From: a virus
IMG/VR virus record: IMGVR_UViG_3300045988_180980
DNA length: 64,000 nucleotides
Strand: one strand, 5' to 3'
In this document: one piece after another, positions 1 to 64,000 of the stretch
Position numbering within the stretch: the first letter of the stretch is position 1
Layout of the letters: every line of letters begins with the position of its first letter
Made by a program: the position numbers and the translations under genes
Notes under the pieces: generated by a model
The model's input: the letters and a program-made list of their open reading frames with translations, nothing else
Told to the model about the DNA's origin: nothing
Database searches by the model: none

Positions 1-1
1 C

Positions 2-463
2 GCCAACAACCCTCAGCGGATGCTGGCTAAGATGCGCGTGAACATCTGGCCTCTGAACGAGCAGTACAAGAACCGTGTGCGGCAATCGGCACAGGAGCGT
101 GGCAACACAAACGTGAACGTGCCTACGCATGAGATGCAGCTGTCCCTCTCCACCGAACACATCAAGACGGTGGTGAAGATGTTCCCCAAGCTCGTGGAGC
201 AGGTGAAGGAGGCCAACAAGGAACGCGACCCCGAGATTGTTAACCAGGACCCGACCGACGAGAGTTCACACCTCTTCAAGGCCATCCGCCAGCGCATGAA
301 CAAACGTCTGGCCATGCTCTATCAGCCACAGCCCACGCAGCCCTCGCCGTACCAGCAGCCCACGTATGCCCAGGCAGGAGCCGCCACCGGCTATGTGGCA
401 CCCGCACAGGGAGCAGAGCCCGACTTCGGAGGCTACAACCCAGAAGACGACCTTCCATTCTAA
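2..463 (+). CDS. 5'-truncated CDS; protein with SSB-type acidic C-terminal tail
   Basis: The frame is open to the left window edge. A Q/P/A/G-rich linker is followed by terminal ...NPEDDLPF, the tip typical of single-stranded DNA-binding proteins. The visible N-terminal part is not clearly an OB fold. Confidence 0.4.
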   Translation, partial: ANNPQRMLAKMRVNIWPLNEQYKNRVRQSAQERGNTNVNVPTHEMQLSLSTEHIKTVVKMFPKLVEQVKEANKERDPEIVNQDPTDESSHLFKAIRQRMNKRLAMLYQPQPTQPSPYQQPTYAQAGAATGYVAPAQGAEPDFGGYNPEDDLPF

Positions 464-484
464 CCCATAACAACAGATAAGAAA

Positions 485-1648
485 ATGAAACTACAGGCTA
501 TATCTTCAAAGGCGCTCTCGGCAGCGCTGGGAGTGTCTGCAAAATGTATGCAGAAGCGCAATGCCATGAGCATCCTCGACTACGTGCTGCTGAGCATGCG
601 GGACGGACGCTTTATGTTCACCACATCCACCACCGAGTCGCAACTCACCATCCCCGCACCCCTCACACTGACCAGCGGCACGTTCACGGCACCCGTGGCG
701 CTGCCCATCGGCAGCATCCTGTCCTTCCTGGGGGCTTTGCCCGACTGCGTTGTGAACATGACGCTGGAGGACAACCACTCCCTCGCGCTCGACTACTGCA
801 TGACGGTGCGCGAGCAGGTGAAGAGCGGTAGGGTGGTGCTGTCCTACATGGACGGCACCGACTTCCCGCAGATACCTGCCCTGGCACAGGAGGGGCAGAC
901 CAGCATCGTCCTGCCTGCGGCCGACTTTTTCGCCGCTGTCAACGACGCGCAAGCCTTCTCGTGCCGCGAGGAGGTGAAGCGCATCCTGAACTCGCTGTGC
1001 ATCGACATCTCAGAGGACCGCTCCACCTGTTACTTCGTGGCCACTGACACCCGCCAGCTGGTGAAGAAGACCTTTATGGGCAGCGACTTCTTCCGTGCAG
1101 GAAAACCCTGCAGAATCATCGTGCACAACCGCTTCTTCCGTGCTCTGTCTGCCTTTGCCGGTGAGGGAGACATCAGCATCGACACCGATGGCAACAACAT
1201 CCGCTTCCAGTCCGACGACACAGAGTTCGTGTGCAAGGCGCTGGAAGGCAAGTACCCAAACTACAACGCCATCATCCCCGTGGGCAGTCCGTACTATGCG
1301 GTGTTCGACGCCAAGGAGATGGCCGGTGCCATCCGGCGTGTGAGCATCTTCAGCGACAGCGCCACTCAGGCGGTGATGCTGCGCAGGGAAGGAGGCTGCC
1401 TGCTGGTTGAAGCCGCCGACACCATCAACGCATCGGTGGCAGCAGAGCAGGTCCTGCTGGAGGACGTGCAGTGCGAGGAAGGCTTCAGCATCTGCCTGGG
1501 TGCGCCCATGCTTCTCAACGCCATGAACACGCTGGACGGCGAGGTGCGCATGCTCTTCAGCAGTGCCGATAAGCAGGCGCTGTTTGTGGCCAACGAGCCT
1601 GTGGCTCCCGTACAGATTATCATCATGCCCATCAGGCGCATAGCATAA
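485..1648 (+). CDS. dnaN: DNA polymerase III beta sliding-clamp homologue
   Basis: 387 aa, which is clamp-sized. The N-terminus (MKLQ...ALSAALGV...ILDYVLLSMRDGRFMFTTSTTE) and the internal LEGKYPNYNAIIP fit the DnaN pattern. Confidence 0.75.
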   Translation: MKLQAISSKALSAALGVSAKCMQKRNAMSILDYVLLSMRDGRFMFTTSTTESQLTIPAPLTLTSGTFTAPVALPIGSILSFLGALPDCVVNMTLEDNHSLALDYCMTVREQVKSGRVVLSYMDGTDFPQIPALAQEGQTSIVLPAADFFAAVNDAQAFSCREEVKRILNSLCIDISEDRSTCYFVATDTRQLVKKTFMGSDFFRAGKPCRIIVHNRFFRALSAFAGEGDISIDTDGNNIRFQSDDTEFVCKALEGKYPNYNAIIPVGSPYYAVFDAKEMAGAIRRVSIFSDSATQAVMLRREGGCLLVEAADTINASVAAEQVLLEDVQCEEGFSICLGAPMLLNAMNTLDGEVRMLFSSADKQALFVANEPVAPVQIIIMPIRRIA

Positions 1649-1659
1649 ACAGTGCGGAT

Positions 1660-2295
1660 ATGGACGATACATTGCTTTTCATTCCGCCCTGCTGTGTGGA
1701 TAGGAAGCTGCCGCAGGCGGTGGTGCAGGCTCCGGCCAGGGCGCTCACGTTCTACACGCACGGCGATGTGACGATGGAGAAGTTATACCGTGCCATCGCA
1801 TTCCTCATCGAGGAGCCGCATGTGATGGTGCTTGCCATGCCCATTGTGCCTGCTGATGTGGCAGTGTTTCTGCAGCAGTGCTTTGAGCGCGGATGGATCA
1901 CCGACCTGGTGCTGTCCACCAGCCGCGACTGTGCGGTGCTCGTGGACAAGTATCTGTGCGACTATACCCGCCATGTGCTCTACACTCCTGCCGACGATGT
2001 GAGCGAGGTGTCTTCGCACCTCGTGCTGTACTCTGCCGGGCAGAGCATAACCATCAGCGGACCCATGTATGAGCGGGCATACCCTGTGAAGCTGGCGGGC
2101 TACTCCCTGGCGTTCTATCCCCACCACGGCCTGTTCACCGACAAGGCCGACTGGGGCAATGCCCTGCGCAACATCCTGTTCCCCGACGTGCTCCGTCACA
2201 GGAAGGTGGCGCTCGGCAAGCAACCCAAGCAGGTGTCGGCAGCGCTCGACAAGTTCCTGCACCTGGAGTTCCCGACATATAATAATGACATATAA
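1660..2295 (+). CDS. hypothetical protein
   Basis: 211-aa ATG ORF packed 11 nt after dnaN. I recognise no motif. Confidence 0.5.
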   Translation: MDDTLLFIPPCCVDRKLPQAVVQAPARALTFYTHGDVTMEKLYRAIAFLIEEPHVMVLAMPIVPADVAVFLQQCFERGWITDLVLSTSRDCAVLVDKYLCDYTRHVLYTPADDVSEVSSHLVLYSAGQSITISGPMYERAYPVKLAGYSLAFYPHHGLFTDKADWGNALRNILFPDVLRHRKVALGKQPKQVSAALDKFLHLEFPTYNNDI

Positions 2296-2316
2296 TAATA
2301 TAGAATAGCAATAGAT

Positions 2317-2631
2317 ATGAACATCCGACCTACCCAATCTTACACTGAACTGCGCCGCTACACCGAGAAATGGCAGTGGGACGACCCCCGCACGGGGCGC
2401 AGGACAACAGGCTACGTGCATCCACAGACAGCGCGGAACGTGCAGCGCATGCCGTTCTACATCAAGTTCCTCACCAAGAGCGGACATGTGGATGAGGGCA
2501 ACTGCGTTTGCCTGTCTGTTGATACCCTGCGCCACCAGCGGCGGGTACAGTTCGTGGAGAGCGGTGAGATAAGGGTGGTCAACGATGTCCTGGTGCTCGA
2601 AGTAGATGGCACCAGATTCATTACGCATTAA
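2317..2631 (+). CDS. hypothetical protein
   Basis: 104-aa ATG ORF, co-oriented with its neighbours. No motif recognised. Confidence 0.45.
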   Translation: MNIRPTQSYTELRRYTEKWQWDDPRTGRRTTGYVHPQTARNVQRMPFYIKFLTKSGHVDEGNCVCLSVDTLRHQRRVQFVESGEIRVVNDVLVLEVDGTRFITH

Positions 2632-2798
2632 GTTAATTATTACGTTGATTGTGGCCGTCTGACGGTCCGCGAGGATAGCGGCGGTGTTAGTTTTTCATAC
2701 AAAAGATACTTCATTTTTTTTAGGTTTTTAGAGGCTCCCACGGTCTGTGAAGATATAGGGAGTATTTGTTGAACATTAAACTATAAAACATATACATT

Positions 2799-3383
2799 AT
2801 GATTACAAGAACAATCAAGAGAATTTGGAATTTTATTCTCAGCGGTTTCAGTGGTCGTCGCCTGCAGAAAAGAATGCTGCAGGGATTTGCCGCGCTTGAC
2901 AGAATAGAGCGAAAAGGCCTTCTGACGTGGATTCGCGAGGGCAGATACCTCCTGCTCGAGCAACCATTTACCACTTCGATTCTCGCTACGGGAAAGAAGG
3001 GAGCCAAGAACATCTTCACGATGGTGGCTCTCTGGCAGAATTTCCACATCTTCCTGGAAGCTGCCGAGCAGATACGGCTCGAGACTGAACTTGCAGCCGT
3101 GCGCAAGGCAAAGAAGGAGCATCCCTCGTTGACCAATGAGGACATACGCCGCATACGCATGAATGCCCGCAACAACATGCCCGAACTGGACCCTGACAAG
3201 ATAGATTATGTCCGCGAGTTCGACCTGTTTGTCATCCGCTCGTCGGCACCCTCGGCACAGGATGCCACCGAGGAGAACGGGCAGCTGGTGGCACTCGGCC
3301 ATTTCGATGGCAAGGAACTGCAGATGGCCATGTATGAGGATGTGAAGTACAACCTGATGCGCGGTGAAGATGAAAATAATTAG
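2799..3383 (+). CDS. hypothetical protein
   Basis: 194-aa ATG ORF that follows an AT-rich intergenic stretch. No motif recognised. Confidence 0.5.
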   Translation: MITRTIKRIWNFILSGFSGRRLQKRMLQGFAALDRIERKGLLTWIREGRYLLLEQPFTTSILATGKKGAKNIFTMVALWQNFHIFLEAAEQIRLETELAAVRKAKKEHPSLTNEDIRRIRMNARNNMPELDPDKIDYVREFDLFVIRSSAPSAQDATEENGQLVALGHFDGKELQMAMYEDVKYNLMRGEDENN

Positions 3384-3633
3384 GAAAATCAGAGAGGCGC
3401 TCATCCACCTGCTTGGTGGCGTCACGCAGGGCGAGAACGAGTACGTGGGCAACATCATGCACGACCTGGGCCGATACAAGTGCCTGCGCGAACTGCAGGG
3501 GTATGCCGATGACCTCAACGGCAAGCCGGGCGACGAGTGGAGCCATGCGATGTACAGGCACATCAGCGAGGAGCTGTGCCGCATGGAGGGGCTGCTGCCC
3601 GATCCCGACGAGGAAGGAGCGCACCCATGCTGA
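3364..3633 (+). CDS. hypothetical protein
   Basis: 89-aa ORF that overlaps the previous stop by 20 nt, an operon-style arrangement. Confidence 0.4.
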   Translation: MKMKIIRKIREALIHLLGGVTQGENEYVGNIMHDLGRYKCLRELQGYADDLNGKPGDEWSHAMYRHISEELCRMEGLLPDPDEEGAHPC

Positions 3634-3830
3634 GAGAGGTGCGGATGTATGCCGTCGTGTGTGACCGATGCGGGCATGAACTGCACGACGGAGACATCAT
3701 AGCCTGGCCCGATGAGGAACAGGCTACCGCAGTGGCGCACCTCTCGGGCTGGGAGGAGGCGGCAGGCAAGTGGTACTGCCCCGACTGCTACACACACAGC
3801 GAAGATACCGGCGCATTGCGCCCCAGATGA
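3627..3830 (+). CDS. small zinc-ribbon-like protein
   Basis: The ATG at 3627 overlaps the preceding stop (ATGCTGA). The protein contains CDRCGHEL...YCPDCY, a CxxC...CxxC pair. Confidence 0.45.
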   Translation: MLREVRMYAVVCDRCGHELHDGDIIAWPDEEQATAVAHLSGWEEAAGKWYCPDCYTHSEDTGALRPR

Positions 3831-3855
3831 TAGTTATACAAAAAGAGAAAAGAAC

Positions 3856-4308
3856 ATGGAAAAAGAACCTATCACACAGATGGAGTTTGACCGCCGTATG
3901 GTGGCGCTCCGCGAACAGTATGCAGAAAAGCTGGCTTTAGTGAGGAATATCAGAGAGGGCATTCAGCGTGACAAGTATAGCATTCAACAGCAGATACACG
4001 AGTTGAAGGCGCAGTATATGAAGACCTGCTGTGACCTCCACGAGGCAATCCAGGTGGAGGCGAAGACAAGGAGGGAGGAAGCCGACTGCCGACGCGCACT
4101 CCTCGAAGCCTTCTACCACCAGCACAAGCCGCAGATGTACCAGCCGTTTGACAATCGTATGGCATATCATGTACGACAGTCGGTGCTGAATGCCCTGCGT
4201 GAGGCGCTGGACGGCAAGTGCGACACAACGAAAATTCAGTTCAATTACACCTTCGGCCCCAACGGCGAGGTGGAGTTCAAAACCGTTATTCCTGAGATAG
4301 AGATATGA
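3856..4308 (+). CDS. hypothetical coiled-coil protein
   Basis: In-frame ATG at 3856 (MEKEPITQMEF...). The sequence is heptad-like and rich in charged residues. Confidence 0.5.
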   Translation: MEKEPITQMEFDRRMVALREQYAEKLALVRNIREGIQRDKYSIQQQIHELKAQYMKTCCDLHEAIQVEAKTRREEADCRRALLEAFYHQHKPQMYQPFDNRMAYHVRQSVLNALREALDGKCDTTKIQFNYTFGPNGEVEFKTVIPEIEI

Positions 4309-4662
4309 AGTACGATGATTTCTGAAAGGGGCTGCAAGCCGTCTGCCCCGATGTTGATGCGGCCAGGGCGAAAAAACTGTGCGATGGTATGGTGGATGTT
4401 TTTGCCGACAACTACATGCAGGGAGGACTGACGTCCAGAGAGTTTTTGCTGGCCGTGGCTATTGCGGTTGTTCCTACGTTGGACATCCTGAATACCGACA
4501 GAGAAAAAGCCCTGGGTGCGCTGTGCGAGCTTCTGCACGCAGTAAGCAAATCTCTACCCAAACAGGAAAGCAAAGAGAACTGATAATATATATATGTGTA
4601 TATAGTGTTGATGGTTGCGAGCTGCCCGTGCAGGGCTGGAAGCAGCGCCCAATCGGGCAGCT

Positions 4663-4726
4663 CGTGTTAACGAAAAGCCGTTTCCTTAACATGTGCGCAG
4701 TGACGTGTTAACGAAAAGCCGTTTCC
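4663..4726 (+). repeat. two 23-bp direct repeats CGTGTTAACGAAAAGCCGTTTCC
   Basis: Exact copies at 4663..4685 and 4704..4726. The first can fold as GTTAACGAAA-agccg-TTTCCTTAAC. Confidence 0.8.
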
Positions 4727-4758
4727 ATGAACACAATCCGAATAAAAAAAGCAAGATT

Positions 4759-4968
4759 ATGATTGAAATGCCTACAGAGACAAAGATAAGAAGGAATGCC
4801 GTGCTCACCTTTGACGACGGAGAGCGGCAGGCAGTGACGCTCGACATCAAGCCATCTACGCGAGGCATGTGGCAGCACCAGCTTGAGCGCGACATCAGGC
4901 ACCAGCTCAACGCGGGCAGCGTGGGTTTGGTGCACAAGGTAGTGAAGGTGCATCTTATGCGTAACTAA
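4759..4968 (+). CDS. hypothetical protein
   Basis: In-frame ATG at 4759 (MIEMPTETK...), just downstream of the 23-bp direct repeats. Confidence 0.4.
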   Translation: MIEMPTETKIRRNAVLTFDDGERQAVTLDIKPSTRGMWQHQLERDIRHQLNAGSVGLVHKVVKVHLMRN

Positions 4969-4978
4969 GAGAGGTGGT

Positions 4979-5671
4979 ATGGGATTCAATGGAACGAAGA
5001 CACCGTTGAAGCCTACGGGCAAGGCAAAGTACCAGGTGCCGAAGCGTCGGCATCCAGAGCGCGGATATATGGAGTACTGCCTTGAGGGTGAGGTGAAGGA
5101 GAAGTTCTGCAAGCTGTTCCCCATACACTCCAACCGCCGCATGATGGAGTGGTTCGGCATCTCGTTCGCCACTCTCCAGCGCTTCAAGCGTAAACTGGGT
5201 CTGGAGAAGAACATGAAGGCGGTGCGCCGTGAGCAGTCACGTGACACCAAGCGGATATGTGAGGCCAACGGTTACTACGCATCGCTGCGCGGCAGGACAC
5301 CGTCTGAGGCCACGCTCGAGGGCACCCGCCGCTACAGGGCCACTCATCCGCATCCGCTGGAGATTCTGAAGCAGAAGAACATCCGCAAGTACCGCGAGTT
5401 CATCAAGCGGCGTTCCGAGAGGATGCGCGAACTGAGGCGCATCGAGACTCTGCGTGAGAAGTACGGCCTTGAGCGCAAGACGCGCTTCAGGTGCAAGACC
5501 ATTTCGCCCAATGGCAGTGCCCAGAAGCATCTGATGATAAAGCTCCACAACTACTTTGCCGATGCCGACCACGTGACCTGGGTGTGCTATGACAGTCAGA
5601 CAAGGCGCTCTCCCCGCATGGAGGCCACGGCCATGCGTCACGGACTAAGGCTGGTGGAGGGCGACGAATGA
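4979..5671 (+). CDS. basic DNA-binding-like protein (possible small terminase or regulator)
   Basis: 230 aa and very basic. It has an HTH-like segment MEWFGISFATLQRFKRKLGL and lies upstream of the large terminase. The function is inferred only. Confidence 0.35.
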   Translation: MGFNGTKTPLKPTGKAKYQVPKRRHPERGYMEYCLEGEVKEKFCKLFPIHSNRRMMEWFGISFATLQRFKRKLGLEKNMKAVRREQSRDTKRICEANGYYASLRGRTPSEATLEGTRRYRATHPHPLEILKQKNIRKYREFIKRRSERMRELRRIETLREKYGLERKTRFRCKTISPNGSAQKHLMIKLHNYFADADHVTWVCYDSQTRRSPRMEATAMRHGLRLVEGDE

Positions 5672-5685
5672 GTAACAGTTAAAAT

Positions 5686-6063
5686 TTGAAGGATATGGAT
5701 ATGGATATGGATAAGAAGAAGAGAGAACAGGGGAGGTTGGCAGTGTCGATGTTCCACGGCGCATGCACCATGCTTGCGACACTCGTCAATGAGCAGTTGT
5801 TCGAGGGCAGCCGCTCGTGGTACTGGGTAGCCGATGATATAGGGGGGCTGTGCGACTTTGAGGACAGCGACTTCCTGTCGCCCGAAGACATGGTGCGCAT
5901 CATTGAGCACCACCTGACCTACGACGAGTATGCCGAGTGGCGTGATGCCAATCTGGGAAAAGAGGAGTACATCAATCTCAGGTCGTGGCTCAAGGGAGCG
6001 CGGCATGAGATGCTTAATAACAAAAACAATTATGAAGACAAGGCAAGCGAAGAAAATAGTTAA
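5686..6063 (+). CDS. hypothetical protein
   Basis: 125-aa ATG ORF (MKDMDMDMDKKK...). No motif recognised. Confidence 0.45.
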   Translation: MKDMDMDMDKKKREQGRLAVSMFHGACTMLATLVNEQLFEGSRSWYWVADDIGGLCDFEDSDFLSPEDMVRIIEHHLTYDEYAEWRDANLGKEEYINLRSWLKGARHEMLNNKNNYEDKASEENS

Positions 6064-6283
6064 AGCAAGTTTTACTTACTTACGCTATTTGGTTGTAAAA
6101 AACCGCGCGAAGGAATACCGCCCATTGCCTTATTGGTCTCACGGCTTCCCGGATGCCCCGTATTGGGACATTGAAGCTTACAAAGAACGTGCTAATTCAC
6201 GTTTCCGCAAAGCCCTGAAGGTTACACGCAAGTTTGGCAAAATGGTTTATAAGGTTGCGTGGGGAGGCATGATAATCTATTAG
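6032..6283 (+). CDS. hypothetical small basic protein
   Basis: In-frame ATG at 6032 (MKTRQAKKIVK...), overlapping the previous gene by about 30 nt. The start site is uncertain. Confidence 0.3.
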   Translation: MKTRQAKKIVKASFTYLRYLVVKNRAKEYRPLPYWSHGFPDAPYWDIEAYKERANSRFRKALKVTRKFGKMVYKVAWGGMIIY

Positions 6284-6465
6284 AGGTAATATATTGAAGT
6301 AAGAAAAAGAGAATCGTAATTTTCATTCTTAGAACTTTTGGAGGGGCAGCCGTTGTGATAACGTCTGCCCTTCGTGGTGCTTGCCGGCGCGGATTTTCTG
6401 CGTGTACGGCTGTCCGTATCGGGAACAGGCTTTTTCTCATTTTTGCAACAGAAAAAGACAATACC

Positions 6466-8460
6466 ATGCAGCAAGCGCATAACATTTACTTAACCAAGTT
6501 CCAGCAACAATCGCTCTATATGGGAGCCAAAGACGAGCGGGTGATTGCTGCCCGCCGTGTGGGTAAGACCGACGGACTGGTGGCACCCTACGTCTGGACG
6601 GCAAGCAACTCCATGCCTGGTATGCTGGGTGCATGGGTGGCAGTGTCGCGTCAGCAGGGCTTCGGCAAGACCATTCCGAGCACGATGGCGGCCATGGAGC
6701 GTATGTTCGGCTTTACGCAGGGCATCCATTTCGGTTGGGGACGACCGCCCAAACATGCCCGCGAGAGCATCTTCAAACCCAAGAACTACGACAACTACAT
6801 CTGGTTTGCCAATGGTGCCGGATGGGTTCTTATATCCCTCTCACAGGTAGCCAGTTCCAACAGTTACACCTTCAGCGCTCTTGTGGGGGACGAAGCGAGG
6901 TTCTTTCCGCTAAAAAAGGTAACTGACGAGTTGCTGCCGGCTCTTTCAGGCCAGACGCATCCGTTGGGTGACATCAACTTTACGGAGTATAATCCGATGT
7001 ATAAGAGCACGCGCTTCCTCTCGGATGCTGCCCTTACAGCCAAAGGGTCGTGGCTCGAAAGGGAGGAGGAGAAACTGGACCTGACCGTTGAGACGGGTCC
7101 ATTCAAAGGCAAGACCTACAGATGGGTGCAGGAGCAGTTGGAAGATTATGCCAACAAGGTGATACGCTACAACGACCTGCTGTATAATGCCAAGAAGACG
7201 GGTCACTCGGTGCATGTGGTGCCGAAGGAGCTGCGCACGATGATCCGTGCCGTGGCTCTGAAGATGATGAAGCATGAGGGGCAGTTCAAGATTATGCCCA
7301 ATCACGGCCAACACGTCACAAAGGGTATGGTGGAGATGGCTGTCAACTATAAGCTCATTCCGCAGGACGATGCCGAACTGGTTTACGATTACGAATACCT
7401 TATCACGCCAGAAGAGGATTTTGAGATGCAGATGTTTCTGCGCTCAAAGAAGTTCTCTGAAGGCTATCTGCGTGAGCTGCGCCGTGTGGCTTTCTGTGTG
7501 CGCCGTGCGTCATCGCTCGACAATGTGGATATTCTGGGTGAAGACTATATCCGTCAGATGAAGCGTGACCTTCCTATCTACACTTTCGCGGTTTCCATTC
7601 TCAACAAAAAAATCCAGAAGACGAACGATGGTTTCTACTCCAACCTCGACATCGACCATGTTCACGGATATATCCCAGATGAAATAGACCCTTTATCATC
7701 TGCCAAATTTTCCACGCAAAAGGTGTCGGGCATCATCGGTGGAAGGAAAGTTACAAGCGAGAGCTACCAACCCGACTTCAAGGAATTGGGCGAGCGCAAC
7801 GACTCTCGCATGGACTCCGACTGCATCAACTCCCTTCCCCTGTATATAGCGATCGACTACAATGCCAATATCAATACGCTGGTGGTTGGCCAGAGGTACG
7901 AGCGTGACGGCATGGAGTGCTTGAACGTCATCAAGAGCTTCTACGTGAAGAACGAGCGCAAACTGCGTGAACTGATAGCCGATTTTTCGGATTATTACGC
8001 ACCGAAGCGAGCCATCAACCGCGACGTGACGTATTTCTATGATGCTACGGCCAAGCAGGGAGCCTCGTATGCTGCATCAGACGAGCGCTTCTACATGACC
8101 GTGATTGCGGAACTGGAGAAGCGCGGCTGGAACGTGACGGCCATAGATATGGGTGCTCCCGAGAAGCACGAGGTAAAACACAAGATCATCAACGACGGCT
8201 TGGCTCACCTCTCCTATCCTGCCATCCGCATCAACCAGGTGAACAATCCCGACCTTATCATTGCCATGCAGCTGTGCGAGGTGCAGATTTCATATAAGGG
8301 TTTCCATAAAGACAAGAGTCAGGAAAAGAAACCTGAGAGCGAGGACACGCTACCCCTGCAGCAGCGTACCGACTTCACGGATGCCTTCGATACGCTGTAC
8401 TTAGGTTGCAAGTTCTTCCTGGGCGGTGGCGGTTGGTTCGTGCTGCCGAGTGGAAGGTGA
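6466..8460 (+). CDS. terL: terminase large subunit
   Basis: About 664 aa from the ATG at 6466 (MQQAHNIYL...). It has a Walker A-like RRVGKTDG, a Walker B-like LVGDEARFF, and a C-terminal nuclease-like segment IAIDYNANINTLVVGQ. Confidence 0.8.
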   Translation: MQQAHNIYLTKFQQQSLYMGAKDERVIAARRVGKTDGLVAPYVWTASNSMPGMLGAWVAVSRQQGFGKTIPSTMAAMERMFGFTQGIHFGWGRPPKHARESIFKPKNYDNYIWFANGAGWVLISLSQVASSNSYTFSALVGDEARFFPLKKVTDELLPALSGQTHPLGDINFTEYNPMYKSTRFLSDAALTAKGSWLEREEEKLDLTVETGPFKGKTYRWVQEQLEDYANKVIRYNDLLYNAKKTGHSVHVVPKELRTMIRAVALKMMKHEGQFKIMPNHGQHVTKGMVEMAVNYKLIPQDDAELVYDYEYLITPEEDFEMQMFLRSKKFSEGYLRELRRVAFCVRRASSLDNVDILGEDYIRQMKRDLPIYTFAVSILNKKIQKTNDGFYSNLDIDHVHGYIPDEIDPLSSAKFSTQKVSGIIGGRKVTSESYQPDFKELGERNDSRMDSDCINSLPLYIAIDYNANINTLVVGQRYERDGMECLNVIKSFYVKNERKLRELIADFSDYYAPKRAINRDVTYFYDATAKQGASYAASDERFYMTVIAELEKRGWNVTAIDMGAPEKHEVKHKIINDGLAHLSYPAIRINQVNNPDLIIAMQLCEVQISYKGFHKDKSQEKKPESEDTLPLQQRTDFTDAFDTLYLGCKFFLGGGGWFVLPSGR

Positions 8461-8516
8461 GTTGTCGGCAGAGCGTGGAAGCTGGAAGAAAGTTGGTGCG
8501 AACTTTCTTCCAACTT

Positions 8517-8708
8517 TCACACCCCGTGCTGCAGCCGTATTCTTCGTGCATATCCCTTCTCCACCAACCCTTCCTCCGTCATCTCATTGCCGTCGGCATA
8601 CCATTTCCCGTTGACCAGCGTCACGGGACGGGTGAACGTGAGTGCGTGTTGCGCTTTGCTGCACCTCGTCAGTGTTTCCTCGAGGTACGCGATGAAGTTA
8701 TCTTCCAT
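8517..8708 (-). CDS. hypothetical protein
   Basis: 63-aa ORF immediately downstream of the methyltransferase on the minus strand. Confidence 0.4.
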   Translation of the reverse strand: MEDNFIAYLEETLTRCSKAQHALTFTRPVTLVNGKWYADGNEMTEEGLVEKGYARRIRLQHGV

Positions 8709-8719
8709 TGTGTATCGTG

Positions 8720-9317
8720 TCAGTTAAACCATTTCACTATTGTCTCGCCTTTGTACCCCTTCTCCCATACGAACCATGCGTAGGCCGCTGCGCTGCTGCC
8801 GTACCTGTCGAAGTCGCCATTCATAGCGCATTTCAGTCGTGACGAACTTACCCAAACGCGGATGGGGGGGGGGGGTAGATTTGAACAGCGCGTGTCGGGC
8901 TTTGCCTTCCAGGAAAGTCAGCTTCAGGAACATCGCCACCTTCTTACCTTCTGGAATGATGCTCAGAGCCTTCTCCACAAACTGCTGCGCATATTTGTAG
9001 GGCGGATTGGTAACGATGTTGCCGTCCCACGCCAAATTATCAATAGCGAGAAAGTCAGCCACCTCGCCATAACCTCTATCCACAAGGTCGCGGCTCACCA
9101 CCTCATACCCTGCTGCCTCCAACACCCTACTCATGTGACCCTCGCCACACGAAGGCTCAAGAATCCTGCCCTCAAACCGCTCCAGTTTGCACAGCCATTC
9201 CGTAGCTTTCGGTTCTGTGGCATAGTAATCCTCCCGCTGCCGTTCCGCGTCCGTATGATTGCTTGCGCCCAACGTCTTGAATACAGCGGCCGAACCGCCT
9301 ACCCAGTCCTTTACCAT
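8720..9317 (-). CDS. SAM-dependent DNA (N6-adenine-type, NPPY) methyltransferase, frame broken at a C12 homopolymer
   Basis: Motif I is ILEPSCGEG and motif IV is IVTNPPYKY. After the C12 run (8864..8875) the annotated frame turns into Arg-rich text. The frame reached by deleting one C reads ...AAYAWFVWEKGYKGETIVKWFN-stop at 8720, which looks like a genuine methyltransferase C-terminus. Confidence 0.75.
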
Positions 9318-9379
9318 TGTGAACCTCCTTTCTGCATTTAATTGAATAGTTCATATCTTTATGAATTTGTTACTCATTT

Positions 9380-9609
9380 ACCCAACCCATCAATGGTTTT
9401 CACCCAACCCTTCAATGGGTGTTTTTTTGTTAAGAGCCGACTCTTTTGATGAAAAGAGCCGACTCTTTTGATAAAATCAATCGGCTCTCCGTTTTTTTTT
9501 GTGCTATACCTATTGTTTTCTGAAACTATACCTATTGTTTGCCTATAGGTATAGGCATCCCTCAAGCCAAACAGATACTTCTGTTTACCTCAAACAGACA
9601 CTTCTGTTT
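9380..9609. repeat. four different 15-19-nt motifs, each tandemly duplicated at 22-23-bp spacing
   Basis: ACCCAACCCwTCAATGG at 9380 and 9402. AAGAGCCGACTCTTTTGAT at 9432 and 9454. CTATACCTATTGTTT at 9504 and 9526. AAACAGAyACTTCTGTTT at 9569 and 9592. Confidence 0.85.
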
Positions 9610-9618
9610 ATGTTCCGC

Positions 9619-10422
9619 TCATTCCGTATCATTCGTCGGCTCAGGATTCGTCAATTCGCTTTCTTCCATGTGCCCGTGTCTAATCACATCCTCCTCGTCC
9701 TTCTCTTCCATATACTCGAAGTAGTCCGGCTCCTCCTCGCGCTTGTCGCCGAACATCTCGTCATCCTCTATCTCCTGCAGGTCCTTGGTGGTGAGACCAT
9801 ACTTGCGGGCCATGCGCAACTTCTCCTCCTCGGTATAGTTCACACGGTCGCGCTTCACGATGCTCACGTCCTGCGTGATGGCAATGCGGCTCATGTCCGG
9901 CATCTCGTCCGTAGCGTCGCGCTCCTCGTCGAAGTCCTTATACACCTTGGCAAGAGCCTCCATGCCCTTGGCCACGGCACGGTCGTTGTTCTGCTGCTTG
10001 CCCGTGCGGATGAGCCATTCTGCCGAACCCAGGAACATTGCCTTGTGGCGCGGACTCTCGTCGGTCTGGAAGAAGCGAATCAGATGGTTGCACACCAGCA
10101 CGTCGTTGTTGAGCTCCGTCACGGTGCGCGGACAGATGTTTCCCTCGTCGTCCACGGTAATCTTCAGCGCAAGCACCATGGCCTGCGCGTCCCGTTTGCC
10201 CTGCGCGGCCTGGTTGAGGAACAACTCATAGTCGCGCCGTGCGATGTTGCGGCACACGGTGCGCGGGTCGATGTCGCGGTTCTGCGTCCACCGCTTATAA
10301 AACTCAGAGCACACCTGCATGCGGTAGCGCTGCTCCAGCTTGGGGAAAGCCGCCTCCATGCTCGTGCCGTAGCTCAGCCACTTGTCTATGCGGCTGAGGG
10401 TTCTCTCGGTCAGTCCTGACAT
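9619..10422 (-). CDS. hypothetical protein with highly acidic C-terminus
   Basis: In-frame ATG at 10422 (MSGLTERTL...), with a TATATTTG -7 box about 20 nt upstream on the minus strand. The tail is E/D-rich. Confidence 0.55.
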   Translation of the reverse strand: MSGLTERTLSRIDKWLSYGTSMEAAFPKLEQRYRMQVCSEFYKRWTQNRDIDPRTVCRNIARRDYELFLNQAAQGKRDAQAMVLALKITVDDEGNICPRTVTELNNDVLVCNHLIRFFQTDESPRHKAMFLGSAEWLIRTGKQQNNDRAVAKGMEALAKVYKDFDEERDATDEMPDMSRIAITQDVSIVKRDRVNYTEEEKLRMARKYGLTTKDLQEIEDDEMFGDKREEEPDYFEYMEEKDEEDVIRHGHMEESELTNPEPTNDTE

Positions 10423-10440
10423 ATTTCGTTTCGTTTTCGG

Positions 10441-10448
10441 CAAATATA
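10441..10448 (-). promoter_or_regulatory. -7 box TATATTTG (minus strand) for gene 10422..9619
   Basis: The + strand reads CAAATATA. The box is about 19 nt upstream of the ATG. Confidence 0.4.
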
Positions 10449-10528
10449 GTCTTTCTCCTCCCCACGGTGCGGACAGCGGTCGGCACGGCAGGGCTCGGCT
10501 CTGTCCGCTCCCCACGGTGGCATTGCCC

Positions 10529-10536
10529 TATATTTG
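10529..10536 (+). promoter_or_regulatory. -7 box TATATTTG for the holin-family operon
   Basis: Matches TAnnTTTG 33 nt upstream of the ATG at 10569. It is divergent from the box at 10441. Confidence 0.4.
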
Positions 10537-10568
10537 CATCAGTAATAACCATTAAAAATAGAATACAC

Positions 10569-11105
10569 ATGCAAAACACTTTTCCTCTCCTGCGGATCGT
10601 GGCCTGCGCTCTGTCGGTAGTCTGGTGCTACGTAGCGCCTTCCCTCAATTTCATTGCCATCTGTTTCTTTGCCCTGCTGGTGGACTGCTACACGGCATGG
10701 AGATGCAACCGCCGCATCTATGAAAAGTACAAGGAGCAGCTGCAGCGCAACCCGAAGTACCTCCTCGGCGGCCGCCTGCGCTCCAAGAAGATGTGGAAGA
10801 TGGTGCAGGACTTCACCGTGCTCATCCTGGGCATCTTCCTGGCCACATCCATTGACAACGGCATACTGGGGCACATGGGCGAACTGCACCTGGCCAACTA
10901 TCTGGCTGCGCTCTATTGTGCCGTGCAGTTCGTGAGCATCCTGGAGAACGAGAGCACCTGCAACGGTGCCGAATGGGCCAAGGTGCTGCAGAAGATAGTG
11001 GCCGACAAGACAGAGCGCCACTACCACATCAACCTGAGAGAGCTCATGTACGAAGACCAGAAGCAGGAGGACGAGAATAAGGACAACGCAGACAAACAGC
11101 AGTGA
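10569..11105 (+). CDS. holin-family membrane protein (Phage_holin_4_1-like)
   Basis: ATG at 10569. Hydrophobic segments are followed by ...SIDNGILGH...QFVSILENES..., resembling the D...SIlEN signature of the LL-H/toxin-secretion holin family. Confidence 0.55.
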   Translation: MQNTFPLLRIVACALSVVWCYVAPSLNFIAICFFALLVDCYTAWRCNRRIYEKYKEQLQRNPKYLLGGRLRSKKMWKMVQDFTVLILGIFLATSIDNGILGHMGELHLANYLAALYCAVQFVSILENESTCNGAEWAKVLQKIVADKTERHYHINLRELMYEDQKQEDENKDNADKQQ

Positions 11106-11107
11106 CC

Positions 11108-11707
11108 ATGGCCATAAGCAATATCCTGGAACACTGGGCAAGCATCTATAAGCCCCTGTCCCACAAACCCGAGGGCAAGCTGGAGGAGCAGTCGTTCTTC
11201 CGCATCCGCTACATCGACCTTGAGAACATCTTCTCACGCAACGCCAACGTCATCCACTCGCCCAGCCTGCTCTACAGTATAATCACGACTGGCGAACTTG
11301 TTGACGCAAAGAAGGCCGTGGTGTCTCATCAGGTGTGGTTCATCGCCAAGGTGAAGGACACCCCCCAGACCCTTGGCCGTTACGACGGCAACAAGGCAGA
11401 ACGCACAGCCACCGACCTCGCCGACTACTGCAAGGACCTCATAGCCTGGCTTATCGAGGTGAAGCGCACAGGCCGCTGCCCCGTGACCAAGCGCAACTTT
11501 GCCGAAGATGCCGCCGTGATGGCAGAGCTGCAGAGCATCGACACCAGTTCCATGTCCTTCGGTCTGGTGGGCGAAATCTATGTCGGCCAGTGGCTCGTGA
11601 TGGGCATGGACTGGAAGAGCCTGCAGCCGCTCTATAACTTCGCCTGCGGCAGCAACGGCAAGTATATAGTGCCGGAGGAAGACGAGTCGGATGATAATGA
11701 AAAGTAA
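11108..11707 (+). CDS. hypothetical protein
   Basis: 199 aa from the ATG at 11108 (the track starts at GTG 11102). It lies upstream of the tape-measure gene. Confidence 0.5.
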   Translation: MAISNILEHWASIYKPLSHKPEGKLEEQSFFRIRYIDLENIFSRNANVIHSPSLLYSIITTGELVDAKKAVVSHQVWFIAKVKDTPQTLGRYDGNKAERTATDLADYCKDLIAWLIEVKRTGRCPVTKRNFAEDAAVMAELQSIDTSSMSFGLVGEIYVGQWLVMGMDWKSLQPLYNFACGSNGKYIVPEEDESDDNEK

Positions 11708-11713
11708 AACATC

Positions 11714-12241
11714 ATGCCAAAACCCATACAAGCCCCAGCTTTTGATTTCAAGGACACCGCACGATGGTATCTTGGTGACGTATTGCGTCAGCTCAAGATA
11801 AACACCGAGACGCAGTGTATCTTCCCGAAGGAGATTTACAGCGGCTTTCGGGCCATCAACGATGCCCGTGGAGCACGCGGACAATGGCACGCCGATGGAG
11901 TGGGTGTGAACTCGTTCCAAGGCAGGATAGTGAACGACACGCCCGAAGGCTGGACCTACGAGTTTACCTACAACGACTATATGCGCTTTGTGGATATGGG
12001 TGTAGGTCTCGGTACTAAGTACAACGATGTGGATAGCGCACGAAAGGCCAACTACTCCCGCCGCTACGTCCGTTCATGGAAACGCTATGGAGCGGGTCGT
12101 TCACAGCGTCCTGCCATTATGATGGAGCTTCGACATTTGCAGTCGCGTATGCAAAACTATCTTGTAGATTTCTACGGCTACCAGGGTGAAGCGCAGATAA
12201 TCAAGGCTTTCGAGGATTCGGATATTCATATCACACTCTAA
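11714..12241 (+). CDS. hypothetical protein
   Basis: 175-aa ATG ORF directly upstream of the tape-measure gene. Confidence 0.5.
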   Translation: MPKPIQAPAFDFKDTARWYLGDVLRQLKINTETQCIFPKEIYSGFRAINDARGARGQWHADGVGVNSFQGRIVNDTPEGWTYEFTYNDYMRFVDMGVGLGTKYNDVDSARKANYSRRYVRSWKRYGAGRSQRPAIMMELRHLQSRMQNYLVDFYGYQGEAQIIKAFEDSDIHITL

Positions 12242-12262
12242 CAACGTAAAACAACAATAGCA

Positions 12263-15200
12263 ATGGCAACACAAAGATTAGCAAAAGTAGTAATCACGGC
12301 CAATGCCTCTACAGCCAAGAAGGTATTGGAAGAGATTGACAATCTTGTGCAGAAATATACCGCCGACATCCAAAAAATGACTGCCGCAGGTCAGGCCAAT
12401 ACGGCTGAGTGTAAGAAGGCAGAGAGCACGCTAAAGGCTCTCTCGCAAGTGCAGCGTGACAATATCGAGGACACGAAGCGATTGGGCGAGGTGGTGCAAG
12501 ACCTCGCCAACACAAAGCTTCGCGACCTTCGCCGTGCGCTCGGTTCGGGTAAGTCGGCTCTCGCAGGTCTTACCGGCTCGGATGCTGACCTGAAGAAGGC
12601 AGAGCAGATACGAAGCGAGATGAAGCAGGTGGGTGACGAAATCCGTCTGCTTGAAGGTCAGTATGTCAAGATAGCCGAAGGACTGAAGAATGTAAAGAAC
12701 CAGTCGGACCAATGGCTCGACAAAGCCATCAAGCAGCAGCGCGACCTTGTTGGTTCATTGGAGAAGTCGGATGCGTCGTATCAGCAGAACCTCGCTACAT
12801 TGAAGCAACTTGAAGCCGAGGAAGACAGGCGCAGGGGCAAGATGAGCGAGGCAGAGGCGCATCAGACTGTAACCAGTCAAAACGCTTCGGCCTCTGATTT
12901 GCGTCGTGCCAAGACTACGCTTACTGAAGCACGCGATGCTACTCCTACTAAGCTTACAGGAAACATTGAGGCTTATAACAACGAGCTTCAGGAGATAGAT
13001 AAGCGACTGGAGGCTGTGTCGGGCAAGGCACAGCAAGCCACAATGAGTTGGAAGCAGATGAAGCGTGTGTTGTCTGAACCCAACAAGGCCTCTGGCGAAG
13101 ACATCAAGCGCACGATGGAAGTCATTGCCCAGAAGATACAGCAACTCCCTGCCGGCGGTAAGTATGTGGCTACGCTCCGTCGCCAATACGTCATGCTCGA
13201 GCAGACCCTCAAAGGCACCCGTCTGTCGCAGAGTGCTCTCAACGACATTCTTGCTCGCAGCAAGCAAGGCAAGGCTTCCCTCGACGAACTGCGTCGTGCC
13301 TACAAACATCTTGAAGATGAACTGAACCAAATCAACACCAAGAGCAAGGAGTTTGCCGACAAGCAGAAGTCGATGAAGGAGCTGAAGAAGAACATCGACG
13401 AGGCGACGGGCGCAGTCAACAAGCATGGTGGAGCATGGCAGACAGCTTTGAGGAACCTTGTTGCGTATGTAGGCTTGTTTGGGGCATTCAATATGCTCAA
13501 GTCGAAACTTACCGACGCTATAAATCTCAATCTGAAGTATTCTGACTCGTTGGCCGATATTCGTAAGATCACCAACTATTCGATGGGTACGGTCAATGAA
13601 CTTTCGCGCATGCTGGCAAAGATAGATAGCCGTACAAGCCTTGAGGGCCTGACACAGCTCGCCTACGTTGGTTCTCGTATGGGTATGGGTAAGTACGGAG
13701 CAGAAGGTCTGTACGAATTTGCCAAGGCCAGTGACCGCGTAAACGTTGCACTTCACGAGGATTTGGGCGATGATGCTATGCTCACACTCTCCAAGTTTGT
13801 CGAGACAATGGGTGAGGTTGAGAATCATGGTGGCAATATTAGTACTGCCTTTGATTCTGTGGCAAGTTCGATTTTCAAACTTGCAGCTTCGAGCACATCT
13901 AACGGCGGCAGCATCTTGGAATTTGCGAAGCGCCTAACGGGTTTGGCAAAGGTCACTAAGGTGACGAGTGCCCAGCTTTTGGGTCTTGCATCGGCTTCCG
14001 ATTCTCTCATGCTTATGCCCGAAGTGGCTTCTACTGCTTTTGGTAAACTCCTCAGTAGCTTGTGGACCAATTATCACAGCATCGAAAAAATGCTGGGTAT
14101 GCAGCGCGACTCCTTGAAGGGTATGATAGAGGAGGGCAGGACGATGGATGCTTTGGTTACTGTCTTGAAGAACGTGAGCGACAAGAACCTCAACTCTATG
14201 GATGAATACTTCAAGGAGTTTGGTTCAGACGGCCAGCGATTGAAGCAGGTTGTTGTCACTATGGCACAGAACGTGAACGTCCTGGAGCAGCATCTTGATA
14301 CTTCCAACGAGGCGTACAGAGAGGGTACGGCCGTAGTGAAGGAATACAGGATACAGCAACAGACCGCACAGGCCATTCTCGAGCGTGCCAACAACATGTG
14401 GGAGAAGGCGTTTGTCAATCCTGAAGGAATTGATTCGGTAAAGGAGATGGCGAAGATGTGGTACAACTTCTCTAAATCACTTACCCATTCGCAGCCGTTC
14501 CTGTTGTCGGTTCGTTTTCTTTTCGTTGAGCTAACCATTGTCGTTAGGATGTTGCTTTCTGTACTCCCTGGACTGGTAGCATATCTGGGCACTCGTGGAC
14601 TGGTAGCAGTGTTCTCCAAACTGATACCTTTATTTACGGGTTTGAAGTTCGCTACGATGGCAAGCAATATAAAACTTGCCACTAAAGCTGTTATGGGTGA
14701 CGCATGGGCTGTCCGCATACTTACGCTACGTTGGCAAGCCCTGAACGCGGCCATGAAGGCTAATGTTATTGGTCTTGTGTTGGGTGTGGTGACATCGCTC
14801 GGTTTTGGTATATACGAACTGTTCTCCAACACGGAAAAGGCTACTGGCTCGATGAAACGCTTTGACGGTTCGCTGAAAGGCGTGAAATCTCAAGCCAACC
14901 AAGCCGTCGGGGAACTCGACGCTTACTACCATGCCGTTAGGGATGCACAGAAGGGAACCAATCAGCGCACAGCTGCCATAAAGCAGTTTAACGAAAAGTT
15001 CGGCTCTTATCTCTCTAATCTTATAACTGAGAAGTCAACCGCAAAGGACTTGGCAAAGGCATATCGTGAGGCTACCGATGCCATTAGGGCGAAGATTTAT
15101 CTTCAGATGAAGGAGAAGGACATCCAGGAGCAATACACACCACGTGTGGGATGGAGCCTTGATAGACTTAACGAATACGGCAAAGTGGGCAAGGGTACCG

Positions 15201-17824
15201 ATAGTACGGATTGGCTCAAGGCTTACGAAGCCGATTCTCGTGATAAGGGCATGCGCTCCATTGCCAAGGAGCTGGCAAAACGCTTTAAGACAACAAATAC
15301 TGCAGAGGTATTGAAGTCTTATTTCCGTGGTGACGAGAACCTGCGTTTTGATTATCGTAAAACTCTCGACAAATACGGAAATACAACTCTCGATCTGACA
15401 CGTGCGGGTGAAGGCGATGAGAAACTCTTTAGGGCTTTAAGGTATATAGCGCAGACTCGCTCCGCCAACAGCTCAATGAGTAAGATCAACAAGAAGTTCG
15501 GTCCGGTTCAAAAGGAAATTGATGATTTCCTCACCAAAGACGACGGGAAAAACATCCTCGTCGATAATGATGATGACAAGAAAAAAGGCAAAGGTGATAA
15601 AAATCCTCTCCCTAAAGAAAAGAATATTGCACAAGACCGCGCCAATGCGCTTATCGCCAACATCAAGGCATTCTATGAGGAACAGATGCGCAAATACCTG
15701 GAATGGGTGGCTCAGATGAACGCCGATGGAGAAAAGATTAGCGAAGGACAGCAGAAGGGACAGATGGATTATCTGCAATCGCAGATGGATCGTGCTCTTG
15801 GTGCGGCCCGCCAATCCATTGCCACCCTTGATGACGGATGGAAGGAGGTTTATTCCCACATGAACGAGGATGTGATGGTTTTCGACGACGAGACTTCCAA
15901 ACAGTTGCTCGAGTCTATTGGCAAAGCGGATATTAGTGAACTTCACAAGTTGTTCACCAAACTGTCCGGCGACCTCTCTCGCGAAAACAATAAGACTCTT
16001 GCAGAGAACCTCGGCGCATTGCTTGACCAGCTATTTGCCAATGGCTCTAAGGAATTGCGTGAGGCAGCAGAGAAACTGCTTGCTCGTCAACGCGAGATAC
16101 AGAAGATCTTGAACGAGCACGACTATACGGGTGCTGTTAATCGCAATACTCGTAGTGATTTCGACCGTTTGGGCTTCTTGCGTCCTGCAGATGGTGTCAA
16201 TGCTGATACTCCCGAAGGTCTTGGCAAGATGAATGCTGCTTTCGACAAGTTGACTGCCAAGGCACGCGAGTCTGTTATCGTATTGTACAGTCTCAATCCG
16301 GAAAGCAAGGAATTTCAGCATCAATTCCTTCAGTTCCTGTCTATAGCCAATGACGGTTTCGATTTCTCTGAACTCAAAGCGCAAGACCTCAAGGCTCTTT
16401 ATCTCGAACTTATAAAGTATAGCGACGAGTACGAGTCGGCCAGCAAGAAGCGCGATGATGAGCGCAAGAAGCTGAATGACTATGCGTGGTCGAAAACCGA
16501 CTTCTCTAAGGGATATAATATGCTACAGCCCAAACTGGAGCAGGATGTCGCTGTTAAGGGTAGTTATCGCAATGTCGGTCAGCGCATGGGTATGGAGTCC
16601 GTGTCGGCTTCCGACCCCGAACTTGAACTTCTGAAGGCCCGTATGGCATTTGCTCAGGAATACTACAAGTTCCTCGAAGAGCATAACGCTACCGAACAGC
16701 AGCTTGCCGATGCTCGCAAGGGTATAATGTCGGAACAGGCTAACTACGCAAAGAAGCTCACTGGGGACATGTTTGAGCAGTACAATTCGCTCCTTACTTT
16801 CATGGGACCGTTGCAAACCTTTGGTGAGTCGGTAGGCGATGCTTTTGCCACTATGACCGAGAACGCTTCCGAAGGACGCAAGCAGTTGAAGTCTGCCTTA
16901 AAGCAGATGATAAAATCGTTTGCCACCAGCTCCTTGCAGATGATTAGCCAGCAGCAGATAGACCGTGCGCAGACCACCGCACACTATGAACAGTTACTTC
17001 TCATGCAGCAGGTGTTTGCGCAAGCCAAACTTCAAGCAGAGGTCGCCAATGGAACTGCAATGATTGGTGCGAAGCAAGCAGCCAATTTGACCGAGGAACA
17101 GCTTGAAGGTATTCACCAGCAAGTGATGGCAGCCCTTCGTTCGGCAGGTATCTTTGGATGGTGCGTCAGCACTCTGGGTCCTATTGCCGGTCCTATTGCT
17201 TATGGTGCAATGATGGCAACCCTCATGGGCTTGCTCAGTTTCGCTATCAGCAAGATAGGTGGCCGCGACAAATCAACCAATAACACCGCCAAGGCCAATA
17301 ACATCAAGGTCACATCCGGCATGCTCACTTACGACTCTGGTAACGTGCAAGGCCTCCGTCCGTTCGTCAGCAACGATGGCGGTCTCTATTGGGCAACAGA
17401 GGACAACAAGCCACATCGCGGCGTGTCGCTCCTTACACAGCCCACTGCTACCACCATCAACGGACAGCCGTCGCTGGTGGCAGAGAACGGGCCTGAGATA
17501 GTCATCGGACGCGAGACCACCCGAGCCATGCAGATGAACAACCCACAACTCTTGAGAGCGCTCGTCAACTTCGACCGCAACTTCTCAGGGCGCAAGGCGT
17601 ATGATGCCGGCAACCTGTCGGAGACGGCCACCGCCGACCCCACAGGTACATCCGTACAGGAACTGATAGCCAACAGCGCCATGGCCAATATGGCTCTCCA
17701 GGAGGCTGTCACCACCCTGCTGAAGCGGCTCGACGCGCCCATAGAGGCCAAGATAAACATGTACGGCTACGGGCAGCTGTATGACAGCATGAAGAAGGCC
17801 GAACGCTTCATGCGCAACAAGTAG
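12263..17824 (+). CDS. tail tape-measure protein
   Basis: 1853 aa with long coiled-coil stretches and central and C-terminal hydrophobic Gly-rich segments (LSVLPGLVAYLGTRGLVAVF, GPIAGPIAYGAMMATLMGLL). The composition is typical of a tape-measure protein. Confidence 0.7.
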   Translation: MATQRLAKVVITANASTAKKVLEEIDNLVQKYTADIQKMTAAGQANTAECKKAESTLKALSQVQRDNIEDTKRLGEVVQDLANTKLRDLRRALGSGKSALAGLTGSDADLKKAEQIRSEMKQVGDEIRLLEGQYVKIAEGLKNVKNQSDQWLDKAIKQQRDLVGSLEKSDASYQQNLATLKQLEAEEDRRRGKMSEAEAHQTVTSQNASASDLRRAKTTLTEARDATPTKLTGNIEAYNNELQEIDKRLEAVSGKAQQATMSWKQMKRVLSEPNKASGEDIKRTMEVIAQKIQQLPAGGKYVATLRRQYVMLEQTLKGTRLSQSALNDILARSKQGKASLDELRRAYKHLEDELNQINTKSKEFADKQKSMKELKKNIDEATGAVNKHGGAWQTALRNLVAYVGLFGAFNMLKSKLTDAINLNLKYSDSLADIRKITNYSMGTVNELSRMLAKIDSRTSLEGLTQLAYVGSRMGMGKYGAEGLYEFAKASDRVNVALHEDLGDDAMLTLSKFVETMGEVENHGGNISTAFDSVASSIFKLAASSTSNGGSILEFAKRLTGLAKVTKVTSAQLLGLASASDSLMLMPEVASTAFGKLLSSLWTNYHSIEKMLGMQRDSLKGMIEEGRTMDALVTVLKNVSDKNLNSMDEYFKEFGSDGQRLKQVVVTMAQNVNVLEQHLDTSNEAYREGTAVVKEYRIQQQTAQAILERANNMWEKAFVNPEGIDSVKEMAKMWYNFSKSLTHSQPFLLSVRFLFVELTIVVRMLLSVLPGLVAYLGTRGLVAVFSKLIPLFTGLKFATMASNIKLATKAVMGDAWAVRILTLRWQALNAAMKANVIGLVLGVVTSLGFGIYELFSNTEKATGSMKRFDGSLKGVKSQANQAVGELDAYYHAVRDAQKGTNQRTAAIKQFNEKFGSYLSNLITEKSTAKDLAKAYREATDAIRAKIYLQMKEKDIQEQYTPRVGWSLDRLNEYGKVGKGTDSTDWLKAYEADSRDKGMRSIAKELAKRFKTTNTAEVLKSYFRGDENLRFDYRKTLDKYGNTTLDLTRAGEGDEKLFRALRYIAQTRSANSSMSKINKKFGPVQKEIDDFLTKDDGKNILVDNDDDKKKGKGDKNPLPKEKNIAQDRANALIANIKAFYEEQMRKYLEWVAQMNADGEKISEGQQKGQMDYLQSQMDRALGAARQSIATLDDGWKEVYSHMNEDVMVFDDETSKQLLESIGKADISELHKLFTKLSGDLSRENNKTLAENLGALLDQLFANGSKELREAAEKLLARQREIQKILNEHDYTGAVNRNTRSDFDRLGFLRPADGVNADTPEGLGKMNAAFDKLTAKARESVIVLYSLNPESKEFQHQFLQFLSIANDGFDFSELKAQDLKALYLELIKYSDEYESASKKRDDERKKLNDYAWSKTDFSKGYNMLQPKLEQDVAVKGSYRNVGQRMGMESVSASDPELELLKARMAFAQEYYKFLEEHNATEQQLADARKGIMSEQANYAKKLTGDMFEQYNSLLTFMGPLQTFGESVGDAFATMTENASEGRKQLKSALKQMIKSFATSSLQMISQQQIDRAQTTAHYEQLLLMQQVFAQAKLQAEVANGTAMIGAKQAANLTEEQLEGIHQQVMAALRSAGIFGWCVSTLGPIAGPIAYGAMMATLMGLLSFAISKIGGRDKSTNNTAKANNIKVTSGMLTYDSGNVQGLRPFVSNDGGLYWATEDNKPHRGVSLLTQPTATTINGQPSLVAENGPEIVIGRETTRAMQMNNPQLLRALVNFDRNFSGRKAYDAGNLSETATADPTGTSVQELIANSAMANMALQEAVTTLLKRLDAPIEAKINMYGYGQLYDSMKKAERFMRNK

Positions 17825-17884
17825 CCGCCACACCACGCAAGGTAACTATTCATCCGTTACGCCACACCACGCAGGGAAACTCTC

Positions 17885-17918
17885 AAGCCGTCATGCCGCA
17901 AGGCGTGGCGGCTTTTCC
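17885..17918 (+). terminator. intrinsic terminator after the tape-measure gene
   Basis: AAGCCG-t-CATGCC-GCAA-GGCGTG-g-CGGCTT, a long stem with a GNRA loop, followed by TTTCC. Confidence 0.55.
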
Positions 17919-18509
17919 GTTGCATTCCGCTTGCACACCCCACACCCCGCACGGACCACGGAATCCCGATACAGACCCAAGAGGAAAGAATAAACTTCTG
18001 TCTCCAAAAGTCCAAAACCACAAACTCGCAGAACTCGCTGACTTTCGTGGACTTTATATCAGAACTACCCGTCAAAAGTCCATAAATCCACCCAAAACGC
18101 CTACTACTATATAAAAATTCCGCCAACTTTTCTCCTCTTGCATTTTCAAAAATCCCCAACCCTAACCAATTAGTCAGTAGCATTGACGCCTATGGCTTAA
18201 ATAGCTGACATTAGGAATGATACAAATAGGAAAAATAAGGCACAGAGCAACGAAAAACGCTGTAAATACCTATATATTCATTTTCTTTCCTTTATTTTTT
18301 GTTCCTTGCGCTCGCTATAGGATATAAAAAAATCTCCTATTTTTGGACTTTACATGTATAATACGCAAGAAATCAAGAAGCTAAATCACTTTTCAGAATA
18401 TTCAACGTGCGGTCACATGGTGGATTCCTTGTGGACAATAGAAGCATTTTCTGAAATCATGGACTTTTCGTTTTTCGTCATTTTTGGGAAAAACGGACGC
18501 GAGTCCGTA

Positions 18510-18634
18510 AATCTGGACATCTGATAAGCCAAAAGTTCAGATTGCTGTTTGCTGTTTTGGACAGCGGCGTTAAGTGCTAAAAAATCTAAAAAATAGTACC
18601 GAACACCACAAAAACCAATCTGGACATCTGATAA
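18510..18634 (+). repeat. 18-bp direct repeat AATCTGGACATCTGATAA (2 copies)
   Basis: Exact copies at 18510..18527 and 18617..18634, inside the 850-bp non-coding region. Confidence 0.8.
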
Positions 18635-18649
18635 TTCAGAAATAATTCT

Positions 18650-18657
18650 TAAATTTG
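18650..18657 (+). promoter_or_regulatory. -7 box TAAATTTG for the primase-like gene
   Basis: Matches TAnnTTTG 22 nt upstream of the ATG at 18679. Confidence 0.4.
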
Positions 18658-18678
18658 CAACAAAAGAACCGCAAAAGC

Positions 18679-19788
18679 ATGTTTGACGAGATTTGCTCTG
18701 TGTATAATGATGCGACCGACGCCTACGGGCGTTTCGCTGACCGCGAGACGGGCGAGTGCATCCAGCAGATGACCATCCGTGAGTTCTGCCTGACGGACAG
18801 GTGGAAGCCGTATGTGCAGCGCCTTCGTGCCATGCGTCAGGAGTTCGGCAGCAAGGCCAAGAAGATGCAGGAATACATCGATACCAAGAAGATGCTTCCC
18901 GGTGCCACGCTCAGCGGCCTGTTTGCCCTGTATGAGGATGACAGCCTCACCCATCCTGGGCAGCGCGTGATGGTGAGCCGCCGCGAGAGCCACCTGCTGC
19001 AGCACACGGGCTGGCTTGCCATCGACATCGACCTGGCCGACAACGCGCAGCTGAGCAACTTCGATAACATACGCATGGTGTGCCGCTTCCGTCCCGAGAT
19101 AGGACTTCTCATGCGGTCGTGCTCGGGCAGCGGATATTTCGGCCTGGTGCGCCTGGCTTACCCCGACCGCCACAAGGAGCAGTTCAAGGCTCTGCTGCAG
19201 GAATATGCTTATATGGGCATCAGTCTCGACAAGGCATGCAGCAACATCGGGCGAGTGCGCTTTGCCTCGTGGGATGATCCCGAGCATATATATATCAATG
19301 AGGACGTGGTGCCGTATAGGGGAGTGGCAGACATGGTGGTGATAGCGCCATTGCCGAAGATGGCCGCAGATAACCAAAAGCGACATGAGGAAGCCCTTCC
19401 GTCCGACCACCGATTAGGACAGATTGGTGGTTGGAGGAATGATACGCCCGACATTGTTCTGCGCAAAGCCCGTGCGCTTGTCAACAAGATAGAGCAGAGG
19501 GGTGTGAACATCTGCGGAGGTCATGGCGATTACAGCGTCTGGCTAAAATGCGGGATGTCACTTTTCTGCATTGACCCCGTTGAAGGCTACGACATGTGGA
19601 AGCGGGTGTCTCGCTTCCGCCCGCTGGATGTGAACCATGGGCATAGAGATTCGGACTTCGTGTCTCCCTGGCGTTCGTTTGGCAACTACAAGGGAAATAA
19701 TCCTGTCACCGAGAGTTCTTTTTTCATGCTCTGCAAAGAGAATGGTGTAACACTTTCGAGGGAAGATATGCGAGAAATTTATGACTAA
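18679..19788 (+). CDS. primase-like replication protein (BT4734/VirE-N-type domain)
   Basis: GATLSGLF...HTGWLAIDIDL...RSCSGSGYFGLVRL resembles the N-terminal primase-like domain common in Bacteroides mobile elements. A TAAATTTG -7 box lies at 18650. Confidence 0.5.
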   Translation: MFDEICSVYNDATDAYGRFADRETGECIQQMTIREFCLTDRWKPYVQRLRAMRQEFGSKAKKMQEYIDTKKMLPGATLSGLFALYEDDSLTHPGQRVMVSRRESHLLQHTGWLAIDIDLADNAQLSNFDNIRMVCRFRPEIGLLMRSCSGSGYFGLVRLAYPDRHKEQFKALLQEYAYMGISLDKACSNIGRVRFASWDDPEHIYINEDVVPYRGVADMVVIAPLPKMAADNQKRHEEALPSDHRLGQIGGWRNDTPDIVLRKARALVNKIEQRGVNICGGHGDYSVWLKCGMSLFCIDPVEGYDMWKRVSRFRPLDVNHGHRDSDFVSPWRSFGNYKGNNPVTESSFFMLCKENGVTLSREDMREIYD

Positions 19789-19815
19789 AACACCTCCTAT
19801 GCGTCCTTTACGGAT

Positions 19816-19859
19816 GTCTTACGGTGGTCTTACGGTGGTCTTATGATTGTCTTATGATT
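19816..19859 (+). repeat. 4 x 11-bp tandem array (GTCTTACGGTG x2, GTCTTATGATT x2)
   Basis: Contiguous copies at 19816, 19827, 19838 and 19849, with a degenerate copy just upstream. Confidence 0.85.
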
Positions 19860-19906
19860 CTCTACTGATTGCTCAAATGTTAAAATACAAACAAAAAACG
19901 ATATAT

Positions 19907-20800
19907 ATGAACAAAGTATTTTTTGCAAAAGAAGGTTTGACAGCCACATCTGCCAACCATGTTGCAAACATGGCTAAAGAGTATGCGCAGCGCATCTCGG
20001 CGCAGGCTGATACCTTGCGTCTTTACACCAAGAGCGCACGTCTGCTTGGTGATACACAGCCGTCGATTGTAGAAGCCCCTCTTGACACCCTTGATGCTAT
20101 TCCCGATGTTATACGTCGTGTAGCTCAGTGCAATGCTCTTATCGGTTGGCTGCGTGAGGCTATCAGCGAACGCGAGAAAGGTTTGAAGTCCGTGCAAGAC
20201 TGCAACTTCATGGTGTGGGCTGACGAGCACAATATTACTCTTCCTGAAAAGCCGGTTGCTCCTGACCTGGTTTCCGATATTGACAAGGTGGGCAATGAGA
20301 TTTTGAATGTAAAGGATCGCAACCGCTATATTGAGTTGAAAACCAAGATGGCGGTATATGGTAAGTATATTCATCCCGACGGACTGTTGCCTATGGCCTT
20401 GAAGAGAGTGTCACACCGTCTGGCTAATCCTACGGAGATAGAAGGAGAAGGCCGCGATATGGTCGTGTTCTCTTATAATGTTGAACCCGGTACCATCGAC
20501 CGACTGAACATGATCTTCTTTCAGCTTCAGGGCGAATATCGGGCATTGCAAGCTGAGTTTAATGGTATTGAGCATCGTTTCCGCGTGGAAGCCGAAAAGG
20601 AGTACAGCAAGCGATTGGCTGAATACAAGAAGAAGTATGCAGAACATCAAGAAAAGATAAACAATTTCGATACCGAAATGTCGAGATTACAGACGATGTT
20701 CGTTGAGTGGCAACAGGAAGAAATCAAAGAGATAACGTCTCTGCGCATTATCATCCCTAACGACCTCCAGGGAATATATGCGGAGGTCAACGGTTTGTAA
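19907..20800 (+). CDS. hypothetical protein
   Basis: In-frame ATG at 19907 (MNKVFFAKEGL...). No motif recognised. Confidence 0.5.
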   Translation: MNKVFFAKEGLTATSANHVANMAKEYAQRISAQADTLRLYTKSARLLGDTQPSIVEAPLDTLDAIPDVIRRVAQCNALIGWLREAISEREKGLKSVQDCNFMVWADEHNITLPEKPVAPDLVSDIDKVGNEILNVKDRNRYIELKTKMAVYGKYIHPDGLLPMALKRVSHRLANPTEIEGEGRDMVVFSYNVEPGTIDRLNMIFFQLQGEYRALQAEFNGIEHRFRVEAEKEYSKRLAEYKKKYAEHQEKINNFDTEMSRLQTMFVEWQQEEIKEITSLRIIIPNDLQGIYAEVNGL

Positions 20801-20905
20801 AACATAAAATATAATACGAGGTGGGTAAGGTCAGACTGAAGGTCTTGTATCGTGAAACTGACCCTCACACTGATAGCATACGGAGTTTTCTTTTTAGTGA
20901 ATCAT

Positions 20906-20993
20906 ACGTTTTTCCGAAACGTGTCTCACGAGGTCATAGGTTCGAATCCTATCTTTTCTTTTCGGAAGAAAAGTAGCTCAGCTGGTTAGAGCA
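20906..20993 (+). other. tRNA-derived halves in permuted order (3' half followed by 5' half); not a complete tRNA gene
   Basis: The 3'-half components are an anticodon-arm-like ACGTT-TTTCCGA-AACGT (20906..20922), a T-arm ATAGG-TTCGAAT-CCTAT (20936..20952) and CTTTTCT (20953..20959). The 5'-half components are the complementary AGAAAAG (20967..20973) and a canonical D-arm TA-GCTC-AGCTGGTTA-GAGC-A (20974..20993). Confidence 0.45.
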
Positions 20994-21036
20994 AGTATTG
21001 CGCAAAAATCACTCCGCAGTCAATTTCCCTATTCTG

Positions 21037-21087
21037 CTATCACTATCACCCGACTGCGGTGGCTATCACTATTGCCATCACTATCAC
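21037..21087 (+). repeat. three ATCACTAT(C/T) motifs upstream of the gmk-thyX-mazG operon
   Basis: CTATCACTATCAC at 21037, CTATCACTATTGC at 21063 and CATCACTATCAC at 21076. They are flanked by the inverted 8-mers CCGCAGTC (21014) and GACTGCGG (21052). Confidence 0.6.
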
Positions 21088-21133
21088 AGAAGTGCCGTAT
21101 GAAGAATGTGGCTCACCTCGTTTTCTATGCTCG

Positions 21134-21691
21134 ATGAAACTAATTACGATTACAGGCCCGAGTGGTGCTGGGAAGGACACGGTGGCGCAGATGTTGTCGG
21201 GGATGACCGGCTGGCCTGTGCTTTGTTCTTATACCACACGCCCCATGCGCGAGGATGAGCAGGAGGGCAGAGAGCATCACTTCGTGGAGAAGTGCGATGT
21301 GCCCAAGGAGAAGATGCTGGCATACACGCGATATGGCGGCTTTGAGTACTGGACTACGGTGGACCAGATAGGCGATATAGCCATCTATGTGATCGATGAA
21401 GTGGGATTGGTGGACTTGAAGGAGCATCATCCCGAGATAGATGTCTATTCCCTCTACATCGGGAGTTCTGCAGCGTCACGCCTGGCCAGGGGTGTGAAAC
21501 TCTCGCGGATCATCAGAGATGCCTCGCGCCCAATGTTGGAAAACAGACTCCGTTACGGTGGCTATATCCGCAACGGATATGAGAAGACGATGGACAAACT
21601 GCGCATGGAAGTGGCGATGTATGTATGCCGCCTGCCGTTCGTGCAGGACAAACTTTATCCGTCAGATGACGATCCCGGATTTTGCGATTGA
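21134..21691 (+). CDS. gmk: guanylate kinase-like nucleoside monophosphate kinase
   Basis: P-loop ITITGPSGAGKDT followed by YTTRPMREDEQEGREHHFV, the guanylate-kinase signature pattern. The ATG at 21134 was chosen as the start. Confidence 0.7.
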   Translation: MKLITITGPSGAGKDTVAQMLSGMTGWPVLCSYTTRPMREDEQEGREHHFVEKCDVPKEKMLAYTRYGGFEYWTTVDQIGDIAIYVIDEVGLVDLKEHHPEIDVYSLYIGSSAASRLARGVKLSRIIRDASRPMLENRLRYGGYIRNGYEKTMDKLRMEVAMYVCRLPFVQDKLYPSDDDPGFCD

Positions 21692-21714
21692 CATAAACAA
21701 AACAAAGAGAAAAT

Positions 21715-22611
21715 ATGAAATTCATATCACCGCATGTGGAATGGTGGCCACAGACCAATTATAAGAGCCACATAGCCCGGGTGGGCCGAATCTGCTATAA
21801 GAGTGCTGGGAAGCAGCCTCCTGCCAAGCTGACAGGGCAGGCGAGAGAAGATTTCCTCTACCAGCGCGACAGTGACATGTGCAGCGCCCTGTGGAACGCC
21901 GGACACAGGTCGATGTTCCGTCACGGCACGCTGTATTTCCATGTGCCGAGCAAAAAGGAGTTCCCCAGGACGCTGTGGTCTATAGTCAAGCATTCTCCCT
22001 ACGTGGGCTGTACCGTACAGCACGGCCACGTGTTCGTCAGCATCAACCTCCAGTTTGCAGGCGAACATGGTGACGTGCGCGACCTCCTCGCCCCCTTCCA
22101 GGTGACAGAGCAGGAGTTCATTAGCCAGGCCACAGGGTACGGTTGCCACCGTGCGCTCGAGCTGCTGCGCATGACCCTGGTGGTCACTACACAGCGCATA
22201 CAGGGCGAGTCGTACAACCGCAAATCGCCCAACTGCATAGCCGAGCAGAGCACACGCTACGTCAATCTGGACAAGAAGGGCGGTGTGCCGATATGCCGCC
22301 CGCACTGGGAGCGCAATGCCCGCTGGTACCAGCGCTGGGCGTCACACCTGGGCTACTGGGTGGCCGAGAAGGTGTATCAGTTCCTGCTGCACACAGGGCT
22401 GAAGCCCGAGGATGCACGCGGCAACCTCACGATGAACACCTACACGGTGTGTGCCTACACCTACACCCTGCGCGAGTGGCGGCACATCATGGACATGCGC
22501 CTGCGTGACCTGACGGGGCGTGCACACCCCGATGCACACATCGTGGCCGAGCAGATAAGCAGGATCATCAACGACCGCATGCGCCCGTATGTGGCCGATT
22601 ACGAGATTTAA
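21715..22611 (+). CDS. thyX: ThyX-like flavin-dependent thymidylate synthase (divergent)
   Basis: GHRSMFRHGTLYF, AEQSTRYVNL and WRHIMDMRL resemble the ThyX blocks. The canonical RHR is replaced by YNRKS. Confidence 0.55.
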   Translation: MKFISPHVEWWPQTNYKSHIARVGRICYKSAGKQPPAKLTGQAREDFLYQRDSDMCSALWNAGHRSMFRHGTLYFHVPSKKEFPRTLWSIVKHSPYVGCTVQHGHVFVSINLQFAGEHGDVRDLLAPFQVTEQEFISQATGYGCHRALELLRMTLVVTTQRIQGESYNRKSPNCIAEQSTRYVNLDKKGGVPICRPHWERNARWYQRWASHLGYWVAEKVYQFLLHTGLKPEDARGNLTMNTYTVCAYTYTLREWRHIMDMRLRDLTGRAHPDAHIVAEQISRIINDRMRPYVADYEI

Positions 22612-22625
22612 TGTATTTTTAGTTT

Positions 22626-23006
22626 ATGGAACTGAACGAATATCAGCAGCGGGCCATGCAGACGTGCCTGCCCGAGAGTGACAACCTGGTGTATATGCTT
22701 GCCAACCTGGTGGGCGAAGTGGGAGAGTTTGCCAGCAAGGCAGGCAAGCACATGCGCAAGGGCAAACTGTATGTCACCACCATGCCGCGCAACGAGCAGG
22801 GCAAGGTGCTGCACACACAGGTGTGGAGCGTGACCGAAGAGGAGCGTAAACTGATGCTCTCTGAGATAGGTGACATCCTGTGGCAGACAGCCGGACTGGC
22901 CAATGTGATGGGCGTGACGCTGGAGGAGGTGGCACAGGAGAACCTGGCCAAACTGGCATCGCGCCAGCGACGCAACGTGATAGCCGGAGACGGCGACGAG
23001 AGATAA
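22626..23006 (+). CDS. mazG: MazG-like nucleotide pyrophosphohydrolase
   Basis: LNEYQQRA...LVGEVGEF...EIGDILWQTAGLANVMGVTLEEV...NLAKLASR is the all-alpha NTP-PPase pattern. Confidence 0.8.
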   Translation: MELNEYQQRAMQTCLPESDNLVYMLANLVGEVGEFASKAGKHMRKGKLYVTTMPRNEQGKVLHTQVWSVTEEERKLMLSEIGDILWQTAGLANVMGVTLEEVAQENLAKLASRQRRNVIAGDGDER

Positions 23007-23031
23007 CGATAATGGGCATTATGTTTAGCAG

Positions 23032-23979
23032 ATGAAGAAGACATCAGCACAGAGGGAGGAGCAGTTACGGAATCTGCCCACCCCATACACGTTCAACATG
23101 CAGGATGTGCCTGCCGAAAAGTACACGGACATCCTGAAGTCCCTGTTTGCCGACCCCGACTTCAAGCAAATGGTAGAGAAGCGCAACCGCCTGGTGCGCT
23201 CGGCGGCACAGATGCGCCCCGACACCTCGCAGATGAACAATCTGGTGCGCACCATCCAGCAGCATGACCGGCGCCTGGCCGATACCCTGTATGGTGTGCT
23301 CGTGCAGGCCAACCTGCGGTCGGATGTCACCTATGACTTCCTGTCGTTCAACACTCTCCTGCGCTACTTCGTGGACTACTCCCAGGAGCGTGCCGACGAG
23401 AAGGTGGAGCGCCTGTTCAACGACCTGCACAAGTTGACCTTTCTGGCCGACATGCTGGAGTCGGTCACGCTGGACGTGAAGCAGGAGATGCAGGATGTGT
23501 TCGGTGACGGGATAGGGTTCCAGCAGTTTGACGGTGTGCAGCACGTGCTGAAGCAGCTGAAGGGCTTCTTCGGCAGTGTGCGCAACCACAAGGAGGACAC
23601 CGCAGAGGCACAACTCTACATGGAGTATGCCGACTCCATCAATGCCTACCTGGACAAGAGACTCAAGACATACAGCGACAAGCTGACCCGCAGCACCCCG
23701 CTCCCCAGGCCGTATGCGCAGAAGGACATCGAGGAGGCCGTAAGCCGGTTCTTCGGCATAGACAGGAAACTGGCAGGGCTGTATGTGAAGCGCAACGGCA
23801 GCGGCGGTCATCACGTGGATGTAATGAGGCTTGCCGGAGACCTCACGCCCCTGCAGTCGGAGAAGCTGGACAGGCTGGTGGATGCCTCACACATCAAGGT
23901 GGCATCGCACGATGCTATAGACAACTACTTCTTCCAAATAACTGACGCGCTCATGGCGCAGTATGACCGAAAAGCATAG
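23032..23979 (+). CDS. hypothetical protein
   Basis: 315-aa ATG ORF. No motif recognised. Confidence 0.5.
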   Translation: MKKTSAQREEQLRNLPTPYTFNMQDVPAEKYTDILKSLFADPDFKQMVEKRNRLVRSAAQMRPDTSQMNNLVRTIQQHDRRLADTLYGVLVQANLRSDVTYDFLSFNTLLRYFVDYSQERADEKVERLFNDLHKLTFLADMLESVTLDVKQEMQDVFGDGIGFQQFDGVQHVLKQLKGFFGSVRNHKEDTAEAQLYMEYADSINAYLDKRLKTYSDKLTRSTPLPRPYAQKDIEEAVSRFFGIDRKLAGLYVKRNGSGGHHVDVMRLAGDLTPLQSEKLDRLVDASHIKVASHDAIDNYFFQITDALMAQYDRKA

Positions 23980-23984
23980 AGACC

Positions 23985-24701
23985 ATGGCAAACATCTATC
24001 TGCGGCTACCCACTGTGGTATGCCATTTCCACCGCAACTATGACGAGCAACTGCGGCTCTCGCCACAGGAGCCCGTCAAGTTCTCGCAATTCACTGACCA
24101 TGCCGTCATTATGCGTGGCGGCCTGGCTCCCCATGGCGGCTTGAGCAAGAAGGCGGGGCTGTGCTACAGCCAGCAGCAATGGACCAACATCCTGAACGGA
24201 CGCACACCCGACGGCGGCAAGCAGGTGATAGACCGCGACCCGCAGAAGTGGCCCACCCAGTCCGAGGTGTGCGCAATGGAGGGCATCAGATACTCCCTGC
24301 ACACCGAGAGCTTCGATTTCCTGTGCATACAGATGCCCTACAGCATCCTGTCAGGCGAGAAGGAGGTGCGCACCACCAGCGTATTCTCGCTCACCTCGCA
24401 GGCCGCATACTATCTGCAGCAACTCCTGGTGAGGGACTTTCGCCGTGCGCTGGTCGATTGGGAGATAGCCACACAGGACTTCTGCATATCCCCCGAGAGG
24501 ATCATTGCACGCGGCCACATGGAGACCCTGGAGCGGTTCCTTATGCGCTACGAGATACCCATTCCCAAGGACAGCCGGGACAAGGAGATACTGCGCAGGC
24601 AGCTCGACCGCTGGCTGGCCGAGGCACGTGTGCTGGAAAAGGCGTACCGCTGCAGAGAGATAGAATACGAGGACTCCAGAGACCGCGTATTCAATTTGTA
24701 G
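23985..24701 (+). CDS. hypothetical protein
   Basis: 238-aa ATG ORF 5 nt after the previous stop. Confidence 0.5.
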   Translation: MANIYLRLPTVVCHFHRNYDEQLRLSPQEPVKFSQFTDHAVIMRGGLAPHGGLSKKAGLCYSQQQWTNILNGRTPDGGKQVIDRDPQKWPTQSEVCAMEGIRYSLHTESFDFLCIQMPYSILSGEKEVRTTSVFSLTSQAAYYLQQLLVRDFRRALVDWEIATQDFCISPERIIARGHMETLERFLMRYEIPIPKDSRDKEILRRQLDRWLAEARVLEKAYRCREIEYEDSRDRVFNL

Positions 24702-24799
24702 CGTGTATAAAATAGTTAATCCGTATGTTAACAAACGTTATACAACAGCAATAAAGAAAGAAAATCACATAATGTTCAACAAAACACACAAAACAAACC

Positions 24800-25276
24800 A
24801 TGAGTTGCAGCGAATTATTCCTTAACGATGTCGTGCGGGTGGATGCGTATTTCCATTCGCATCTCACTTTTGCGGTGCCGCCCACTGTGCCCGGCATAAC
24901 CAGCATGCCTCCCGTGGATGAGACATCCATCCACATCTCCTTTGCAGAAATCGGTGCAAACTACGAGTCCCTGCCAGGCGGAATTTCGGTCACAGAGAAG
25001 ACGCAGAACCAGGAGAACAGCGTCATATATACATATAATATAGAGATAAAGGCATACGCACGTGCAGGCAAACAGGTGAAGACAGAGCATGAGCCCGCCA
25101 CTGATTTGAGCTTCGTGCTGACTAAGGCCGATGGCACGAAGTGCATGATATATACCCTGCCAGGAAGCACTGGATTCTCTGTTGAGAGTGACGGCAAGAC
25201 CGTCCGTTTCGCCTTCACATGCTCTGCGTGCAACAGACCTATCCTGCTTGACGGAACAGAAGTAAAATTCGGCTGA
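24800..25276 (+). CDS. hypothetical protein
   Basis: 158-aa ATG ORF followed by a strong terminator at 25321. Confidence 0.45.
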   Translation: MSCSELFLNDVVRVDAYFHSHLTFAVPPTVPGITSMPPVDETSIHISFAEIGANYESLPGGISVTEKTQNQENSVIYTYNIEIKAYARAGKQVKTEHEPATDLSFVLTKADGTKCMIYTLPGSTGFSVESDGKTVRFAFTCSACNRPILLDGTEVKFG

Positions 25277-25320
25277 TAGCCGTCATAAAGTAAAGAAAAT
25301 ATACTTGCTTTGAATTATGT

Positions 25321-25351
25321 GGGCTGCATCCTCTGATGCAGCCTTTTTTTT
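25321..25351 (+). terminator. intrinsic terminator
   Basis: GGCTGCATC-ctct-GATGCAGCC followed by a T8 run. Confidence 0.8.
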
Positions 25352-25390
25352 GTATCTTTTTCTTGTCCAAACACTTTTTTCGGCAACCCA

Positions 25391-25398
25391 TACTTTTG
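25391..25398 (+). promoter_or_regulatory. -7 box TACTTTTG for the head operon
   Basis: Matches TAnnTTTG 29 nt upstream of the ATG at 25427, just after the terminator at 25321. Confidence 0.45.
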
Positions 25399-25426
25399 CG
25401 GCTGTAAATAAATATCAATCTAATAC

Positions 25427-27064
25427 ATGAAAGGCTTATTTGAGATACTTACCGGAAAGAAGTGGATGATCAGTCCCGACTTCGTGCATGGCACTCGTAA
25501 GTCGCTTGAGTCTGCTCTGAATACCCATGCGGTTTGGAGAAAGCCGGAGAAGACAAGCGGATATGTCACAGCCCAGGATGCCGACGGCAAGACTTACTAT
25601 CCCGAGGAATATCAAATCTCGGAGGATGGCAAGCAGGTGAGAGGCAACTGGACTTTGGATCTTCCCGACGACGACGAGCTGGCACAGAACTTCCCTTTCG
25701 TTTCGGTTCTTTCAGTTGACGGCCCTATCACTCGCAACGGTGGCTATTGTTCGTATGGTTCAATAGACCATCGCGACATGATGATGCGAGCAGCCGATCA
25801 TCCCCTTTGTCGTGGTCACGTTTTCATCATCAATACTCCTGGCGGCTCGGCATGGGCAAAGAACGATTATGCACTTGCCATTGACTATGCACACTCCAAG
25901 GGCCAGAAGGTAATAGCCTTGGTTGATGGTCTTTGCGCTTCGGCTGGTATGTACCTCGCTTCGCTTTGCGACGAACGCTATTACATGAATCCGAAAGACC
26001 AGATTGGTTGCATCGGTGTGATGGCAGCGTTCTACACTTTGGCCAATGGCGCAAAGGATCCATACACGGATGAAACTTATCACGAAGAGTATGACCCCGA
26101 GTCTTTTGACAAGAACAAGGCTTACCGTGATATTGCTAACGAGGACGACAATAAAGAACTGATAAAGGAACTTGCTGAACTTGGAGTTGAGTTCCGTGCC
26201 GATGTAAAAAAGGCTTGCCCTAATGCAAAGGACGAACACCTGAAAGGCAAAGTGTTCAATGCAGAGGACGTGAAGGGCATTTTGATGGACGATCAGTCAA
26301 CATTCATGGGAGTGGTGCAACACACCTTTGAACTATATGATGGCAGAGCTGAACTCATCAACCGTGAGCAGACGGTTGAGCCACAGAACGAGCCGGAGCC
26401 AAAGAAACCGGAAGCAACCAACTCAAACCCTAATATCAACATGGAAAACTACCCATTGATTTGCTCTGCTTGCGGATTGCAGGCTGGCGAGATTGCCGTT
26501 ACGGAAGAGGGCGCGTATATGAACGCCTCGCTTCTCGACTCTCTCGAAGCCCACATGAAGGAAGCCGAGCAGAAGGTGACTGATGCCGAGCAGAAAGCCA
26601 CCACAGCGGAGAACGCTCTCGCAGAATTGCAGGGCAAGTTCGATGAACTCTCTGCGCAAGTTAACGCAGCCAACGAAGCAAAGGAAGTCGCGGAGACCGC
26701 ACTTGCTCAGGCCAAGGAGGCTCACAGTAAAGAAATTGAAACTCTCAATGCTACACATGCCGATGCCATTGCCAAGAAGGACGACGAGTTGAAGGCTCTC
26801 ACCGAGGCAAAGACTGAGATCGAGGCAAACCTGCAGGGCGCAAAGGACGCACTCGCTACAGCCGAGCAGTCGCTTGCCGACAAGCAGGCTCAGATTGACG
26901 AGCTGACAAACGATGCCGGCACTGAGCAGAACGCTGGCAACGCTCCAGAGAACAATGGCGAGGGAGTGAAGACACCGCAGTTGCGCACCTTCGACCCCAG
27001 CAAGTACAAGACAAACGTTGAGCGCAAGGAAGCCTTCGAGCGTTTCAAGCGTGGCGAGGAGTAG
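25427..27064 (+). CDS. S49/ClpP-type prohead protease fused to a coiled-coil scaffold domain
   Basis: FIINTPGGSAW...VDGLCASAGMYLASLCDERYYMNP..IGCIGV is the SppA/S49 pattern. The C-terminal ~170 aa are an A/E/K/Q-rich coiled coil, and the gene sits directly upstream of the capsid gene. Confidence 0.75.
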   Translation: MKGLFEILTGKKWMISPDFVHGTRKSLESALNTHAVWRKPEKTSGYVTAQDADGKTYYPEEYQISEDGKQVRGNWTLDLPDDDELAQNFPFVSVLSVDGPITRNGGYCSYGSIDHRDMMMRAADHPLCRGHVFIINTPGGSAWAKNDYALAIDYAHSKGQKVIALVDGLCASAGMYLASLCDERYYMNPKDQIGCIGVMAAFYTLANGAKDPYTDETYHEEYDPESFDKNKAYRDIANEDDNKELIKELAELGVEFRADVKKACPNAKDEHLKGKVFNAEDVKGILMDDQSTFMGVVQHTFELYDGRAELINREQTVEPQNEPEPKKPEATNSNPNINMENYPLICSACGLQAGEIAVTEEGAYMNASLLDSLEAHMKEAEQKVTDAEQKATTAENALAELQGKFDELSAQVNAANEAKEVAETALAQAKEAHSKEIETLNATHADAIAKKDDELKALTEAKTEIEANLQGAKDALATAEQSLADKQAQIDELTNDAGTEQNAGNAPENNGEGVKTPQLRTFDPSKYKTNVERKEAFERFKRGEE

Positions 27065-27117
27065 TTCAATACACACACACAAACATTTAATCACAAAATC
27101 TAATACACAGAACAATT

Positions 27118-28419
27118 ATGGCAAATCTTCCAAAAGACTTTATCGGCCTTGAGGCGTTGGAGCACGTGGCCGAGCAGGTGAGCAAGGAAATCCTCATGGG
27201 TCCTGGCTATACAGATGCGGCTGAGATGGATCGTCTTGGCATCGACATCATTAGCGGTATCCAGTTCAAGCGCACCTTCCACATCTTCCTTCGCAAGGGT
27301 GGCACTACCCGTCGTAAGGACGTTCACTCGGTGGTAAACAGCGAGGCCGGATTCCTGAAAGAGCGCACGCTTGTAGCCAAGCTCTCGTGGGATCACTTCA
27401 CTGACAACGCCGACAACTACTGTGAGACAGTATTCGGCACCGATGCCCAGGGACAGTACCCCATGTCGGCCACGGCAATGGAGGCCATCCTGCGCAACTA
27501 TGCCGACAACCTTGCGGCAAACTTCTGGCCTGGCGACATCTCGCTTGACAACGGCGGTGAGAATGTGCCTGCCCACGATCAGGCAATGGCTCTCTACGAT
27601 GGTATTCACACTTGCGTGAAGCACGACATCGAGGCCGGAATCATCTCTGAGGCAAACGGCAACCTCGTGCCTTGCGAGGCCATTTCGGCTCCTGCAGACA
27701 ACAACGACTCCACACCTTACGACAACTTCCTGGCTTGGCAGCGCAAGTGGGATGCCCGCCTTCGCAAGCAGCAGGTTCGCGTGTATATGTCGGAGATCAC
27801 TGCAGCCAACATTGCAGCAGGCTATGCCAACAAGTATCATGGCAACTTCAAGGTTGACTATGAGGCAGGCGGTAACTTCAAACTGCCCGGTCTCTCCAAG
27901 GTCACTCTCTGTCCCGTTGCAGACTTCGGTGACGGCGACCGCATGTATGCTACCGTTGACAAGAACTTTGTGTATGGCGTAGATACACTGAGCAACGAGA
28001 CTTACGTAGGCGTGAAGGTCGGTACAGACACCGATATGCGTCAAATCCAGTTCCAGATTCAGTCAATTCAGGGGGCTGGTGTAAAGGTGCCCTACAAGCA
28101 CAGTTTCTGCATGTCAGACGGCAATCTTGCCAATCCCGACCTCGTAGCCGGCGACTTCACCAACACCAACCTGGTGGTGACTCTGGCCAAGGCTAACGTT
28201 CAGGATGAGGGTGCCATTGACGGAAAGGTGCAGGTGAACGGTTCTGAGTACAAGAAGCCTGTGGAGACTACCATCAACCAGATTCTTTCTCTGGTTGCAA
28301 CCGACGGCACTAACTACAAGTTCGTGTCTTGGAGCAACGGTTCAACCGAGAAGACCCTACAGCTCACCGCCACCGGCATGAACATGGGCTTGACGGCCTT
28401 CTTCAAGAAGAACGGCTAA
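27118..28419 (+). CDS. major capsid protein (candidate) with extra C-terminal domain
   Basis: 433 aa, immediately after the protease-scaffold gene. The call rests on position and size; I could not verify a fold signature. Confidence 0.55.
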   Translation: MANLPKDFIGLEALEHVAEQVSKEILMGPGYTDAAEMDRLGIDIISGIQFKRTFHIFLRKGGTTRRKDVHSVVNSEAGFLKERTLVAKLSWDHFTDNADNYCETVFGTDAQGQYPMSATAMEAILRNYADNLAANFWPGDISLDNGGENVPAHDQAMALYDGIHTCVKHDIEAGIISEANGNLVPCEAISAPADNNDSTPYDNFLAWQRKWDARLRKQQVRVYMSEITAANIAAGYANKYHGNFKVDYEAGGNFKLPGLSKVTLCPVADFGDGDRMYATVDKNFVYGVDTLSNETYVGVKVGTDTDMRQIQFQIQSIQGAGVKVPYKHSFCMSDGNLANPDLVAGDFTNTNLVVTLAKANVQDEGAIDGKVQVNGSEYKKPVETTINQILSLVATDGTNYKFVSWSNGSTEKTLQLTATGMNMGLTAFFKKNG

Positions 28420-28535
28420 AAAAAGACTGGATTCTCTGTCTCTATAAATCCCCGGCGGCGGTCGCTTGACCTGACGGAAAATGGTGGCCGCCGCCATTCT
28501 ATTTCACTAATACACAAACGAAAAACGCAAATATT

Positions 28536-29102
28536 ATGGCAGTAACAGCAACATGTCCTGAGTTGAAGGACGTACTCGCAGCCAATGAGTGCCTGGAGAA
28601 CTTCGGTGGTCTCGGTGTGAACGTGTATGTCTTCCTGAAGAGTGACCTCAAGGCTCCTCTGAAGGCTGAAAAGAACGTTTACCCTGCGCTGACTTCCGAG
28701 TCGTTCAACACCGGCAAGGGCCTCTACAAGTTCGAGTGCAAGGAGAGCAGCCAGGGACACTCCTTCGAGTCCCTTGGACGAAGAGGCGGCTACAAGCAGC
28801 AGATTGACTATGTGCTCGAGAGTGTGAACGCAGCATCGGCAGAAGTAGGCCGTGCCTTGAACAACCTTGACCTGGGTTACATCTTCCAAGACGGCGACAA
28901 GAGTATCATCGTGTATGATCCTCAGCACAAGGTAGAGTATGCCTCGGGTGGCATCAAGGGCGACACGGGCAAGAAAGCCGATGACGAGCGCAGCGTGACT
29001 TGCAGCGGGACCCTGCAACCCTGTATTTACGGACGCTATGAGATTGCCGAGCCCGAAGGCGGCTGGGATTCTCTGCTGGCTTCAAAGGCCGTAGCCGCAT
29101 AA
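28536..29102 (+). CDS. virion structural protein (function unassigned)
   Basis: 188-aa ORF between the capsid gene and a very strong terminator. Confidence 0.4.
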   Translation: MAVTATCPELKDVLAANECLENFGGLGVNVYVFLKSDLKAPLKAEKNVYPALTSESFNTGKGLYKFECKESSQGHSFESLGRRGGYKQQIDYVLESVNAASAEVGRALNNLDLGYIFQDGDKSIIVYDPQHKVEYASGGIKGDTGKKADDERSVTCSGTLQPCIYGRYEIAEPEGGWDSLLASKAVAA

Positions 29103-29135
29103 GCAACAGGTTCGTACCGAACGTATATCAGGATG

Positions 29136-29196
29136 TCCCGGCACCAGCCTCTTGCATCGACAAGGATGCAGAGAGGCGGTGCCGGGATTCTTTTTT
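29136..29196 (+). terminator. intrinsic terminator after the capsid-module genes
   Basis: Long composite hairpin TCCCGGCACC..GCCTCT.TGCATC-gacaag-GATGCA.GAGAGGC..GGTGCCGGGA followed by ATTCTTTTTT. Confidence 0.8.
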
Positions 29197-29309
29197 GCTC
29201 TGCCGCACCTGCCGCTGTCCGCCCTGCGGAGGTGTAACACGCTAACTTTACACAAGAAACAAACAAGGTATCGCGTTTATCGCAACCACATACGACTCAT
29301 ATACGTAAC

Positions 29310-31043
29310 ATGCACAAAGTATCTTCTATCTCCCAGCTCCAACAGCGTAGTGAGGAGCTTAAGGCGCAAGGCTACGAGGCTGTGCGCCCTGCCGCGTTCG
29401 TTAGACCCAACTCCGATGGCAGCCGCACATTCTCTTGGGGCGAATATGTCCACTCCATGCTCATGTCTTCGGCACAGGGTACGGCAGGAGCAGGCAATGC
29501 CCGTCGCGAGATAAGCACAGTGTTTGCCTCCAGCGGCGGCGAGAACAAAGCCGTGCCGCAAGGTGTGGGCACACCGGGGCTTGGCTTTATGGAATGGGGC
29601 TTGGGCAACCGCCTGCCCAACCTCGTGTATCTGCTCTCCAAGATGTCGCCGTTCACGGCAGCAGGCATCGAGTTCGTCAAGAAGATACTCGTGGGGCGCG
29701 GTCCTGTACCCAAGTACCACTATGTGCAGTACGTAGGCGGCAACATCACCGAGAAGTTCATTCCCTTTATGGTAGCTGGTGTGTTGCTCCGGGGCCAGAT
29801 TGCCGACCTTAAGGTTAAGGAAGACAAAATGTCACAATCTGGAAATCAATCGTCAGAGTTGAATAACCAATTCTTACAATCGAAATCCGAAGACTCCGAG
29901 GAAATGAAGTCGCTCAAGGCGGCACTGGCAGAATGGGAGCGCACCAACAACGAGTTGCAGGCGTTCATCGACAGCAACGACCTCCACAAGACCTACCTCG
30001 ACATGGCTGGCGATATGGCTCTCATGTCGCAGTGCTTCTGCGAACTGCAGCTCAACCAGCGGCAGCTGGATGCCGATGGGCATCCCGTGCCTACGTCGCA
30101 ATGGGACCCGAAGGTTATCGGACTGAAACCGCGCTCGGTGTTCACCACCCGCTTGGAGCGCATGGACGACCAGTATCGCATCAACTATGCCTACACCTCT
30201 AATCAGTGGCTCGACTCATCGCAGTCGGATGCCTCGCTCAATCCCGAGGACATGCGCATTGCCGCCGTGCCTTATCTCGCTCCCGACACTGCCGTGAAGG
30301 AACTTGAACGCCGTGTGCGTGAGGCTCGTCAGCAGCGAGTGAGCCGCAAGAACCGACCTACACGCTTTATCATGTCGCCACGCGACTTCGGTGGTCCTTA
30401 CTATGCCGATGCTCTTTGGCACAGCATCTTTGCCGGAAGCATCTTTGAGTATGCCTTCACCATTGTTGACGACCGACTGACCCGCAAGCGCAACTCGAAC
30501 ATCATCGGTCGCGTCATCTACATTCATCAGGAATACCTCAAGCAGCTCTACACCCAACAGGGCGAGAACAAGAGCAAGACGATTGCACAGATACAGCAGG
30601 AGGTGTTCAGTGACATCAATACCTGGCTCTCCAACCCCGACAACGCAGGCCAGGCCCTCATCTCTGCCGTGTTCACCGGCTTGGACGGCAAGGAGCACAA
30701 GGCGTGGGAGATTGTAGAAATTGAGAGCAAGGCAAACTCACAGGCACAGGCCGAGAAGACCGAGCTTCAGGAGATTTCCTCCATCATCTTCTTCGCCATG
30801 GGTCTCGACTCCAAGCTCATCGGCAACACCCCAGGCGACGCCACATCATCGGGCGGCACCGACCTCCGTGAGCGTTTCCTTGTCAAGCAGATTCAGTTCG
30901 CACCAATGCAGCAGCTTATGCTTCGACCACTCGAAGTGATAACGAGAGTGAACAAATGGGACTCGCACCTGGTGTGGCAGATAGACCGCGAAGTGCTCAC
31001 CACACTGGATAACTCGAAGACGGGAGTGACGATGCAGGAATAA
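29310..31043 (+). CDS. portal protein (candidate)
   Basis: 577 aa, and the only portal-sized unassigned protein in the head module. No portal-sized gene lies next to terL. This is a positional inference. Confidence 0.45.
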   Translation: MHKVSSISQLQQRSEELKAQGYEAVRPAAFVRPNSDGSRTFSWGEYVHSMLMSSAQGTAGAGNARREISTVFASSGGENKAVPQGVGTPGLGFMEWGLGNRLPNLVYLLSKMSPFTAAGIEFVKKILVGRGPVPKYHYVQYVGGNITEKFIPFMVAGVLLRGQIADLKVKEDKMSQSGNQSSELNNQFLQSKSEDSEEMKSLKAALAEWERTNNELQAFIDSNDLHKTYLDMAGDMALMSQCFCELQLNQRQLDADGHPVPTSQWDPKVIGLKPRSVFTTRLERMDDQYRINYAYTSNQWLDSSQSDASLNPEDMRIAAVPYLAPDTAVKELERRVREARQQRVSRKNRPTRFIMSPRDFGGPYYADALWHSIFAGSIFEYAFTIVDDRLTRKRNSNIIGRVIYIHQEYLKQLYTQQGENKSKTIAQIQQEVFSDINTWLSNPDNAGQALISAVFTGLDGKEHKAWEIVEIESKANSQAQAEKTELQEISSIIFFAMGLDSKLIGNTPGDATSSGGTDLRERFLVKQIQFAPMQQLMLRPLEVITRVNKWDSHLVWQIDREVLTTLDNSKTGVTMQE

Positions 31044-31069
31044 TGAGGCAACACAAGGATTTATAGAAA

Positions 31070-31840
31070 ATGATAGAACTGAATAAGATATATAATGAAG
31101 ACTGCCTCGAAGGAATGAAAAGGATTCCGAACGGAAGCGTGGATTGCATTGTGTGCGATTTGCCGTACGAAGTTCTGAACAAAGGCAATGAAAAAGCACA
31201 ATGGGACAACATCATTCCGATGGAGCCACTATTCAAGGAGTACTGGCGCATAGCAAAACCAAACGCTCCCGTCATCCTCTTTTGCCAGGGAATGTTCACG
31301 GCGCAGTTGATGATGGCAGAGCCTAAGAACTGGCGGTATAATCTGATTTGGCAGAAGGACAGACCTACAGGCTTCCTCAATGCGAAGCGTATGCCTATGC
31401 GAAGCCACGAAGACATTGCCGTGTTCTATCGCGCCTTACCTACATTCAATCCGCAAATGCGTCAAGGATTCCCTTCTCATTCTCGAGGAAACAAGCAAGG
31501 CAAGCCAAAAGGCAACGCTTGTTATGGCAACTACAATATCGAGACTTATTCCAAGGAAACGACAACCGATAAATATCCCATATCGGTGTTGTATTTCGGC
31601 AAGGAAAAGGAACTGGATATGCACCCCACCCAAAAGCCCGTAGCTCTTATCCAGTATCTCATCCGCACCTACTCCAATGAGGGTGACACCATATTGGACA
31701 ACTGCATGGGCAGCGGCACCACCGCCATTGCTTGTATAAAAGAGAAACGCAACTTCATCGGCTTTGAACTCAACAAGGAGTATTACGACAAGGCTTGTAA
31801 GCGCATCAAGTTGGAGCAAGCGCAGCTCACGCTGTTCTGA
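31070..31840 (+). CDS. DNA methyltransferase, N6_N4_Mtase (DPPY) family
   Basis: VDCIVCDLPYEV is a DPPY-type motif. MHPTQKPVALIQYLIRTYSNEGDTILDNCMGSGTTAIAC is the SAM-binding block. Confidence 0.9.
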   Translation: MIELNKIYNEDCLEGMKRIPNGSVDCIVCDLPYEVLNKGNEKAQWDNIIPMEPLFKEYWRIAKPNAPVILFCQGMFTAQLMMAEPKNWRYNLIWQKDRPTGFLNAKRMPMRSHEDIAVFYRALPTFNPQMRQGFPSHSRGNKQGKPKGNACYGNYNIETYSKETTTDKYPISVLYFGKEKELDMHPTQKPVALIQYLIRTYSNEGDTILDNCMGSGTTAIACIKEKRNFIGFELNKEYYDKACKRIKLEQAQLTLF

Positions 31841-31869
31841 TAACTCAAAATTCAAAATTAGCATAGTAT

Positions 31870-32826
31870 ATGATCATCTCAACATTGAAAGAATTTCGGC
31901 TGTATGTGCCCAGTTGTGCCTTTGACGAGTTCACCTCGTTTCAGGCGCAGATTGACAGCAGCGAACAGGACGTATTGAAGGACAAACTGGGCGACGCGCT
32001 CTATGTTCGCCTGTGCGAGTACTATAAGACCCTCTCGCCCGATGCACTCTATGACGACATCACGAGCGGCGAGTATGCCAAGGAACCGTGGAAGGTGCTC
32101 CTGCTCTGTTCGCAGCGCATCGTGGCCGCCGATGCCGAGGCTCGCAGTCTCCCCAAACAGCAGTTGTCGGTCAACGGCATGGGCGTGAACGTGGCCTCGA
32201 GCAATGACTATGATGCCGCTTCCGACAAGCAGGTAGATAAGGCGGCACAGAGTTATAAGGCCGATGTCATGCGTGATACCAACATCCTGCTCTGCCTGCT
32301 GGAGGAGTGGGCCAGGACCGAGGATGCTCACGAGAGCGCCAGGGAGATAGCCGAACTGTGGAAGCAGTCGCGGTTCTATTACTTCTGCAGCGGGCTGATA
32401 TTCCCGTCACACGATGTGCTCTCCCACTACCTGCACCACTTCGACAACCGCTTCAAGTTCATCTGTCTCATTCCCGACATCCGCTTCATACAGGAGGAGT
32501 ACCTGGCCGAGTTTGTGGGTGCCGACCTCCTGACAGAGACCATGAAGGACGACACGCGGGAGAACGTATTGCTCGACAAACTGCGCAAGCTGGCCGCCGC
32601 CTTCTTGACGGAGCGCACCTCGGTGATAGCCTTCGACAAGCAGCAGCGCCAGACGGCACACAACGACAGCGTGCTTCTGCGCGAGAGCATCATGCGCCTG
32701 CTGAAGAAGCGCGAGGAGGATAGCCGCCGCGAGCCCGACACCGCCGCGCCCGCTCCCGCCGAAGAGAAAGGCTACGAGAACAACCAGCCCGGCAGCAAGA
32801 TATTCGTATCGCCGCTGCTGTACTGA
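31870..32826 (+). CDS. hypothetical protein
   Basis: 318-aa ATG ORF. No motif recognised. Confidence 0.5.
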   Translation: MIISTLKEFRLYVPSCAFDEFTSFQAQIDSSEQDVLKDKLGDALYVRLCEYYKTLSPDALYDDITSGEYAKEPWKVLLLCSQRIVAADAEARSLPKQQLSVNGMGVNVASSNDYDAASDKQVDKAAQSYKADVMRDTNILLCLLEEWARTEDAHESAREIAELWKQSRFYYFCSGLIFPSHDVLSHYLHHFDNRFKFICLIPDIRFIQEEYLAEFVGADLLTETMKDDTRENVLLDKLRKLAAAFLTERTSVIAFDKQQRQTAHNDSVLLRESIMRLLKKREEDSRREPDTAAPAPAEEKGYENNQPGSKIFVSPLLY

Positions 32827-32852
32827 GCATTATATATAATAAAGGTATATAT

Positions 32853-33929
32853 ATGGAAACAGAAGACATCATCAGAACGCTCACGCCTGCCCTCTCCTCC
32901 CGCATGCTCAGCACGGAGCAGCGCGAGGCTTTCGAGCAGGGGCTTTCCCTGCTGGAGCAGGCCGCGTGTGCCACTGCCTTTGTGCGCGACAGCCGTCGTT
33001 TCCGCGACTACCACCGCCGCGTGCGCCAGTTGCTCACCTGTCTGCAGACCATGCAGACCACCGCCGCCGCGCCTGCCAAGCGCCACGTGGGCCGTCCCAC
33101 CAAGGAGGAGCAGGCCGCTTATGCCCAGGCACAGAGGGAGAGGGCGCTTGAGGAGTCGCGCCGCAGCCTCTTCCCCGAGGTGAAGCCCGACATCACCGTA
33201 CAGCCGCTTACCTACGGCGGCATAGTGGCCAACCCCGCTGGTGAGAGCATAGCCGCCACCATGCCCAACCTCATGCAGTTGCGTCCCTTCCTGTCCAAGC
33301 GGCTGCAGGAGCGCGTCAACACCGTGCGCGACCTGCGCAACGAGATGGCCTCCAAGGCCGAGCAGGCCAAGACGATGGCCGAGGCCAACGAGAAAGCCGT
33401 GGGGAAAGGACAGAGTGCACTCTACACGGAAGGGGAGGTTGCCGCTCTTGCCGCCCGTGCCGTGGAAATCGAGAGCCACCTCCTGCCTGCCATCTATCAG
33501 GCGGTGGATGAGGAGATGGGCGAGGTGTATCTGCGCCTGAGCCGCCGCACGGGCGACCCCGAATATATAGCGTATGTTGAGAAGGCCTTCAACATCGCGC
33601 CGCAGGACTTGCGCACCCAGTTCAAGCCGTTCTATGAGAAGGCACAGGCACGCAACCCGCTGTTTGCCGACACGGTGGCCCGCAAGATAGCCGAAGACCG
33701 TCCCGAGGTGAAGGCTGCCCGCGATGCTGCTGCCAAGCACAAGGCCGAGGCCGACGCGCTCATCAAGTACATCATACGCAAGGACAAACCCGCCACCCGG
33801 AAACGTGTGGAGGGGATGACTGAGCGCATCCAGCGGTTGCGCCAGGAATACAACGATATAGTCTCGGAGGAGGAGGTCATGGGATATGAGTTGCTTCTCC
33901 GTAAGACTGTGGAAGAGGCGGGGAAGTGA
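32853..33929 (+). CDS. hypothetical protein
   Basis: 358-aa ATG ORF, helical and charged. Confidence 0.5.
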   Translation: METEDIIRTLTPALSSRMLSTEQREAFEQGLSLLEQAACATAFVRDSRRFRDYHRRVRQLLTCLQTMQTTAAAPAKRHVGRPTKEEQAAYAQAQRERALEESRRSLFPEVKPDITVQPLTYGGIVANPAGESIAATMPNLMQLRPFLSKRLQERVNTVRDLRNEMASKAEQAKTMAEANEKAVGKGQSALYTEGEVAALAARAVEIESHLLPAIYQAVDEEMGEVYLRLSRRTGDPEYIAYVEKAFNIAPQDLRTQFKPFYEKAQARNPLFADTVARKIAEDRPEVKAARDAAAKHKAEADALIKYIIRKDKPATRKRVEGMTERIQRLRQEYNDIVSEEEVMGYELLLRKTVEEAGK

Positions 33930-34072
33930 CTCTTTCTTCTTTATGTCTTAAACATGAATTGTTTTTAGAGTGCGGTGCCGTCCCGCTTCCCGTTCCGGGC
34001 GGCACCCTGTTTCTTTGTCCGTACCGTGCGGCAGGGAAAAGCTAATTTTGAGGGTGTAAATACAAGGAGCGA

Positions 34073-35176
34073 ATGAAAAGAACAGATAAAGGCATGAATA
34101 CCATACGCAAGACAGACCTTCGCCTGCCCCGCTCATGGAACGAGTGCAGCACGGAGCAGCTGGAACTCATCTCGCGCATCCTGCTGGAGCAGATAGAGCG
34201 TGCCGACCGCTACCATCCCTTCGATATGCGCAACGTGAAGCTTGCCTGCTTCTTTGTGCTCTCGGGGCTTGAGGTGGTGGAGGGACCGTCGCTCTCGTTG
34301 CCCATAGGCGAGCAGTACTACCTGTGCCGCCTCTCCCCTTCCGGCAAGGGCTGGCGCAGATGGTTCGGCCACCGCAGCGGTGGCGGCGACACGTTCCCGC
34401 TCTATCTGTGGGAGATCAACTACTGGCTCTCGCCCAAGGCCAGCACCAAGGACCGCCAGTCGGTAGAATACATATCCTCGGGTGCCGGAATCCTCGACTG
34501 GATGGACCGCGACTCTGGCAGCAAGCTCACCCGCTTCCCCTACCCCACGCTTCGCCTTCGCATCCCCGGTCATTGGCAGTGCAGGCGCACCGAGTTCCAG
34601 GGTCCTGCACCCGACATGGATGGCTTCTCGTGGCAGCAGTATCGCTTTGCCTCCGACCTCATGGGGCAATACACCCAGCTCTCCAACAACCTGGTGCGCA
34701 TGCAGCGGATGGGGTCGTTCACACCCGTGCAGATGGAGCAGCAGACCCACAGCGTGAACGAGGCCCGTGCCATGTTCCTGGCTACCGTCTTCAACCGCCG
34801 AATCCCCTACCTCGACCCCAACACCTCGCTGCGCACCGTGGATTTCCATTATGACACGCGGCAGTTCCGCGCCAATGCCCGCTACTTCTGCCAGTTTCCC
34901 GACCACCGCTGGCAACCCGTCCTCTTCTGGTGGACGGGCATGATGCACACGCTGAGCCGTCGCTTCCCGCATGTGTTCAAGGTGCAGCCCACCGACAGCA
35001 AGCAGCGCCCCTCCACCCCGCTGGAGATATACACCGCTACCATCGCTACCATGCAGAAGTACGCCTCGCTCACCGAAGACCAGGTGAACAACCAGTCGTA
35101 CTCGCTCGTGCTGGAGCACTTGGAGCGGCTCTCGAAGGAGAATGAGGAGATGGAGAGAATAAGAAAGAGTAAGTGA
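34073..35176 (+). CDS. hypothetical protein
   Basis: 367-aa ATG ORF. An alternative start lies at the MNTIRK codon. Confidence 0.5.
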   Translation: MKRTDKGMNTIRKTDLRLPRSWNECSTEQLELISRILLEQIERADRYHPFDMRNVKLACFFVLSGLEVVEGPSLSLPIGEQYYLCRLSPSGKGWRRWFGHRSGGGDTFPLYLWEINYWLSPKASTKDRQSVEYISSGAGILDWMDRDSGSKLTRFPYPTLRLRIPGHWQCRRTEFQGPAPDMDGFSWQQYRFASDLMGQYTQLSNNLVRMQRMGSFTPVQMEQQTHSVNEARAMFLATVFNRRIPYLDPNTSLRTVDFHYDTRQFRANARYFCQFPDHRWQPVLFWWTGMMHTLSRRFPHVFKVQPTDSKQRPSTPLEIYTATIATMQKYASLTEDQVNNQSYSLVLEHLERLSKENEEMERIRKSK

Positions 35177-35213
35177 AAAGTCCCTGCGGGGAGATATAAA
35201 AGGATTTATAGCA

Positions 35214-35474
35214 ATGAAGATAATTAAAGGAAGACAATACATCGTTACGGTCAATCCTGCATACATCAGTTATTTGTATAAGCACCGGGTGGGCGATAAG
35301 TCGCAGACAGAGATTCTTCGCGAAGTAATGCAGGATATAGATGATTTGCTTGAAGGAAAGGTAAGGTGGATAACCCGATTTGTCATGCCCGACGGGTCGC
35401 CATCGTTCACCATCACGCCACTTGTGCAGCACAACCTGCAAGAACTACACAAGGCGAAGCGAAGAAAGAGATGA
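35214..35474 (+). CDS. hypothetical protein
   Basis: 86-aa ATG ORF at the start of a visibly more AT-rich block. Confidence 0.4.
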   Translation: MKIIKGRQYIVTVNPAYISYLYKHRVGDKSQTEILREVMQDIDDLLEGKVRWITRFVMPDGSPSFTITPLVQHNLQELHKAKRRKR

Positions 35475-35498
35475 TAATCGAACAACATTAACGGATTT

Positions 35499-35933
35499 AT
35501 GGAGATTATGACAACAGAAAAAACAAAAGAGCTGATAGCAGCGCTGTATCGCACAGCCGTGATGCAGGCTTATGTTGACGGTAAGCAGATACAGTATTTC
35601 AACACTTTGAAAGGGAAATGGGAAGATATTGCAGCCCCGAGATGGTCACAGTCCTGTCGTTATCGTATCAAACCCCAACCTGAGTATCGTCCATTCGTCA
35701 ACGCCGAAGAGTGTTGGCAGGAAATGCAGAAGCATCAGCCGTTTGGTTGGATTAAGGACAAGGAAGACGGCCATTATGCTATGGTCACGGTGGTAGGTTC
35801 TGGTGGAGACATGAAGTGTATTGCGATAAGTGGCAATGATTGTTGGCCTTTCAATGAAACAATGAGAGACTACACCTTTGCCGATGGCTCACCCTTCGGC
35901 ATACTTACTGAAGAAGAGGAGAACCAAAGATGA
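35499..35933 (+). CDS. hypothetical protein
   Basis: 144-aa ATG ORF whose stop overlaps the next start (ATGA). Confidence 0.45.
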   Translation: MEIMTTEKTKELIAALYRTAVMQAYVDGKQIQYFNTLKGKWEDIAAPRWSQSCRYRIKPQPEYRPFVNAEECWQEMQKHQPFGWIKDKEDGHYAMVTVVGSGGDMKCIAISGNDCWPFNETMRDYTFADGSPFGILTEEEENQR

Positions 35934-36139
35934 AGTCCCGTCTGGCAAAGAAGATCATGCGCCAGAGGCCTGCTGTATGTGGCGGTCCTGACGGGCGTCG
36001 GCACACGGTGCGCTACTGGCATCTGCGGTGGATGGAGTGGTATAATGCAGGGCATCCCGTCATCTCCTTCAAGCCCTGCCGCGCCGTCAGGAACCACCGC
36101 ATCGCACAGGCACTGAGAATGTGGAACAGAAAACATTGA
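35930..36139 (+). CDS. hypothetical small basic protein
   Basis: 69-aa ORF translationally coupled to the upstream gene. Confidence 0.35.
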   Translation: MKSRLAKKIMRQRPAVCGGPDGRRHTVRYWHLRWMEWYNAGHPVISFKPCRAVRNHRIAQALRMWNRKH

Positions 36140-36783
36140 CAAACATAATAAAAGGATTTATAGAGAGAACAATGATTACAGTTACGTTAACTACCATTTT
36201 AGGCTGGGCGTTCTTGCTTGCGGCAGTCTTCGGCTGGACGATTACCCTCGCCTTTGCCTTTCAGCGTGTGCGGATAATGCACAAGGAATATCTTGTGAGA
36301 AAAAAGCAGCGCGAACATGAAGAGAAGATGAATATCGTCTCGTTCCTCACTCCGAAAGAGTGTCGCGACTACGTGCTCAACCATATCGAGGACGGACGTT
36401 TTTACGTAGTCTTGTCGCCCCACCACGTTGGCCTTACCATTGTGTGTGCCAAGCGCTACGATGCCGAAGAACACAGGCTCTATTGTCATGCCTACCTCTG
36501 GATTGACGCAATTGGCAGGTATAATCTGCACGTCAGTGGCCCTCGCGGCATATTCGATTCGCGCGATTTCCTCGGCGGCAAGCCCCTGTGCATCGACTCC
36601 GACCGCAACCCCAGCATCTTTGTCCATGAAGAAGAATGCCTCTCGCCGTACCTCACAGAGAGAGACTACAACGACTTCGTGCAGAGTGTACAAGCGGCAG
36701 GGTTCGACTGGAAGATTGAGAAGAGCAATGAGAACGTACTGGGCTCTTGCGAATATCGGTTGAAGGAAACAAAAGTAAAATAA
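36121..36783 (+). CDS. membrane-anchored hypothetical protein
   Basis: The N-terminal hydrophobic stretch ITVTLTTILGWAFLLAAVFGWTITLAFAF is followed by a soluble domain. The start site is uncertain. Confidence 0.45.
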   Translation: MEQKTLTNIIKGFIERTMITVTLTTILGWAFLLAAVFGWTITLAFAFQRVRIMHKEYLVRKKQREHEEKMNIVSFLTPKECRDYVLNHIEDGRFYVVLSPHHVGLTIVCAKRYDAEEHRLYCHAYLWIDAIGRYNLHVSGPRGIFDSRDFLGGKPLCIDSDRNPSIFVHEEECLSPYLTERDYNDFVQSVQAAGFDWKIEKSNENVLGSCEYRLKETKVK

Positions 36784-36799
36784 CAAATACAAATAGCAA

Positions 36800-37702
36800 A
36801 TGAAAATAGATGAAATCAAGCCTGGCGACATCCTTTACGACAAAGAGCGAAAGTTGTTGGTGAAGGTGGCGCGTGTAGATGAAGACGGAGTGGTGAAGTA
36901 TTCGGCATACACCGACATGCACAAGATATTTCAGACTGTACCTCCACCCTATCGCGTAGGCACACGCACAGCTGAAGCCTACATCCCTGCCACCGACGCG
37001 CAGCGCAGGTGTATGGAAAGAATGCTGAAGGAGAATAAGGAGGCAATGATGCAGGACCTTATGGAGAAGTTTCGTCTTTTGATGGACGAAAGTTGGGCTC
37101 AAAAAAGGCGTATCTTCGCCTTGGAAGAAAAGGTGGCTGCGCTTTCTTCCCGGGTCAAGAATGAGAACGGAGACCAGCGCCTCGACCCCGTCGTGAGTGC
37201 CTTCAAGGAGTCTGACTTCCCTCATGGCAGGATATTGAAACTCAAGAGCACCAATCCCGGCTCTCCCGCCGAGTATGCCATTGTGGTCGTAAAGCGTTTC
37301 CGCCCTGCTGACCAGATTCTTGAGTGCTACGCTTTCTACGTTCACGAAAAGTCGGGTCTTGACAAGATGTTCATTGCCGACGAGCAAGCCGTGGACAGCT
37401 ACAGCAAGCCTTCCGAAGATTTCGAAAACCGCATTTCCAGACATGTTTGCCTATACTTGGGGCAAGATTGGGAACTCAAAGGCAGATCGATGGCTATGGA
37501 TGAGGTGGAGAAGTTGTTCAGGATGGCAGAGGCGGTCGGTTACAGAGCCGGTTACTCTATCTCTACCAATTCGGCTCACAGATATAGCCACCTTTCCCGC
37601 ATACTCGTACAAGAAGCCTATGTGACTGGCCCGCTTGAGAGAATGAAGAAGAAGAAGAACCGACACGGCAAAATCAGAGGGCGAAAGGGAATGACCACCT
37701 GA
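36800..37702 (+). CDS. hypothetical protein
   Basis: 300-aa ATG ORF. Confidence 0.5.
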   Translation: MKIDEIKPGDILYDKERKLLVKVARVDEDGVVKYSAYTDMHKIFQTVPPPYRVGTRTAEAYIPATDAQRRCMERMLKENKEAMMQDLMEKFRLLMDESWAQKRRIFALEEKVAALSSRVKNENGDQRLDPVVSAFKESDFPHGRILKLKSTNPGSPAEYAIVVVKRFRPADQILECYAFYVHEKSGLDKMFIADEQAVDSYSKPSEDFENRISRHVCLYLGQDWELKGRSMAMDEVEKLFRMAEAVGYRAGYSISTNSAHRYSHLSRILVQEAYVTGPLERMKKKKNRHGKIRGRKGMTT

Positions 37703-37779
37703 AGGCGCTTGTGGAGCAGTGGGCATGTCCGCACCACCAAAATAAACCTCCCTACATTTGCACAAGCATACGAAGAAAC

Positions 37780-37866
37780 AAACAGATACTTCTGTTTGGC
37801 ACGAACAGATACTTCTGTTTACCTCAAACAGATACTTCTGTTTGGTATGAACAGATACTTCTGTTT
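37780..37866. repeat. four palindromic 18-mers (A/G)AACAGATACTTCTGTTT at exact 23-bp phasing
   Basis: Copies start at 37780, 37803, 37826 and 37849, each AACAGA-TACT-TCTGTT. The same unit pair occurs at 9569 and 9592. Confidence 0.9.
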
Positions 37867-37908
37867 GGTTTCAGGTAGATGCAAAGTTAGGACTAAAACA
37901 TTTTCATT

Positions 37909-38364
37909 ATGGCAATGTCATTGAAATTGAGTAAGACGAAAGCCTATAACCCTTCTACCAAGAAGCAGGGCTTCCGCACCACCGTAAAGTCGAACGGTAA
38001 GGCAGACATGGAATCTCTGATTGCGTCTGCAAGTAACAACACTACCATGCACAAGGGCGAGATGCAGCTTGCCTTCACGCTCATGCTCGATGCCATCAAG
38101 GAAGCCCTCGTCAGCGGAAAGACCGTGGAGCTGAAGGGCATCGGCAACATCGGCTTCACCTGTTCGGGTGCATGGACCGAGACTGCCGAGGAGCAGAAGG
38201 CTGTGGAGCACAAGATAGGTGTGGCCTTCTACCCCAGCCAGGAGGTACACGCTGCCGTGGCCACTGCCCAGACATCGTGGACCAAGGATGGCGAGGGCAA
38301 TGAGCCTGCCGCTCCCGGCACAGGCGGCACCGAGCAGAAGCCCGGCGGTGGACTGGACGGATAA
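37909..38364 (+). CDS. Bacteroidota-type HU-like DNA-binding protein with Gly-rich tail (HU-HIG-like)
   Basis: ...NTTMHKGEMQLAFTLMLDAIKEALVSGKTVELKGIGNIGF... fits the HU-fold pattern of the Bacteroides histone-like family. The C-terminal tail is ...EQKPGGGLDG. Confidence 0.55.
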   Translation: MAMSLKLSKTKAYNPSTKKQGFRTTVKSNGKADMESLIASASNNTTMHKGEMQLAFTLMLDAIKEALVSGKTVELKGIGNIGFTCSGAWTETAEEQKAVEHKIGVAFYPSQEVHAAVATAQTSWTKDGEGNEPAAPGTGGTEQKPGGGLDG

Positions 38365-38444
38365 GAGAGAATCACTTTTTGTCATTATGCAATCTGTTTC
38401 TGTAGGCAGCGGCGTTTGTCGCGCCGCTTGCCTACGATGAACGA

Positions 38445-38484
38445 GCCCGCATTGGCCTGAGAGAGGTCGATGCGGGCTTTTCTT
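38445..38484 (+). terminator. intrinsic terminator after the HU-like gene (element copy 1)
   Basis: GCCCGCAT...ATGCGGGC stem with an inner GGCC/GGTC stem, followed by TTTTCTT. It is homologous to the element at 42050. Confidence 0.7.
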
Positions 38485-38540
38485 ATGCCGAAATGAGCGA
38501 TTCTAATACACCGCCCCTTCGGCGGCTCGCTGCAAGTATG

Positions 38541-38548
38541 TAATTTTG
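38541..38548 (+). promoter_or_regulatory. -7 box TAATTTTG for the LysR gene
   Basis: Matches TAnnTTTG 33 nt upstream of the ATG at 38581. Confidence 0.4.
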
Positions 38549-38580
38549 CATGGGTAATATGTCATAAAATACTAAATATT

Positions 38581-39486
38581 ATGGAACTAAGACACCTGAA
38601 ATCATTCGTCATCGTGGCAGAAACCCAGTCGTTCAGCATCGCCGCCACGCGATGCTTTGTCACGCAGTCGGCAGTGAGCCAGCACCTGAGAGCCCTGGAG
38701 CACGAACTGGGCTGCCCCCTGCTTATACGCACCGCACGCTCGGTCACGCTCACCGAGAGCGGCGAGGCCATGCTGCCCCTGGCCAAGGAGATACTGCGCC
38801 TCACAGCCCTGTGCCGTGAGCGCATACAGGCCCTGAACAACTGTCTGCAGGGCGAACTGCGCATAGGTGTGGGCTACTTCATAGCGCCCTACATACGCCA
38901 GGCCGCAGTCACCTTCATGGAGCGCTACCCCAGGGTGAGGCTCAATGCGGAGTTCACCAAGGCATGCCGCATCAACCAGGCCTTGCGCGAACACAAGATA
39001 GACCTCGCCTTCACCATGAACACCGCCTACCGCGACGAGGGCATAGAGTCGCGCCCCTGCATCCCCTTCCGCATCTGTGCCATCATGCGCGACAATCATC
39101 CCCTGGCCCGCAAGGACAAGGTCACGCAGGAGGAACTGCTGCACCACAGCGTCATCATGCCCGACGTGGGCGACCGCGTGTTTGACACCCTGCGCGCACT
39201 GATCCACTGCGACCTCTCGCGGCTCAACGTGAAGTGTGTGGTGAGCAGTCCCGACGAAGCCCTCGAGGTGGTGGAGCGCACACGCTGCATCACCTTCCTG
39301 CCCCGTCTGTACATATCGCACCGCCCCTCGCTCACGGCACGTCCCGTGGATGGCATCGACTGCCGCATGACCAGCAACGCCCACTGGATGAGGGACACGC
39401 CCATGAAGGTGGCGGCACAGCGCTTCCTCGAGATAGTACACGACGAGGCCGTGCCCTACGTGGAGGCCATGGACGATGCTCTATAG
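38581..39486 (+). CDS. LysR-type transcriptional regulator
   Basis: The N-terminal wHTH is MELRHLKSFVIVAETQSFSIAATRCFVTQSAVSQHLRALEHELGCPLLIRTARSVTLTESG. The ~300-aa length and the co-inducer-domain layout also fit. Confidence 0.9.
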   Translation: MELRHLKSFVIVAETQSFSIAATRCFVTQSAVSQHLRALEHELGCPLLIRTARSVTLTESGEAMLPLAKEILRLTALCRERIQALNNCLQGELRIGVGYFIAPYIRQAAVTFMERYPRVRLNAEFTKACRINQALREHKIDLAFTMNTAYRDEGIESRPCIPFRICAIMRDNHPLARKDKVTQEELLHHSVIMPDVGDRVFDTLRALIHCDLSRLNVKCVVSSPDEALEVVERTRCITFLPRLYISHRPSLTARPVDGIDCRMTSNAHWMRDTPMKVAAQRFLEIVHDEAVPYVEAMDDAL

Positions 39487-39639
39487 CACTTTCCTTCGGC
39501 TTATCCTGCCATTAGCCTTTCTGATACGGAATGCTTGGATAAGCACACTTCACGCATCCTGCTTGCACCGCCGACTATATACCCCGACCTTTGCGCCAAG
39601 TCCGAATGACGGGCGAAACCTATAAAATCATACATCACC

Positions 39640-40134
39640 ATGCAAATCAAGACACAAGACGGCAACTACGACGTTGCCAGCAAGAACCTGGGCAACACTG
39701 CCCTGGGACTCGGTATCGCAGGACTCGCCACCAGTCTGCTGGGAGGCGGAGTGTCCATGCTCACAGGGCAGACACCCACCGCAGGCGGCGGGCAGAACAG
39801 GTTCGTGACCAAGGGCGAGGCCGACCTGATGCAGGAGAACGGTACACTGAAGACCGAACTGGCCATACAGAAAAGTGAGAACTACACCGACAAGAAGCTG
39901 GTGGAGACTACCACATGGCTCGACTCCAAGCTGCGCAGGCTGGAGGACAAGGTGGATGCCAACAAGGACGCACAGCAGGCTGTGAACGCACAGCAGATGG
40001 CCTACAACGCCGCTGCCAATGCCAACATAGACGTGCTCAAGTCGCAGGTGGCAGCGCTCACGGGAGTGACCAAGCTCTTTGTCCCCTCCACCAACGTGTG
40101 CCAGACAGGCTGCGGCTGCGGCTGCAACCAGTAA
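39640..40134 (+). CDS. membrane-anchored coiled-coil protein with Cys-rich C-terminus
   Basis: Gly-rich hydrophobic segment GNTALGLGIAGLATSLLGGGVSML, then a coiled coil, ending in ...NVCQTGCGCGCNQ. Confidence 0.5.
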   Translation: MQIKTQDGNYDVASKNLGNTALGLGIAGLATSLLGGGVSMLTGQTPTAGGGQNRFVTKGEADLMQENGTLKTELAIQKSENYTDKKLVETTTWLDSKLRRLEDKVDANKDAQQAVNAQQMAYNAAANANIDVLKSQVAALTGVTKLFVPSTNVCQTGCGCGCNQ

Positions 40135-40155
40135 CCCACATCACGGCACGCCGAT

Positions 40156-40578
40156 ATGGAGTACAGCAACGCACAGATACTGGCCGCAGTGGTGTCGGAG
40201 TGGGCACGACCGGCCATCTCGCAGATAGCGGCAGGCAGGCTCATGCGCCTGCCCATGCTGCAGTCGCTGCAGGCCACCGTGAGCTCCCTGGGGCTGGTGA
40301 GCGGGTCCTACTCGCTGCAGGCCGACATAGAGCCGGTATTGCAGCCCGTGGTCAATGCCATGCTCACCCCCGTGCTGTCGCGCTACCTGTCGGCACTGCC
40401 CGACGAGGGCATACCGCAGATGGCTCACGACGTGGTGGAGCAGATGCGGCATCGCGGACAGGTGTCGCTGCTCGACGGGGCGGTGACGCTGGAGGAGGAG
40501 GACCTCGACGAACTGGCCTCGCTGCTGGAGAAGAACCTGCCCGTCACACCGCAGCAGGGCTATCAGGTGGTACGTTGA
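40156..40578 (+). CDS. hypothetical protein
   Basis: 140-aa ATG ORF. Confidence 0.45.
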   Translation: MEYSNAQILAAVVSEWARPAISQIAAGRLMRLPMLQSLQATVSSLGLVSGSYSLQADIEPVLQPVVNAMLTPVLSRYLSALPDEGIPQMAHDVVEQMRHRGQVSLLDGAVTLEEEDLDELASLLEKNLPVTPQQGYQVVR

Positions 40579-40616
40579 GGAAAAGAACAACAGTAGAAGA
40601 AAGGAACACACACATT

Positions 40617-41042
40617 ATGAACAGACTTACACGCCCGGCCGTCATCACGGCCACACTGGCTCTGGGAGCCACCACGGCGGCACCGTACTATGACGTGAAC
40701 ATCACGCAGCCGCTGTGCACCGCCGCCTGTGCCGACGAGAAGCCCGTATTCGAGCCCAAGTTCTCGGTGCGCGGCATCACCACCGTGGGCACCTCACAGT
40801 ATATCATCACCATGCACGTGGAGGGAGTGGTGAGCTACGTGCCCTGCCGCTGCGGCACCTGCTGCACACGCTCGCAGGTCATCAGCCAGGACTTCACCAT
40901 ACCCGTGTTCAGCGCCACGCCCGTCACCTCGGTCACGCCCTCGGCAGGAGCATCGGTCAACGGCATCGTCCGCACCGCCTGCTCTGACTGCTCGCGCACC
41001 TTCGTGTCGGACACCCCGCTCACCCTCACCATCGCCGCATGA
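40617..41042 (+). CDS. secreted Cys-rich protein
   Basis: In-frame ATG at 40617. It has a signal-peptide-like N-terminus MNRLTRPAVITATLALGATTAA and 10 Cys in 141 aa, including CRCGTCC. Confidence 0.5.
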   Translation: MNRLTRPAVITATLALGATTAAPYYDVNITQPLCTAACADEKPVFEPKFSVRGITTVGTSQYIITMHVEGVVSYVPCRCGTCCTRSQVISQDFTIPVFSATPVTSVTPSAGASVNGIVRTACSDCSRTFVSDTPLTLTIAA

Positions 41043-41341
41043 TGACACCCACAGCCCTCGCCACAGCCCTCGCCGCCACCGTGGCGGCCATGCTCATACA
41101 GCACCTGGGGCTGGCACAGGCCGTGGCAGGAGTGCTGGCACGCATAGCCTCGTGCATGCAGTGCACGGTGCTGTGGTGCGTGCTGGCCGCCCTGGCCTAC
41201 CGCCGCTGCGATCCCGTGGCGGCGGTGGCTCTGGCGGTGCTGGCAGCCTATGCCTCGCACTGGCTGTCGCTGCTATTGATATACTTGCAACGCATCTTCA
41301 CACACATCTATGGCAAAGGAACAGAAGAAGAAGAAGAATGA
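41039..41341 (+). CDS. small multi-pass membrane protein (holin-like topology)
   Basis: 100 aa with about three hydrophobic helices and a charged tail KGTEEEEE. The start overlaps the previous stop (ATGATGA). Confidence 0.45.
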   Translation: MMTPTALATALAATVAAMLIQHLGLAQAVAGVLARIASCMQCTVLWCVLAALAYRRCDPVAAVALAVLAAYASHWLSLLLIYLQRIFTHIYGKGTEEEEE

Positions 41342-41483
41342 GGAGAAGGAGCCACTACGGCAACCCGCCGCAGGCCCCGCACTCCCGCAGGTGCCGCCCA
41401 TAGCCCTGCCGCTCATACCGCATTTCAGGGGCATCTGCCCCAATTGTTGAACATACACCAGAAAAAAATCTCCGCAAAAGAAA

Positions 41484-42014
41484 ATGACTTATCAGGACAT
41501 CATCAGCGCCGCCCGCAAGGAAGGGAAGGCCACAGAGAAGAACATGCAGGCTGCAGCCGAACGGCTGTCACAAGACCTGTGCGGCTTGAAGCAGAAGCAT
41601 GGAGGCATCTATCAGACCATCATACGCAACCAGCACGCAGCCTACTTCGGCAAGCACTACAGCGAGCAGATGGCACACTGCGACGTGGACGACCTGGAGT
41701 GGAGCGCCGACAACGAGGACGGTGAGGCCGCAGGCTACGGAGCACGCTGGACAACGAACGAACTGGAACGTCTGACCACAGGCATGCACTTCCATGCACG
41801 GGTGAACATGTGGGACAAGTTCGTTGCCTTCAATGCCATGTATGCCGACCTGTGCCGCTTCATGGACGAGGACGAAATCATCAAGGCCGCCTATGCCTTC
41901 TACTTCCACGACGATGACTGGCAGAAGGACGGGGACTGCACTAAGATATGGGACTATATGACCCACCACTACCTGTCGCTTGAGGAAGACACGGCAGCAT
42001 CGTTCCTGGCATAG
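41484..42014 (+). CDS. hypothetical protein
   Basis: 176-aa ATG ORF followed by the terminator at 42050. Confidence 0.5.
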   Translation: MTYQDIISAARKEGKATEKNMQAAAERLSQDLCGLKQKHGGIYQTIIRNQHAAYFGKHYSEQMAHCDVDDLEWSADNEDGEAAGYGARWTTNELERLTTGMHFHARVNMWDKFVAFNAMYADLCRFMDEDEIIKAAYAFYFHDDDWQKDGDCTKIWDYMTHHYLSLEEDTAASFLA

Positions 42015-42049
42015 ACAGGCACCGCACACCGCTTGCCGACAAGAAAAGA

Positions 42050-42090
42050 GTCCGCATTGGCCGAAGAGAGGCCGGTGCGGACTTTTCTCT
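42050..42090 (+). terminator. intrinsic terminator (element copy 2)
   Basis: GTCCGCAT...GTGCGGAC stem followed by TTTTCTCT. A compensatory C-G to T-A pair change relative to copy 1 preserves the stem. Confidence 0.7.
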
Positions 42091-42134
42091 GTGCGCACGG
42101 ACGGGGCTGTCCCGCCTGCAAGTCCCGTTTTGCC

Positions 42135-42142
42135 TATTTTTG
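42135..42142 (+). promoter_or_regulatory. -7 box TATTTTTG for the baseplate/tail operon
   Basis: Matches TAnnTTTG 29 nt upstream of the ATG at 42171, after the terminator at 42050. Confidence 0.4.
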
Positions 42143-42170
42143 CATCTGAAGACAAAACACAGAAATACGC

Positions 42171-42851
42171 ATGATGAAGACAACGCCTTTCCTACGCCTG
42201 AAGGACCTCTGCATCCGTGCCTGCCACGAGCGCCAGGCATGTACCGAGGGCTACAGGCAGATGCTTGCGGCACAGAACGTGAGTCAGATGATGGCCGTGT
42301 GGCGGGCCAACTGGGACGATGTGGTGACAGGCAAGTTCGCCCAGGCCATCACGCACCACCTGCCCACCCTATACCCCGATATACGCGAGGAGATGAATGA
42401 GGCAGGCATCTACCTCAACGAATGCCCGCAGCGCATCAAGCCCAACGTGCTGGTGATAGTCACCGGCGGCACGGCAGCAGAGCCGGTGGAGATATTCGCC
42501 TTGGCACAGGCCTATGTGACAGGCACGGCCTGTGTGGTGGCCTACGGACACTCACAGGTATATAACACCTGCGCCAGCCAGGCACAGATAGTGCTGCGTG
42601 ACCGCACCTACTGCAGTGCCGAGAGCGGGATGGTAGAAGCCCGCGACTATTCCTCGCTGCGCTGCGCAGGCACCTGCCGTGCGTTCCTGCACGGAAGCAC
42701 CGTGTGCAGGGCGGCAGGCGGTGCGGTACACGTGTTCTCGTGCGAGTCGCTGGTGGCCGAGGGCAGTACACAGGTGTTCCGCCACAGTCCGCACTCCCGC
42801 ATCACCATATCCTCACCCGACGTACAACTGACCATTCTTGATACACCATGA
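42171..42851 (+). CDS. hypothetical protein (first gene of the tail/baseplate operon)
   Basis: 226 aa. A TATTTTTG -7 box lies at 42135, and the stop overlaps the next start. Confidence 0.5.
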   Translation: MMKTTPFLRLKDLCIRACHERQACTEGYRQMLAAQNVSQMMAVWRANWDDVVTGKFAQAITHHLPTLYPDIREEMNEAGIYLNECPQRIKPNVLVIVTGGTAAEPVEIFALAQAYVTGTACVVAYGHSQVYNTCASQAQIVLRDRTYCSAESGMVEARDYSSLRCAGTCRAFLHGSTVCRAAGGAVHVFSCESLVAEGSTQVFRHSPHSRITISSPDVQLTILDTP

Positions 42852-45640
42852 ACAGCCATATAGCCATCCTGGCCGGCGGCAAGCCGATGACCCTGCCGCA
42901 GGACTTCTCCATCAGTGTGGAGATGAACAACCCGCTCTTCCATGATAGCGACCTCTTCTCGTACCCCGTGGAACTGCCCGTGGAGGGCAACCGCCACCTG
43001 CTCAAGGACGTGGATGACGTGGCGGCAGACATGCGTCCCATCGACCTGGAGCGCACCCCCATGCAGATATACATCGAGGGCATGCCCTTTGCCAGCGGTC
43101 CCGCCGTGGTGCAGGAGGACGAGCGCACCGACGGCAAGGTGTCGGTGAGCATAGATGCCAGCACGCGCTCATTCTCCGACCTCATCAGCGACCTGAAGTG
43201 CAACGAGGTGCCCATACCCGCACACTACCGCCCCAGTCTGCTCATAGGCGAGAAGATAGACGAGGTGAACGTGCAGGTGCAGTACGCCACCAGCGTGACC
43301 ATCAAGTACAACGGCAAGAAGGGCAACAAGAAGCATGCCTCAGTGGGCTCGTACAACACCTCGGGCACCTTCCATCCGCAGGCGCTTGGCTTCTCCTTCC
43401 CCGGCAAGTGTAAGGAGGATGCCAAGACGCATGTGGCCGAACTCGAGACGGAGCGCTCGTACCCGGGCAAGGTGAAGCTCAAGATGCCCAAGGTGGAGCA
43501 GTCGTACATCAACGTGAGTGTGCCTTACCCCAATGCACCCTTCTGCAACGCCCGCGTCTGCTACGGCCACTACGCCCTGGATGCCGACGGCAAGACCTCT
43601 TCGTCGAAGGCAAAGTATGACGAGAGCAACGTGTGGGAGGACTGCGGTCCCATCTGGACACTGGAGGCCGACCGCCCGCAGTCGGGCATCTGCTTCTATG
43701 TGCTCTTCTTTCTCGACTGCCTGTTTGAGCACTTGGGACTGAGTTTCGACAACTCGGCACTCACGGCCATAGAGGACTTCAGCCGCCTGTGCTTCTTCAC
43801 CACCAAGTGCGCCTACGACACCAGTCCGCTCCACGTGGGGTCCCTATACAAAAAGGACGACGAGGAGGTGCAGCAGGGACTGAAGCAGGAGGGCGACATC
43901 AAGCTGGGCTACTTCCAGAAGCAGGCCGGGTCGGACAAGGAGGTCAAGAAGCTGTTTGACGAGGTGAACCAGTGGCTCGACTCACGCGGCTGCGGCGGGA
44001 AGCTCTCGCTGGAGAACCCGCGCGACAAGTCGGTGCAGGAGATCACGTACCAGAAGGCGTTCCTGCGCTCGCAGATGGTGATCGACCACCGCTTCCCCAA
44101 CCCCGCCTTCAAGCAGATAGTGTCCTCGGGCGGCGTGATAGATGCCCCGGATACAGTCAAAGTGGGCGAGCGCGGTGTGGCCAGCATTACCACCCACTCC
44201 CGCATCACAGGAGCGCAGATGAGTGCCAGCGTGGTGAACATGTATGCCAATGAGAAGAACTTCCCCGCCGAGTCGGTATCATCGGTGATAGATTCGCTGG
44301 AACAGCAGTTCGGCATCAAGTTCCACTATGACTTTGACCGCAAGCACGTGACCGCCTACCTCATACGCGACGTGTTCCGCAAGCAGGCGGCACAGCCCCG
44401 CACCTTCCATGCACAGGTGCTCAGCATGGTGCCCGTGACCGAGAAGCTGACCGGTGTGCGCGTGGGCTACTCTGCCGAGAGCGACCGCAAGGAGCAGAAG
44501 CGCAACGTGACCGAGGGCGTGAAGGACTATGACACCAATTACGACTATATCGACTACAAGAAGGACAACGTGGTGACAAGCCTCACCTACCGCGAGATCA
44601 TACGGCAGGTGAACAGCGGGCAGCAGAAACTCTTCATCGACCTGCAGACGGGCAACAAGTACCGCGTGAAGATTAACTCTGAGTTTACCGATGCCAGCAA
44701 CATGGAGCCGCGCCTGTTTGAGGTGGCGGCCTACAAGGGCGTGGAGATAGGCGACTGCTCCGACGAGAACGAGGACTACGTGCAGGAGTTCATCAGCGAC
44801 TTCTTGCCCGTGGGCTTTGTGGATGTCAACTACCGGAAGGCGCTCGACGCCAGCAACGTCCCCGTGTGCTTCACCGATGCGCCCGTGCAGCCCGTAGAGG
44901 GGCAGGACATCGAGGGGTATGTGGCCACGGAGGTCAACGGGACGTATGCTCAGAACGTGCTGGCGGCATTCGTGGACGAGGACATGGAGCATGAGTTCGT
45001 GAAGCAGTATATCAAGAACACCCTCTCATCGCAGGTGGCCGACTTCTACGTCACCGAGACGCTCTCCCTGCGTGAGAGCTACGACACCACCAAGACCGAC
45101 GACGGCAACTCGCCCCTGCAGAGCCACGACTGGGGACTCTCGGTAGCCATCATGCGCGGTGGAGGAGTGGATTCCACCCACGAGCCTTATGCCCCCAATT
45201 ACGACGGCTTCGGCAACTCCAAGTGGCGCACCACGGCAGGCAAGTATGCCCTGTCGGCCGACACCATCGACTGCTACGGCAACGGGTATGACTACAACGG
45301 CCCCGAGGACGGGCAGGGCTCGGGCGAGCGCTTCTCGCTCAAGCCGCGTGCATGGGTGCAGCCCGACTGGGCCGATGCCCCGCTCATCTCAGGTACACCC
45401 GAGGTCAAGAACCGTGGTTATGTGGATGCCATGCTCATCGACTATATCCACTTCCTGCTCCACCGCAAGAAGTACTATGTGGAGTGCCTGGCTCCCGTGG
45501 CACAGATAGCCGACATACAGGAACACTGGCAGGAGTGGTGGATGATAAACGGGCGCAAGTGCCTGGTGGATAATGTCAAGGTGGAGGTGTCTGCCGAGAC
45601 GGGAGTGGGCAAACTGGAGATGGAGGTCTATTCCATCTAA
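42848..45640 (+). CDS. large baseplate/tail structural protein
   Basis: 930 aa, translationally coupled and located upstream of the fibre genes. The function is positional. Confidence 0.5.
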   Translation: MNSHIAILAGGKPMTLPQDFSISVEMNNPLFHDSDLFSYPVELPVEGNRHLLKDVDDVAADMRPIDLERTPMQIYIEGMPFASGPAVVQEDERTDGKVSVSIDASTRSFSDLISDLKCNEVPIPAHYRPSLLIGEKIDEVNVQVQYATSVTIKYNGKKGNKKHASVGSYNTSGTFHPQALGFSFPGKCKEDAKTHVAELETERSYPGKVKLKMPKVEQSYINVSVPYPNAPFCNARVCYGHYALDADGKTSSSKAKYDESNVWEDCGPIWTLEADRPQSGICFYVLFFLDCLFEHLGLSFDNSALTAIEDFSRLCFFTTKCAYDTSPLHVGSLYKKDDEEVQQGLKQEGDIKLGYFQKQAGSDKEVKKLFDEVNQWLDSRGCGGKLSLENPRDKSVQEITYQKAFLRSQMVIDHRFPNPAFKQIVSSGGVIDAPDTVKVGERGVASITTHSRITGAQMSASVVNMYANEKNFPAESVSSVIDSLEQQFGIKFHYDFDRKHVTAYLIRDVFRKQAAQPRTFHAQVLSMVPVTEKLTGVRVGYSAESDRKEQKRNVTEGVKDYDTNYDYIDYKKDNVVTSLTYREIIRQVNSGQQKLFIDLQTGNKYRVKINSEFTDASNMEPRLFEVAAYKGVEIGDCSDENEDYVQEFISDFLPVGFVDVNYRKALDASNVPVCFTDAPVQPVEGQDIEGYVATEVNGTYAQNVLAAFVDEDMEHEFVKQYIKNTLSSQVADFYVTETLSLRESYDTTKTDDGNSPLQSHDWGLSVAIMRGGGVDSTHEPYAPNYDGFGNSKWRTTAGKYALSADTIDCYGNGYDYNGPEDGQGSGERFSLKPRAWVQPDWADAPLISGTPEVKNRGYVDAMLIDYIHFLLHRKKYYVECLAPVAQIADIQEHWQEWWMINGRKCLVDNVKVEVSAETGVGKLEMEVYSI

Positions 45641-45670
45641 TCATTATTTATACTACACACACATACGTAT

Positions 45671-46714
45671 ATGGCAACTTCTATAACCCTTACATCGGGG
45701 TCCGTGTTCTGCGGCAACCCCATCACATTCGACATCAAGCCCATGGTGCTGCCCTCCACCCCATCGTTCCACCGCATCATGCTGGAGGTCACGTGCGGCA
45801 CCTCGGACAGCAACATGGAGGTCATCAAGCGGCATGCACCCGTAGAGCAGGAGAGCGCCGATGCCGTGGTGCGCGTGGATGTGTCGCCGGCACTGCGCAT
45901 CTTCGCCTCTTCCTATGAATACACCTCCAGCCCGACGCAGTACCCCGTGGTACGCTTCAGCGTGAAGGCTTATGACGAATATATGACCGGCGGCGAGGTG
46001 CAGCGCGGCCCTGCAGTGGTGTTCCCGACCGAGGGGCAGTACATGCGTGCCATCTTCGGCGGGTTTTCCGACATGGAGCGCATACTGTCGGGCGGCAGTC
46101 TGGGCGTGACGCGGCTGTCACGCAAACCCACCACCTCGCCCCACCTGGCCTATGTGGGCGAAACGCTGGTCTATCCCCTGTCCTACGACAAGCAGCAGAC
46201 GTTGCCCGAAAGCGCATCGCTCACCGCCCCCGAGTCGAAGGAGACGGTGATAAGCCAGGAAGGCATGCAGGAGACAGGCGGGCAGCAGCTCTTTGCCCTG
46301 CCGCAGACCGCTGGTGCCCACCGCACGGTGTTCCGCTTCATCAACTCATTCGGAGTGCTCGAGAGCGTGAGCGTACCCAGGACATACAGTCAGAAGATGG
46401 CACTCACCACCACCTCCTACACCGTGGCGCGGCAGGAGACCTTCAACCGTTTCTCACGCGGCACAGTGACCAAGACGGGCGACCGCGAGACGTGGCTGTT
46501 CACCACCGACCCGCTCACCGAGGCATGGCTGTACTGGTATCTGCATGAGTTCATTAAGAGTGAACACACGTGGATGCTTGTGGGTAGCGCCTATGTGCCC
46601 TGCCGCATCACCATCGACGAGGAGATAACCTTCCGCGACGACACACAGCACAAGTTCTATTCAGTTTCATTCTCAGCCGAGCTCGACATAGACGGAAGCC
46701 CGTTTATGATGTGA
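45671..46714 (+). CDS. tail structural protein
   Basis: 347 aa in the tail operon. The function is positional. Confidence 0.45.
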   Translation: MATSITLTSGSVFCGNPITFDIKPMVLPSTPSFHRIMLEVTCGTSDSNMEVIKRHAPVEQESADAVVRVDVSPALRIFASSYEYTSSPTQYPVVRFSVKAYDEYMTGGEVQRGPAVVFPTEGQYMRAIFGGFSDMERILSGGSLGVTRLSRKPTTSPHLAYVGETLVYPLSYDKQQTLPESASLTAPESKETVISQEGMQETGGQQLFALPQTAGAHRTVFRFINSFGVLESVSVPRTYSQKMALTTTSYTVARQETFNRFSRGTVTKTGDRETWLFTTDPLTEAWLYWYLHEFIKSEHTWMLVGSAYVPCRITIDEEITFRDDTQHKFYSVSFSAELDIDGSPFMM

Positions 46715-46844
46715 GCTAATTTCTATATACCATGAGACACGCCGCCCCAAAGACCTTGCACCCAAGGCCTTTGGGGCTTTTTCTTTGTCCCTGCCGCCTG
46801 CCCGTCCTTCCGTATCTTTATCCACAGAAAACATAATTACAGCG

Positions 46845-47492
46845 ATGATAGAGAAGGAACATTTCATCTTCAATACGCTTGCCGAGGCATTGAAGTTCAA
46901 GGTGGGTGCCGACCCCAGAAACACCACCTACAGGCAAGGCTCCTTTGCCCAGGATGCCACTCTGCAGACAGGAGAGCCCGACATCTCCTACTACGCAGAG
47001 ATAATGATCCGCGAGACCAGTCAAATCTGGCGGTGCAACCAGTTTTGGCTCAACGACGTGGAGCGCAGCCCCGACAACGATCTGACCACGGAGCGTGCCG
47101 AGCGCATAGCGGCCGATGACCTCCTGCGCACCGCCACCGAACAACTGAAAGCAGACACCCTGACGCTCAAGCAGCAACTGCAGACCGAGACCGACACCCG
47201 CACCACTGCCGACGAGGAACTGTCACGCACGCTGGCCAACCAGCAGTCTGCCCTCACGGCACTGGGCTTGCAGGTGGAAGGGTTGGCTGGAGTGCTCATC
47301 ACCATGGACGAGTACCGCGCCACATCGCCCAAGAAGTTCCAGACCTATTATGTGGCGCGTGACGAGACCGACAAGGCCAAGCTGAAGTGCTGGCGCATAT
47401 ATCTGCGCACCCAGCTGATAGGCGAATTTGAGAGCAGCGGCAAACTCACCCTGCCCAAGTTCCCAATGAGATTTCCTTTCCGTTTTGCTTAA
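46845..47492 (+). CDS. tail-fibre-associated coiled-coil protein
   Basis: ATG at 46845 (MIEKEHFIF...). The central segment TERAERIAADDLLRTATEQLKADTLTLKQQLQTETDTR is a coiled coil. Confidence 0.45.
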   Translation: MIEKEHFIFNTLAEALKFKVGADPRNTTYRQGSFAQDATLQTGEPDISYYAEIMIRETSQIWRCNQFWLNDVERSPDNDLTTERAERIAADDLLRTATEQLKADTLTLKQQLQTETDTRTTADEELSRTLANQQSALTALGLQVEGLAGVLITMDEYRATSPKKFQTYYVARDETDKAKLKCWRIYLRTQLIGEFESSGKLTLPKFPMRFPFRFA

Positions 47493-47510
47493 CAACCATT
47501 ATCAGATAAT

Positions 47511-50500
47511 ATGGCAAAGAAATTTACAGACATCAACGACCTTCTGCGCAAGAAGGACAATGAGGAGGCACGCGAGGAAATAGAGTCCTCGGGTGTGCCG
47601 CAGAACGAGTGCCTGTCTGCCGACGAATTTGTGAAGCAGATAGTCACCCCCATCCAGGAGCTGCAGGCTGATGCCAAGAAGAGTGTCAAGTCCGTCAAGT
47701 TCAATAACATCACCTACGAGCCTGATGCAGACGGTGTGGTGTCGTTCAATCAGATGGTGGAGAGCGACAGTTATGCCATACGACTGGCATCCGACCTCAA
47801 GGGCGACCGTAACATCAAAGAGGGTGACACGCTGACAGCCAACGTGCGCTACATGGCACTGAAGATCACCCAACTGGGCGACCGCGTAAATTATCGTGAC
47901 GTGCCAGGCACACTGCGCATCGACATCAAGAAGGAGGGGACCGACACGTGGCAGAACCGCTACGTCCAGACCAACATCGTGTCACAGGACGAGAATTACG
48001 ATGCAGGGAGTGCGGCTTCCTACCCCGTGAGCGTAGAGATAGGCAAGTATCTGACAGAGGGCCGACAGGACGTGCGCATCAGAGTGACTTCCTACTATGA
48101 GGACGAGAACGGTGTGAAGCGTGAGTTCTTCGGCGACCTCATCTACTCCATCAATGCCGTAAACCTCACCGTGAAGAACCTCACCGACTGGTCGAAGCGC
48201 ATCCTGGCCTCTGACGGTGGATTCCCCTTCTCATTCTCCGTAATGGGAGCCGTTGACAAGAAGCTGCATGTCACCATGACGGGTGCCACGGGCACATGGA
48301 CGATGGAACCGAAGACATTCCTGGCCGACGAGCAGCGACCCGAAGCCAATCCCTACTCGTGGACACAGCAGGAGATTTCGGCTTACGGACTGTTGTCGCA
48401 CGGCGTGCATACCGTCACGGCATGGGTGACGTGCGATGACGGCATGGGCGGCGAATTGTCTTCGGAAGTGCAGGTCAACCGCTTCATGGTGGTAAATGCA
48501 GCCACCGCCTCTCCTGCACAACTGGTACAGCCCTACCTGATGCTCCAGGGCGTGCAGAGTGTGGTGGAGAACTATGTGCGCACGGTCATCTCCAACTTTG
48601 CCGTGTGGGTGCCGAAGAGTGCCGATGCCCCCACTCTGCCTGCCACCGACCCGCTGCCCGTGAGCATCCGTATCACGAATGCCGGTGACGGCGACCTGGA
48701 CTACACGGCTTCCTACTATGTGTCTGAGCAGAAAGTCGTGGTGGGCGAGCGCTACCCGATTGACACCACCATCGAGATTGAGAACTCATCCTCTGGCGAG
48801 AGCCCTGCCTCTTACCAGGCATACTTGCGCATATTTCGATACAACGGCGACGAGGTGGTGAACTTCCTGCGTGAGAGCCAGGGCAACCGCTTTGTGGTGT
48901 TCACCGTGGATAACAAGAACGACTATTCGCCCGTGGCAGGTGCCCACTTCTATCTTGACCCCAAGGTGCGCAACAACACCGAGACGCACTTCCAGACCAT
49001 CGTCAACAAGCAGACGCAGGAGGAAGTGCCTTCTGTGTGGAACGGCTTTTCGGGTACGGGCGATGCCTGGGTGCAGGATGACGATGGCGTGAAGGTGCTC
49101 CGTATTCCGAGCGGACGAACGATTGTCATCGGTTACGAACCGTTTGAAGCTTTCAAAACGAACCCGTCGGCGGCAATGTCGCTTGAGATGGAGTTTGCCG
49201 TGCGCAACATTACCGCCGAAGACGATCCTGTAATCAGTGTGTCGCAAACCATTGAGAGTACGCTGGAGAAACTGGGCATCATCATCAAGCCGCTCACGGG
49301 TGCGGTATGGGCGCAGGAAAAGCAGAACGAGGATGACCAGGACTTCGGCTTCGAGGAAGACAAGCGCGTGCATCTTGTGGTGACGCTCACTCCGGCTCTC
49401 GTGGCCAAGGGCAGCGACGAGTTCAAATGGCAGACACCCAACAAGACTCCTTCCAACCGACCCACCGTGAAGGTGTATGTCAACGGCAAGCCGCAGCGTG
49501 CCGTACAGTATAGTGTCGATACCAACGGCGTGTGGATTCAGGGCGAAGGACACGGCGGCATCCGTCTGGGACACCCGTCGTGCGACCTCGACATCTACAC
49601 CATCCGCTGCTATCGTGGCGTTACGCTGTCGGCACAGAACGTGCTTCAGAACTTCACAGCCACACGCCCCGATGCCGAAACAAAGAACGCCATCCGCCAG
49701 CGCAACGATATACTGGATGGCAATGGGCGCGTCTCTTATCGCAAGGTGAAGGCGAAAAACAAGCGATGCCTGACCCTTGTGGGCACGGACAACTACAAGA
49801 TGAACCAGGACAAGAAGGTGGGCTATGCCTGCTATTGGAACATCGACTACTACGACAACACCGGCAACTACGTGCCTGAACTGTCGGGCACCATAGGCAA
49901 GGCTGCTTATCTGGCTTATGTGGCTGGCACACTCGGCGGCAAGAAGTGTCTGATGAATACTGCTCAGGGAAGCACAGCCAACACGTATTGGTGGAACAAC
50001 GAGCAGACGAAGTGCGATAAAGTCACGTACCGCATCCGCGTCCCCTTCCTTACACTTCATCCCGAATTTGGATGGAAGCCCGAGAAGTCGGACTTCACCG
50101 AGACGGCAGTTGCCTCGTTCCCTCTCTATCTCAACGGCGAGCAGATACAGGGTGCCGACGTGGCTACGCTCTCTGAGACACAGAAGGAGAAGCTGGAGAT
50201 TGAGGTGGTAGATGGATGGATTGACGGCAACGGCATGTATCACGGACAGTTCTACACGCCTGTCGTCGGTGGTCCGAAAGCCACGAAACTCGTCAACAAG
50301 ATCAACTATGCCTCGCCGATGCAGTCGCACAAGATGGGTGCCACGCGCCTCTACAACGACGTGATGAAGGCCGTGTGCAAGGATGAACTGCCCGACTGGT
50401 TTGCGGCGAACCCCGAGGCACGTTTTGCCGTGTACGAGGACTGTTATTACTTCTTCAATCAGCCCGAAGGCGAGAAGGAGCCGGTGTTTGTCGGCTTCGG

Positions 50501-53500
50501 CACATTCGGCTCGGGCAAGTGCGACAAGGCTACGTGGGGATATGACAAGAGCAAGATGTTTGCCTTCGAGGGCCTGAACAACAACCTTCCGCTGTGCGAC
50601 TTCCGCGTACCTGCCGACGAGGATGTGACGTATAGCGTGGATGATGAGTCGTGGGTGTATAACGGCATCAAGTCGTTTGAGTACTCGTTGGGCAAGACGA
50701 ATGCTGACGAAACACCTGTGGCAAAGAACGATGCCCTGTTCCGCCGCTACTGCAACTTCATATATGCCCATGACGTGCGTATGCAGTACTTCCGTGGCGA
50801 CCGTGCCGCGTTTGACGCGCATTATGCCAACGTATATGACCGTGCCACGGCTGTGGGTGCCACGGATGCCGACACGCAATTGCTGGACGAGATGCAGACC
50901 ACGAAATACTGGCTGCGCGACGGTGACGAAGCGTTCCACCTGCTGCGCTTCAACTATGCAACAGGCAAGTTTGTAGATGCGGGCATCTGGACGGATGCCG
51001 ACGGATATAAGCCGGGTGTGCGCAACCTCTCCACGGATGTCATCACGAAAGCCACCTACGAGGAGTGGAAGCAGAGCGAGGATGTGGGCGACTATGCCAA
51101 GCTGAACACCCGTTTCCAAATGGCCATCGCATCGTCGTTCAACGAGCACTGCCGCAAGTATCTCAACAAGAAAAACCACCAGGTACACTACACCCTGGTG
51201 AACTACCTCTATGCCGGTACTGACAACTGCTCTAAGAACACCTATTACACTATAGACATCACCACATCCCAGTGCTGGCTCTATCAGGACGATCTCGACA
51301 CCATATTCAAAACCGACAACAACGGACGACAGACGAAGGTGTATTTCCTCTCGCGCTATTTCGACGTGCAGGACACCGAGGCAGGCCTGAAGAAGCAGAA
51401 GGACTATGAGGGCACGGCTTCGGCATTGTTCAATGTCATGGAGGCGGCATGGGAGACGCTCGACCCAACCGCACTGCCTGCCAATATGCGTGAGGTGCTC
51501 ACGGCGATGTGTACGCTCGTGGGGGCCAACGAGGAGCTTGACGGCCTGACCACCACACAGCGCCAGACACCTTACGGCTGTCTGCATAAGTACTTCTTCG
51601 CTACGCAGAAGTATTTTGCAGAAGTGGCGTGGGCGGAACAGCAGCGCATCCGATACGACTGGCCCGCATCGTGGGGCTACGAGAGTTACGGCAACCAGGC
51701 ACGTGGTGTGCTGGCCGTGACGCAGGGCATAGGCGACCAGCTCGAGAGTGAGGTGCAATACATGACCCGCCGCCTGGCTCTCGTATGTTCGTATGCGGCA
51801 TGGGGCGACTTCTCCAGTGGCGTAAATACAGGCTCGACAGGTCTGGTGGATGCCAGCGCTGGTTTGCAGTTCACGCCTGGCTCGGGGCGCACAGGAGGTG
51901 AATATACGTTCGACCTCGTACCGCATCAGTTCCTCTACCCCTGCGGTGTGCGCGACCGTGCGCTCATCAACCCTCATATCCGCATGATACCGGGGCGGAA
52001 CTACACATTTACCGTCAACCCGGCATCTACGCCTATCCCAGGCGACTCGTCAGTAGGATTGGCCGCTACCAACTACTACCGCTCCATCGGCAACGTGGGC
52101 AATATGGTGGTGGGCAACAACAACTTCACCATCCAAGGTCGCCGCCTGACGGAGTTCATTGCCGAGCCGAAGGCGGGTAGCAGTGCCTTTGCCCCGAAGC
52201 AGATAGATGTGGATGCAGCCAACCTGCAGAGGTTGTCGCTCAATGGCGTAAGCACCTCCAGCGGCACATTCAACCTCTCCAAGGCTTCGCGTCTGCAGAC
52301 ACTCGACCTGCGCGGCACGCGGTACGGACAGGTGCGTATGCCGTCTTCGCCCCAACTCACCGAGGCGCGTTTTGGTGCCGAACTGTCGCAACTGGAGGTG
52401 CGCGACATGCAGCAGTTGCAAACGCTCACGCTGGACGGATATTCCCGCCTGACTTCGCTCACCGTGCTCAACTGCGGGTTTGACACCCTCGCCCTGGTGC
52501 GCGGATGCAGCGAGGCGGCTGCCAAACTGAGCACGTTGCGCATCAACGGAATTGAATGGACGGATGTTGCCCCTGCCATACTATCGTATATGGTGGGCAT
52601 CTCCTACTGCGAGATAGCGGGGCGCATAGCAGTCACGAGCGGACAGAACGTGGATGCCGAACTGAAGCTGGCACTGCTGCGCAAGTTCGGCAACATCGAC
52701 TCTGCCGACAACACCATATATATCATTTATTCGCTCCGTAACGTGACAGGGCTGCAGATCACCACACAGCGTTTTGTCATTGCCGAGGCGGGCGACTATC
52801 CCTACCAGTGCAGCGTGCTGCCGTCGATGGCAAACAACTTCTCCGACATCAGGTGGGAGGTGTCGGCCAACGACTTCAATGTGACTGTGGATGCCGAGAC
52901 GGGTGTGCTGCATGCGCCTATGGTGGGCGAGGAGAGCAACAATCCCACGGCCACGCTCACGGTGACGGCATATCTGACAGGCGGTGGCACAGTGTCGGCC
53001 AGCGTGGTGCTGAAGCTGTTCAACCGCATCCCCAAGCTGGGGGACTTTGCTTACTACAACGGTGAGTTCGACTCGGTGCTTTACCCGGGCAAGACGGTCA
53101 TCGGGTGGGTGTATAAGGTCACGCCGTATGCCGACCTTCCCTCCGACCTGCTCAACGAGTACCTGCAGGACGAGGAGACGGCTGCGCAATACAATGCTGG
53201 CAAGACACTGTACGAAGTGCTCGTTGAGGGTACTGATGATGTGACGCTGCGCACCACCAACGGCGCCAGTTCGTTCAACGTGATGGCATGGGGCATCTAT
53301 CCCGAGGATGCCGGCACGCAGGGCTTCACGCCCGAAGAGCGGGCACCCATTGCCGAGGCGCTGCAGACGACCGATGACAACCTGCTGGACATACCTGACG
53401 TGCGCAACTGTACATCAAGCGGACTGACCGATACCGAAGGTCAACCTACCCGTTACATCCGTGATAACAACGCCTATGACGACAGCACAGCCGACGGCTT

Positions 53501-54212
53501 CCCCAAGTTCGACGGTAATGTTGCTCCTAACAGGTGGGACGGCAGGAGGTGTACGCGGGCCATCGTGGAGCATGCCAACAAGGTGCTGGAGAAGTACGTG
53601 GCCGACGGTGTGATGACCGACAGCGAGGGGCACAACATCTTCGACTACCTGCCTGCCGGACGCGGACATATCATCCCTGAGAACAACGAGGAACTGGCCG
53701 ACCTGCTGGTGGCGCTGGGCAATCTGGGCGGCGGCGACCGCTGGATGCAGTTGGCCTATCCCGCTGCACGTGCCTGTGTGCTGTACGAACCCACCTCGGG
53801 CGGTAAGGCCATCGCGGGCCTTGCATCGGCGTTTGCCAAGGGCAGGTGGTATCTGCACGCTCCTGGCGATGAGTTCCGTCTGTACGTCTTCTTCCGCAAC
53901 AGCCGCGCCCTCTCGCCTGCCGACACAGGTACGCCCACCTCGGAGTTCTCCGACGAAGACAACCCTCTGCGCCCCACCGAGCCCACCGATGCCCGCCGCC
54001 CCTTCTATGCCAATCTGCAAAAAAGGTCCAAGGAGGCAAAATTAAACTGCCCGATAAGCGTACCCGCGCAGCCCGATCGCTGGTCATCCGTTGAGCAAGT
54101 ACGCCTTGCCTCCTGGTATGTCAGTTTCGGCAACGGCAACATCGGCCTCGCCGGCGGCAAGTCTTACAGGTTCCGGGTGCGCCCTGTCGTCGCTTTTAAC
54201 TTCGCCCTTTAG
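47511..54212 (+). CDS. giant tail fibre / receptor-binding protein; DGR target with C-terminal variable region
   Basis: 2233 aa. There are LRR-like repeats at about 52221..52560 and a Big_2-like Ig segment at about 52750..53020. The C-terminus is DUF1566/C-type-lectin-like (WYLHAPGDEFRLYVF ... RWSSVE...RFRVRPVVAF). Its last ~130 nt are repeated as the TR. Confidence 0.85.
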   Translation: MAKKFTDINDLLRKKDNEEAREEIESSGVPQNECLSADEFVKQIVTPIQELQADAKKSVKSVKFNNITYEPDADGVVSFNQMVESDSYAIRLASDLKGDRNIKEGDTLTANVRYMALKITQLGDRVNYRDVPGTLRIDIKKEGTDTWQNRYVQTNIVSQDENYDAGSAASYPVSVEIGKYLTEGRQDVRIRVTSYYEDENGVKREFFGDLIYSINAVNLTVKNLTDWSKRILASDGGFPFSFSVMGAVDKKLHVTMTGATGTWTMEPKTFLADEQRPEANPYSWTQQEISAYGLLSHGVHTVTAWVTCDDGMGGELSSEVQVNRFMVVNAATASPAQLVQPYLMLQGVQSVVENYVRTVISNFAVWVPKSADAPTLPATDPLPVSIRITNAGDGDLDYTASYYVSEQKVVVGERYPIDTTIEIENSSSGESPASYQAYLRIFRYNGDEVVNFLRESQGNRFVVFTVDNKNDYSPVAGAHFYLDPKVRNNTETHFQTIVNKQTQEEVPSVWNGFSGTGDAWVQDDDGVKVLRIPSGRTIVIGYEPFEAFKTNPSAAMSLEMEFAVRNITAEDDPVISVSQTIESTLEKLGIIIKPLTGAVWAQEKQNEDDQDFGFEEDKRVHLVVTLTPALVAKGSDEFKWQTPNKTPSNRPTVKVYVNGKPQRAVQYSVDTNGVWIQGEGHGGIRLGHPSCDLDIYTIRCYRGVTLSAQNVLQNFTATRPDAETKNAIRQRNDILDGNGRVSYRKVKAKNKRCLTLVGTDNYKMNQDKKVGYACYWNIDYYDNTGNYVPELSGTIGKAAYLAYVAGTLGGKKCLMNTAQGSTANTYWWNNEQTKCDKVTYRIRVPFLTLHPEFGWKPEKSDFTETAVASFPLYLNGEQIQGADVATLSETQKEKLEIEVVDGWIDGNGMYHGQFYTPVVGGPKATKLVNKINYASPMQSHKMGATRLYNDVMKAVCKDELPDWFAANPEARFAVYEDCYYFFNQPEGEKEPVFVGFGTFGSGKCDKATWGYDKSKMFAFEGLNNNLPLCDFRVPADEDVTYSVDDESWVYNGIKSFEYSLGKTNADETPVAKNDALFRRYCNFIYAHDVRMQYFRGDRAAFDAHYANVYDRATAVGATDADTQLLDEMQTTKYWLRDGDEAFHLLRFNYATGKFVDAGIWTDADGYKPGVRNLSTDVITKATYEEWKQSEDVGDYAKLNTRFQMAIASSFNEHCRKYLNKKNHQVHYTLVNYLYAGTDNCSKNTYYTIDITTSQCWLYQDDLDTIFKTDNNGRQTKVYFLSRYFDVQDTEAGLKKQKDYEGTASALFNVMEAAWETLDPTALPANMREVLTAMCTLVGANEELDGLTTTQRQTPYGCLHKYFFATQKYFAEVAWAEQQRIRYDWPASWGYESYGNQARGVLAVTQGIGDQLESEVQYMTRRLALVCSYAAWGDFSSGVNTGSTGLVDASAGLQFTPGSGRTGGEYTFDLVPHQFLYPCGVRDRALINPHIRMIPGRNYTFTVNPASTPIPGDSSVGLAATNYYRSIGNVGNMVVGNNNFTIQGRRLTEFIAEPKAGSSAFAPKQIDVDAANLQRLSLNGVSTSSGTFNLSKASRLQTLDLRGTRYGQVRMPSSPQLTEARFGAELSQLEVRDMQQLQTLTLDGYSRLTSLTVLNCGFDTLALVRGCSEAAAKLSTLRINGIEWTDVAPAILSYMVGISYCEIAGRIAVTSGQNVDAELKLALLRKFGNIDSADNTIYIIYSLRNVTGLQITTQRFVIAEAGDYPYQCSVLPSMANNFSDIRWEVSANDFNVTVDAETGVLHAPMVGEESNNPTATLTVTAYLTGGGTVSASVVLKLFNRIPKLGDFAYYNGEFDSVLYPGKTVIGWVYKVTPYADLPSDLLNEYLQDEETAAQYNAGKTLYEVLVEGTDDVTLRTTNGASSFNVMAWGIYPEDAGTQGFTPEERAPIAEALQTTDDNLLDIPDVRNCTSSGLTDTEGQPTRYIRDNNAYDDSTADGFPKFDGNVAPNRWDGRRCTRAIVEHANKVLEKYVADGVMTDSEGHNIFDYLPAGRGHIIPENNEELADLLVALGNLGGGDRWMQLAYPAARACVLYEPTSGGKAIAGLASAFAKGRWYLHAPGDEFRLYVFFRNSRALSPADTGTPTSEFSDEDNPLRPTEPTDARRPFYANLQKRSKEAKLNCPISVPAQPDRWSSVEQVRLASWYVSFGNGNIGLAGGKSYRFRVRPVVAFNFAL
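54065..54195 (+). repeat. DGR variable repeat (VR)
   Basis: 131 nt homologous to 55002..55129. The flanks are identical (20 nt ATCGCTGGTCATCCGTTGAG and 29 nt CAGGTTCCGGGTGCGCCCTGTCGTCGCTT). In the diverged centre most TR adenines are replaced. Confidence 0.8.
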
Positions 54213-54223
54213 CCTTAAACACT

Positions 54224-54246
54224 CGGTGCGCCTTAATAGCGCACCG
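54224..54246 (+). promoter_or_regulatory. hairpin downstream of VR (candidate DGR target-recognition element)
   Basis: CGGTGCGC-cttaata-GCGCACCG, an 8-bp perfect stem beginning 29 nt after the end of VR homology. Confidence 0.5.
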
Positions 54247-54284
54247 CATGCGCGAGAGGACAAGTTGCACAAGATTAGGTAATT

Positions 54285-54320
54285 ACACTCTCCGCGCAAT
54301 AGCGTGGAGAGTGTTTTCTC
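54285..54320 (+). terminator. intrinsic terminator after the DGR target gene
   Basis: ACACTCTCC...GGAGAGTGT stem followed by TTTTC. Confidence 0.6.
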
Positions 54321-54363
54321 AAAACTTTCTTTCCCAACGCTTGCATGTGTTAGAAAAAAGTCG

Positions 54364-54371
54364 TACTTTTG
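54364..54371 (+). promoter_or_regulatory. Bacteroidota-type -7 box TACTTTTG (avd-TR-RT promoter)
   Basis: Matches TAnnTTTG, 31 nt upstream of the avd ATG. Confidence 0.4.
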
Positions 54372-54401
54372 CGTTGTTCTTAGACGTTAAGGACTAATAC
54401 C

Positions 54402-54860
54402 ATGGAGAACAAACAAGATATAAATAATACAGACAAAACAGAAACTGTTCACATAACGGAGGAGCAGAAAAGGAGAAGCGGCAAACTCAAGAAAGAGGTT
54501 GTCAAAACCATCCGACAGCAAGCCGTTTACCGTGATGCGCAGAACCTGTTTTTTGTCCTGGCACAGACACGCAAGACTTGCCCTGTCAACTTCCGTGCTG
54601 TGCTGGAGACCCTGTATCTGGGGTGCAATGCCGTACTGGTGGCGCTGTCGCTCGCCTATTCCGAGCCGGCGGCGAGGGTCGATCAACTGACCATCGCCAG
54701 TGCGCACCTCGATGCAGTGCGTACATCAATGGGTATTCTGCGCTCCATGGGCTGCATGAGCCGGGATGATTACAAGAAAGCCAAGTCGCTGGCAGAATCC
54801 TGCACCAAGCAGGTACTTGCCTGGCGGGCGTCTTCAAGGGGTCTGTGTCCCGCGATGTAG
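54402..54860 (+). CDS. avd: Avd-like accessory variability determinant (four-helix-bundle protein)
   Basis: 152 aa, basic and helical (…AQNLFFVLAQTRK…LYLGCNAVLVALSLAY…AHLDAVRTSMGILRSMG…). It sits between the target gene and the TR-RT, the canonical DGR position. Confidence 0.7.
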   Translation: MENKQDINNTDKTETVHITEEQKRRSGKLKKEVVKTIRQQAVYRDAQNLFFVLAQTRKTCPVNFRAVLETLYLGCNAVLVALSLAYSEPAARVDQLTIASAHLDAVRTSMGILRSMGCMSRDDYKKAKSLAESCTKQVLAWRASSRGLCPAM

Positions 54861-54885
54861 TAATGTTCAATCACGAGAGTGAATT

Positions 54886-56340
54886 ATGATTCGCGGAAGT
54901 GTATCACTGGAGATGTTAGAAGGGGGGCTTACCTATCATGGGCTTCGGTCATACGGACGGGAGACCCTGAATGGTTACGAAGATGCAAAGCCCCAATACG
55001 ACGCGCAGACCAATCGCTGGTCATCCGTTGAGAGCAACCGGTCCAACGCCTGGAATTGCAATTTCAACGACGGCAACCTCAACAACAACAACAAGTATAA
55101 CAGGTTCCGGGTGCGCCCTGTCGTCGCTTATGACACTCCTGCCGACTTCCTCAATCTCGTGTTTGCCGCTTTCCATGACTGCTGCCGCACCAAGCGTACC
55201 AGTGCAGAGTGCATAGCCTATTGTGAGCGGGCGCAGCAGGACCTGCCGCTGCTGGCTCACGAACTATATACAGGCACCTACCAGCCTGGCCCCAGCACGT
55301 GTTTCCTGGTCAAATATCCCAAGTACCGCGAGGTGTTTGCTGCCGGATTCCGCGATCGTATCGTACACCACTTCATCTATCTTCTGCTCAACCCCTGTTT
55401 CGAGGAGCGCTTTGTGGCGCAAGGCAATGTGTCGTTCAACTGCCGCAAGGGCTTCGGCACACTGGCAGCGCAGCAGGCGGCATTCGAGGCCATCCGTACC
55501 GCAACCGACAATTACCGCACGCCTGCCGTGGTATATCGGGGCGACCTGGTGTCCTTCTTCATGTCCATAGACAAGCGCATCCTGTGGAGCAGGCTGGAGC
55601 CGTTCATACACGAGGAGTACCACGGACCCTATCTCACCCAGCTGCTCACGGTGACACGCACCGTGGTGTTCCATTGTCCCGAGAAGAACTGCCTGTTCAG
55701 TACCGACCCAGCCGAATGGGCGCTGCACGTGCCTGTCCATAAGTCGCTCTTCACCAACGGCGACTCTTTCGGTATGCCTATCGGCAATCTCACTACACAG
55801 ATATTCGCCAACTTCCTCATGTCCTTCTTCGACGAGTTCGTCATCCGATGGATGAAGGGTCACGGACTGGACGTGCACTACGTCCGCTTTGTGGACGACT
55901 TCCTGTTCATCTGTCGCAACAAACACTTGCTCAAGTGCCTGATAGCCGACGCAGCGGTGTTCCTGCAGAGCGAACTTGGCCTGACGCTCCACTTCGACAA
56001 GCATCATTTCCAGCCCGCCGCACACGGAGTGCTCTTCGTGGGCGCTTATCTCAAGAACTGGCGCATGTATCTCTCTGGCCGCACCGTGGCACGCTTCATC
56101 GAGCGCATGCACGGATTCGACGGCATGCTGCTGAACAAGCAGTGCATCACGCTGGCCGACACGCAGAGGATGGAACAGGTGGTGAACTCCTACCTGGGAT
56201 TCCTGAACGGGAAGCGCACCTACAACATACGCCGGGCGGCACTCGCAGCCATGTGCCCACGCTTCTATGACCATGCCTACATACGCGGCCGCTACACCTC
56301 AATACGCTCACGCCGCAGGCTGAAAACGGCATCATTGTAA
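54886..56340 (+). CDS. DGR reverse transcriptase (the ORF includes the TR in frame)
   Basis: PKYREVFAAGFRDRIVHH, NCRKGFGTLAA, GMPIGNLTTQIFANF (the DGR-type IGxxxSQ block, 55780..55800), YVRFVDDFLFI (catalytic xVDD) and LFVGAYL are all present. There is no in-frame ATG between 54886 and the RT domain. Confidence 0.9.
   Translation: MIRGSVSLEMLEGGLTYHGLRSYGRETLNGYEDAKPQYDAQTNRWSSVESNRSNAWNCNFNDGNLNNNNKYNRFRVRPVVAYDTPADFLNLVFAAFHDCCRTKRTSAECIAYCERAQQDLPLLAHELYTGTYQPGPSTCFLVKYPKYREVFAAGFRDRIVHHFIYLLLNPCFEERFVAQGNVSFNCRKGFGTLAAQQAAFEAIRTATDNYRTPAVVYRGDLVSFFMSIDKRILWSRLEPFIHEEYHGPYLTQLLTVTRTVVFHCPEKNCLFSTDPAEWALHVPVHKSLFTNGDSFGMPIGNLTTQIFANFLMSFFDEFVIRWMKGHGLDVHYVRFVDDFLFICRNKHLLKCLIADAAVFLQSELGLTLHFDKHHFQPAAHGVLFVGAYLKNWRMYLSGRTVARFIERMHGFDGMLLNKQCITLADTQRMEQVVNSYLGFLNGKRTYNIRRAALAAMCPRFYDHAYIRGRYTSIRSRRRLKTASL
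55002..55129 (+). repeat. DGR template repeat (TR)
   Basis: AAC-rich (…AAC CTC AAC AAC AAC AAC AAG TAT AAC…) homologue of the VR, located between avd and the RT domain. Confidence 0.8.
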
Positions 56341-56367
56341 AACGACACAAATAAACACACACATACC

Positions 56368-56859
56368 ATGGACACAAGGATTTTCACCCAGGAGACCACG
56401 GCATCCGGCACACGGCCGCTGCCCATAGTGCGCTCTTATGCGCGACAGACTGAGTTTCTTACGCTCAACCTGGACATGAAGCCCTGTGAACCCGATGGAG
56501 AGGCGCAGGACATCCCCTCCGACGATGCAGGGCAGAAGCCTGTGCTGTACCGTGGCATCACGGTGAGCGTGTCACACCGTGGGCGCATGGATGCTGCCGG
56601 CATACTGTCCCTGCTCTATGCCCAGGGACTGTACCCGCGCATCGACACGCACTTCCTGCAGGCGCTCGCCTGCACCTTCGGCATCGCGGGCTACAGGCAG
56701 TTGGCAGCCCTGCTCATAGGCGGGCGCTACTCCTATGCCGAGGAACTGGCCGCACACCGCAAGGCGCTCTCCGGCGACACAGCCGACTTGGACGAGCTCT
56801 CGCGCTTTGCCGAGGAGTGCAAGGCCATGGCACGCCCAGTATTCACCTCCAACGAATAG
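56368..56859 (+). CDS. hypothetical protein
   Basis: 163-aa ATG ORF directly after the RT. Confidence 0.45.
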   Translation: MDTRIFTQETTASGTRPLPIVRSYARQTEFLTLNLDMKPCEPDGEAQDIPSDDAGQKPVLYRGITVSVSHRGRMDAAGILSLLYAQGLYPRIDTHFLQALACTFGIAGYRQLAALLIGGRYSYAEELAAHRKALSGDTADLDELSRFAEECKAMARPVFTSNE

Positions 56860-56860
56860 C

Positions 56861-57154
56861 ATGACCATGGTCTCCTATACCATCACCCAGAACAACCTGC
56901 GCATACACCGCTCCTATGAGTACCCCAAGGCCAGCATGCGTGGCATACTCGACAGCATCCGCGAGGTGACACCCAGCTCACAGGTGTGGTACCGCCACCT
57001 GCACTCCATGTGCGAGGAGTGGTGTGTGCACAACGCCCTCTACCGCCTCCATATCATGCGCTCCCACACGCGCGACGTTGACCTCAACTACCCCAACCGT
57101 TTCACCTGGGCCTACGCCCTGCTCGCTCCCCTTGCCCGCCTCATTATCCCCTGA
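56861..57154 (+). CDS. hypothetical protein
   Basis: In-frame ATG at 56861 (MTMVSYTITQ...), 1 nt after the previous stop. Confidence 0.4.
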   Translation: MTMVSYTITQNNLRIHRSYEYPKASMRGILDSIREVTPSSQVWYRHLHSMCEEWCVHNALYRLHIMRSHTRDVDLNYPNRFTWAYALLAPLARLIIP

Positions 57155-57159
57155 TTGTG

Positions 57160-57167
57160 TATCTTTG
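57160..57167 (+). promoter_or_regulatory. -7 box TATCTTTG for the tail-fibre gene
   Basis: Matches TAnnTTTG 27 nt upstream of the ATG at 57194. Confidence 0.4.
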
Positions 57168-57193
57168 TATCGTAACTTTTAACGATACACATC

Positions 57194-60100
57194 ATGGTAC
57201 AGGCCACACCGCGCGACTACTGGATTTCACCCTCTGCGCTCACCTTCACCTTCAATGCCCTGAACCTGCCCGACTATGTGCAGGTCTCCTGCGTGAGCGG
57301 AGCACAGATTCTCGTGTATGTCAAGGGCATCATCCCCTATGACGACGGACACAACTACCGCCGATGGACGCTGCAGGCAGCGCCCACAGTATTCAACACC
57401 CACACCGCCAAGTTCGTCTATGTCGCCCTGCCGCGCGATATGCAGAGCAGCCAGTCGGCACTCGTCGTGTTCCCGTCCGAGGAGATAGACATCTACGGAC
57501 AGAATGCGGCAGGAGAGCAGATAGGCTCCGATGACCGCTTCTACATATTCCTGCAGGGCATCATCTCATCCTCGGGCGACAACGGCACGGTGGAGCGCGG
57601 ATGGCAGCAGGCAGCCTCCATGGGCTACCTGTCATCCGACGAGGCGCTGGATGCCGGACCCACCGACACCGAGTGGTACGAATATGCGGCAGGGGTGCTC
57701 ACCTTCCTCAAGGACCTCACCATGAAGGCTGGCACGGCCTTCATACAGCTCATGGCACGCTCGCTCACCATACTGTCGGGCGGCAGCATACAGTTCGAGG
57801 GACAGGACGGGCAGCTCACGGGCATAGCCTCCAAAGCCACCCCCCTCACCGCACCCGACAAGGCGGTCACGCCTGTATATATGGACACCAACGCCCTGTC
57901 CAAGGCACACAGCGACTCCACACCCTACGACCTCTCCATGCGCGACCTGGCGGTGCGCGGCAAAGCCTACATCTTCGGCAACACCGTGATAGGGGGCACC
58001 CTGCAGGTGGGTGACTACGCCCAGGGACTCATGGGTGCTCAGGTGGATTTCTACGGCAATGCCGAGTTTGAGAGCATCGTGGCACGCTCCTTCCTCGAGG
58101 TGCCCGAACTGCGCTACAACCGCACCACCATCACCGTGGGCAACAAGTGGCAGACGGTGGGAGCAGGCATCATAGGCCGCGTGTGGCTGGGCAAGGACGT
58201 GGGCATGGACTCGCTCGAGGGAGTGGCACGCCTCAAGCTGGAGCCGGGCGAGATAGGGGCCATAGCCGTGGATGACAAGTGCCAGGGCGTGTTCCATTTC
58301 GACGGAGGCACCAACGACCCCTCCACCACCGACTCCCGCGACGGCAATTTCCACTTTGCCGGCTTCACCACCATCTATTTCCGCATCACAGAGATATACA
58401 CCGCGAAGACGTTGCCCGTAGCCGTCATGCGCGACATCGTGGACGAGGGCGAGCAGGTGGGCGACCACCAGTACTTCCGCTACGAACTGCGTGCCAAGTC
58501 CTGTGCCGCCCTGCCTGCCGAGGACCGCAACCGCTGGACCGACACCTCACATCCCCAGCCCGCCCTGCACTTTGCCGCCTATGCCAATGCCACCGACTCC
58601 TCGCGCCAGGCATCGCGCCTCACCACCACCACCTACCAGCTCCACTTGGCAGGCATGACGGGATGGACCTACACCCAGGACAACATGCGGCTCATCATCG
58701 GATGGCTCAGCGGATTCTCGGTGCTGCAGCAGGTGTGGGACGAGGAGCAGAAGAAGTTCGTCACCGTAAACAAGGAACTCACCGGCGAGGGTATCGCCAC
58801 GGGCAACATCTACATGTGGGGCACCATCGACCAGTTTGCCCGCGTACCCTCGCTCGTGTCACAGCAACTCTATTTCCGCACCACCGCCAGCGCCTCTGAG
58901 CGCCCGCAGGGCATACAGCTTGCGCCAGACCGCCTGTCGGTCATTCTGGGCGAGTGGCAGAAGGAAGCCCCCCTGCCCACAGCCCAGGAGCGTGCCGTGT
59001 GGCAGCAGTGGGTGTTCACCTACTCCGACGGCACCATGGCCGTGGGCGAGGTGGCGTTCCAGTCGGCCGACCCCACGGCACTCACCGCACAGCTCAACCG
59101 CACGGTGGTGAGCCTGGCCGTGGGCGACTGGTACGATGCCTCGGCACCCGACGAGATCACCTTCGACCTCACCGCACGCCTCCTCTCGGGCACCACGGCC
59201 CAGCCGCTCACCTCGGCCACCGCCGTGTGGGGCGACGGCACAGGAAGCGCCACCGAGGGGGGCGTGACGCTCACCTTCACCACCGATCTCTCCGATGATC
59301 TCACCCAGGCCACCCTGCACATCACCCTGCACGGCTACGTGGGCGTGATGGTCAACGGCACCGTGCCCGAGGACACCTTCATCACCGTCACCCTGCAGAG
59401 CGAGGCAGGCACAGCCACAGCCGTGGCCACACTGGCACAGAACCGCCGTGGCGAGGACGGAGCACCGGGCGCGACGGGCGACCGTGGATATACGGGACTG
59501 AGCGTGCGCAGGGGCGAATGGGAGGCAGGGGTCATGTACCGCAACGACTCTGCCGACGGATCCCTGACCCCCGACGGACACCGCTATCTCGACGAAGTGT
59601 CTGTCACCGACATCGCCACAGGCCAGGCCGCATGGTATCTGGCACTGCCCGCCCACAACGGCATAGCCTCCTCGGCAGACAACGCCCCCACAGTGGCAGG
59701 AGGCACCCTGTGGCAGAAGATCAACGACATGCGCCCGCTGCGCACCTCCTACGCCGACATCTACACCGCCTTCATCGAGTTCCTGCGCGTGCGGCAGATA
59801 GAAGTCACCGACGATGACGGACAGCCCTACGGAGCCTTCAGTGGAGGCGCAGGACAGCAGTACCCTCTGTGGTTCGGAGGCACCACACCGAAGGACGCAC
59901 GCACGAAGTTCAACCGCCAGGGCGACTTCTGGTCAGGCCCCAACTTCAGTGTGGTGAATGGACAGGTAACTGCCATCGGAGGCAAATTCACGGGCATGAC
60001 CGCTATCGACGGCATTTTCTCGGGCCAGATAACCGCCAGCATGCTCAAGCTGGACATGGCCACCAACAAGTCCGATGAGACCATCAACGGCACCGTGTTC

Positions 60101-60364
60101 AAATACGAAGGAGGCATACTGCCCAGTCTGTTTGAGTTCACGGGCGTGCTCCAGCTCATCTGTTTCGTGCCGCAGCTCACCAGGTCGGTCGTAGAAGTGC
60201 CTGTGTCGTGCGGGAGGACAGCCGGCATCTACGACTCATCCGACGGAGTTGCTTCAGACGGCGCACGCAGCGTCACCCTGGGCGCAGGCATCTACATCTT
60301 CTACGGCTTCCGTCACACCACCTACTCCACCAAGGACTACTGGTTCTACAAGAGACTCCTCTGA
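57194..60364 (+). CDS. tail fibre protein
   Basis: 1056 aa, located in the tail module, with a short collagen-like run GEDGAPGATGDRGYTG. A TATCTTTG -7 box lies at 57160. Confidence 0.6.
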   Translation: MVQATPRDYWISPSALTFTFNALNLPDYVQVSCVSGAQILVYVKGIIPYDDGHNYRRWTLQAAPTVFNTHTAKFVYVALPRDMQSSQSALVVFPSEEIDIYGQNAAGEQIGSDDRFYIFLQGIISSSGDNGTVERGWQQAASMGYLSSDEALDAGPTDTEWYEYAAGVLTFLKDLTMKAGTAFIQLMARSLTILSGGSIQFEGQDGQLTGIASKATPLTAPDKAVTPVYMDTNALSKAHSDSTPYDLSMRDLAVRGKAYIFGNTVIGGTLQVGDYAQGLMGAQVDFYGNAEFESIVARSFLEVPELRYNRTTITVGNKWQTVGAGIIGRVWLGKDVGMDSLEGVARLKLEPGEIGAIAVDDKCQGVFHFDGGTNDPSTTDSRDGNFHFAGFTTIYFRITEIYTAKTLPVAVMRDIVDEGEQVGDHQYFRYELRAKSCAALPAEDRNRWTDTSHPQPALHFAAYANATDSSRQASRLTTTTYQLHLAGMTGWTYTQDNMRLIIGWLSGFSVLQQVWDEEQKKFVTVNKELTGEGIATGNIYMWGTIDQFARVPSLVSQQLYFRTTASASERPQGIQLAPDRLSVILGEWQKEAPLPTAQERAVWQQWVFTYSDGTMAVGEVAFQSADPTALTAQLNRTVVSLAVGDWYDASAPDEITFDLTARLLSGTTAQPLTSATAVWGDGTGSATEGGVTLTFTTDLSDDLTQATLHITLHGYVGVMVNGTVPEDTFITVTLQSEAGTATAVATLAQNRRGEDGAPGATGDRGYTGLSVRRGEWEAGVMYRNDSADGSLTPDGHRYLDEVSVTDIATGQAAWYLALPAHNGIASSADNAPTVAGGTLWQKINDMRPLRTSYADIYTAFIEFLRVRQIEVTDDDGQPYGAFSGGAGQQYPLWFGGTTPKDARTKFNRQGDFWSGPNFSVVNGQVTAIGGKFTGMTAIDGIFSGQITASMLKLDMATNKSDETINGTVFKYEGGILPSLFEFTGVLQLICFVPQLTRSVVEVPVSCGRTAGIYDSSDGVASDGARSVTLGAGIYIFYGFRHTTYSTKDYWFYKRLL

Positions 60365-60397
60365 TACACACTCACAACAAACCAAACACACATCATC

Positions 60398-60829
60398 ATG
60401 GACACATCACTCTCACTGCGCAAGACGCACCGACCCGTGCGCGACATCATCATCCACTGCTCCGCCACCCCCGAGGGGCGTGACTACACCGTGGCCGACA
60501 TCACACGCTGGCACCGCCAGCGGGGCTTCTCCACCATAGGCTACCACTACGTCATCTACCGCGACGGAAGCATACACTGCGGCCGCAACATTGACAGCAT
60601 AGGGGCGCACTGCCAGGGGCACAACACAGGCTCCATAGGCATCTGCTACATAGGTGGAGTGGCAGCCGACGGACACACACCCAAGGACACGCGCACACCC
60701 CAGCAGCGCCAGGCACTGCGCACACTGGTAGAGGCACTGCAGAGGCTCTACCCCGGTGCCACCGTACACGGCCACAACGATTACGCCGCAAAGGCATGCC
60801 CCTCCTTCTGCGTAGAGACCGACCTCTGA
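60398..60829 (+). CDS. N-acetylmuramoyl-L-alanine amidase endolysin (Amidase_2/PGRP)
   Basis: IIIHCSATPEG...GYHYVIYRDG...GAHCQGHNTGSIGICYIGG...HGHNDYAAKACPSF is the Amidase_2 zinc-amidase pattern. Confidence 0.85.
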   Translation: MDTSLSLRKTHRPVRDIIIHCSATPEGRDYTVADITRWHRQRGFSTIGYHYVIYRDGSIHCGRNIDSIGAHCQGHNTGSIGICYIGGVAADGHTPKDTRTPQQRQALRTLVEALQRLYPGATVHGHNDYAAKACPSFCVETDL

Positions 60830-60882
60830 GAGGCAAGGATGCACCGCTTGCCGACACCGAAAAACTTGCCGACACAGAAAAA

Positions 60883-60915
60883 CCCGCCTGTCCTCACGGA
60901 TGGGCGGGTTTTCGA
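60883..60915 (+). terminator. intrinsic terminator after the endolysin
   Basis: CCCGCCTGTCC-tcac-GGATGGGCGGG, an imperfect 11-bp stem, followed by TTTTCG. Confidence 0.6.
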
Positions 60916-61046
60916 TAAATTATTACTTATAAGATGCAGGAGTTCAGGTTATGAGCCTTCTGCACCGCAAAGATACGGCTTTTGTCCCTGTCGGCAATCG
61001 CACCACGCACACTTTTTGCCATGAGCACGATGCTTTTCGCCCCACA

Positions 61047-61505
61047 CTATTCACCAGGCACAGTGAAGTCTATCCACTTCAAGTTGGGAAAGTACTGCTG
61101 ATAGTTGTCCTTGGTGATGTCCTGCTCCCAGTCGGTGCCGTCCATATACTCTATGCAGACGCTCACGGGCAAGGCATGCACCTTCTCCACTCCGAGGAAG
61201 GCATTTTTTGCCACGCGCTTATACTTCCTGTTCGTGTCGAAAGGTCCCGTTGATGACACCGTGCGCAACTGAAGGTTTGGTGTCATGCCTACAGACACGT
61301 CGCCCACCTCGTTTACGGCACACCACTCCACCTTGACATACTTCACCTTCTTCTCTCCGTCGCACGTAAAACTGGCGTACAGCTCCTTGGAGTAGTAGAG
61401 GAGGGTCGGCTTCAACTTGAAGGCTGAGAACACCACTTGTGCTTTTGCTGTACAGGCAACAAGCATCATTGCCAACAGCATCATCATTTTGATTGTTTTT
61501 TTCAT
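61047..61505 (-). CDS. putative lipoprotein / secreted protein
   Basis: Signal peptide MKKTIKMMMLLAMMLVACTAKAQ with a Cys at the end of the hydrophobic core. A minus-strand TAAATTTG box lies at 61553..61560. Confidence 0.55.
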   Translation of the reverse strand: MKKTIKMMMLLAMMLVACTAKAQVVFSAFKLKPTLLYYSKELYASFTCDGEKKVKYVKVEWCAVNEVGDVSVGMTPNLQLRTVSSTGPFDTNRKYKRVAKNAFLGVEKVHALPVSVCIEYMDGTDWEQDITKDNYQQYFPNLKWIDFTVPGE

Positions 61506-61511
61506 ACGTTT

Positions 61512-61551
61512 ATATTTTTATGCGTTCATACTTTCGTGGTTTTTTCTCTCC
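61512..61551 (-). repeat. duplicated 5' leader/promoter-proximal segment (copy A)
   Basis: ATATTTTTATGCGTTCATACTTTCGTGGTTTTTTCTCTCC is nearly identical to 62358..62400, upstream of the other lipoprotein gene. Confidence 0.75.
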
Positions 61552-61568
61552 ACAAATTTACTCAAAAA

Positions 61569-62351
61569 CTATTCTACTTTATGAAACACCCAGACTGACT
61601 GCGCGTTACTTTCGTTGAAGAACACTATTTTGTCCTTCTCTCTTACATAGATATACGAGCGTGCGCCTGTTCCGGGTGTGAGGAATATGTCGAAGGCTGC
61701 GTGTCCGTTCTTGGTAGAGCAAGTAGTGGTGATGTCTATGCCTATTTTGGGAGCCGTAAACCTGACCTTACCATTTTTCCCTACCGTCATGGTAAATTGG
61801 GCGGCTGTTCCGCCCGTTGAGTATGCCGTTGTCCACCATGAGCCTACGAGAGCACCGTCGTGGTCGGAAGCGTCGGTATAGTCAGCGAAGGTGTTGCTTG
61901 TGCCGTAGCTTAGCATGTAGCTGCTCAACTGATGCGAATCGCCATTTGGAGCCGTAGCCTCGATTGTCTTTGAGTTAGACCGCAGTTCGGTAATGGTGAG
62001 CGACCCGTAAAGGATGTTGTTCCAGTCGAAGCCCTTGTATGCGCCCGTCGTAAATGTGGTGACGAGTTTGCCGTCCGCTACAGCCCACGTACCGAAGAAG
62101 TTTGACTCGGCCCATGTGAGCGTCCCCGACGTAATGTCGCCGATTCCGCTCATACAAGTTACCAGTCGGTTGCGGTAGAAGCGGAACTCGCTGCGCTTGT
62201 TGTCCAGATACCATTTATACCCCATGATGTAATTCCCCACACGCTTCTCACTGAATGTGCCGTCGGCATCGTCGCTGCTGCAACTGCCCATACTCACACA
62301 TGCTGCCATCACCATTGCCGACAGCAACATCATTCTGATTGCTTTTCTCAT
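61569..62351 (-). CDS. putative surface lipoprotein
   Basis: MRKAIRMMLLSAMVMAACVSMGSCSSDDADG has a lipobox-like Cys followed by an acidic SSDD stretch. Confidence 0.55.
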   Translation of the reverse strand: MRKAIRMMLLSAMVMAACVSMGSCSSDDADGTFSEKRVGNYIMGYKWYLDNKRSEFRFYRNRLVTCMSGIGDITSGTLTWAESNFFGTWAVADGKLVTTFTTGAYKGFDWNNILYGSLTITELRSNSKTIEATAPNGDSHQLSSYMLSYGTSNTFADYTDASDHDGALVGSWWTTAYSTGGTAAQFTMTVGKNGKVRFTAPKIGIDITTTCSTKNGHAAFDIFLTPGTGARSYIYVREKDKIVFFNESNAQSVWVFHKVE

Positions 62352-62357
62352 ACATCG

Positions 62358-62400
62358 ATATTTTTATACGTTCATACTTTCGTAGTTTTTTACTCTCTCC
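62358..62400 (-). repeat. duplicated 5' leader/promoter-proximal segment (copy B)
   Basis: ATATTTTTATACGTTCATACTTTCGTAGTTTTTTACTCTCTCC, compare 61512..61551. Confidence 0.75.
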
Positions 62401-62651
62401 ATCCCCGCCTCTGTCCTGCCCGTCTCCAGCCCTTGCCCTACCTTTGTGGGTGAGAAGTACGGGGTGCTGTGCCTGGTGGTGAATCAGTAGAGAACCAGTG
62501 GAGTCGCAGTGGAGTCGCAGCGGACATGCTCAAGAGCCCTTTGCAGCCGCACATCCCCTTGCGCACAATGTGCACAGCGTTTCATCCTCGCGGCACGTAC
62601 CCACGCTCCTCTGTAATATATATTCGTATAACAATTAAAAAACCAGATGCT

Positions 62652-63095
62652 ATGGCAAAAGTAACCTTTTCCACAGACATTCAGTCCATCTCGGGCAAGT
62701 TGTGCGCCAAGGAGGGCGTCATCTACTCTGTCAACAAGCGCACAGGCAAGACCTTCCGCTCCGACAGACATGTGTTCACCAACCCCAACACCGAACAGCA
62801 GCAGACCATCCGCGCCACCTTCAAGAAGAAGTCGCAGTTCGCCTCTGTCTGGTGGAAGCAGAACCGCCCGTCCGCAACGTCGGCCAAGGGCACAGAGGCT
62901 TACCTTGCCGTGATGAAGGCCTACAAGTCGCAGAGCAAGATAGGCAACCCCTACTGCTACATGCGCTCCCTCGTCACCGACGACCTCAAGGTCATCCTCT
63001 CCGGCAACGACCTCACAGGCGGCGTAGTGGCTGGCGGCGGCTCCACCACTGAAGGTGGCGGCGGCCAGAAGCCTGGCGGTGGCCTCGACGGATGA
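62652..63095 (+). CDS. hypothetical basic protein with the same Gly-rich C-terminal tail as the HU-like protein
   Basis: In-frame ATG at 62652 (MAKVTFSTD...). It ends ...GGGQKPGGGLDG, compare 38364. Confidence 0.5.
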   Translation: MAKVTFSTDIQSISGKLCAKEGVIYSVNKRTGKTFRSDRHVFTNPNTEQQQTIRATFKKKSQFASVWWKQNRPSATSAKGTEAYLAVMKAYKSQSKIGNPYCYMRSLVTDDLKVILSGNDLTGGVVAGGGSTTEGGGGQKPGGGLDG

Positions 63096-63124
63096 CCCGT
63101 CCCGTTCCCCTGTTGCCATCATTT

Positions 63125-63160
63125 CCCACGGCAGGCACACAAGCCCTGCCGTGGGATTTT
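63125..63160. terminator. bidirectional terminator between convergent genes
   Basis: CCCACGGCAGG-cacacaagc-CCTGCCGTGGG followed by ATTTTG. It lies between the gene ending at 63095 (+) and the gene ending at 63165 (-). Confidence 0.65.
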
Positions 63161-63164
63161 GTCT

Positions 63165-63527
63165 TTACGGCTCGGGAAGCAGCACCACACCCACGCGCAC
63201 CCTCGCCCCGCAGTGAGGGCAGAAGGCGGTGGTGACTACAGCAGGTTGCGCAGTGTCGTCTTGCGTATTGACTTCTTCCTCTGTCCTTTCCTCTTGGAAC
63301 ATGTTTTCTTTGTTCTCAGGTGCTTCTGCCTCGTCTATCGGGAAGAACAGGTCGGTAATGTCACAATTCAACTTCTCGCAAAGCTCTTCCAACTTCTTGA
63401 GAGAAGGATTTCCTTGTATGTAATTCTGGATGATGTTCTGTGACTTTAACCCGGATTCCCGACAAAAAGATGTAATTGTATAACCGCGCTCTTTGATGGC
63501 GCGACGGATGTCGATTTTGGTTCTCAT
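63165..63527 (-). CDS. XRE-family HTH regulator (candidate phage repressor) with C-terminal CxxC element
   Basis: HTH segment IKERGYTITSFCRESGLKSQNIIQNYIQGNPSLKKLEELCEKLNCDITDLF. The C-terminus is FCPHCGARVRVG. A minus-strand TAACTTTG box lies at 63553..63560. Confidence 0.75.
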   Translation of the reverse strand: MRTKIDIRRAIKERGYTITSFCRESGLKSQNIIQNYIQGNPSLKKLEELCEKLNCDITDLFFPIDEAEAPENKENMFQEERTEEEVNTQDDTAQPAVVTTAFCPHCGARVRVGVVLLPEP

Positions 63528-63552
63528 ATATATTGATTTGATATTTTGACTG

Positions 63553-63560
63553 CAAAGTTA
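63553..63560 (-). promoter_or_regulatory. -7 box TAACTTTG (minus strand) for the XRE regulator
   Basis: The + strand reads CAAAGTTA. The box is 26 nt upstream of the ATG at 63527. Confidence 0.4.
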
Positions 63561-63939
63561 GCGTATGTATTTAATATAGTCAAGAAAACCGCAATAAATA
63601 TTGTATATTATTGTTTTGTGGAGTTTTTGGCGCTTTTTGCTCTATGTTTGTTTGGTTTTTGTATTTTCATGTGAATAAAAAGCATTTTGATGCGTATCAA
63701 TGTTGTGTCTTTTGTTTACGAATTAAATTAAACCCCGATAAACAGTTAATAATAAACACTTTAACTATCCACACACCCTGCAAACACCGCCCCAAAAGGG
63801 ACTCTTAAATAATTGATATTTAGAGAAATCCTATACATAAAAACAACCCTGAAACTTCGATTCGCACGATAGAGCCCCGCCGCACTGAGGAGCCTTGTGT
63901 GTGCCCTGCCTGGGCTGGTGGATGTATATATGCCAACGA

Positions 63940-64000
63940 CACCACCAGCACCAGCAGGAGCACCACCAGCACCACCAGCAGGAGCACCACCAGCACCACC
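63940..64000 (+). repeat. 21/24-nt tandem repeat CACCACCAGCACC(ACC)AGCAGGAG, cut by the window edge
   Basis: Copies at 63940 (21 nt), 63961 (24 nt) and 63985 (truncated). The repeat is in frame with the ATG at 63930, giving MPTTPPAPAGAPPAPPAGAPPAPP... Confidence 0.7.

Follow-up and report, generated by a model that had tools for sequence, protein, structure and literature searches.

A length-variable poly-C tract in a DNA methyltransferase gene of gut phages as a probable slipped-strand contingency locus

The DNA analysed here (the window) is a stretch of 64,000 nucleotides from the viral record IMGVR_UViG_3300045988_180980. Its phage genes code for a tape-measure protein, a reverse transcriptase, an S49 protease, a primase, a sliding-clamp-like processivity factor and a protein resembling thymidylate synthase, and the window ORFs that were scanned include no integrase gene. 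A short minus-strand module contains a methyltransferase (MTase) gene, whose features are collected in Table 1. No recognisable restriction gene (Res/HsdR/HsdS) lies near it, the neighbours being a 63-aa ORF and a 298-aa ORF without a Pfam or PHROG match. Exact-protein look-ups returned no identical protein for the as-sequenced MTase, its 664-aa neighbour or its 63-aa neighbour, and blastn of the 1-kb MTase region against GenBank phages gave no match. The relatives are IMG/VR contigs of 50–100 kb and human-gut metagenome contigs, two of them in Prevotella MAGs; the closest, L139, shares ~90% nucleotide identity with the window over 5 kb. Many relatives carry a PAPS-reductase-like gene (PF01507) directly upstream of the MTase and a second MTase downstream. 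This upstream gene, which has poly-G tracts of its own, is absent from the window and from L139.

Table 1. Features of the methyltransferase locus in the window (positions are those of the 64,000-nucleotide stretch).
Feature	Position	Strand	Remarks
63-aa ORF downstream of the MTase	8517..8708	-	Same transcriptional direction; homologous 63-aa gene called in relatives
Conserved C-terminal frame IRVWVSSSRLKCAMNGDF...KWFN	8720..8863	-	Stop TGA at 8722..8720; read only with C8, C11 or C14
MTase ORF as sequenced, 197 aa	8724..9317	-	Tail HPRLGKF...SEMV in the +1 frame; tail unconserved, with stops in relatives
C12 homopolymer (G12 on the + strand), hypermutable tract	8864..8875	-	Encodes a Pro-Pro(-Pro) loop directly before beta-strand IRVWV
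MTase N-terminal 147 codons	8876..9317	-	ATG at 9317; motif I ILEPSCGEG and motif IV NPPY; phrog_799 match 2e-68
Intergenic region upstream of the MTase	9318..9618	-	Presumed promoter/RBS region

The preliminary description had recognised a small NPPY amino-methyltransferase carried by a phage, and the motifs, the match to phrog_799 (a PHROG family annotated as DNA methyltransferase) and the phage context all agree with that assignment. Both motifs named there are present in the minus-strand gene: ILEPSCGEG occupies aa 52–60 and NPPY aa 104–107, and both are invariant across 36 homologues. This order, AdoMet motif I followed by a motif IV of the form (N/D)PP(Y/F), is that of gamma-class N6-adenine enzymes such as M.TaqI and of small-domain MTases of the TrmM type. 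Searches of Pfam, NCBIfam and PDB sequences with the MTase gave generic SAM-MTase matches only, all below threshold, while 7945 proteins among 8000 candidates scored were homologous at E <= 1e-3. Homologues with at most 52% identity occur in 652 GenBank phage records, including phages of Listeria, Staphylococcus, Escherichia, Vibrio and Campylobacter, and are mainly annotated as DNA methyltransferases.

An AlphaFold2 model of a homologue with 88% identity (P0003), which is of moderate quality (pLDDT 69, pTM 0.72), adopts a class I, Rossmann-type MTase fold similar to that of M.TaqI. Foldseek matched it to a small-domain methyltransferase, TrmM, M.TaqI, M.BseCI and CamA (E 1e-6 to 6e-4, TMq 0.47–0.58); for M.TaqI, M.BseCI and TrmM the E-values were 1e-6 to 1e-5, over the same TMq range. 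Sequence identity to the M.TaqI and TrmM types is just 10–21%, and the phage protein differs from them in having no C-terminal recognition domain: the 197-aa protein stops after the catalytic core. Based on its closest folds, we regard the protein as a minimal NPPY amino-methyltransferase core of the gamma type that lacks a recognition domain. Its target base is probably N6-adenine. The label 'DNA MTase' derives from PHROG and from GenBank annotations of homologues, and the top structural matches include TrmM, a tRNA m6A enzyme; from the genomic context, DNA is the likely substrate.

The C12 tract, whose position and length in the assembly are as first described, is the only homopolymer in the window to reach 10 bases; the next-longest runs are T8, T9 and T8. 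Dinucleotide-preserving shuffles of the window predict 0.05 occurrences of a C10 word, and 100 shuffles gave no count as high as the one observed. As assembled, the tract yields a 197-aa translation with the Arg-rich end ...PPPHPRLGKF...SEMV. Editing its length in silico showed that C8, C11 and C14 give proteins of 197, 198 and 199 aa, respectively, that end in IRVWVSSSRLKCAMNGDF...KWFN, with a stop at 8720 that precedes the downstream ATG at 8708 by 11 nt. C7, C10 and C13 lead to a stop within 6–7 codons (C10 and C13 end after PPPSAFG), and C6, C9, C12 and C15 lead to the Arg-rich, non-conserved +1-frame tail. The phrog_799 profile spans aa 3–198 of the repaired protein (232.6 bits) but only aa 3–152 of the as-sequenced protein (175.8 bits), and the repaired frame is therefore the one conserved in the family. 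These results uphold the earlier observation that the as-sequenced tail does not resemble a methylase.

In the model, the tract corresponds to a loop at residues 149–150 that precedes strands 152–156 (IRVWV), 178–184 and 192–196, so that any frameshift at the tract removes three strands of the core. Tract length thus sets whether the conserved C-terminus is made, as had been proposed from the sequence. The lengths proposed as in frame, C11 or C14, need amendment: both restore the conserved tail, but the natural length in the family is C8. Exactly two prolines occupy the site in 115 of 120 full-length homologues, from which we take the ancestral in-frame state to be ACC CCC CCC ATY (C8, encoding Thr-Pro-Pro-Ile). 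The window allele therefore corresponds to C8+4, or to C9+3 relative to its closest relatives.

Two other coding possibilities were considered at this site and rejected. A functional alternative C-terminus in the +1 frame is contradicted by 3 synonymous versus 8 non-synonymous codon differences between the window and its relatives in that frame, and its conservation as a product is contradicted by stops in the same frame in L139, L001 and L087. An antisense ORF that begins at the tract (8862..9341 on the + strand, MGGGG...) was set aside, as the family, fold and selection evidence all lies on the minus strand.

The absence of a homopolymer at this site from relatives had been named among the grounds for abandoning the idea. 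Exact-pattern scans, which in IMG/VR used the flanks TCTA..ATYCGYGT, located the run at exactly the same position in relatives, with C6 to C9 present in near-identical genomes from independent Illumina assemblies, as a slipped-strand switch would predict. IMG/VR contained 4 loci with C6, 12 with C7, 20 with C8 and 11 with C9; metagenome contigs, scanned from C7 upwards, contained 13, 26 and 9 loci with C7, C8 and C9; and GTDB genomes, scanned over the same range, contained two C8 loci and none with C7 or C9. Tracts of 10 or more C's were found in relatives in none of the three scans, and the protein collection contained a single C10-type and a single SPPPH protein. Many of the metagenome loci are SPAdes contigs with coverage of up to 635x for C7 (ERZ1034980 NODE_58), 714x for C8 (ERZ1034842 NODE_42) and 347x for C9 (ERZ1035014 NODE_36).

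For a census of alleles, sequences were anchored on NPPY and IRVWV and then de-duplicated. The 70 unique alleles with an uninterrupted run comprise 4 C6, 17 C7, 34 C8, 14 C9 and a single C12, the latter being that of the window. Thirty-six of these 70 (51%) are out of frame, compared with none of the 27 unique alleles in which the run is interrupted (CCCCACCC, ACTCCCCCC and others), all of which are in frame (Fisher p=2.5e-7). The comparison across related phages and metagenomic contigs that had been suggested as a check thus reveals length variation from C6 to C9, with approximately half of the alleles out of frame. In a large protein collection, products of the +1 frame also form 70 or more clusters (90% identity), one of which has 1245 member sequences.

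Tract length is polymorphic among relatives that are otherwise identical or nearly so. L090 (C9) and L147 (C8) are identical at 3000 of 3000 flank bases and differ in the tract, L018 (C8), L154 (C7) and L168 (C9) have no more than two mismatches in their flanks, and four 583-nt gene sequences are each found, without any other change, with two different tract lengths. Phylogenetic signal is absent: 24 of the 70 alleles have the same frame as their nearest neighbour, where chance would give 25.1 (p=0.6), and the fraction of pairs with the same length remained at ~0.34, the random value, whatever their divergence. At the C7 and C9 loci, the conserved-frame flanks are free of stops in nearly all cases, and the few exceptions have counterparts among in-frame alleles. 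By codon position, tail entropy among OFF alleles is 0.16/0.12/0.73, as against 0.23/0.16/0.73 among ON alleles. In the conserved frame, the window and L139 differ synonymously at 10 codons and non-synonymously at 1. Identical flanks, lack of phylogenetic signal, intact tails and equal constraint together indicate that out-of-frame alleles are recent or reversible and are not decaying pseudogenes. The signal of purifying selection could in part be introduced by recombination from ON lineages.

Length variation in this phage group is a property of G/C runs. Pairs of sequences with 99% identity or more contain 27 aligned G/C runs of at least 7 bases (runs of 7–9), 17 of which differ in length, as opposed to none of 53 aligned A/T runs of 6–8. 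Across 398 kb of non-redundant sequence from relatives, short G/C runs are depleted (length 4, 678 against 1060 expected; length 6, 15 against 47) and long ones are enriched (length 8, 22 against 2.1 expected; length 9, 6 against 0.4), such that runs of 8–9 stand 10–15 times above expectation, while A/T runs match it. Most of the additional runs belong to the PAPS-reductase-like gene, within which their translation reads GGG, or to its 5' end, and others to the MTase; those of the PAPS gene also vary in length (e.g. CGAAAC-Gn-TATTCA, with n from 5 to 8). That short runs are depleted while a discrete class of 8–9-mers occurs in accessory DNA-modification genes is the pattern expected of maintained contingency tracts, not of random errors. 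Consensus errors are implausible at hundreds-fold Illumina coverage. An artefact of batch or technology was rejected, as C7, C8 and C9 all occur within the same ENA assembly series (ERZ1034xxx, ERZ1026xxx, OB.., OI..) and A/T runs are invariant. Some Logan assemblies are noisy, and the census therefore did not rely on them; L197, an error-prone public assembly, has three 1-nt deletions in A4–A6 runs relative to L196.

The window itself carries an expanded, nominally OFF allele, C12 as assembled. It belongs to a sub-lineage marked by FKST ahead of the tract (..ALFKSTPP..), in which every other sampled allele is C9 and thus in the same +1 frame as C12. The C9 state occurs in at least six assemblies (among L139, L161, L196/197 and L198-200) and four protein clusters (P0121, P0122, P0124 and P0136), the samples of this sub-lineage including ERR4087905 and ERZ28596790, and no in-frame member of the sub-lineage was found among the sampled assemblies and protein clusters. 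The out-of-frame arrangement is therefore kept throughout this sub-lineage but not across the family, for which C8 is the mode. In the FKST tail, 14 of 16 variable sites fall at codon position 3 of the conserved frame. A uniform +1 frame is not predicted by fast, unbiased switching or by a simple ON/OFF picture. On one reading, the OFF state could be ecologically favoured in this sub-lineage, with recombination bringing in tails that were selected in ON lineages; on another, C9 and C12 could be leaky, through a +1 slip of tRNA-Pro or through RNA-polymerase slippage.

We propose that the poly-C run is, on balance, a genuine slipped-strand, hypermutable contingency locus in a phage-encoded orphan NPPY (probably N6-adenine) DNA MTase. 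The repeat lies inside the ORF and is longer than chance would give, and its length shifts the gene between the conserved frame and truncated or aberrant products; judged from its pattern across genomes, the tract behaves like a natural on/off mutation switch and not like a one-off sequencing error. Replication slippage would add or remove C's: C8 would give the full 197-aa enzyme, as would C11 or C14 with additional prolines, whereas C7 or C10 would truncate the protein a few codons past the tract and C6, C9 or C12 would send it into the non-conserved +1 frame. Out-of-frame products are predicted to be inactive, since they would lack the final three beta-strands of the Rossmann-type core. Switching would be reversible within a population, and its pay-off may be bet-hedging, in which methylated virions would be shielded from host restriction-modification and unmethylated virions would escape methylation-dependent restriction or avoid a cost. 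The original idea of a slipped-strand phase-variable MTase thus keeps its site, its frame logic and, in relatives, its length polymorphism. It is not supported in the strict sense of a phasevarion, a term that would entail an epigenetic regulon, as the gene is a 197-aa phage orphan without Type I/III context and without a restriction-modification system around it.

Three other explanations have to be weighed against a contingency locus. The trivial one, a base-calling or assembly miscount of a tract that is truly C11 or another in-frame length and encodes an intact MTase with three prolines, draws on the general difficulty of 12-base G/C homopolymers on every sequencing platform, on the finding of C12 only once among more than 150 related loci and on the presence of homopolymer errors in some public assemblies of this phage group. 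The rest of the window is, however, free of frameshifts: ORFs of 2233, 1853, 1056, 930 and 701 aa are intact, including those of 5.5 and 6.7 kb, the assembly appears clean of indels, and the 3-nt difference in the tract is the sole in-gene indel relative to L139. Moreover, the C9 alleles of the closest relatives, in the same frame as C12, come from independent assemblies made with three assemblers, and out-of-frame lengths are real in relatives at 100–700x Illumina coverage. We consider a miscount unlikely, and the family-wide hypervariability of the site would remain even if the window had been miscounted. A neutral mutational hot spot in a dispensable MTase, in which out-of-frame alleles are ordinary loss-of-function variants on the way to decay and have no part in switching, would fit the high share of out-of-frame natural alleles, the replacement of the run by interrupted synonymous codons in many relatives and the location in a variable accessory module. 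Decay is nevertheless not visible, given that OFF flanks are intact and tail constraint by codon position equals that of ON alleles; frameshifts are confined to the run, lengths stay centred on C8 (C6–C9) without drift, and the excess of 8–9-base G/C runs alongside the deficit of runs of 4–6 points to their maintenance. Neutral decay is accordingly the least probable of the three, and we regard it as very unlikely.

Recoding offers a different solution, in which C9 and C12 alleles still give normal protein and tract length tunes dosage in place of acting as an off-switch. This could come about through RNA-polymerase slippage or through a +1 slip of tRNA-Pro at the terminal CCC-C; the latter would restore the exact C8 or C11 product. 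CCC-C belongs to the classic sites of +1 shifting and ribosomes stall at PPP, both of which favour such a route, as do the uniform +1 frame of the FKST sub-lineage, from which the window differs by exactly +3, and the concentration of its tail variation at third positions of the conserved frame. Frameshift suppression has also been reported for a mod gene with a phase-variable repeat, which provides a precedent (bioRxiv 10.64898/2026.04.01.715767). Against recoding, C8, which is in frame, is the most frequent length in the family, and alleles shifted by -1 as well as by +1 are present without phylogenetic structure. No frameshift stimulator was found in the 84 nt downstream of the tract or in the next codon: those 84 nt have a folding energy of -20.9 kcal/mol, weaker than the mean of -25.0 for shuffled sequences (z=+1.38), which gives no indication of RNA structure, and the next 0-frame codon, CAT, is neither a stop nor obviously slow. 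Third-position variability is, in addition, unremarkable right behind the tract. With no stimulatory structure after the tract and an unconserved +1 peptide, recoding is a minority rival that we judge quite unlikely, if somewhat less so than neutral decay.

If the tract is a contingency locus, a common group of gut phages controls its MTase and a modification gene next to it by mutational switches. Phage orphan MTases are usually regarded as constitutive anti-restriction tools; the epigenetic state of a phage would instead be a heterogeneous, bet-hedged trait, with consequences for host-range prediction, for metagenomic matching of phages to hosts by methylation motifs and for the design of phage therapy. 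Likewise, genes in viral metagenome assemblies that look like 'pseudogenes' because of a frameshift at a G/C run ought not to be automatically corrected or discarded as errors. The switch idea is directly testable on deep metagenomes that already exist. A more speculative extension, which we put forward tentatively and with more doubt than confidence, is that the present phage group, widespread in the human gut and associated with Prevotella MAGs, runs a small 'modification phasome', in which independent G/C tracts (one in the MTase and three or four in the PAPS-reductase-like gene) would flip so that each burst contains virions with differing DNA modification, hedging between classical restriction-modification and modification-dependent restriction; the FKST +1 allele may additionally be kept as leaky, or low-dose, through tRNA-Pro or RNA-polymerase slippage.

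The full-text literature searched yielded no report of a phage methyltransferase switched by a simple-sequence repeat, which is not proof that none exists. PolyG tracts in receptor-binding protein genes of Campylobacter phages reportedly change host range, a finding attributed to Sorensen et al. (Cell Rep 2021). They share with the MTase tract a G/C homopolymer in a coding region and a progeny that mixes ON and OFF states, whereas they lie in receptor-binding genes and the tracts described here lie in DNA-modification genes. Hypermutable polyG tracts of Campylobacter phages are cited in PMC12823448 as its reference 58. Phase-variable MTases are well described in bacteria, among them Type III mod genes (PMC5909438), the Type IIG gene cj0031, which is switched by a polyG tract (PMC4889913), and homopolymer-containing MTases of H. 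pylori (PMC3936762). As in the phage gene, a simple-sequence repeat lies within the ORF of an N6-adenine MTase and natural isolates often carry OFF alleles; unlike the bacterial phasevarion MTases, the phage protein is a 197-aa orphan with no target-recognition domain and no Res or HsdR/HsdS partner. The antagonism between Mrr (Type IV restriction) and Type III Mod methylation (PMC3152355) offers, by analogy, a plausible reason for an OFF state to pay.

The closest precedent is the A-run of the T2 agt gene (alpha-glucosyltransferase), a phage contingency locus at which slippage by +/-1 inactivates or restores the enzyme and toggles DNA glucosylation, with a trade-off between sensitivity to TgvAB and to McrBC (Gomez, Barrick & Waters, bioRxiv 10.1101/2025.10.21.683753). 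Both systems place a mononucleotide run inside a phage DNA-modification gene, and for both a trade-off between defences against modified and unmodified DNA has been proposed. They differ in that agt combines an A-run with a glucosyltransferase and the present locus combines a G/C run with a methyltransferase. The phages described here are moreover uncultivated gut phages associated with Prevotella MAGs, for which the evidence is polymorphism across samples rather than reversion rates. OFF alleles are minority variants in T2 agt, at ~1e-3, whereas at the MTase tract they form the consensus in about half of the natural samples.

In the FKST sub-lineage, named after its ..ALFKSTPP.. motif and comprising the window and its closest relatives (L139, L161 and L196–L200), every sampled allele of the minus-strand methyltransferase gene lies in the +1 frame, the tract being C9 in the relatives and C12 in the window. 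Despite these +1-frame tracts, the conserved frame of the C-terminal tail encoded downstream shows purifying selection, a combination that simple unbiased switching does not explain. A few +1-frame alleles (protein clusters P0140, P0168, P0175 and P0190) carry the motif STPTHS, the sequence of which implies a putative C4-to-C5 slip within an interrupted tract (ACC CCC ACC C), so that occasional shifts are possible at short runs too.

Assembly noise was apparent in one relative, the Logan contig L197 (ERR4087902), which is identical to L196 (ERR4087905) except for three 1-nt deletions in A4–A6 runs (L196 positions 2438, 3481 and 6405). These deletions, which break the 664-aa gene apart and leave the PAPS-reductase gene truncated, look like assembly or sequencing errors; the methyltransferase tract is nonetheless C9 in both contigs. 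Across 398 kb of non-redundant relatives, all loci included, the G/C homopolymer spectrum is bimodal, with runs of 4–6 depleted 1.6–3 times and runs of 8–9 enriched 10–15 times; A/T runs match the first-order Markov expectation.

Directly upstream of the methyltransferase, many relatives encode a PAPS-reductase-like protein, the gene for which is absent from the window. It contains three in-frame poly-G tracts encoding GGG and a further one near its 5′ end, and tract length varies across near-identical contigs, with n=5–8 in CGAAAC-Gn-TATTCA and n=4–9 in Gn-CAAATCGA. Extreme G/C tracts were observed in other relatives, namely five of G7–G8 within 400 bp (L056, 211–613), a C10 (L146, 1582–1591) and a C19 (L124, 7660–7678, GATATT-C19-AAAAGA), at the site of which L021 and L022 carry G9 and G10.

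Features of the window and of two related loci (L016 and L196)
Feature	Sequence	Position	Strand	Remarks
Methyltransferase tract	Window	8864–8875	−	C12
Two tandem direct repeats	Window	about 9377–9490	−	Intergenic, upstream of methyltransferase
A9 run	Window	9492..9500	−	T9 on + strand
Variable repeat	Window	54065–54200		3′ end of ORF 47511..54212
Template repeat	Window	55002–55134
Reverse-transcriptase ORF	Window	54886..56340	+	RVT_1, 2.8e-10
PAPS-reductase-like gene	L016	1674..2939		SGGKDS PP-loop; G8 at 2514, G8 at 2642, G9 at 2789
Same gene	L196	2482..3699		PF01507

The intergenic repeats upstream of the methyltransferase in the window, ATCAAAAGAGTCGGCTCTT and CATTGA(A/T)GGGTTGGGT(G/A)AA, occur in two copies each, and a hairpin (GAGAGCCGA/TCGGCTCT) adjoins the A9 run. 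This region, mostly deleted or rearranged in L139, could constitute a terminator or operator-like element.

The window also carries a likely diversity-generating retroelement, comprising the RVT_1 ORF and a repeat pair of 131 nt with 78% identity between copies. Eighteen of the 29 mismatches fall at adenines of the copy beside the reverse transcriptase, as exemplified by AAC AAC AAC AAC in that copy versus CTC GCC GGC GGC in the other, which lies at the C-terminus of a 2233-aa protein. The retroelement would represent a second diversification device on the same phage, independent of the methyltransferase tract.

Follow-up and report, generated by a model that had tools for sequence, protein, structure and literature searches.

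A diversity-generating retroelement of a gut Bacteroidales phage with its template repeat in frame inside the reverse transcriptase ORF

Known systems and the locus as a whole

The diversity-generating retroelement (DGR) of Bordetella phage BPP-1 (mtd-avd-TR-brt) has a target gene with a C-terminal VR, then avd, the template repeat (TR) and the reverse transcriptase (RT) gene. The BPP-1 TR is non-coding, lies between avd and brt and is followed by a spacer; the target is 381 aa long. Bacteroides phage BS-TP1 (PQ571274) has a published DGR with a target of ~2000 aa, described in temperate Bacteroidaceae gut phages (Gut Microbes 2025, PMC12694917); the searched parts of that paper make no mention of a TR-in-ORF layout or of VR population structure. 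Legionella-type DGRs form category 'd' of Wu et al. and have CLec2 VRs with DUF1566/DUF823/Fib_succ_major motifs (PMC5758913).

The window analysed here is a 64,000-nt stretch of viral DNA (IMGVR_UViG_3300045988_180980) with a G+C content of 55%. An earlier note, made from the letters alone, had described a complete DGR in the canonical order target-avd-TR-RT. The DGR identity is borne out by RT homology, by an Avd fold and by VR diversity that falls almost entirely at TR adenines alongside a constant TR in 23 related assemblies, and the three ORFs that it listed (2233, 152 and 484 aa) are present at the coordinates in Table 1. The order is inexact because the TR sits within the RT ORF, so that the locus runs from the target, with the VR, through avd to an RT ORF containing the TR. 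As a whole, the locus is best explained as a functional DGR of a widespread gut Bacteroidales phage, and we put the probability of this at about 0.9. The host phage is a very common gut Bacteroidales phage of ~90-100 kb, and relatives of the window are named Prevotella or Bacteroidales MAGs by their sources. A DNA similarity search of deposited phages gave no match to the window, nor did Rfam and tRNA scans of it.

BS-TP1, a phage of Bacteroides salyersiae, is the closest cultured relative. It shares the gene order, the ~2200-aa target, the four-helix-bundle protein and the ~490-aa RT, the TR within the RT ORF, a VR that exceeds the TR by one codon at the AAC run, a hairpin directly after the VR and a genome of ~100 kb. 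The sequence relation is nevertheless distant: the RTs are 47% identical and the targets 25% identical across ~2000 aa (aa 242-2233 of the window target against gp27). With BPP-1 the window shares the succession of target with C-terminal VR, avd, TR and RT, diversification directed at adenines, an IMH that is rich in G+C and has a diverging tail, the hairpin after the VR, the Avd fold and the homology of the RT domain. In contrast to BPP-1, the window TR is in frame within the RT ORF, the RT ORF has an extra ~85-90 aa at the N-terminus, motif 4 is IGNLTTQ where BPP-1 has IGSLTSQ, and the target is 2233 aa long with a (sub-threshold) Pfam affinity to Lcl_C/DUF1566, not Mtd. The weak DUF1566/Lcl_C matches of the VR region in the window family, all below the Pfam cut-off, recall the Legionella-type DGRs, but the window target is of phage structural size and is not a bacterial lipoprotein.

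The element thus belongs to a class already known and is ordinary but for two peculiarities, the TR in the RT gene and a VR/TR pair that is not clean. Because gut Bacteroidales phage DGRs with ~2000-aa targets are already published, another DGR adds little in itself. A public assembly collection has 484 blocks that list the exact Avd protein, however, and this abundance makes the phage a good natural system for measuring DGR behaviour in the wild.

Table 1. Features of the DGR locus, with coordinates in the window
Feature	Coordinates	Strand	Basis or remark
Target gene, large multi-domain product, 2233 aa	47511..54212	+	ORF list; last ~45 codons are the VR
Conserved target C-terminal module, ~150 aa, travels with avd-TR-RT	53765..54212	+	Comparison of 15 genomes
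VR, 131 nt	54065..54195	+	Repeat search; differences from TR span 54072-54166
IMH-like G+C-rich VR 3' block, identical to TR	54168..54195	+	Repeat comparison; same in all relatives sampled
Perfect 8-bp G+C-rich hairpin, 7-nt loop, 12 nt past target stop codon	54224..54246	+	Hairpin prediction
13-bp hairpin (54285-54314) then TTTTCT	54285..54320	+	Fold prediction, z=-4.5 for 135-nt stretch
TACTTTTG, Bacteroidota-type -7 box (TAnnTTTG)	54364..54371	+	Motif match, 38 nt before avd ATG
avd, 152 aa, predicted accessory four-helix-bundle protein	54402..54860	+	AF2 model and Foldseek
RT ORF, 484 aa: ~85-90 aa N-terminal extension with TR, then DGR-type RT domain	54886..56340	+	Pfam, PHROGs and PDB matches
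TR, 128 nt, 34-36 adenines mostly in AAC/AAT codons	55002..55129	+	Repeat search; RT ORF codons 39-82
IMH*-like TR 3' end: shared G+C-rich block, then diverging tail	55102..55134	+	Repeat comparison

Proteins and signals of the locus

The RT matches RVT_1 at 2.8e-10, which passes the Pfam cut-off, and phrog_1423 at 2.7e-61 from aa 92. Among solved structures it matches the Bordetella DGR RT best (8ub7_A, E=6e-16, with the alignment running from aa 97, opposite bRT aa 23), and matches to retron and Cas-RT proteins are far weaker. The motifs GMPIGNLTTQ, FVDD and LFVGAYL that had been read earlier are all found in the translation. Motif 4 (IGNLTTQ) has T in place of the S of canonical (I/L)GxxxSQ and is invariant in the clade, the catalytic motif is FVDD (canonical YxDD), and a further motif reads GMPIGNLTTQIFAN against GIPIGSLTSQLFAN in bRT. 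On these matches the protein is a DGR-clade reverse transcriptase. The 484-aa product is also called by gene callers in public assemblies.

The avd product was modelled with AF2 (pLDDT 82.9) and has four helices in the model. Foldseek matches the model to Bordetella Avd (4dwl), to the Avd chains of 8ub7, and to 2gsc and 2rld, with TM-scores of 0.78-0.87 normalised to the target. The modelled fold therefore confirms what had been called an Avd-like helical protein as an Avd-fold four-helix bundle adjoining the RT. Homologues match PF22296 (bAvd-like) at 1e-4, below the cut-off, and the window Avd itself has no bAvd-like match in Pfam.

The target matches phrog_24896 (unknown function; E=9e-52), and a Pfam search gave no family at E<0.01, with faint LRR and Big_2 hints only. 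Lcl_C (PF07603) matches are sub-threshold in 7 of 19 homologues (best 4e-5) and at the L008 C-terminus (6.5e-4). The AF2 model of the C-terminal 217 aa has a pLDDT of 42.5, too poor for fold comparison, and a PDB sequence profile search with the C-terminus gave a marginal match to 8q4e 'HbP1' (E=0.02). The C-terminal module is presumed to be a DUF1566/Lcl_C-type lectin-like ligand-binding domain. The earlier wording, a DUF1566/C-type-lectin domain in a tail-fibre module, went further than its basis in sub-threshold Pfam matches and analogy. Annotation of the target as a tail fibre was dropped, as Pfam, PHROGs and PDB sequence searches had no informative match. In 15 genomes there is almost no variation between 53765 and the point where the RT ORF begins, with the exception of the VR. 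Upstream of ~53765 the target is mosaic, with unrelated sequence in L017 and L022.

[quoted passage not shown] The perfect hairpin reported to follow it is there, and is a candidate cruciform or target-recognition element; L008 (10 bp) and BS-TP1 (about 11 bp) have a hairpin at the equivalent relative position but with a different sequence. The second, longer hairpin is terminator-like and may end the target transcript. A TAnnTTTG box had also been noted before avd, and it is found in the form TACTTTTG. There are 28 such boxes in the window against 17.8 expected, and several on the + strand lie 30-40 nt ahead of ORF starts (box/start: 25391/25427, 34043/34073, 42135/42171 and 57160/57194).

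The avd 5' region (54476-54503) is 79% complementary over 28 nt to a region after the TR (55144-55171), and the two form a helix in the predicted fold. Duplex predictions in 15 relatives gave neither a conserved position nor unusual stability, and other stretches of the RT gene pair just as well, so this long-range helix was dropped.

The template repeat within the RT ORF

The TR had been placed between avd and the RT; it is in fact in frame inside the RT ORF, and its reading frame there is the same as that of the VR within the target. The TR is likewise in frame within the RT ORF in 19 of 19 complete Bacteroidales clade members (MAG loci, at the DNA level), in L008 and in BS-TP1. All of these, and the window, have an RT ORF of ~470-500 aa with the TR peptide in frame at aa ~40-85, after avd and a target of ~2000 aa, and nearly all of the best 120 RT homologues fit this pattern too. 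Nearly all of those 120 are 460-540 aa long with ~92-100% query coverage. Across the clade there is no conserved internal start codon in the RT ORF.

The stretch before the TR has a pS of 0.16-0.43, in comparison with 0.6-0.9 for the RT domain, and a dN/dS of 0.5-0.95, in comparison with ~0.13. The peptide is seemingly unconstrained while the nucleotides are conserved, which suggests that this stretch has an RNA role. Judging by the conserved frame, translation of the RT probably begins at an ATG that precedes the TR, and ribosomes would therefore read through the template. An in-frame template throughout the clade suggests a coupling between RT translation and the templating function of that RNA. 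Literature phrase searches found no paper with a TR inside an RT gene, although the layout may still have been described.

Diversity of the VR and an odd allele

A search of the window confirms the repeat pair and shows it to be unique: its arms are 54065-54095/55002-55032 and 54158-54200/55092-55134, and both conserved ends occur exactly twice each where none is expected. A 28-nt G+C-rich block is identical in VR and TR (54168-54195 and 55102-55129) and the sequences diverge directly after it (TTAAC... in the VR, ATGAC... in the TR), which makes the block and its tails a candidate IMH/IMH*. When VR and TR are aligned, 22 of 36 TR adenines are changed in comparison with 13 of 96 other bases (Fisher p=1.5e-7, odds ratio 10). 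The adenine bias is thus confirmed, but the pair is not adenine-only, for the centre also holds 12 non-adenine mismatches. Of the flanks described as 100% identical, the 3' block is so, whereas the 5' flank has two adenine-site changes. The window VR is one codon longer than the TR (131 against 128 nt) through an insertion at the AAC run; the same lengths had been given in the earlier note without comment. In alternative gapped alignments no placement of the indel brought the non-adenine mismatches below 12.

The window was compared with 23 related assemblies (24 genomes in all, 18 of their VRs, the canonical ones, being used for cell counts). Twenty of the 24 genomes sampled have the same TR, and SNP or length alleles occur in L014, L023 and L024/L025. 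In the canonical VRs 299 of 615 adenine-templated cells are changed, against 9 of 1635 other cells (0.55% per site), and 31 of 34 adenine positions vary; over the 18 independent VRs the adenine specificity has p~1e-182. The expected combination of a hypervariable VR with an invariant TR is therefore seen across assemblies. L006 and L007 have no differences in ~3800 nt of flank (52430-56340) but 16 in the VR, and between 53956 and 54200 the window differs from the 96%-identical L001 only inside 54072-54166. Additionally, L014 and L023 have their TR SNPs in the cognate VRs as well, a natural marker transfer. An extra codon at the AAC run is present in the VRs of L005, L021, L023, L069, L070, the odd allele described below and BS-TP1, which matches the AAC-linked indels reported in DGRs by Wu et al. 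(PMC5758913). Judged by these differences between samples, the DGR is evidently active.

Adenine-specific VR diversity beside an invariant TR is the part of the mechanism that is seen directly, as its outcome. A transcript from the TAnnTTTG box would probably carry avd and the RT ORF, with the TR within the 5' end of the ORF. On the BPP-1 paradigm, Avd and the RT would make a cDNA of the TR in which wrong bases are placed opposite adenines. [quoted passage not shown] Slippage of the RT on the (AAC)4 run would give the extra codon in a substantial minority of VRs.

The window VR, with its 12 non-adenine differences from the resident TR, is an odd allele. The identical core is found in five assemblies from different samples, the window and four others, and the allele is therefore real. 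Samples with it include SAMEA4545348/ERZ28579885, ERR5192314, SRR31228110 and ERZ27279241. The resident TR is probably not its source. The likeliest account, with chances of about even in our judgement, is that the allele was templated by or recombined from a related phage with a different TR allele and then persisted in several lineages. Consistent with this, the TR alleles of close relatives (GAC to AAC/AAT, and (AAC)5) each account for one feature of the odd allele, and L024 and L068 have eight unique SNPs directly 3' of the odd VR, as an imported tract would. To look for a second TR, the window was searched with the VR under the rule that any of its bases could be replaced by A; the sole match was the VR itself.

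It seems unlikely that the resident DGR itself made all 12 changes and the extra codon in one non-canonical, low-fidelity retrohoming, after which the allele spread. The search of the window and two degenerate-pattern scans of IMG/VR found no TR that could have been the donor of the odd allele, a result that speaks for this origin and against a foreign template, and sporadic non-adenine changes do occur in the population (nine over the 18 canonical VRs, with L023 accounting for three). There is also precedent, as Wu et al. found non-A-to-N differences in 23% of DGRs, with a maximum of 11 per target and some with an indel (PMC5758913). The rate, however, is 12/89 (13.5%) in the odd allele in comparison with 0.55% in the canonical VRs, and 8 of the 12 changes fall within 16 nt (54096-54111). 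Length and codon register are unaffected, which fits copying from a distinct template of homologous sequence, and several changes are toward the family TR consensus (A to S, C to V, D to N and L to I).

Decay of the element, in which rewriting has ceased and the VR drifts by ordinary mutation, is strongly disfavoured and would be a real surprise. Only about 63% of the mismatches in the window pair are at adenines and the lengths differ, and such a pair would presumably fail strict DGR-finder criteria. The 300 nt on each side of the VR are nevertheless 99-100% identical to relatives, with differences confined to 54072-54166, and the RT, avd and TR show no damage and are the same as in genomes whose VRs are canonical (against L015 there are five differences in 3466 nt of flank). 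Additionally, carriers of the odd allele differ mainly at TR-adenine sites, and no inactivating RT or IMH changes specific to the odd allele were seen in the genomes compared. VRs from mixed populations assemble poorly, but the view of the repeat pair as a plain duplication, or as a product of misassembly where the sequence is polymorphic, with no retroelement function, is refuted by the adenine specificity of the population and by recovery of the odd allele by different assemblers in five samples, and a chimera of adenine-only variants cannot yield non-adenine differences.

Import of the odd allele from a related phage, the account that we prefer, does not in its simple import-then-inherit form explain how the copies differ. 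Nearly all differences among the five odd alleles are at TR-adenine sites in the two edges, and at two sites 3 nt apart all four combinations are present. The 12 non-adenine markers are unchanged in the five samples while the TR-adenine sites at the edges keep changing, and the allele occurs on at least three RT haplotypes. A tentative and rather improbable extension is that much of the diversification in the wild proceeds by short-patch or single-site adenine changes and not by replacement of the entire VR, or that the TR of a co-infecting relative writes VRs in trans, which phages then exchange. In either case the textbook view of DGR homing as whole-VR and cis-only would have to be modified. 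A VR allele marked in this way by non-adenine changes, in part of a population, can expose homing tract lengths or templating in trans.

Repeat pair and transfer from template to variable repeat

An earlier note described a complete diversity-generating retroelement (DGR), and the target, avd and RT open reading frames (ORFs) were all found in place, with the quoted RT motifs present in the translation. The direct repeat pairs 54065-54200 with 55002-55134, and each of its two conserved ends has exactly two occurrences in the 64-kb window (~0 expected). In a codon-by-codon alignment, 22/36 adenines of the template repeat (TR) are changed in the window's variable repeat (VR) compared with 13/96 other bases (Fisher p=1.5e-7), so the claimed adenine bias is real. 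That account had overlooked the position of the TR inside the RT ORF, the 3 nt by which the VR exceeds the TR and 12 non-adenine mismatches between them. Eight of these are packed in 54096-54111, and none of the indel placements tried removes the 12.

Features of the DGR locus in window coordinates
Feature	Position	Strand	Remarks
Target ORF	47511-54212	+	2233 aa
VR	54065-54195
Perfect 8-bp hairpin	54224-54246	+	3' of target stop codon
13-bp terminator-like hairpin	54285-54320	+	with T-run
Promoter box TACTTTTG	54364-54371	+	38 nt ahead of avd
avd ORF	54402-54860	+	152 aa
TR	55002-55129
RT ORF	54886-56340	+	484 aa

Relatives with RTs 98-99% identical were obtained from many gut metagenomes; the exact Avd sequence is listed in 484 blocks of a public assembly collection, with contigs up to ~100 kb. 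Of the 24 genomes compared, 20 have one and the same TR, and the VRs are all different, which is the pattern of hypervariable VR and invariant TR that the earlier note had proposed as a test of activity. Among 18 canonical (ordinary adenine-varied) VRs, 299/615 adenine-templated cells differ from the TR versus 9/1635 other cells, and 31/34 adenine positions are variable. Two related loci, L006 and L007, have no differences in ~3800 nt of flank (52430 to 56340) and 16 in the VR; another, L015, differs from the window at 36 VR positions and at 5 in 3466 nt of flank. Rare TR alleles reappear in the cognate VRs (GGC->GGA in L014; CGC->CGA and GAC GGC->AAT GGT in L023), and this mirroring indicates that information flows from TR to VR. 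Taken together, the constant TR, the adenine-confined VR variation and the mirrored alleles rule out an ordinary duplication.

The window, at 55% G+C, is from a phage and codes for a tape-measure protein and a head maturation protease; its closest relative in culture is Bacteroides phage BS-TP1 (111.7 kb). In temperate Bacteroidaceae phages, DGRs whose targets are ~2000 aa and presumably tail-related have already been reported (PMC12694917, the BS-TP1 paper). The window DGR is therefore a further case of a known kind of element, and only the embedded TR and the odd VR allele of the window go beyond the ordinary.

A template repeat within the RT ORF

The TR lies in frame at codons 39-82 of the RT ORF and its encoded peptide includes AQTNRWSSVESNRSNAWNCNFNDGNLNNNNKYNRFRVRPVVAYD. 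The TR is likewise within the RT ORF in BS-TP1, in 19/19 complete clade members from Bacteroidales MAGs examined at the DNA level, and in L008, a locus from an A+T-rich genome whose RT is 49% identical and whose 14 VR/TR mismatches are all at adenines. Nearly all of the best 120 RT homologues are 460-540 aa long (~92-100% query coverage) and many have a precomputed Lcl_C match within the RT protein. In more distant DGR RTs (27-35% identity) the start lies just 12-28 codons ahead of the RT domain, except in L046 (Eubacteriales MAG) and L058 (Bacteroidales MAG). In these two RTs, ~30% identical, an N-rich, TR-like peptide precedes the RT domain in frame, so the layout may have arisen more than once. 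No description of it was found in the literature searched.

The window RT passes Pfam RVT_1 and matches phrog_1423 (2.7e-61) from residue 92. Among solved structures, the closest to it is that of the Bordetella DGR RT, bRT (8ub7_A, 6e-16); the alignment begins at RT residue 97 (bRT residue 23) and places GMPIGNLTTQIFAN opposite GIPIGSLTSQLFAN and FVDD opposite YMDD. From these starting points, the first ~85-90 residues are an N-terminal extension. The length of the TR/RT junction differs among relatives, always by whole codons, and no conserved internal start codon is present there among the aligned relatives, which argues that RT translation initiates upstream of the TR.

The pre-TR segment has a pS of 0.16-0.43 and a dN/dS of 0.5-0.95, and the RT domain 0.6-0.9 and ~0.13, in small samples (S about 20 sites). 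The low pS and high dN/dS are no more than suggestive of conservation of the pre-TR stretch as nucleotides rather than protein. The RT mRNA would itself serve as the template RNA, the N-terminal peptide would be mostly a passenger, and an RNA role would fall to the sequence 5' of the TR. Across avd, pre-TR and TR (54402-55159, 758 nt) there are 0-2 differences among genomes whose RT 3' halves and neighbouring genes diverge by 1-7%, and nucleotide conservation here is unusually strong. A 28-nt pair, 54476-54503 in the avd 5' region and 55144-55171 just 3' of the TR, is 79% complementary and closes the predicted avd-TR RNA fold; this long-range helix was rejected as an element because the pairing is not conserved in relatives.

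Upstream of ~53765 the target genes of L017 and L022 are unrelated to that of the window (932/1236 differences), and from 53765 through avd, the TR and the RT ORF 5' end all genomes are nearly invariant outside the VR. The last ~150 aa of the target and avd-TR-RT thus behave as one exchangeable module.

The odd VR allele

The core of the window's VR, GAGCAAGTACGCCTTGCCTCCTGGTATGTCAGTTTCGGCAACGGCAACATC..., is common to L011, L016, L024 and L068. Since samples and assemblers differ among these, the core is no artefact. Its non-adenine mismatch rate (12/89) is ~25x that of canonical VRs, and the 12 mismatches surpass the highest count given by Wu et al., 11 (PMC5758913). Drift is excluded because the flanks match those of canonical-allele genomes at 99-100% identity. 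Several observations favour a different template allele as its likely source. The VR keeps its length and codon register, several changes go toward the family TR consensus NSWN[V/C]NFNNGNI, and TR alleles of close relatives account for two features, D->N (P0131, P0134, L023) and (AAC)5 (P0132, L024). Additionally, between the VR and terminator hairpins (equivalent of 54247-54301), a little 3' of the VR, L024 and L068 have 8 SNPs, one of them a 1-nt insertion, that are unique to these two odd-allele genomes, are absent from 18 canonical-allele genomes and look like an imported tract. However, the window and IMG/VR yielded no compatible donor TR. Several observations are unexplained: the five odd alleles differ among themselves at 5 sites, 4 of them TR-adenine sites at the two edges; every one of the four combinations is seen at two sites 3 nt apart; and the allele occurs on at least 3 RT haplotypes, at least 2 of which also carry canonical VRs.

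The (AAC)4 run is lengthened by one NNC codon in the odd allele, in BS-TP1 and in the VRs of L005, L021, L023, L069 and L070. The TR of L024, L025 and P0132 has (AAC)5 in place of (AAC)4, and in L024 this is paired with the odd five-codon VR. This agrees with the AAC-associated indels that Wu et al. attributed to template slippage (PMC5758913); the indel is a known feature, here unusually frequent and an insertion every time. In a 60-66%-identity group (P0155, P0159, P0165) the target C-termini show more VR length variants, with an insertion of 4-5 residues in P0165.

Avd, target and flanking signals

The avd product had no Pfam match of its own; homologues 57-61% identical match PF22296 'bAvd-like' at 1e-4, under the cut-off. 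The model (16 homologues, pLDDT 82.9) is a four-helix bundle, as expected of the Avd-like helical protein first proposed, and the PDB structures closest to it are 2gsc, 4dwl (Bordetella Avd), 2rld and the Avd chains of the DGR ribonucleoprotein 8ub7 (TM 0.78-0.87 normalised to target).

Lcl_C/DUF1566 matches of the target C-terminal domain are sub-threshold throughout (TR-encoded peptide, 3e-5; L008 C-terminus, 6.5e-4; 7/19 target homologues, best 4e-5), and its structure model (pLDDT 42.5) is too poor for use. Pfam, PHROGs and PDB sequence searches found nothing identifying the target as a tail fibre, which is a putative assignment by analogy. A profile of the target C-terminus was marginally similar (E=0.02), over its last ~40 aa (54090-54209), to the final 40 residues of PDB 8q4e 'HbP1'. 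A 1063-aa antisense ORF inside the target gene (48786-51977, minus strand) is probably a shadow ORF of the G+C-rich repetitive coding region.

The perfect hairpin after the VR and the TAnnTTTG box ahead of avd were both present as first described, and L008 and BS-TP1 have hairpins of different sequence at the equivalent position. Over the whole window, TAnnTTTG boxes are in modest excess (28 versus 17.8 expected). On the + strand they often lie 30-40 nt before ORF starts (25391, 34043, 38541, 42135, 54364, 57160 and 62439), a pattern that suggests Bacteroidota-type promoters and fits a host of this phylum.

Follow-up and report, generated by a model that had tools for sequence, protein, structure and literature searches.

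Exceptions to the expectation that VR and TR of a DGR are equally long and differ only at TR adenines are well documented. Wu et al. 2018 (NAR 46:11, PMC5758913) recorded non-adenine substitutions in 23% of DGRs, with up to 11 in one target, and length differences in about 7%, mostly next to AAC. In-frame indels opposite AAC repeats were attributed to RT slippage, one DGR had one target that was canonical and another that was not, and non-adenine changes were suggested as a possible extra mutagenic capacity. The pair described here, from a 64,000-nt stretch of gut-phage DNA (the window), likewise combines non-adenine substitutions with an indel at an AAC run, and is a further case of this known kind, of modest interest as such. 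It differs from the published pairs in that population data place it as one heritable allele among canonical ones sharing the same TR.

In its layout, the locus resembles the DGR of Bordetella phage BPP-1 (mtd-avd-TR-brt), with a target carrying a C-terminal VR, a small accessory gene (predicted to be helical here), a TR and a homologous RT, adenine-specific differences, and a hairpin lying beyond an invariant GC-rich 3′ segment. Unlike in BPP-1, the RT ORF contains the TR in frame, the target comprises 2233 aa, the VR motif is DUF1566/Lcl_C-like rather than Mtd, and the Avd-like protein lacks detectable sequence similarity. The nearest isolated phage, Bacteroides phage BS-TP1 (PQ571274), is syntenic—gp27 (2187 aa) in the place of the target, a four-helix bundle protein and an RT of 493 aa that encloses an in-frame TR—and its VR, too, carries one additional codon at the (AAC)4 run. 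All other BS-TP1 differences fall on adenines, in contrast to the window pair; the two RTs are 47% identical, with no similarity at the nucleotide level, and a nucleotide search of GenBank phages gave no match. With Legionella-type (CLec2/DUF1566) DGR proteins the locus shares the VR/TR peptide pattern W..E...W..F..G....K....VRPV and a weak Lcl_C (PF07603) match below the Pfam gathering score, but its target is of phage-structural size, not a lipoprotein. The parts of the locus are as follows:

47511..54212, plus strand: DGR target gene of 2233 aa whose C-terminus holds the VR (ORF list)
54065..54195, plus strand: VR, 131 nt, 'QVRLASWYV...GNI' allele (repeat families D4, D5 and D8, alignments; same allele in sibling assemblies L170, L174, L183 and L187)
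54096..54141, plus strand: diverged block holding all 12 non-adenine differences from the TR (alignment)
54144..54158, plus strand: five NNC codons (GGC CTC GCC GGC GGC) facing four TR AAC codons, i.e., the extra codon (alignment)
54168..54195, plus strand: invariant, IMH-like 3′ segment common to VR and TR, AGGTTCCGGGTGCGCCCTGTCGTCGCTT (repeat families, sibling comparison)
54224..54246, plus strand: GC-rich hairpin with an 8-bp stem, CGGTGCGC/GCGCACCG, and loop CTTAATA, 12 nt past the target stop codon
54402..54860, plus strand: Avd-like accessory gene, 152 aa, four helices predicted, between target and RT (BS-TP1 counterpart annotated as four-helix bundle protein)
54886..56340, plus strand: RT ORF, 484 aa, its 5′ part containing the TR in frame (RVT_1, phrog_1423)
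55002..55129, plus strand: TR, 128 nt with 34 adenines, translating as ...RWSSVESNRSNAWNCNFNDGNLNNNNKYNRFRVRPVVA within the RT ORF (repeat families, alignment)
55081..55092, plus strand: (AAC)4 run within the TR, at which VR lengths vary (alignment, clade pairs)

The RT assignment rests on an RVT_1 match at aa 146-386 (E = 2.8e-10, over the gathering score), on phrog_1423 (reverse transcriptase, E = 3e-61) and on tblastn matches to RTs of DGR-carrying phages, Bordetella phage records among them. The window RT reads IGNLTTQ at the position of the DGR-specific motif, where SQ is usual. Among 938 homologs at E ≤ 1e-40, the N-terminal TR-encoded peptide was present in all 36 whose sequences were read. 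Aa 41-79 of the window ORF, which correspond to this peptide, gave the weak Lcl_C match (E = 4.9e-4; 20.8 bits, with the cut-off at 34.9), and PF07603 matches are precomputed in the N-termini of many RTs of the clade. The target matches phrog_24896 (function unknown) and is probably a virion or tail protein; a Pfam search of its C-terminus, where the VR lies, gave no match. The Avd-like protein has no sequence match in Pfam, NCBIfam, PHROG or PDB. Its AF2 model shows four helices at low confidence (pLDDT 68), and the best hit of a PDB fold search, albeit weak, was Bordetella phage Avd (bAvd, 4DWL; E = 0.11, prob 0.94). Downstream of the VR, the region 54196-54262 folded as DNA at -13.1 kcal/mol (z = -2.6), making the hairpin within it a candidate target-recognition hairpin or terminator; hairpins have been reported 3′ of the VR in other DGRs.

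Global software alignment of TR (55002-55129) and VR (54065-54195) reproduced the counts that the first-pass annotation had obtained by hand, so the odd pair is real: 21 of the 34 TR adenines are changed (A>G 11, A>C 6, A>T 4) together with 12 of the 94 other positions, an adenine bias of P = 1e-7 (Fisher). The non-adenine differences (VR 54097, 54098, 54101, 54104-54107, 54111, 54120, 54121, 54132 and 54141) span nt 33-77 of the 131-nt VR, nine of them at nt 33-57; they are indeed clustered, although "first half" describes their position better than the "5′ third" initially proposed. The one 3-nt insertion places the five NNC codons opposite the (AAC)4 run. Re-alignment with lenient gaps lowered the non-adenine count to 3 at the price of about six small gaps, and was rejected as over-fitted; no simple re-alignment does away with the 12 non-adenine differences. 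With these and its 3 additional nt, the pair departs from strict adenine-only, equal-length pairing. Such strictness, which the first-pass annotation had taken as the norm for active pairs, is not needed for DGR membership, because published surveys show exceptions (PMC5758913); the adenine specificity contained in that premise does hold among the siblings.

These siblings are about 20 phages, 96-99.9% identical and with the same or a nearly identical TR, from which we tabulated 20 unique VR/TR combinations. This comparison with related phages, one of the checks proposed at the outset, found canonical VRs in 15 siblings—249 adenine-site versus 8 other differences in total—and aberrant ones in five of the 20 combinations. 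The sibling RTs, identical or nearly so to that of the window, give 97% adenine-site changes, with 0-3 non-adenine changes per VR across the 15; sporadic ones occur, e.g., at the CGG codon. Of the 106 unique pairs in the clade, 96 show 0-1 non-adenine differences and 102 at most two. Canonical pairs whose flanks differ by 0-4 SNPs have VRs differing at 15-25 sites, i.e., fully re-randomised, and changes in the TR allele are mirrored in the VR (GGA in L172; CGA, AAT and GGT in L185). The cassette is therefore active and adenine-specific across the siblings; in this cassette type, information passes only from TR to VR, and the VRs continue to diversify. The first-pass suggestion of an inactive element consequently fails in general, as the active cassettes of L173 and L180 differ from that of the window at only 3-4 positions; this particular VR allele, for its part, has gone without complete rewriting. 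Modules are often exchanged in these phages: L174 has a mosaic RT block, and in L186 the cassette is deleted. Further sampling of siblings by exact-protein look-ups (a 163-aa neighbor, P0001 and P0140) added few new places.

The aberrant block and the extra codon recur together in five independent assemblies, which represent different samples and different assemblers: the window, L170/L189, L174, L183 and L187. Their flanks diverge by 0-3.7%, and the VRs differ from one another at 2-4 sites, although as many as 41 SNPs separate the flanks over the span compared. The copies vary at eight columns, six of which are TR-adenine columns, and of ten changes eight fall on adenine columns (P = 6.5e-4) and two elsewhere. 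Such sparse single-site changes are not the product expected of full homing. The divergence is also sharply local: in a profile of the window against L003, 30 differences fall within the VR, 2 within the 300 nt upstream of it and about 8 across the 2.1-kb cassette, and the 2.4 kb around its VR are only 0.1% different from canonical siblings L173 and L180. We conclude that the aberrant VR is a common, nearly frozen allele that is no copy of the adjacent TR and has gone without complete rewriting since the five assemblies last shared an ancestor.

A cis defect was sought in the aberrant contigs, and no SNP outside the VR is shared among them within 3.4 kb. All five have an A-rich TR with the standard scaffold, and in the contigs compared the hairpin is no different from that of canonical siblings. 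The 28-nt, GC-rich IMH-like segment AGGTTCCGGGTGCGCCCTGTCGTCGCTT, immediately 3′ of which VR and TR part, is identical in the window, L170, L174, L183 and most canonical siblings; its 5′ end is altered in L187 (AGG>TTG) and in a few of the canonical ones. No cis defect therefore accounts for the missing rewriting.

We give about even odds to the reading that the locus is an ordinary DGR whose VR allele in the window descended from a different TR or VR allele and was then seldom or never rewritten. The 46-nt block (54096-54141), homologous though diverged, would stem from a TR or VR allele of a related phage, having arrived by short-patch recombination, by retrohoming in trans or by a switch of template between TR RNAs. 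Its place next to the standard TR could then reflect a subsequent exchange of flanks or cassette. The allele would then have been inherited almost unchanged while canonical VRs were rewritten very fast by the same TR; either escape from complete cDNA integration or selection may have kept it from being fully overwritten, what change remains being sparse and chiefly at TR-adenine positions. The heterologous origin, as the most likely one, and these reasons for missing rewriting are inferred. The block is in register with the TR, retaining its TGG, TTC, GGC and AAC codons, and contains, besides a synonymous change (CGG>CGC), three codons in which every base is replaced. Several states of the block—CGC, GAC>AAC, CTC>ATC, TGC>GTC and the peptide FGNGNI—are the normal ones among related TR lineages or alleles (L011, L015, L016, L027, L185 and L188).

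Against this reading stands the lack of a donor: not one of the 112 clade TRs gave a closer fit to the VR than the cognate TR did. Within the window, blastn-short, tblastn and an 18-mer search allowing ≤3 mismatches returned only the VR itself and the TR; nothing similar occurred in 190 fetched loci, and in viral_contigs and genome_contigs a degenerate scaffold pattern had no match and an FGNGNI+(AAC)4 pattern gave nothing new. L188 (RT P0008) was considered as a donor and rejected: its TR peptide has SW and NNGNI like the VR, but the DNA differs. The TR peptide of L014 shows a similar partial resemblance. As the block flanks equal sibling sequence, any exchange tract must have been very short. 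We regard it as possible but rather unlikely that the allele escaped its own DGR, in which case mismatches in the 5′ and central scaffold would block complete cDNA integration and only patchy, single-site adenine-directed changes would pass.

The extra codon has precedents, which Wu et al. 2018 (PMC5758913) ascribed to slippage at AAC repeats. VRs longer by 3 or 6 nt at the AAC run occur in 21 of 106 unique clade pairs, against two deletions; AAC-run indels are thus about three times commoner here than in that survey (about 7%) and are nearly all VR insertions. They arose independently in siblings L008, L179 and L185. An (AAC)5 TR allele is present in L183, where it adjoins the aberrant VR, and in L184. 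The five-codon run may hence derive either from RT slippage by one unit or from templating by such an allele.

Next to descent from another allele, the block and the extra codon might have been made from the cognate TR in one aberrant homing event whose product persisted, be it by non-adenine misincorporation, local slippage or frameshift pairs, or errors of cDNA integration; we judge this unlikely. Precedents are targets with up to 11 non-adenine differences plus indels (PMC5758913), the sporadic sibling changes point the same way, and the lenient-gap alignment would leave only three mismatches to explain. However, that alignment is over-fitted, such changes are rare both in the sibling VRs and in the clade, and it would be odd for twelve errors to fall within 46 nt and none in the other ~80 nt, or to include a synonymous change and states matching the TRs of relatives.

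Less probable still is decay, in which homing into the VR ceased and the VR drifted from an unchanged TR, perhaps under selection on the binding site. The near-constancy of the allele across diverged flanks agrees with a halt in homing, and the DGR-less sibling L186 illustrates how divergent a cassette-free VR can become. Yet 12 substitutions could not have built up in 46 nt with the surrounding 2.4 kb only 0.1% diverged (L173 and L180 comparison), the five copies show only two non-adenine changes, and what variation remains is enriched at adenine columns. Moreover, the cassette ORFs are intact and, apart from 3 positions at which the window and L170 alone are changed, identical to active ones. 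The drift invoked by the first-pass annotation can hence be set aside on either side of the pair: 16 of the 20 sibling combinations have an identical TR, and the VR changes are too clustered relative to 0-3.7% flank divergence and include three-base codon changes and a synonymous one.

Two further first-pass proposals, relaxed template specificity of the RT and a true cognate VR elsewhere, we hold to be very improbable. The window RT does have one private residue change (S235, nt 55588), but L174, L183 and L187 carry the aberrant allele without it, and the near-identical sibling RTs are adenine-specific. A cognate VR elsewhere conflicts with canonical use of this very locus by the 15 siblings with the same TR; the search for further copies found the 22-mer shared by VR and TR only twice in the 86-93-kb sibling contigs and twice in the window. 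The companion idea, that the VR here is an older target, stands, this being an old, nearly frozen allele. Finally, VRs can break or confuse metagenome assemblies (PMC8008677), but a chimera in the hypervariable region is scarcely credible given the same block and extra codon in five assemblies.

For annotation, a non-canonical TR/VR pair is thus no proof of a dead DGR or a sloppy RT, and relatives should be checked first. The clade offers a large sample of AAC-repeat length variation, with 21 insertions to 2 deletions, and the sibling set is a natural experiment in which one TR stands beside many fast-rewritten VRs and one common VR allele (5/20) that resists rewriting. This bears on the VR-TR homology needed for cDNA integration and on whether related elements can swap VRs. 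If the allele has indeed escaped its own DGR, it would be a natural read-out of the 5′-side homology requirement in DGR homing, and the phage population, hyper-diversifying as a whole, would contain a receptor-binding allele that is stable, or 'locked'.

The locus is a DGR, as judged from its reverse transcriptase (RT), repeat pair, adenine bias, directionality and gene order, and its cassette comprises a target ORF, a hairpin, a helical ORF and an RT ORF containing the template region (TR), all on the plus strand.

Features of the DGR cassette in the window
47511-54212, plus strand: target ORF, 2233 aa, with the variable region (VR, 54065-54195) at its end
54224-54246, plus strand: GC-rich hairpin, after the target ORF
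54402-54860, plus strand: helical ORF, 152 aa
54886-56340, plus strand: reverse-transcriptase ORF, 484 aa, with the TR (55002-55129) in frame in its 5′ part

The nearest isolated phage, Bacteroides phage BS-TP1, has the same gene order and an RT of 47% identity, and no nucleotide-level match to the window DNA was found among GenBank phages. We tentatively regard the 152-aa ORF as Avd and the VR domain as lectin-like in fold. The RT carries the motifs PIGNLTTQ (55780-55805) and RFVDDF (55895-55910), with IGNLTTQ picked among the most conserved stretches of a 23-sequence RT alignment and its TQ presumably occupying the place of SQ in DGR RTs. Elsewhere, the window contains a 94-nt direct repeat (61452-61545 and 62298-62391; 83% identical, 846 nt apart) and, at its end (63933-63998), 9-nt periodic repeats of the CCAGCACCA type, possibly from a minus-strand gene of the collagen-like Gly-X-Y type; a protein of 1263 aa located downstream in the related locus L188 weakly matches collagen.

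Throughout the RT clade, the TR sits in frame within the 5′ part of the RT ORF, the RT frame being open through the entire TR and preceded by an in-frame ATG in 86 of 90 unique-TR loci (set L001-L129). Database RTs are 470-500 aa long and start ~40 aa ahead of the TR-encoded peptide, and PF07603 matches occur in the N-termini of some. Of a few exact phrases for a TR inside an RT ORF, none occurs in the survey by Wu et al. 2018 (PMC5758913).

Software alignment of the window's TR and VR reproduced the hand-alignment counts of the first-pass annotation, with differences at 21 of 34 TR adenines and 12 of 94 other bases (Fisher P = 1e-7), as well as its one-codon length gap, which arises where five NNC codons in the VR (54144-54158) face (AAC)4 in the TR (55081-55092). 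All 12 non-adenine differences fall within 54097-54141; re-alignment lowers their number solely when over-fitted with many gaps. So many are very unusual for the clade: among 106 unique TR/VR pairs (RT at least 39.5% identical), 64 had no non-adenine difference, 32 had one, six had two, two had four, and only the window and locus L070 had at least five. In L070 (IMGVR_UViG_3300006151_000005; 4068-4182), the repeat at the place of the TR in the RT ORF is adenine-depleted and VR-like, with an A content of 22% versus 35% in its close relatives L073, L074 and L078, and includes a five-codon run. This TR looks as if it had been overwritten by mutagenised cDNA, which, if true, would disable the element.

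Sibling phages (~20 contigs, 96-99.9% identical to the window) were gathered via a 22-mer common to VR and TR and via exact protein look-ups (Avd, RT and target); the Avd protein alone has index entries in 484 collection blocks, and the phage is thus widespread. Of the differences between the 15 canonical sibling VRs and their own TRs, 249 are at adenine sites and just 8 elsewhere, non-adenine TR variants are mirrored in the VR (GGA in L172; CGA, AAT and GGT in L185), and genomes separated by 0-4 SNPs over 3.1 kb of flank have VRs that are 15-25 positions apart. We conclude that this type of DGR is active and directional as well as strict. Of the explanations initially proposed for the aberrant pair, a generally inactive element is incompatible with this behaviour, an RT with sloppy specificity with the 249 versus 8 differences, and a drifted TR with a TR identical in 16 of 20 unique sibling VR/TR combinations.

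Nor are the 12 differences an artefact, since the diverged 46-nt block and the five-codon run recur in assemblies of other samples (siblings L170/L189, L174, L183 and L187; samples ERZ28579885/SAMEA4545348, ERR5192314, SRR31228110 and ERZ28574872/SAMEA5245500, besides the window's own), amounting to 5 of 20 unique sibling combinations. Across the five aberrant copies, variation is confined to 8 columns, 6 of them TR-adenine columns, two of which show three different bases; 8 of the 10 changes fall at adenine columns (P = 6.5e-4). The flanks of these copies are up to 41 SNPs apart in a 3.1-kb span (at most 3.7% overall), and no SNP common to the aberrant contigs was found outside the VR. Siblings L173 and L180, at 3-4 flank differences from the window, nonetheless have canonical VRs, and SNPs 54253 and 54305, 58-110 nt off the VR, are private to the window/L170 haplotype. 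Near-constant copies on differing flanks thus mark the aberrant allele as common, almost frozen, and either old or mobile through recombination, unlike the VRs adjoining the same TR in siblings, which are constantly rewritten. In L187 (ERZ28574872; 2601-3248), gene calling gives just 215 aa for the gene with the aberrant VR and puts the genes ahead of it on the opposite strand. Its upstream DNA can nevertheless be aligned to the target gene of the window, save for a gap of ~300 nt at window 53207-53522, which makes this target gene look truncated or disrupted.

With regard to the origin of the block, the DNA around it is nearly identical between the window and L003 (2 differences across 300 nt upstream, ~8 across the cassette of 2.1 kb), which excludes drift. 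The block is in register with the TR, retaining TGG, TTC, GGC and AAC codons, is ~60% identical to it at non-adenine positions, and holds a synonymous CGG>CGC change and three codons in which every base is altered. Several states of the block are those that TRs of related lineages or alleles normally have: CGC and FGNGNI (L011, L015, L016), AAC/AAT for the window TR's GAC (L185, L188), ATC for CTC (L011, L014-L016, L188) and GTC for TGC (L027, L029, L100). The block hence looks like a diverged homologue rather than polymerase noise or drift. These phages clearly exchange modules: at the equivalent of window 55479-55951, L174 has a mosaic RT block with 35 differences in 470 nt (7%) in an otherwise nearly identical cassette, which indicates recombination within the RT gene, and L186 (ERZ4561748 Hadza NODE_389) lacks Avd-TR-RT (window 54438-56346), its alignment retaining the first 36 nt of avd. 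The L186 VR is very divergent, with many non-adenine differences from the standard TR and an end reading ...AFPFAL. Register, relatives' states and module exchange together lead us to see the probable source in a heterologous allele, either TR or VR. It could have entered by short-patch recombination, by trans-homing, or through a template switch at the AAC run common to both. A donor TR′ would lie in an RT ORF, be A-rich and read GAGNNANNACGCNNTNNCTCCTGGNNTGTCNNTTTCNNCNNCGGCNNCATC then ...GCTTATGAC; no donor TR or VR was found among 112 clade TRs, the window, 190 fetched loci, or viral_contigs and genome_contigs (pattern scan for the last two).

The extra codon has broader parallels. Within the 106 clade pairs, the VR is longer by 3 nt in 17 and by 6 nt in 4, every insertion lying in the (AAC)n run that immediately precedes AAG, while in-frame VR deletions number only two, at an (AAC)2 run; AAC-run length variation is thus frequent and insertion-biased. 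The gained codons have the form NNC, which copying an AAC unit twice would produce. One codon was gained independently in siblings L008, L179 and L185, whose TRs have standard or near-standard (AAC)4, and is present also in target proteins P0167 and P0173 and, likewise, in the BS-TP1 VR. Wu et al. 2018 (PMC5758913) reported length differences in ~7% of DGRs, with 74% of indels adjoining AAC, and put forward RT slippage as the cause, a model cited by a 2026 study. Alternatively, the fifth codon of the aberrant VR may have been templated by an (AAC)5-type TR. Indeed, TR length is polymorphic in the phage population, an (AAC)5 allele (TR of 130 nt; RT P0149 of 485 aa) occurring in L183 (~1630-1760) and L184 (~850-980), and in L183 this TR adjoins an aberrant VR of equal length.

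As to why the aberrant allele stays unrewritten, the IMH-like segment matches that of canonical siblings in 4 of 5 aberrant contigs, the exception being L187 with AGG>TTG at the 5′ end of the segment. No hairpin difference was seen between the aberrant and canonical contigs compared, and Avd, TR and RT are shared with active siblings or variable among these. Scaffold mismatches may allow escape from full cDNA integration, selection may keep an aberrant binding-site allele, or survivorship may be at play, because any full homing event makes the allele canonical; the sparse adenine-column changes suggest that the DGR still acts to some extent or that contact residues are under selection. Separately, the CGG codon at window 54174-54176, on the 5′ border of the invariant IMH-like segment, shows recurrent non-adenine changes in the L008, L185 and P0173 homologues (GGG, CTT, and Arg>Leu in protein P0173), and may be a junction-associated hot spot.

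Non-canonical TR/VR pairs of this sort have already been catalogued (Wu et al. 2018, PMC5758913). What is added here is their population context, showing the non-canonical pair to be one heritable allele next to a template that is strictly canonical, together with the frequency and insertion bias of AAC-run length variation in this clade.

Follow-up and report, generated by a model that had tools for sequence, protein, structure and literature searches.

Described DGRs and overlap of the template with the reverse transcriptase

DGRs reach their highest density in the human gut, and many of them reside in Bacteroidales phages and prophages. To our knowledge, all mechanistic knowledge of DGRs stems from the Bordetella phage element, in which the template repeat (TR) is non-coding and a 140-nt spacer serves for priming. 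The BPP-1 element is arranged as mtd with its variable repeat (VR), avd, TR, the 140-nt spacer and brt, and structures of its RNP are available (PDB 8ub7-8ube). In the Bordetella RNP, a duplex of sequences lying upstream and downstream of the TR constitutes the cDNA stop (bioRxiv 10.1101/2023.10.23.563531).

Overlap of the TR with annotated RT ORFs was catalogued as an annotation class by DiGReF in 2012 (PMC3521204), and the element described here matches the group 3 architecture of that collection. In the passages of that paper that were searched, neither the frame and the start codon nor conservation, translation and RNA structure are discussed. Wu 2018, Yan 2019, Roux 2021, Benler 2018, Macadangdang 2024 and the zeta-crAss paper do not discuss such an overlap either, and the later papers searched call the TR non-coding or make no comment. 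The overlap has been known as a class since 2012, and no analysis of it was found in the literature searched.

The DGR of the analysed window

The window, i.e., the whole 64,000-nt stretch of IMG/VR virus record IMGVR_UViG_3300045988_180980, carries a phage-type DGR of a Bacteroidales clade, with target/VR, avd, TR and RT in the order also found in BPP-1; all features given below lie on the plus strand. The target gene (47511..54212) encodes a tail-fibre-like protein of 2233 aa, recognised from its ORF and from homology to the target of the cultured phage BS-TP1, which stands upstream of the BS-TP1 avd. The VR (54066..54197), delimited by alignment to the TR, is located at the C-terminus of this protein, within the last 49 codons of the ORF; no Pfam family was matched by its C-terminal 403 aa, and the only family signal was the sub-threshold Lcl_C match on the TR-encoded copy described below.

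The accessory variability determinant, avd (54402..54860), encodes 152 aa. Its ORF had no matches in Pfam or PHROGs, and its identity came from structure prediction: the AlphaFold2 model (pLDDT 84) is a four-helix bundle, for which Foldseek returned BPP-1 Avd 4dwl (TM 0.85), the Avd chains of 8ub7, and the S23-family structures 2gsc and 2rld. One avd homologue carries PF22296 bAvd.

The RT ORF, 484 aa long (54886..56340), matches RVT_1 at aa 146-386 (E 2.8e-10) and PHROG 1423 reverse transcriptase (2.7e-61), and its best match in PDB is the Bordetella bRT of 8ub7 (E 3.8e-16), so that in both its RT and its Avd fold the element resembles BPP-1. The hallmark motif is the variant IGNLTTQ (GxxxTQ), invariant throughout the clade, whereas BPP-1 has GxxxSQ. 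RT homology begins at ORF residue 85, with the TR ending 4 nt before it, and ORF residue 101 aligns with bRT residue 27. AlphaFold2 predicts a folded RT proper at residues ~82-484 (55129..56337, pLDDT 82-97), the first confidently predicted helix of which spans residues 86-100 and contains the near-invariant F88.

Conservation of the open frame through the TR

The TR (55003..55131; 129 nt, identified by its homology to the VR) occupies codons 40-82 of the RT ORF, for which the ORF list and the conservation of the start point to ATG 54886..54888 as the initiation codon. The TR thus lies wholly within an ATG-initiated RT frame, as proposed earlier in a sequence-only reading of this DNA, and, the TR being inside the only conserved RT ORF, there is no TR-RT spacer outside the coding sequence. 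The next in-frame Met was also correctly placed far inside the RT domain (M226, in FFMSIDKR). The ATG at 54886, described in the same reading as the nearest upstream in-frame one, does exist, but a second ATG at 54913 (M10) is closer to the RT homology. In these respects the locus departs from BPP-1, whose non-coding TR precedes an equally non-coding spacer of ~140 nt that carries the priming adenosine; here the TR ends 4-22 nt from the RT fold, and both the TR and the element 5' of it stand inside the RT ORF, where we infer them to be translated.

A locus search with the single protein yielded only a near-identical IMG/VR contig, and an alignment query was needed for a wider set; in a DNA search of a phage collection, near and distant, only the TR of BS-TP1 matched. 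The relatives compared were 60 distinct viral loci with RTs at least 40% identical, together with Bacteroidales genome loci down to ~38% identity. In all 60 viral loci the stretch from the ATG to the RT core is free of stops in frame 0, while frames +1 and +2 are open in none of them (on average 4.7 and 7.3 stops, respectively); the Bacteroidales genome loci, down to ~38% RT identity, are likewise open through the TR. This stretch varies in length from 237 to 327 nt, and each of the 18 length classes is a multiple of 3. Of the 120 highest-ranking protein homologues, which reach down to 45% identity, almost every one spans 92-100% of the 484-aa ORF, and in many of them an Lcl_C match falls inside the "RT"; the RT of BS-TP1 is annotated in the same way.

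The N-terminal Met is aligned in 60 of the 60 relatives, and its columns are the only ones with a universal start codon. In 47 loci the avd stop codon and the upstream ATG share nucleotides, as ATGA in 23 cases; in the other 13 the ATG follows 1-25 nt past the stop. In the window, 25 nt separate the avd stop from ATG 54886. The fusion of RT with a TR-encoded peptide, one of the two options considered in the sequence-only reading, is favoured by the clade-wide open frame, the avd-coupled ATG and the indels that keep the frame. Among the relatives compared, no start downstream of the TR is conserved and the open frame is, the reverse of the combination that the sequence-only reading had named as refuting it.

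Openness in the VR frame is inherent to any TR, and continuity with the RT frame would arise by chance in about 1 of 3 cases.

RNA structure around the TR

Directly 5' of the TR lies a conserved two-tier RNA hairpin (54924..54994), identified by covariation and a covariance model and corresponding to residues ~13-37 of the ORF (G-G-L-T … Y-E-D-A-K-P). The outer stem pairs 54924-54930 with 54988-54994 and appears in the fold prediction as well as in the covariation analysis, which also supports the inner stem, 54931-54937 with 54969-54975; on the 3' side, a conserved, A-rich internal loop of 12 nt, UACGAAGAUGCA, occupies 54976-54987. The hairpin segments were taken in a fixed register anchored on the protein alignment, with no fitting to structure. 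In this register 92.4% of the hairpin cells are paired, compared with 32-41% when the pairing is slid, and 12 of the 14 pairs show changes on both sides; the covariation score of 0.65 (0.10-0.13 when slid) was reached by none of 500 shuffles. The covariance model has a sole match in the window, 54919..54999 (52.1 bits, E 5.5e-11), and exactly one per clade locus, in each case just 5' of the TR, 16 of the matched clade loci having been left out of model building. A search of 589 kb on both strands at E up to 0.01 gave nothing beyond the clade-locus matches, and Rfam, at E up to 1, had nothing relevant for 54150..55600. The UAAGAACAAG variant of the hairpin would call for a model of its own beside the covariance model (R1).

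A large two-tier structure precedes the TR, where BPP-1 has only a 20-nt avd segment. The same architecture is kept 5' of the TR in neighbouring outgroup Bacteroidales and gut DGRs (e.g., Segatella copri L152/L157, Prevotellaceae L131/L134), with a different internal loop, UAAGAACAAGGUAAU; a search of the outgroups for the internal-loop motif, with up to 2 substitutions, returned scattered chance matches only. The TR-RT spacer is very short or absent in these DGRs, and in some of them the TR is in phase with RT. The RT Met of the outgroups is located 20-80 nt after the TR, right before the RT core, with no in-frame ATG upstream of the TR, so the TR and the hairpin are outside the RT protein. 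As the hairpin architecture is kept there, the RNA element would seem to be older than the extension of the ORF.

The minimum-free-energy fold of 54886..55175 further suggests a putative flank duplex, P1, closing the TR, with a z-score of only -1.66. Its 5' strand (GGAAGU … GGAG.UGUUA.AAG; 54895..54922) would comprise codons 4-13, and its 3' strand (CUU.AUGACA.CUCC … ACUUCC; 55127..55150) codons 81-89. In the window P1 is interrupted, the longest perfect run being 6 bp. Across loci the best-helix mean of the native flanks is 7.18 versus 6.05 for cross-locus combinations, and the native mean was reached in 1 of 2000 permutations, with a register that varies; between loci L020 and L065, a change in one strand of the duplex is compensated in the other. 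The flank duplex appears to bracket the TR, and this putative pairing of upstream and downstream sequences resembles the avd:Sp "cPRT Stop" duplex of BPP-1, in which structured RNA also brackets the TR. The earlier expectation that the RNA elements flanking the TR would be embedded in RT codons was borne out on the 5' side by the covarying hairpin; on the 3' side the result is more modest, a short flank duplex. The 3' strand of P1 covers the end of the TR, the linker and the first RT helix.

Downstream, no conserved RNA structure emerged over the 270 nt past the first RT helix when a codon-anchored alignment starting at the TR was folded with RNAalifold, and among 59 codon-aligned sequences no conserved helix of at least 6 bp was seen from the TR to 270 nt past that helix. 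Fixed-register k-mer complementarity scans, between the upstream and downstream regions and within the downstream region, and a column-pair diagonal scan gave only diagonals of 4-5 bp, at chance level, and the duplex positions obtained with RNAduplex for individual loci were inconsistent among them. Since no conserved downstream structure was found, no equivalents were located of the Sp priming site and the Avd-binding stem-loop that lie downstream of the TR in BPP-1. A recurrent pairing of (AAC)n with GUUGUU of the PLFE codons was considered and rejected, as it is missing in the window and unsupported.

Start of RT translation and nature of the N-terminal tail

On the comparative evidence, translation of RT probably begins at 54886 and adds an 81-residue tail, the sequence of which follows from the needs of the RNA; that the tail is made in vivo is what we infer from its conservation. 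A fortuitous frame or a gene-calling artefact, i.e., a TR open by construction that happens to be in phase with RT, would have some plausibility for a single genome, given the 1-in-3 prior for the phase and a modest chance that 39 GC-rich codons are stop-free. All clade members compared as DNA show this phase and openness, however, across RT identities of 38-100%, a GC content of ~35-60% and many indels, which makes this explanation barely credible; on these alignments the open frame through the TR is conserved and not due to chance. Another alternative is that RT starts internally, on a non-ATG codon located at the 3' end of the TR or beyond it (GTG 55111, GTG 55159 or a rarer codon), the upstream frame being an untranslated by-product. 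In-frame GTGs are indeed present, V76 at the 3' end of the TR (55111..55113) and V92 in CTCGTGTTT (55159..55161); bRT has ~26 residues before the equivalent of ORF residue 101, so that a start near residues 75-85 would give a "normal" RT, and the outgroup RTs begin after the TR. The second of these codons, which the sequence-only reading had put at 55150..55152 and offered as the alternative start, is unsupported in that role: only 15 of the 60 relatives have a start codon at this column, it lies in the middle of helix 86-100, which includes F88 and would be cut, and 24 relatives have no ATG, GTG or TTG over the interval from the end of the TR to the first RT helix. Initiation at GTG 55111 would produce an N-terminus of bRT length, yet that column is not conserved either (GTG in 11/60), and five loci lack any ATG, GTG or TTG from the end of the hairpin onward. 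An untranslated leader would, moreover, not be expected to stay stop-free in one frame at 60 of 60 loci across loops of variable length while 3-7 stops build up in the other frames, and an internal start leaves the ATG kept at the avd stop unexpected. Although non-canonical initiation (at CTG, ATT and the like) may take place after the TR, we regard an internal start as quite improbable.

If the tail is translated from 54886, it could also have a protein function of its own, either as a pseudo-VR or lectin-like module or as a regulatory tail contacting Avd, the target or RNA. Its 43 TR-encoded residues copy the C-terminal scaffold of the target variable domain and give a weak, sub-threshold Lcl_C match (aa 41-79, 20.8 bits against a cutoff of 34.9), it precedes the RT N-terminal subdomain, which contacts Avd in Bordetella bRT, and the first 20 codons have a pN/pS of 0.59, not 1. 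Residues 1-81 are, however, predicted to be disordered (AlphaFold2 pLDDT 30-43, despite an alignment of 64 sequences), and 43 residues are a mere fragment of a C-type-lectin fold. The pN/pS ratio rises to 0.78 in the variable loop and linker and to 0.98 in the 3' half of the hairpin, versus 0.26 in the RT core, with pS of 0.17 and 0.80 in the latter two regions. Outside the TR, every conserved peptide motif coincides with an RNA helix or with the internal loop, itself conserved, and amino-acid changes track the base-pair covariation (CTT/AAG, CAT/ATG, CTG/CAG, ATT/AAT); in a sister subclade SYEDAKPQ is replaced by LVKNKIV while the RNA architecture is kept. A functional role of the tail as protein is thus considered unlikely, and, with predicted disorder and relaxed constraint at the protein level, it is more likely to be a passenger than to form a lectin-like domain. 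Of the "pseudo-VR peptide" suggested from the sequence, the TR-encoded copy within a fused ORF was upheld; the predicted disorder and relaxed constraint speak against its being a functional module.

Proposed mechanism and its significance

In the translation from 54886 favoured here, the RT gene of the clade would have no start codon of its own beside the RT domain, and synthesis would begin at the ATG by the avd stop (54886 in the window; overlapping that stop in most relatives). The ribosome would then traverse the 5' strand of the flank duplex, the two-tier hairpin with its loop UACGAAGAUGCA and the whole TR before reaching the RT fold at about residue 82. A start beside avd followed by read-through of the TR would endow RT with an N-terminal tail of ~81 residues, including an invariant copy of the C-terminal segment of the target. 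The amino-acid sequence of the tail would be a by-product dictated by the RNA helices and the TR, under weak protein constraint save for freedom from stops. By analogy with the Bordetella phage RNP, the hairpin and the flank duplex may act in cis, positioning the template and halting cDNA synthesis at the 5' edge of the TR.

More tentatively, and as a possibility that we consider less than even, the DGR RNA (flank duplex, hairpin and TR) may be one and the same as the coding leader at the 5' end of the RT mRNA, with translation and RNP formation excluding each other and with priming unlike that of BPP-1. A given transcript would be either translated, coupling to avd unfolding the RNA elements, or folded and bound by RT-Avd. 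The bound form would sequester the start region, which lies 9 nt ahead of the duplex. Such a scheme would build autoregulation of RT abundance into the element and favour use of the template in cis, the 81-residue tail being the price of the arrangement. Cis-priming from a downstream spacer, as in BPP-1, would have to be replaced by another mechanism; cDNA synthesis might start, in the manner of retrons, at the A-rich internal loop that is conserved ahead of the template. In the group II intron Ll.LtrB, the intron-encoded RT binds DIVa, which holds its own ribosome-binding site and start codon. The likeness is one of analogy only: here too a presumed high-affinity RNA element overlaps the RT coding start, and translation would be mutually exclusive with RNP formation as in Ll.LtrB, which belongs to a different class of retroelements.

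In a large Bacteroidales clade the TR appears to be translated, and there is no spacer. If so, annotation software that regards the TR as intergenic, or cuts RT back to its Pfam domain, mis-describes these elements, and the RNA determinants of priming and termination would be organised differently from those of BPP-1 and could now be mapped. Codons, structured RNA and a mutagenesis template would share the same nucleotides as compact overlapping constraints, and a switch between translation and reverse transcription would be plausible. The 14-bp covarying hairpin with its conserved 12-nt internal loop is an immediate target for mutagenesis, and since the clade includes the cultured phage BS-TP1, which infects Bacteroides salyersiae BG8, as well as cultured hosts (clade members are carried by isolates such as Palleniella muris NM73_A23 and Prevotella sp. 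MGM2), the predictions are directly testable.

Template and variable repeats

The VR (132 nt) is one codon longer than the TR, which within the RT ORF is read in the frame of the VR (…NRWSSVESNRSNAWNCNFNDGNLNNNNKYNRFRVRPVVAY). In the window the two repeats differ by 34 substitutions, 22 at TR adenines and 12 at other bases, and by a 3-nt indel. In a sibling contig (97.5% identical, with the same TR) the TR/VR mismatches fall at 17 A and 1 G, and in nearly all relatives they are confined to adenines, a focus shared with BPP-1. Adenine-specific differences are therefore typical of this type of element and atypical for the copy in the window, the VR of which, with 12 non-A mismatches and an indel, is unlike a recent copy of the TR and may not have undergone recent retrohoming. 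The last ~30 nt are identical in VR and TR and almost free of A, forming a GC-rich, IMH-like 3' end. Downstream of the VR and the stop codon, fold prediction places a hairpin at 54224..54246, with 8-bp arms CGGTGCGC and GCGCACCG and a 7-nt loop. A hairpin after the VR is also a feature of BPP-1, and an analogous GC-rich hairpin can be read from the sequence after the VR of BS-TP1.

DGR cassette of the window

The window carries on its plus strand a complete cassette of a diversity-generating retroelement (DGR) composed of four parts. The target gene (47511..54212, 2233 aa) has the variable repeat (VR, 54066..54197) at its end and an 8-bp hairpin 3' of the VR (54224-54246); then come avd, the accessory variability determinant (a 152-aa ORF, 54402..54860), and a 484-aa reverse transcriptase (RT) ORF (54886..56340), which comprises the template repeat (TR, 55003..55131) followed by the RT domain. 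The 152-aa avd ORF has no match in Pfam or PHROG; its AlphaFold2 model is a four-helix bundle (pLDDT 84) matching the Avd of the Bordetella phage (4dwl, TM 0.85), the Avd chains of the DGR ribonucleoprotein 8ub7, and S23-family proteins. The top match of the RT among solved structures is the Bordetella bRT (8ub7_A, E 3.8e-16). The RT lineage, the Avd, and the TR/VR pair with its adenine bias in relatives all fit, and the element is a DGR.

Some further features of the cassette were noted. The RT motif IGNLTTQ (residues 299-305, about 55780..55800) has the form GxxxTQ, invariant among 23 aligned clade members, and not the canonical DGR hallmark GxxxSQ. Two RT homologues, P0029 and P0072, contain in-frame low-complexity insertions within the RT, one each: a QSNA-type repeat after the fingers and a proline-rich PP(T/A)LS repeat before the C-terminal helices. 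The interval separating the target gene from avd contains, at 54285..54314, a 13-bp inverted repeat, ACACTCTCCGCGC / GCGTGGAGAGTGT, with a 4-nt loop and a subsequent T-rich run. It resembles a terminator; if it acts as one, avd, TR, and RT would not share the transcript of the target gene. The 163-aa ORF directly 3' of the RT (56368..56859) has no Pfam or PHROG match; the equivalent position in Bacteroides phage BS-TP1 holds a DUF4376 protein. This ORF is a candidate for a further DGR accessory gene.

Open reading frame through the TR

As the sequence-only reading had observed, the TR lies wholly within the RT ORF, in the frame shared with the VR, and the next methionine past residue 10 is the distant M226. 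Two details of that reading need correction: a second in-frame ATG at 54913 makes 54886 not the nearest one upstream, and the GTG of CTCGTGTTT, placed at 55150..55152 and proposed as an alternative start, is located at 55159..55161. A further in-frame GTG (55111..55113) lies within the 3' end of the TR. For one genome the arrangement could be a matter of chance: the VR frame is by construction open across a TR, and the RT has a probability of about 1/3 of being in phase with it. Comparison with relatives was therefore needed.

A protein search with the 484-aa ORF gave 1033 matches at E up to 1e-10; nearly all of the 120 top matches, whose identity goes down to 45%, are 450-540 aa long and cover 92-100% of the query, and many of these 120 have a precomputed Lcl_C (PF07603) match inside the RT protein. 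The sole match in a distant DNA search of annotated phages was the TR of BS-TP1, which falls under an annotated 493-aa 'reverse transcriptase' overlapping the end of a 'four helix bundle protein'. A control of the frame at the DNA level matters because the protein database consists of gene calls favouring long ORFs; the DNA of 79 viral and 80 genome loci was fetched and examined without reliance on gene callers.

In all 60 distinct viral loci with an RT core at least 40% identical to that of the window (only identical or near-identical extensions having been removed, and the IMG/VR and metagenome-assembled-genome loci not being phylogenetically independent) the RT frame is open for 66-117 codons 5' of the core, through the TR. 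Frame 0 contains no stop between the ATG and the core in any of the 60; the control frames, with a mean of 4.7 stops in +1 and 7.3 in +2, are open in none. The ATG-to-core distance of 237-327 nt falls into 18 length classes, every one a multiple of three, so indels keep the frame. The frame is likewise open in Bacteroidales genome loci down to ~38% identity, from Bacteroidaceae, Prevotellaceae, Muribaculaceae, Paludibacteraceae, and Parabacteroides of gut and rumen. The TR/VR pairs of the related loci differ almost exclusively at TR adenines, which marks these loci as working DGRs. Judged from these sequences, the open frame through the TR is a character of the clade.

Start of RT translation

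In the protein alignment of the extension (the residues preceding the RT fold) a universal start codon is found only at the N-terminal Met columns. In 47 of the 60 loci this upstream ATG and the avd stop overlap by 4-23 nt (23 are of the ATGA type); in the remaining 13 the ATG lies 1-25 nt past the stop, the window having 25 nt. The alternative, initiation at a non-ATG codon at or after the TR end, finds candidate codons in part of the loci: the column of GTG 55159 holds a start codon in 15/60 and that of GTG 55111 in 11/60. No column 3' of the TR holds one in more than 20/60 loci, and ATG, GTG, and TTG are absent between the TR end and the first RT helix in 24/60, from the last ten TR codons onward in 9/60, and anywhere 3' of the hairpin described below in 5/60. 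A start at GTG 55159 was rejected: this codon lies inside helix 86-100 of the model, 3' of the near-invariant F88, and its use would damage the fold.

A conserved downstream start with a non-conserved frame across the TR, which the sequence-only reading had named as what would refute it, is the state of the neighbours and not of the clade. The outgroup DGRs (31-39% RT identity) have their own RT Met 1-15 codons before the core, and their TR ends 20-80 nt upstream; in two S. copri-type outgroup loci the TR is in phase with the RT, yet the Met follows the TR.

RNA elements within the RT ORF

The apparent peptide motifs L-N/K-G-R/G-L/F-T and S/G-Y-E-D-A-K-P-Q preceding the TR each represent one half of an RNA hairpin. 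In its outer stem G[CG]GNNNN on the 5' side pairs with NNNNC[CG]C on the 3' side, with compensatory variants including GCGGCTG/CAGCCGC, GCGACAT/ATGTCGC, GCGTATT/AATACGC, GAGCCTT/AAGGCTC, GCGACTC/GAGTCGC, and the window's own GGGGCTT/AAGCCCC; the inner stem closes a loop of variable length, and the 12-nt 3' internal loop, UACGAAGNUGCA, is nearly invariant. With the segments in a fixed register anchored on the protein alignment alone, 92.4% of the hairpin cells are paired versus 32-41% with the partner slid by 1-3 nt; 12 of 14 pairs show changes on both sides, and the covariation score is 0.65 (reached by 0/500 shuffles) versus 0.10-0.13 with the pairing slid. A covariance model built from these segments finds one match of 38-65 bits per clade locus, always on the plus strand and directly upstream of the TR; 16 of the loci lie outside its building set. 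Its single match in the 64-kb window is 54919..54999 (52.1 bits); across 589 kb on both strands there was no other match at E up to 0.01, only two weak ones (E 0.055 and 0.26). No Rfam family matches the window's hairpin.

In a sister subclade the two-tier architecture is retained with another loop, UAAGAACAAGAUA, which translates as LVKNKIV. In the outgroup DGRs, whose RT starts after the TR, this hairpin likewise precedes the TR and is not part of the RT ORF; the hairpin is therefore the older feature, predating the ORF extension, and the clade's RT frame was extended across it. A two-tier hairpin directly 5' of the TR, with a different, A-rich internal loop, UAAGAACAAG(G/A)UA(AU), was also seen in a wider set of gut DGRs, including elements whose RT starts after the TR (L131, L134, L114, L152, L157, L160, and L074, about 60-100 nt 5' of the TR; L102, L107-L110, L113, L117, and L119). 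It seems to be a cis element shared generally across a large group of DGRs.

In many lineages the segment just 5' of the hairpin (codons H-N-P-L-N, e.g., ATAATCCGTTAA) is complementary to the linker codons directly 3' of the TR (e.g., TTGACGGATTAT), and a compensatory change in this flank duplex separates two related loci, L020 and L065. The mean best helix of native flanks is 7.18 versus 6.05 for cross-locus pairs (1/2000 permutations reaches the native mean) and 5.87 for shuffled flanks. In the minimum-free-energy fold of 54886..55175, whose z-score alone is only -1.66, 54895-54922 pairs with 55127-55150, closing the TR as a domain; the hairpin also forms, its base 8 nt upstream of the TR's first nucleotide. 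The putative duplex bracketing the TR is reminiscent of one in the Bordetella ribonucleoprotein, the avd:Sp 'cPRT Stop' duplex, which terminates cDNA synthesis and is also required for it (bioRxiv 10.1101/2023.10.23.563531). In the RT codons further 3' no conserved RNA structure was found, and no counterpart of the Avd-binding stem-loop or of the priming site in the spacer was located.

Properties of the N-terminal tail

AlphaFold2 (64-sequence alignment) gives pLDDT 30-43 at residues 1-81 and 82-97 from residue 82 on, the first predicted RT helix being 86-100. As uncorrected proportions across many non-independent pairs, pN/pS (pS) is 0.26 (0.80) in the RT core, 0.31 (0.49) in the TR, 0.59 (0.52) in the first 20 codons of the RT ORF, 0.78 (0.61) in the variable loop, 0.78 (0.52) in the TR-RT linker, and 0.98 (0.17) in the hairpin 3' half. 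The tail is predicted to be disordered and is weakly constrained at the protein level. The hairpin's low pS indicates constraint at the nucleotide rather than the amino-acid level.

Comparison with known systems and a possible mechanism

In DGRs of the BPP-1 type the TR is by definition non-coding and a non-coding spacer comes after it; the window element departs from this. The TR/RT overlap itself is already known: TRs overlapping the 5' end of annotated RT ORFs form architecture 'group 3' of the DiGReF 2012 survey (PMC3521204); the passages searched yielded no treatment of the frame, the start codon, translation, or the structure of the RNA. The later surveys and gut-phage papers searched call the TR non-coding or pass over the overlap. 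To our knowledge, the conserved frame and start, a tail sequence that follows the RNA, and the existence of the hairpin are apparently undescribed in the literature searched.

A single conserved ORF runs from the avd stop through the hairpin and the TR into the RT, and the hairpin within it is kept by base-pair covariation. On wholly evolutionary evidence, the RT would be translated from 54886 as a ~55 kDa protein with an 81-residue passenger tail, its translation probably coupled to that of avd. We infer that the hairpin and the flank duplex are cis elements of the clade's DGR RNA. As a speculation, translation of an RNA molecule and its use as template may be mutually exclusive, since 9 nt separate the start codon from the duplex and the hairpin, the flank duplex, and the TR would all have to be melted by ribosomes.

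Differences between VR and TR

The window VR differs from the TR at 22 adenine and 12 non-adenine positions and by a 3-nt (one-codon) indel. In a 97.5%-identical IMG/VR contig with an identical TR (L002/L003) the VR differs at 17 A and 1 G, without an indel. It looks as if the window VR was written from a different TR allele (with ATC, GTC, and five AAC codons) or recombined in at the 3' end of the target; the window copy may be recombined or may have undergone no recent retrohoming.

The VR exceeds the TR by 3 nt (once by 6 nt) in about ten related loci (L001, L006, L022, L025-L027, L037, L044, L053, and L062). The window indel, the sole case aligned, is at an (AAC)n tract, (AAC)4 at 55081..55092, which suggests slippage on AAC repeats during cDNA synthesis or homing; if so, variation in loop length would be added to the substitution diversity.
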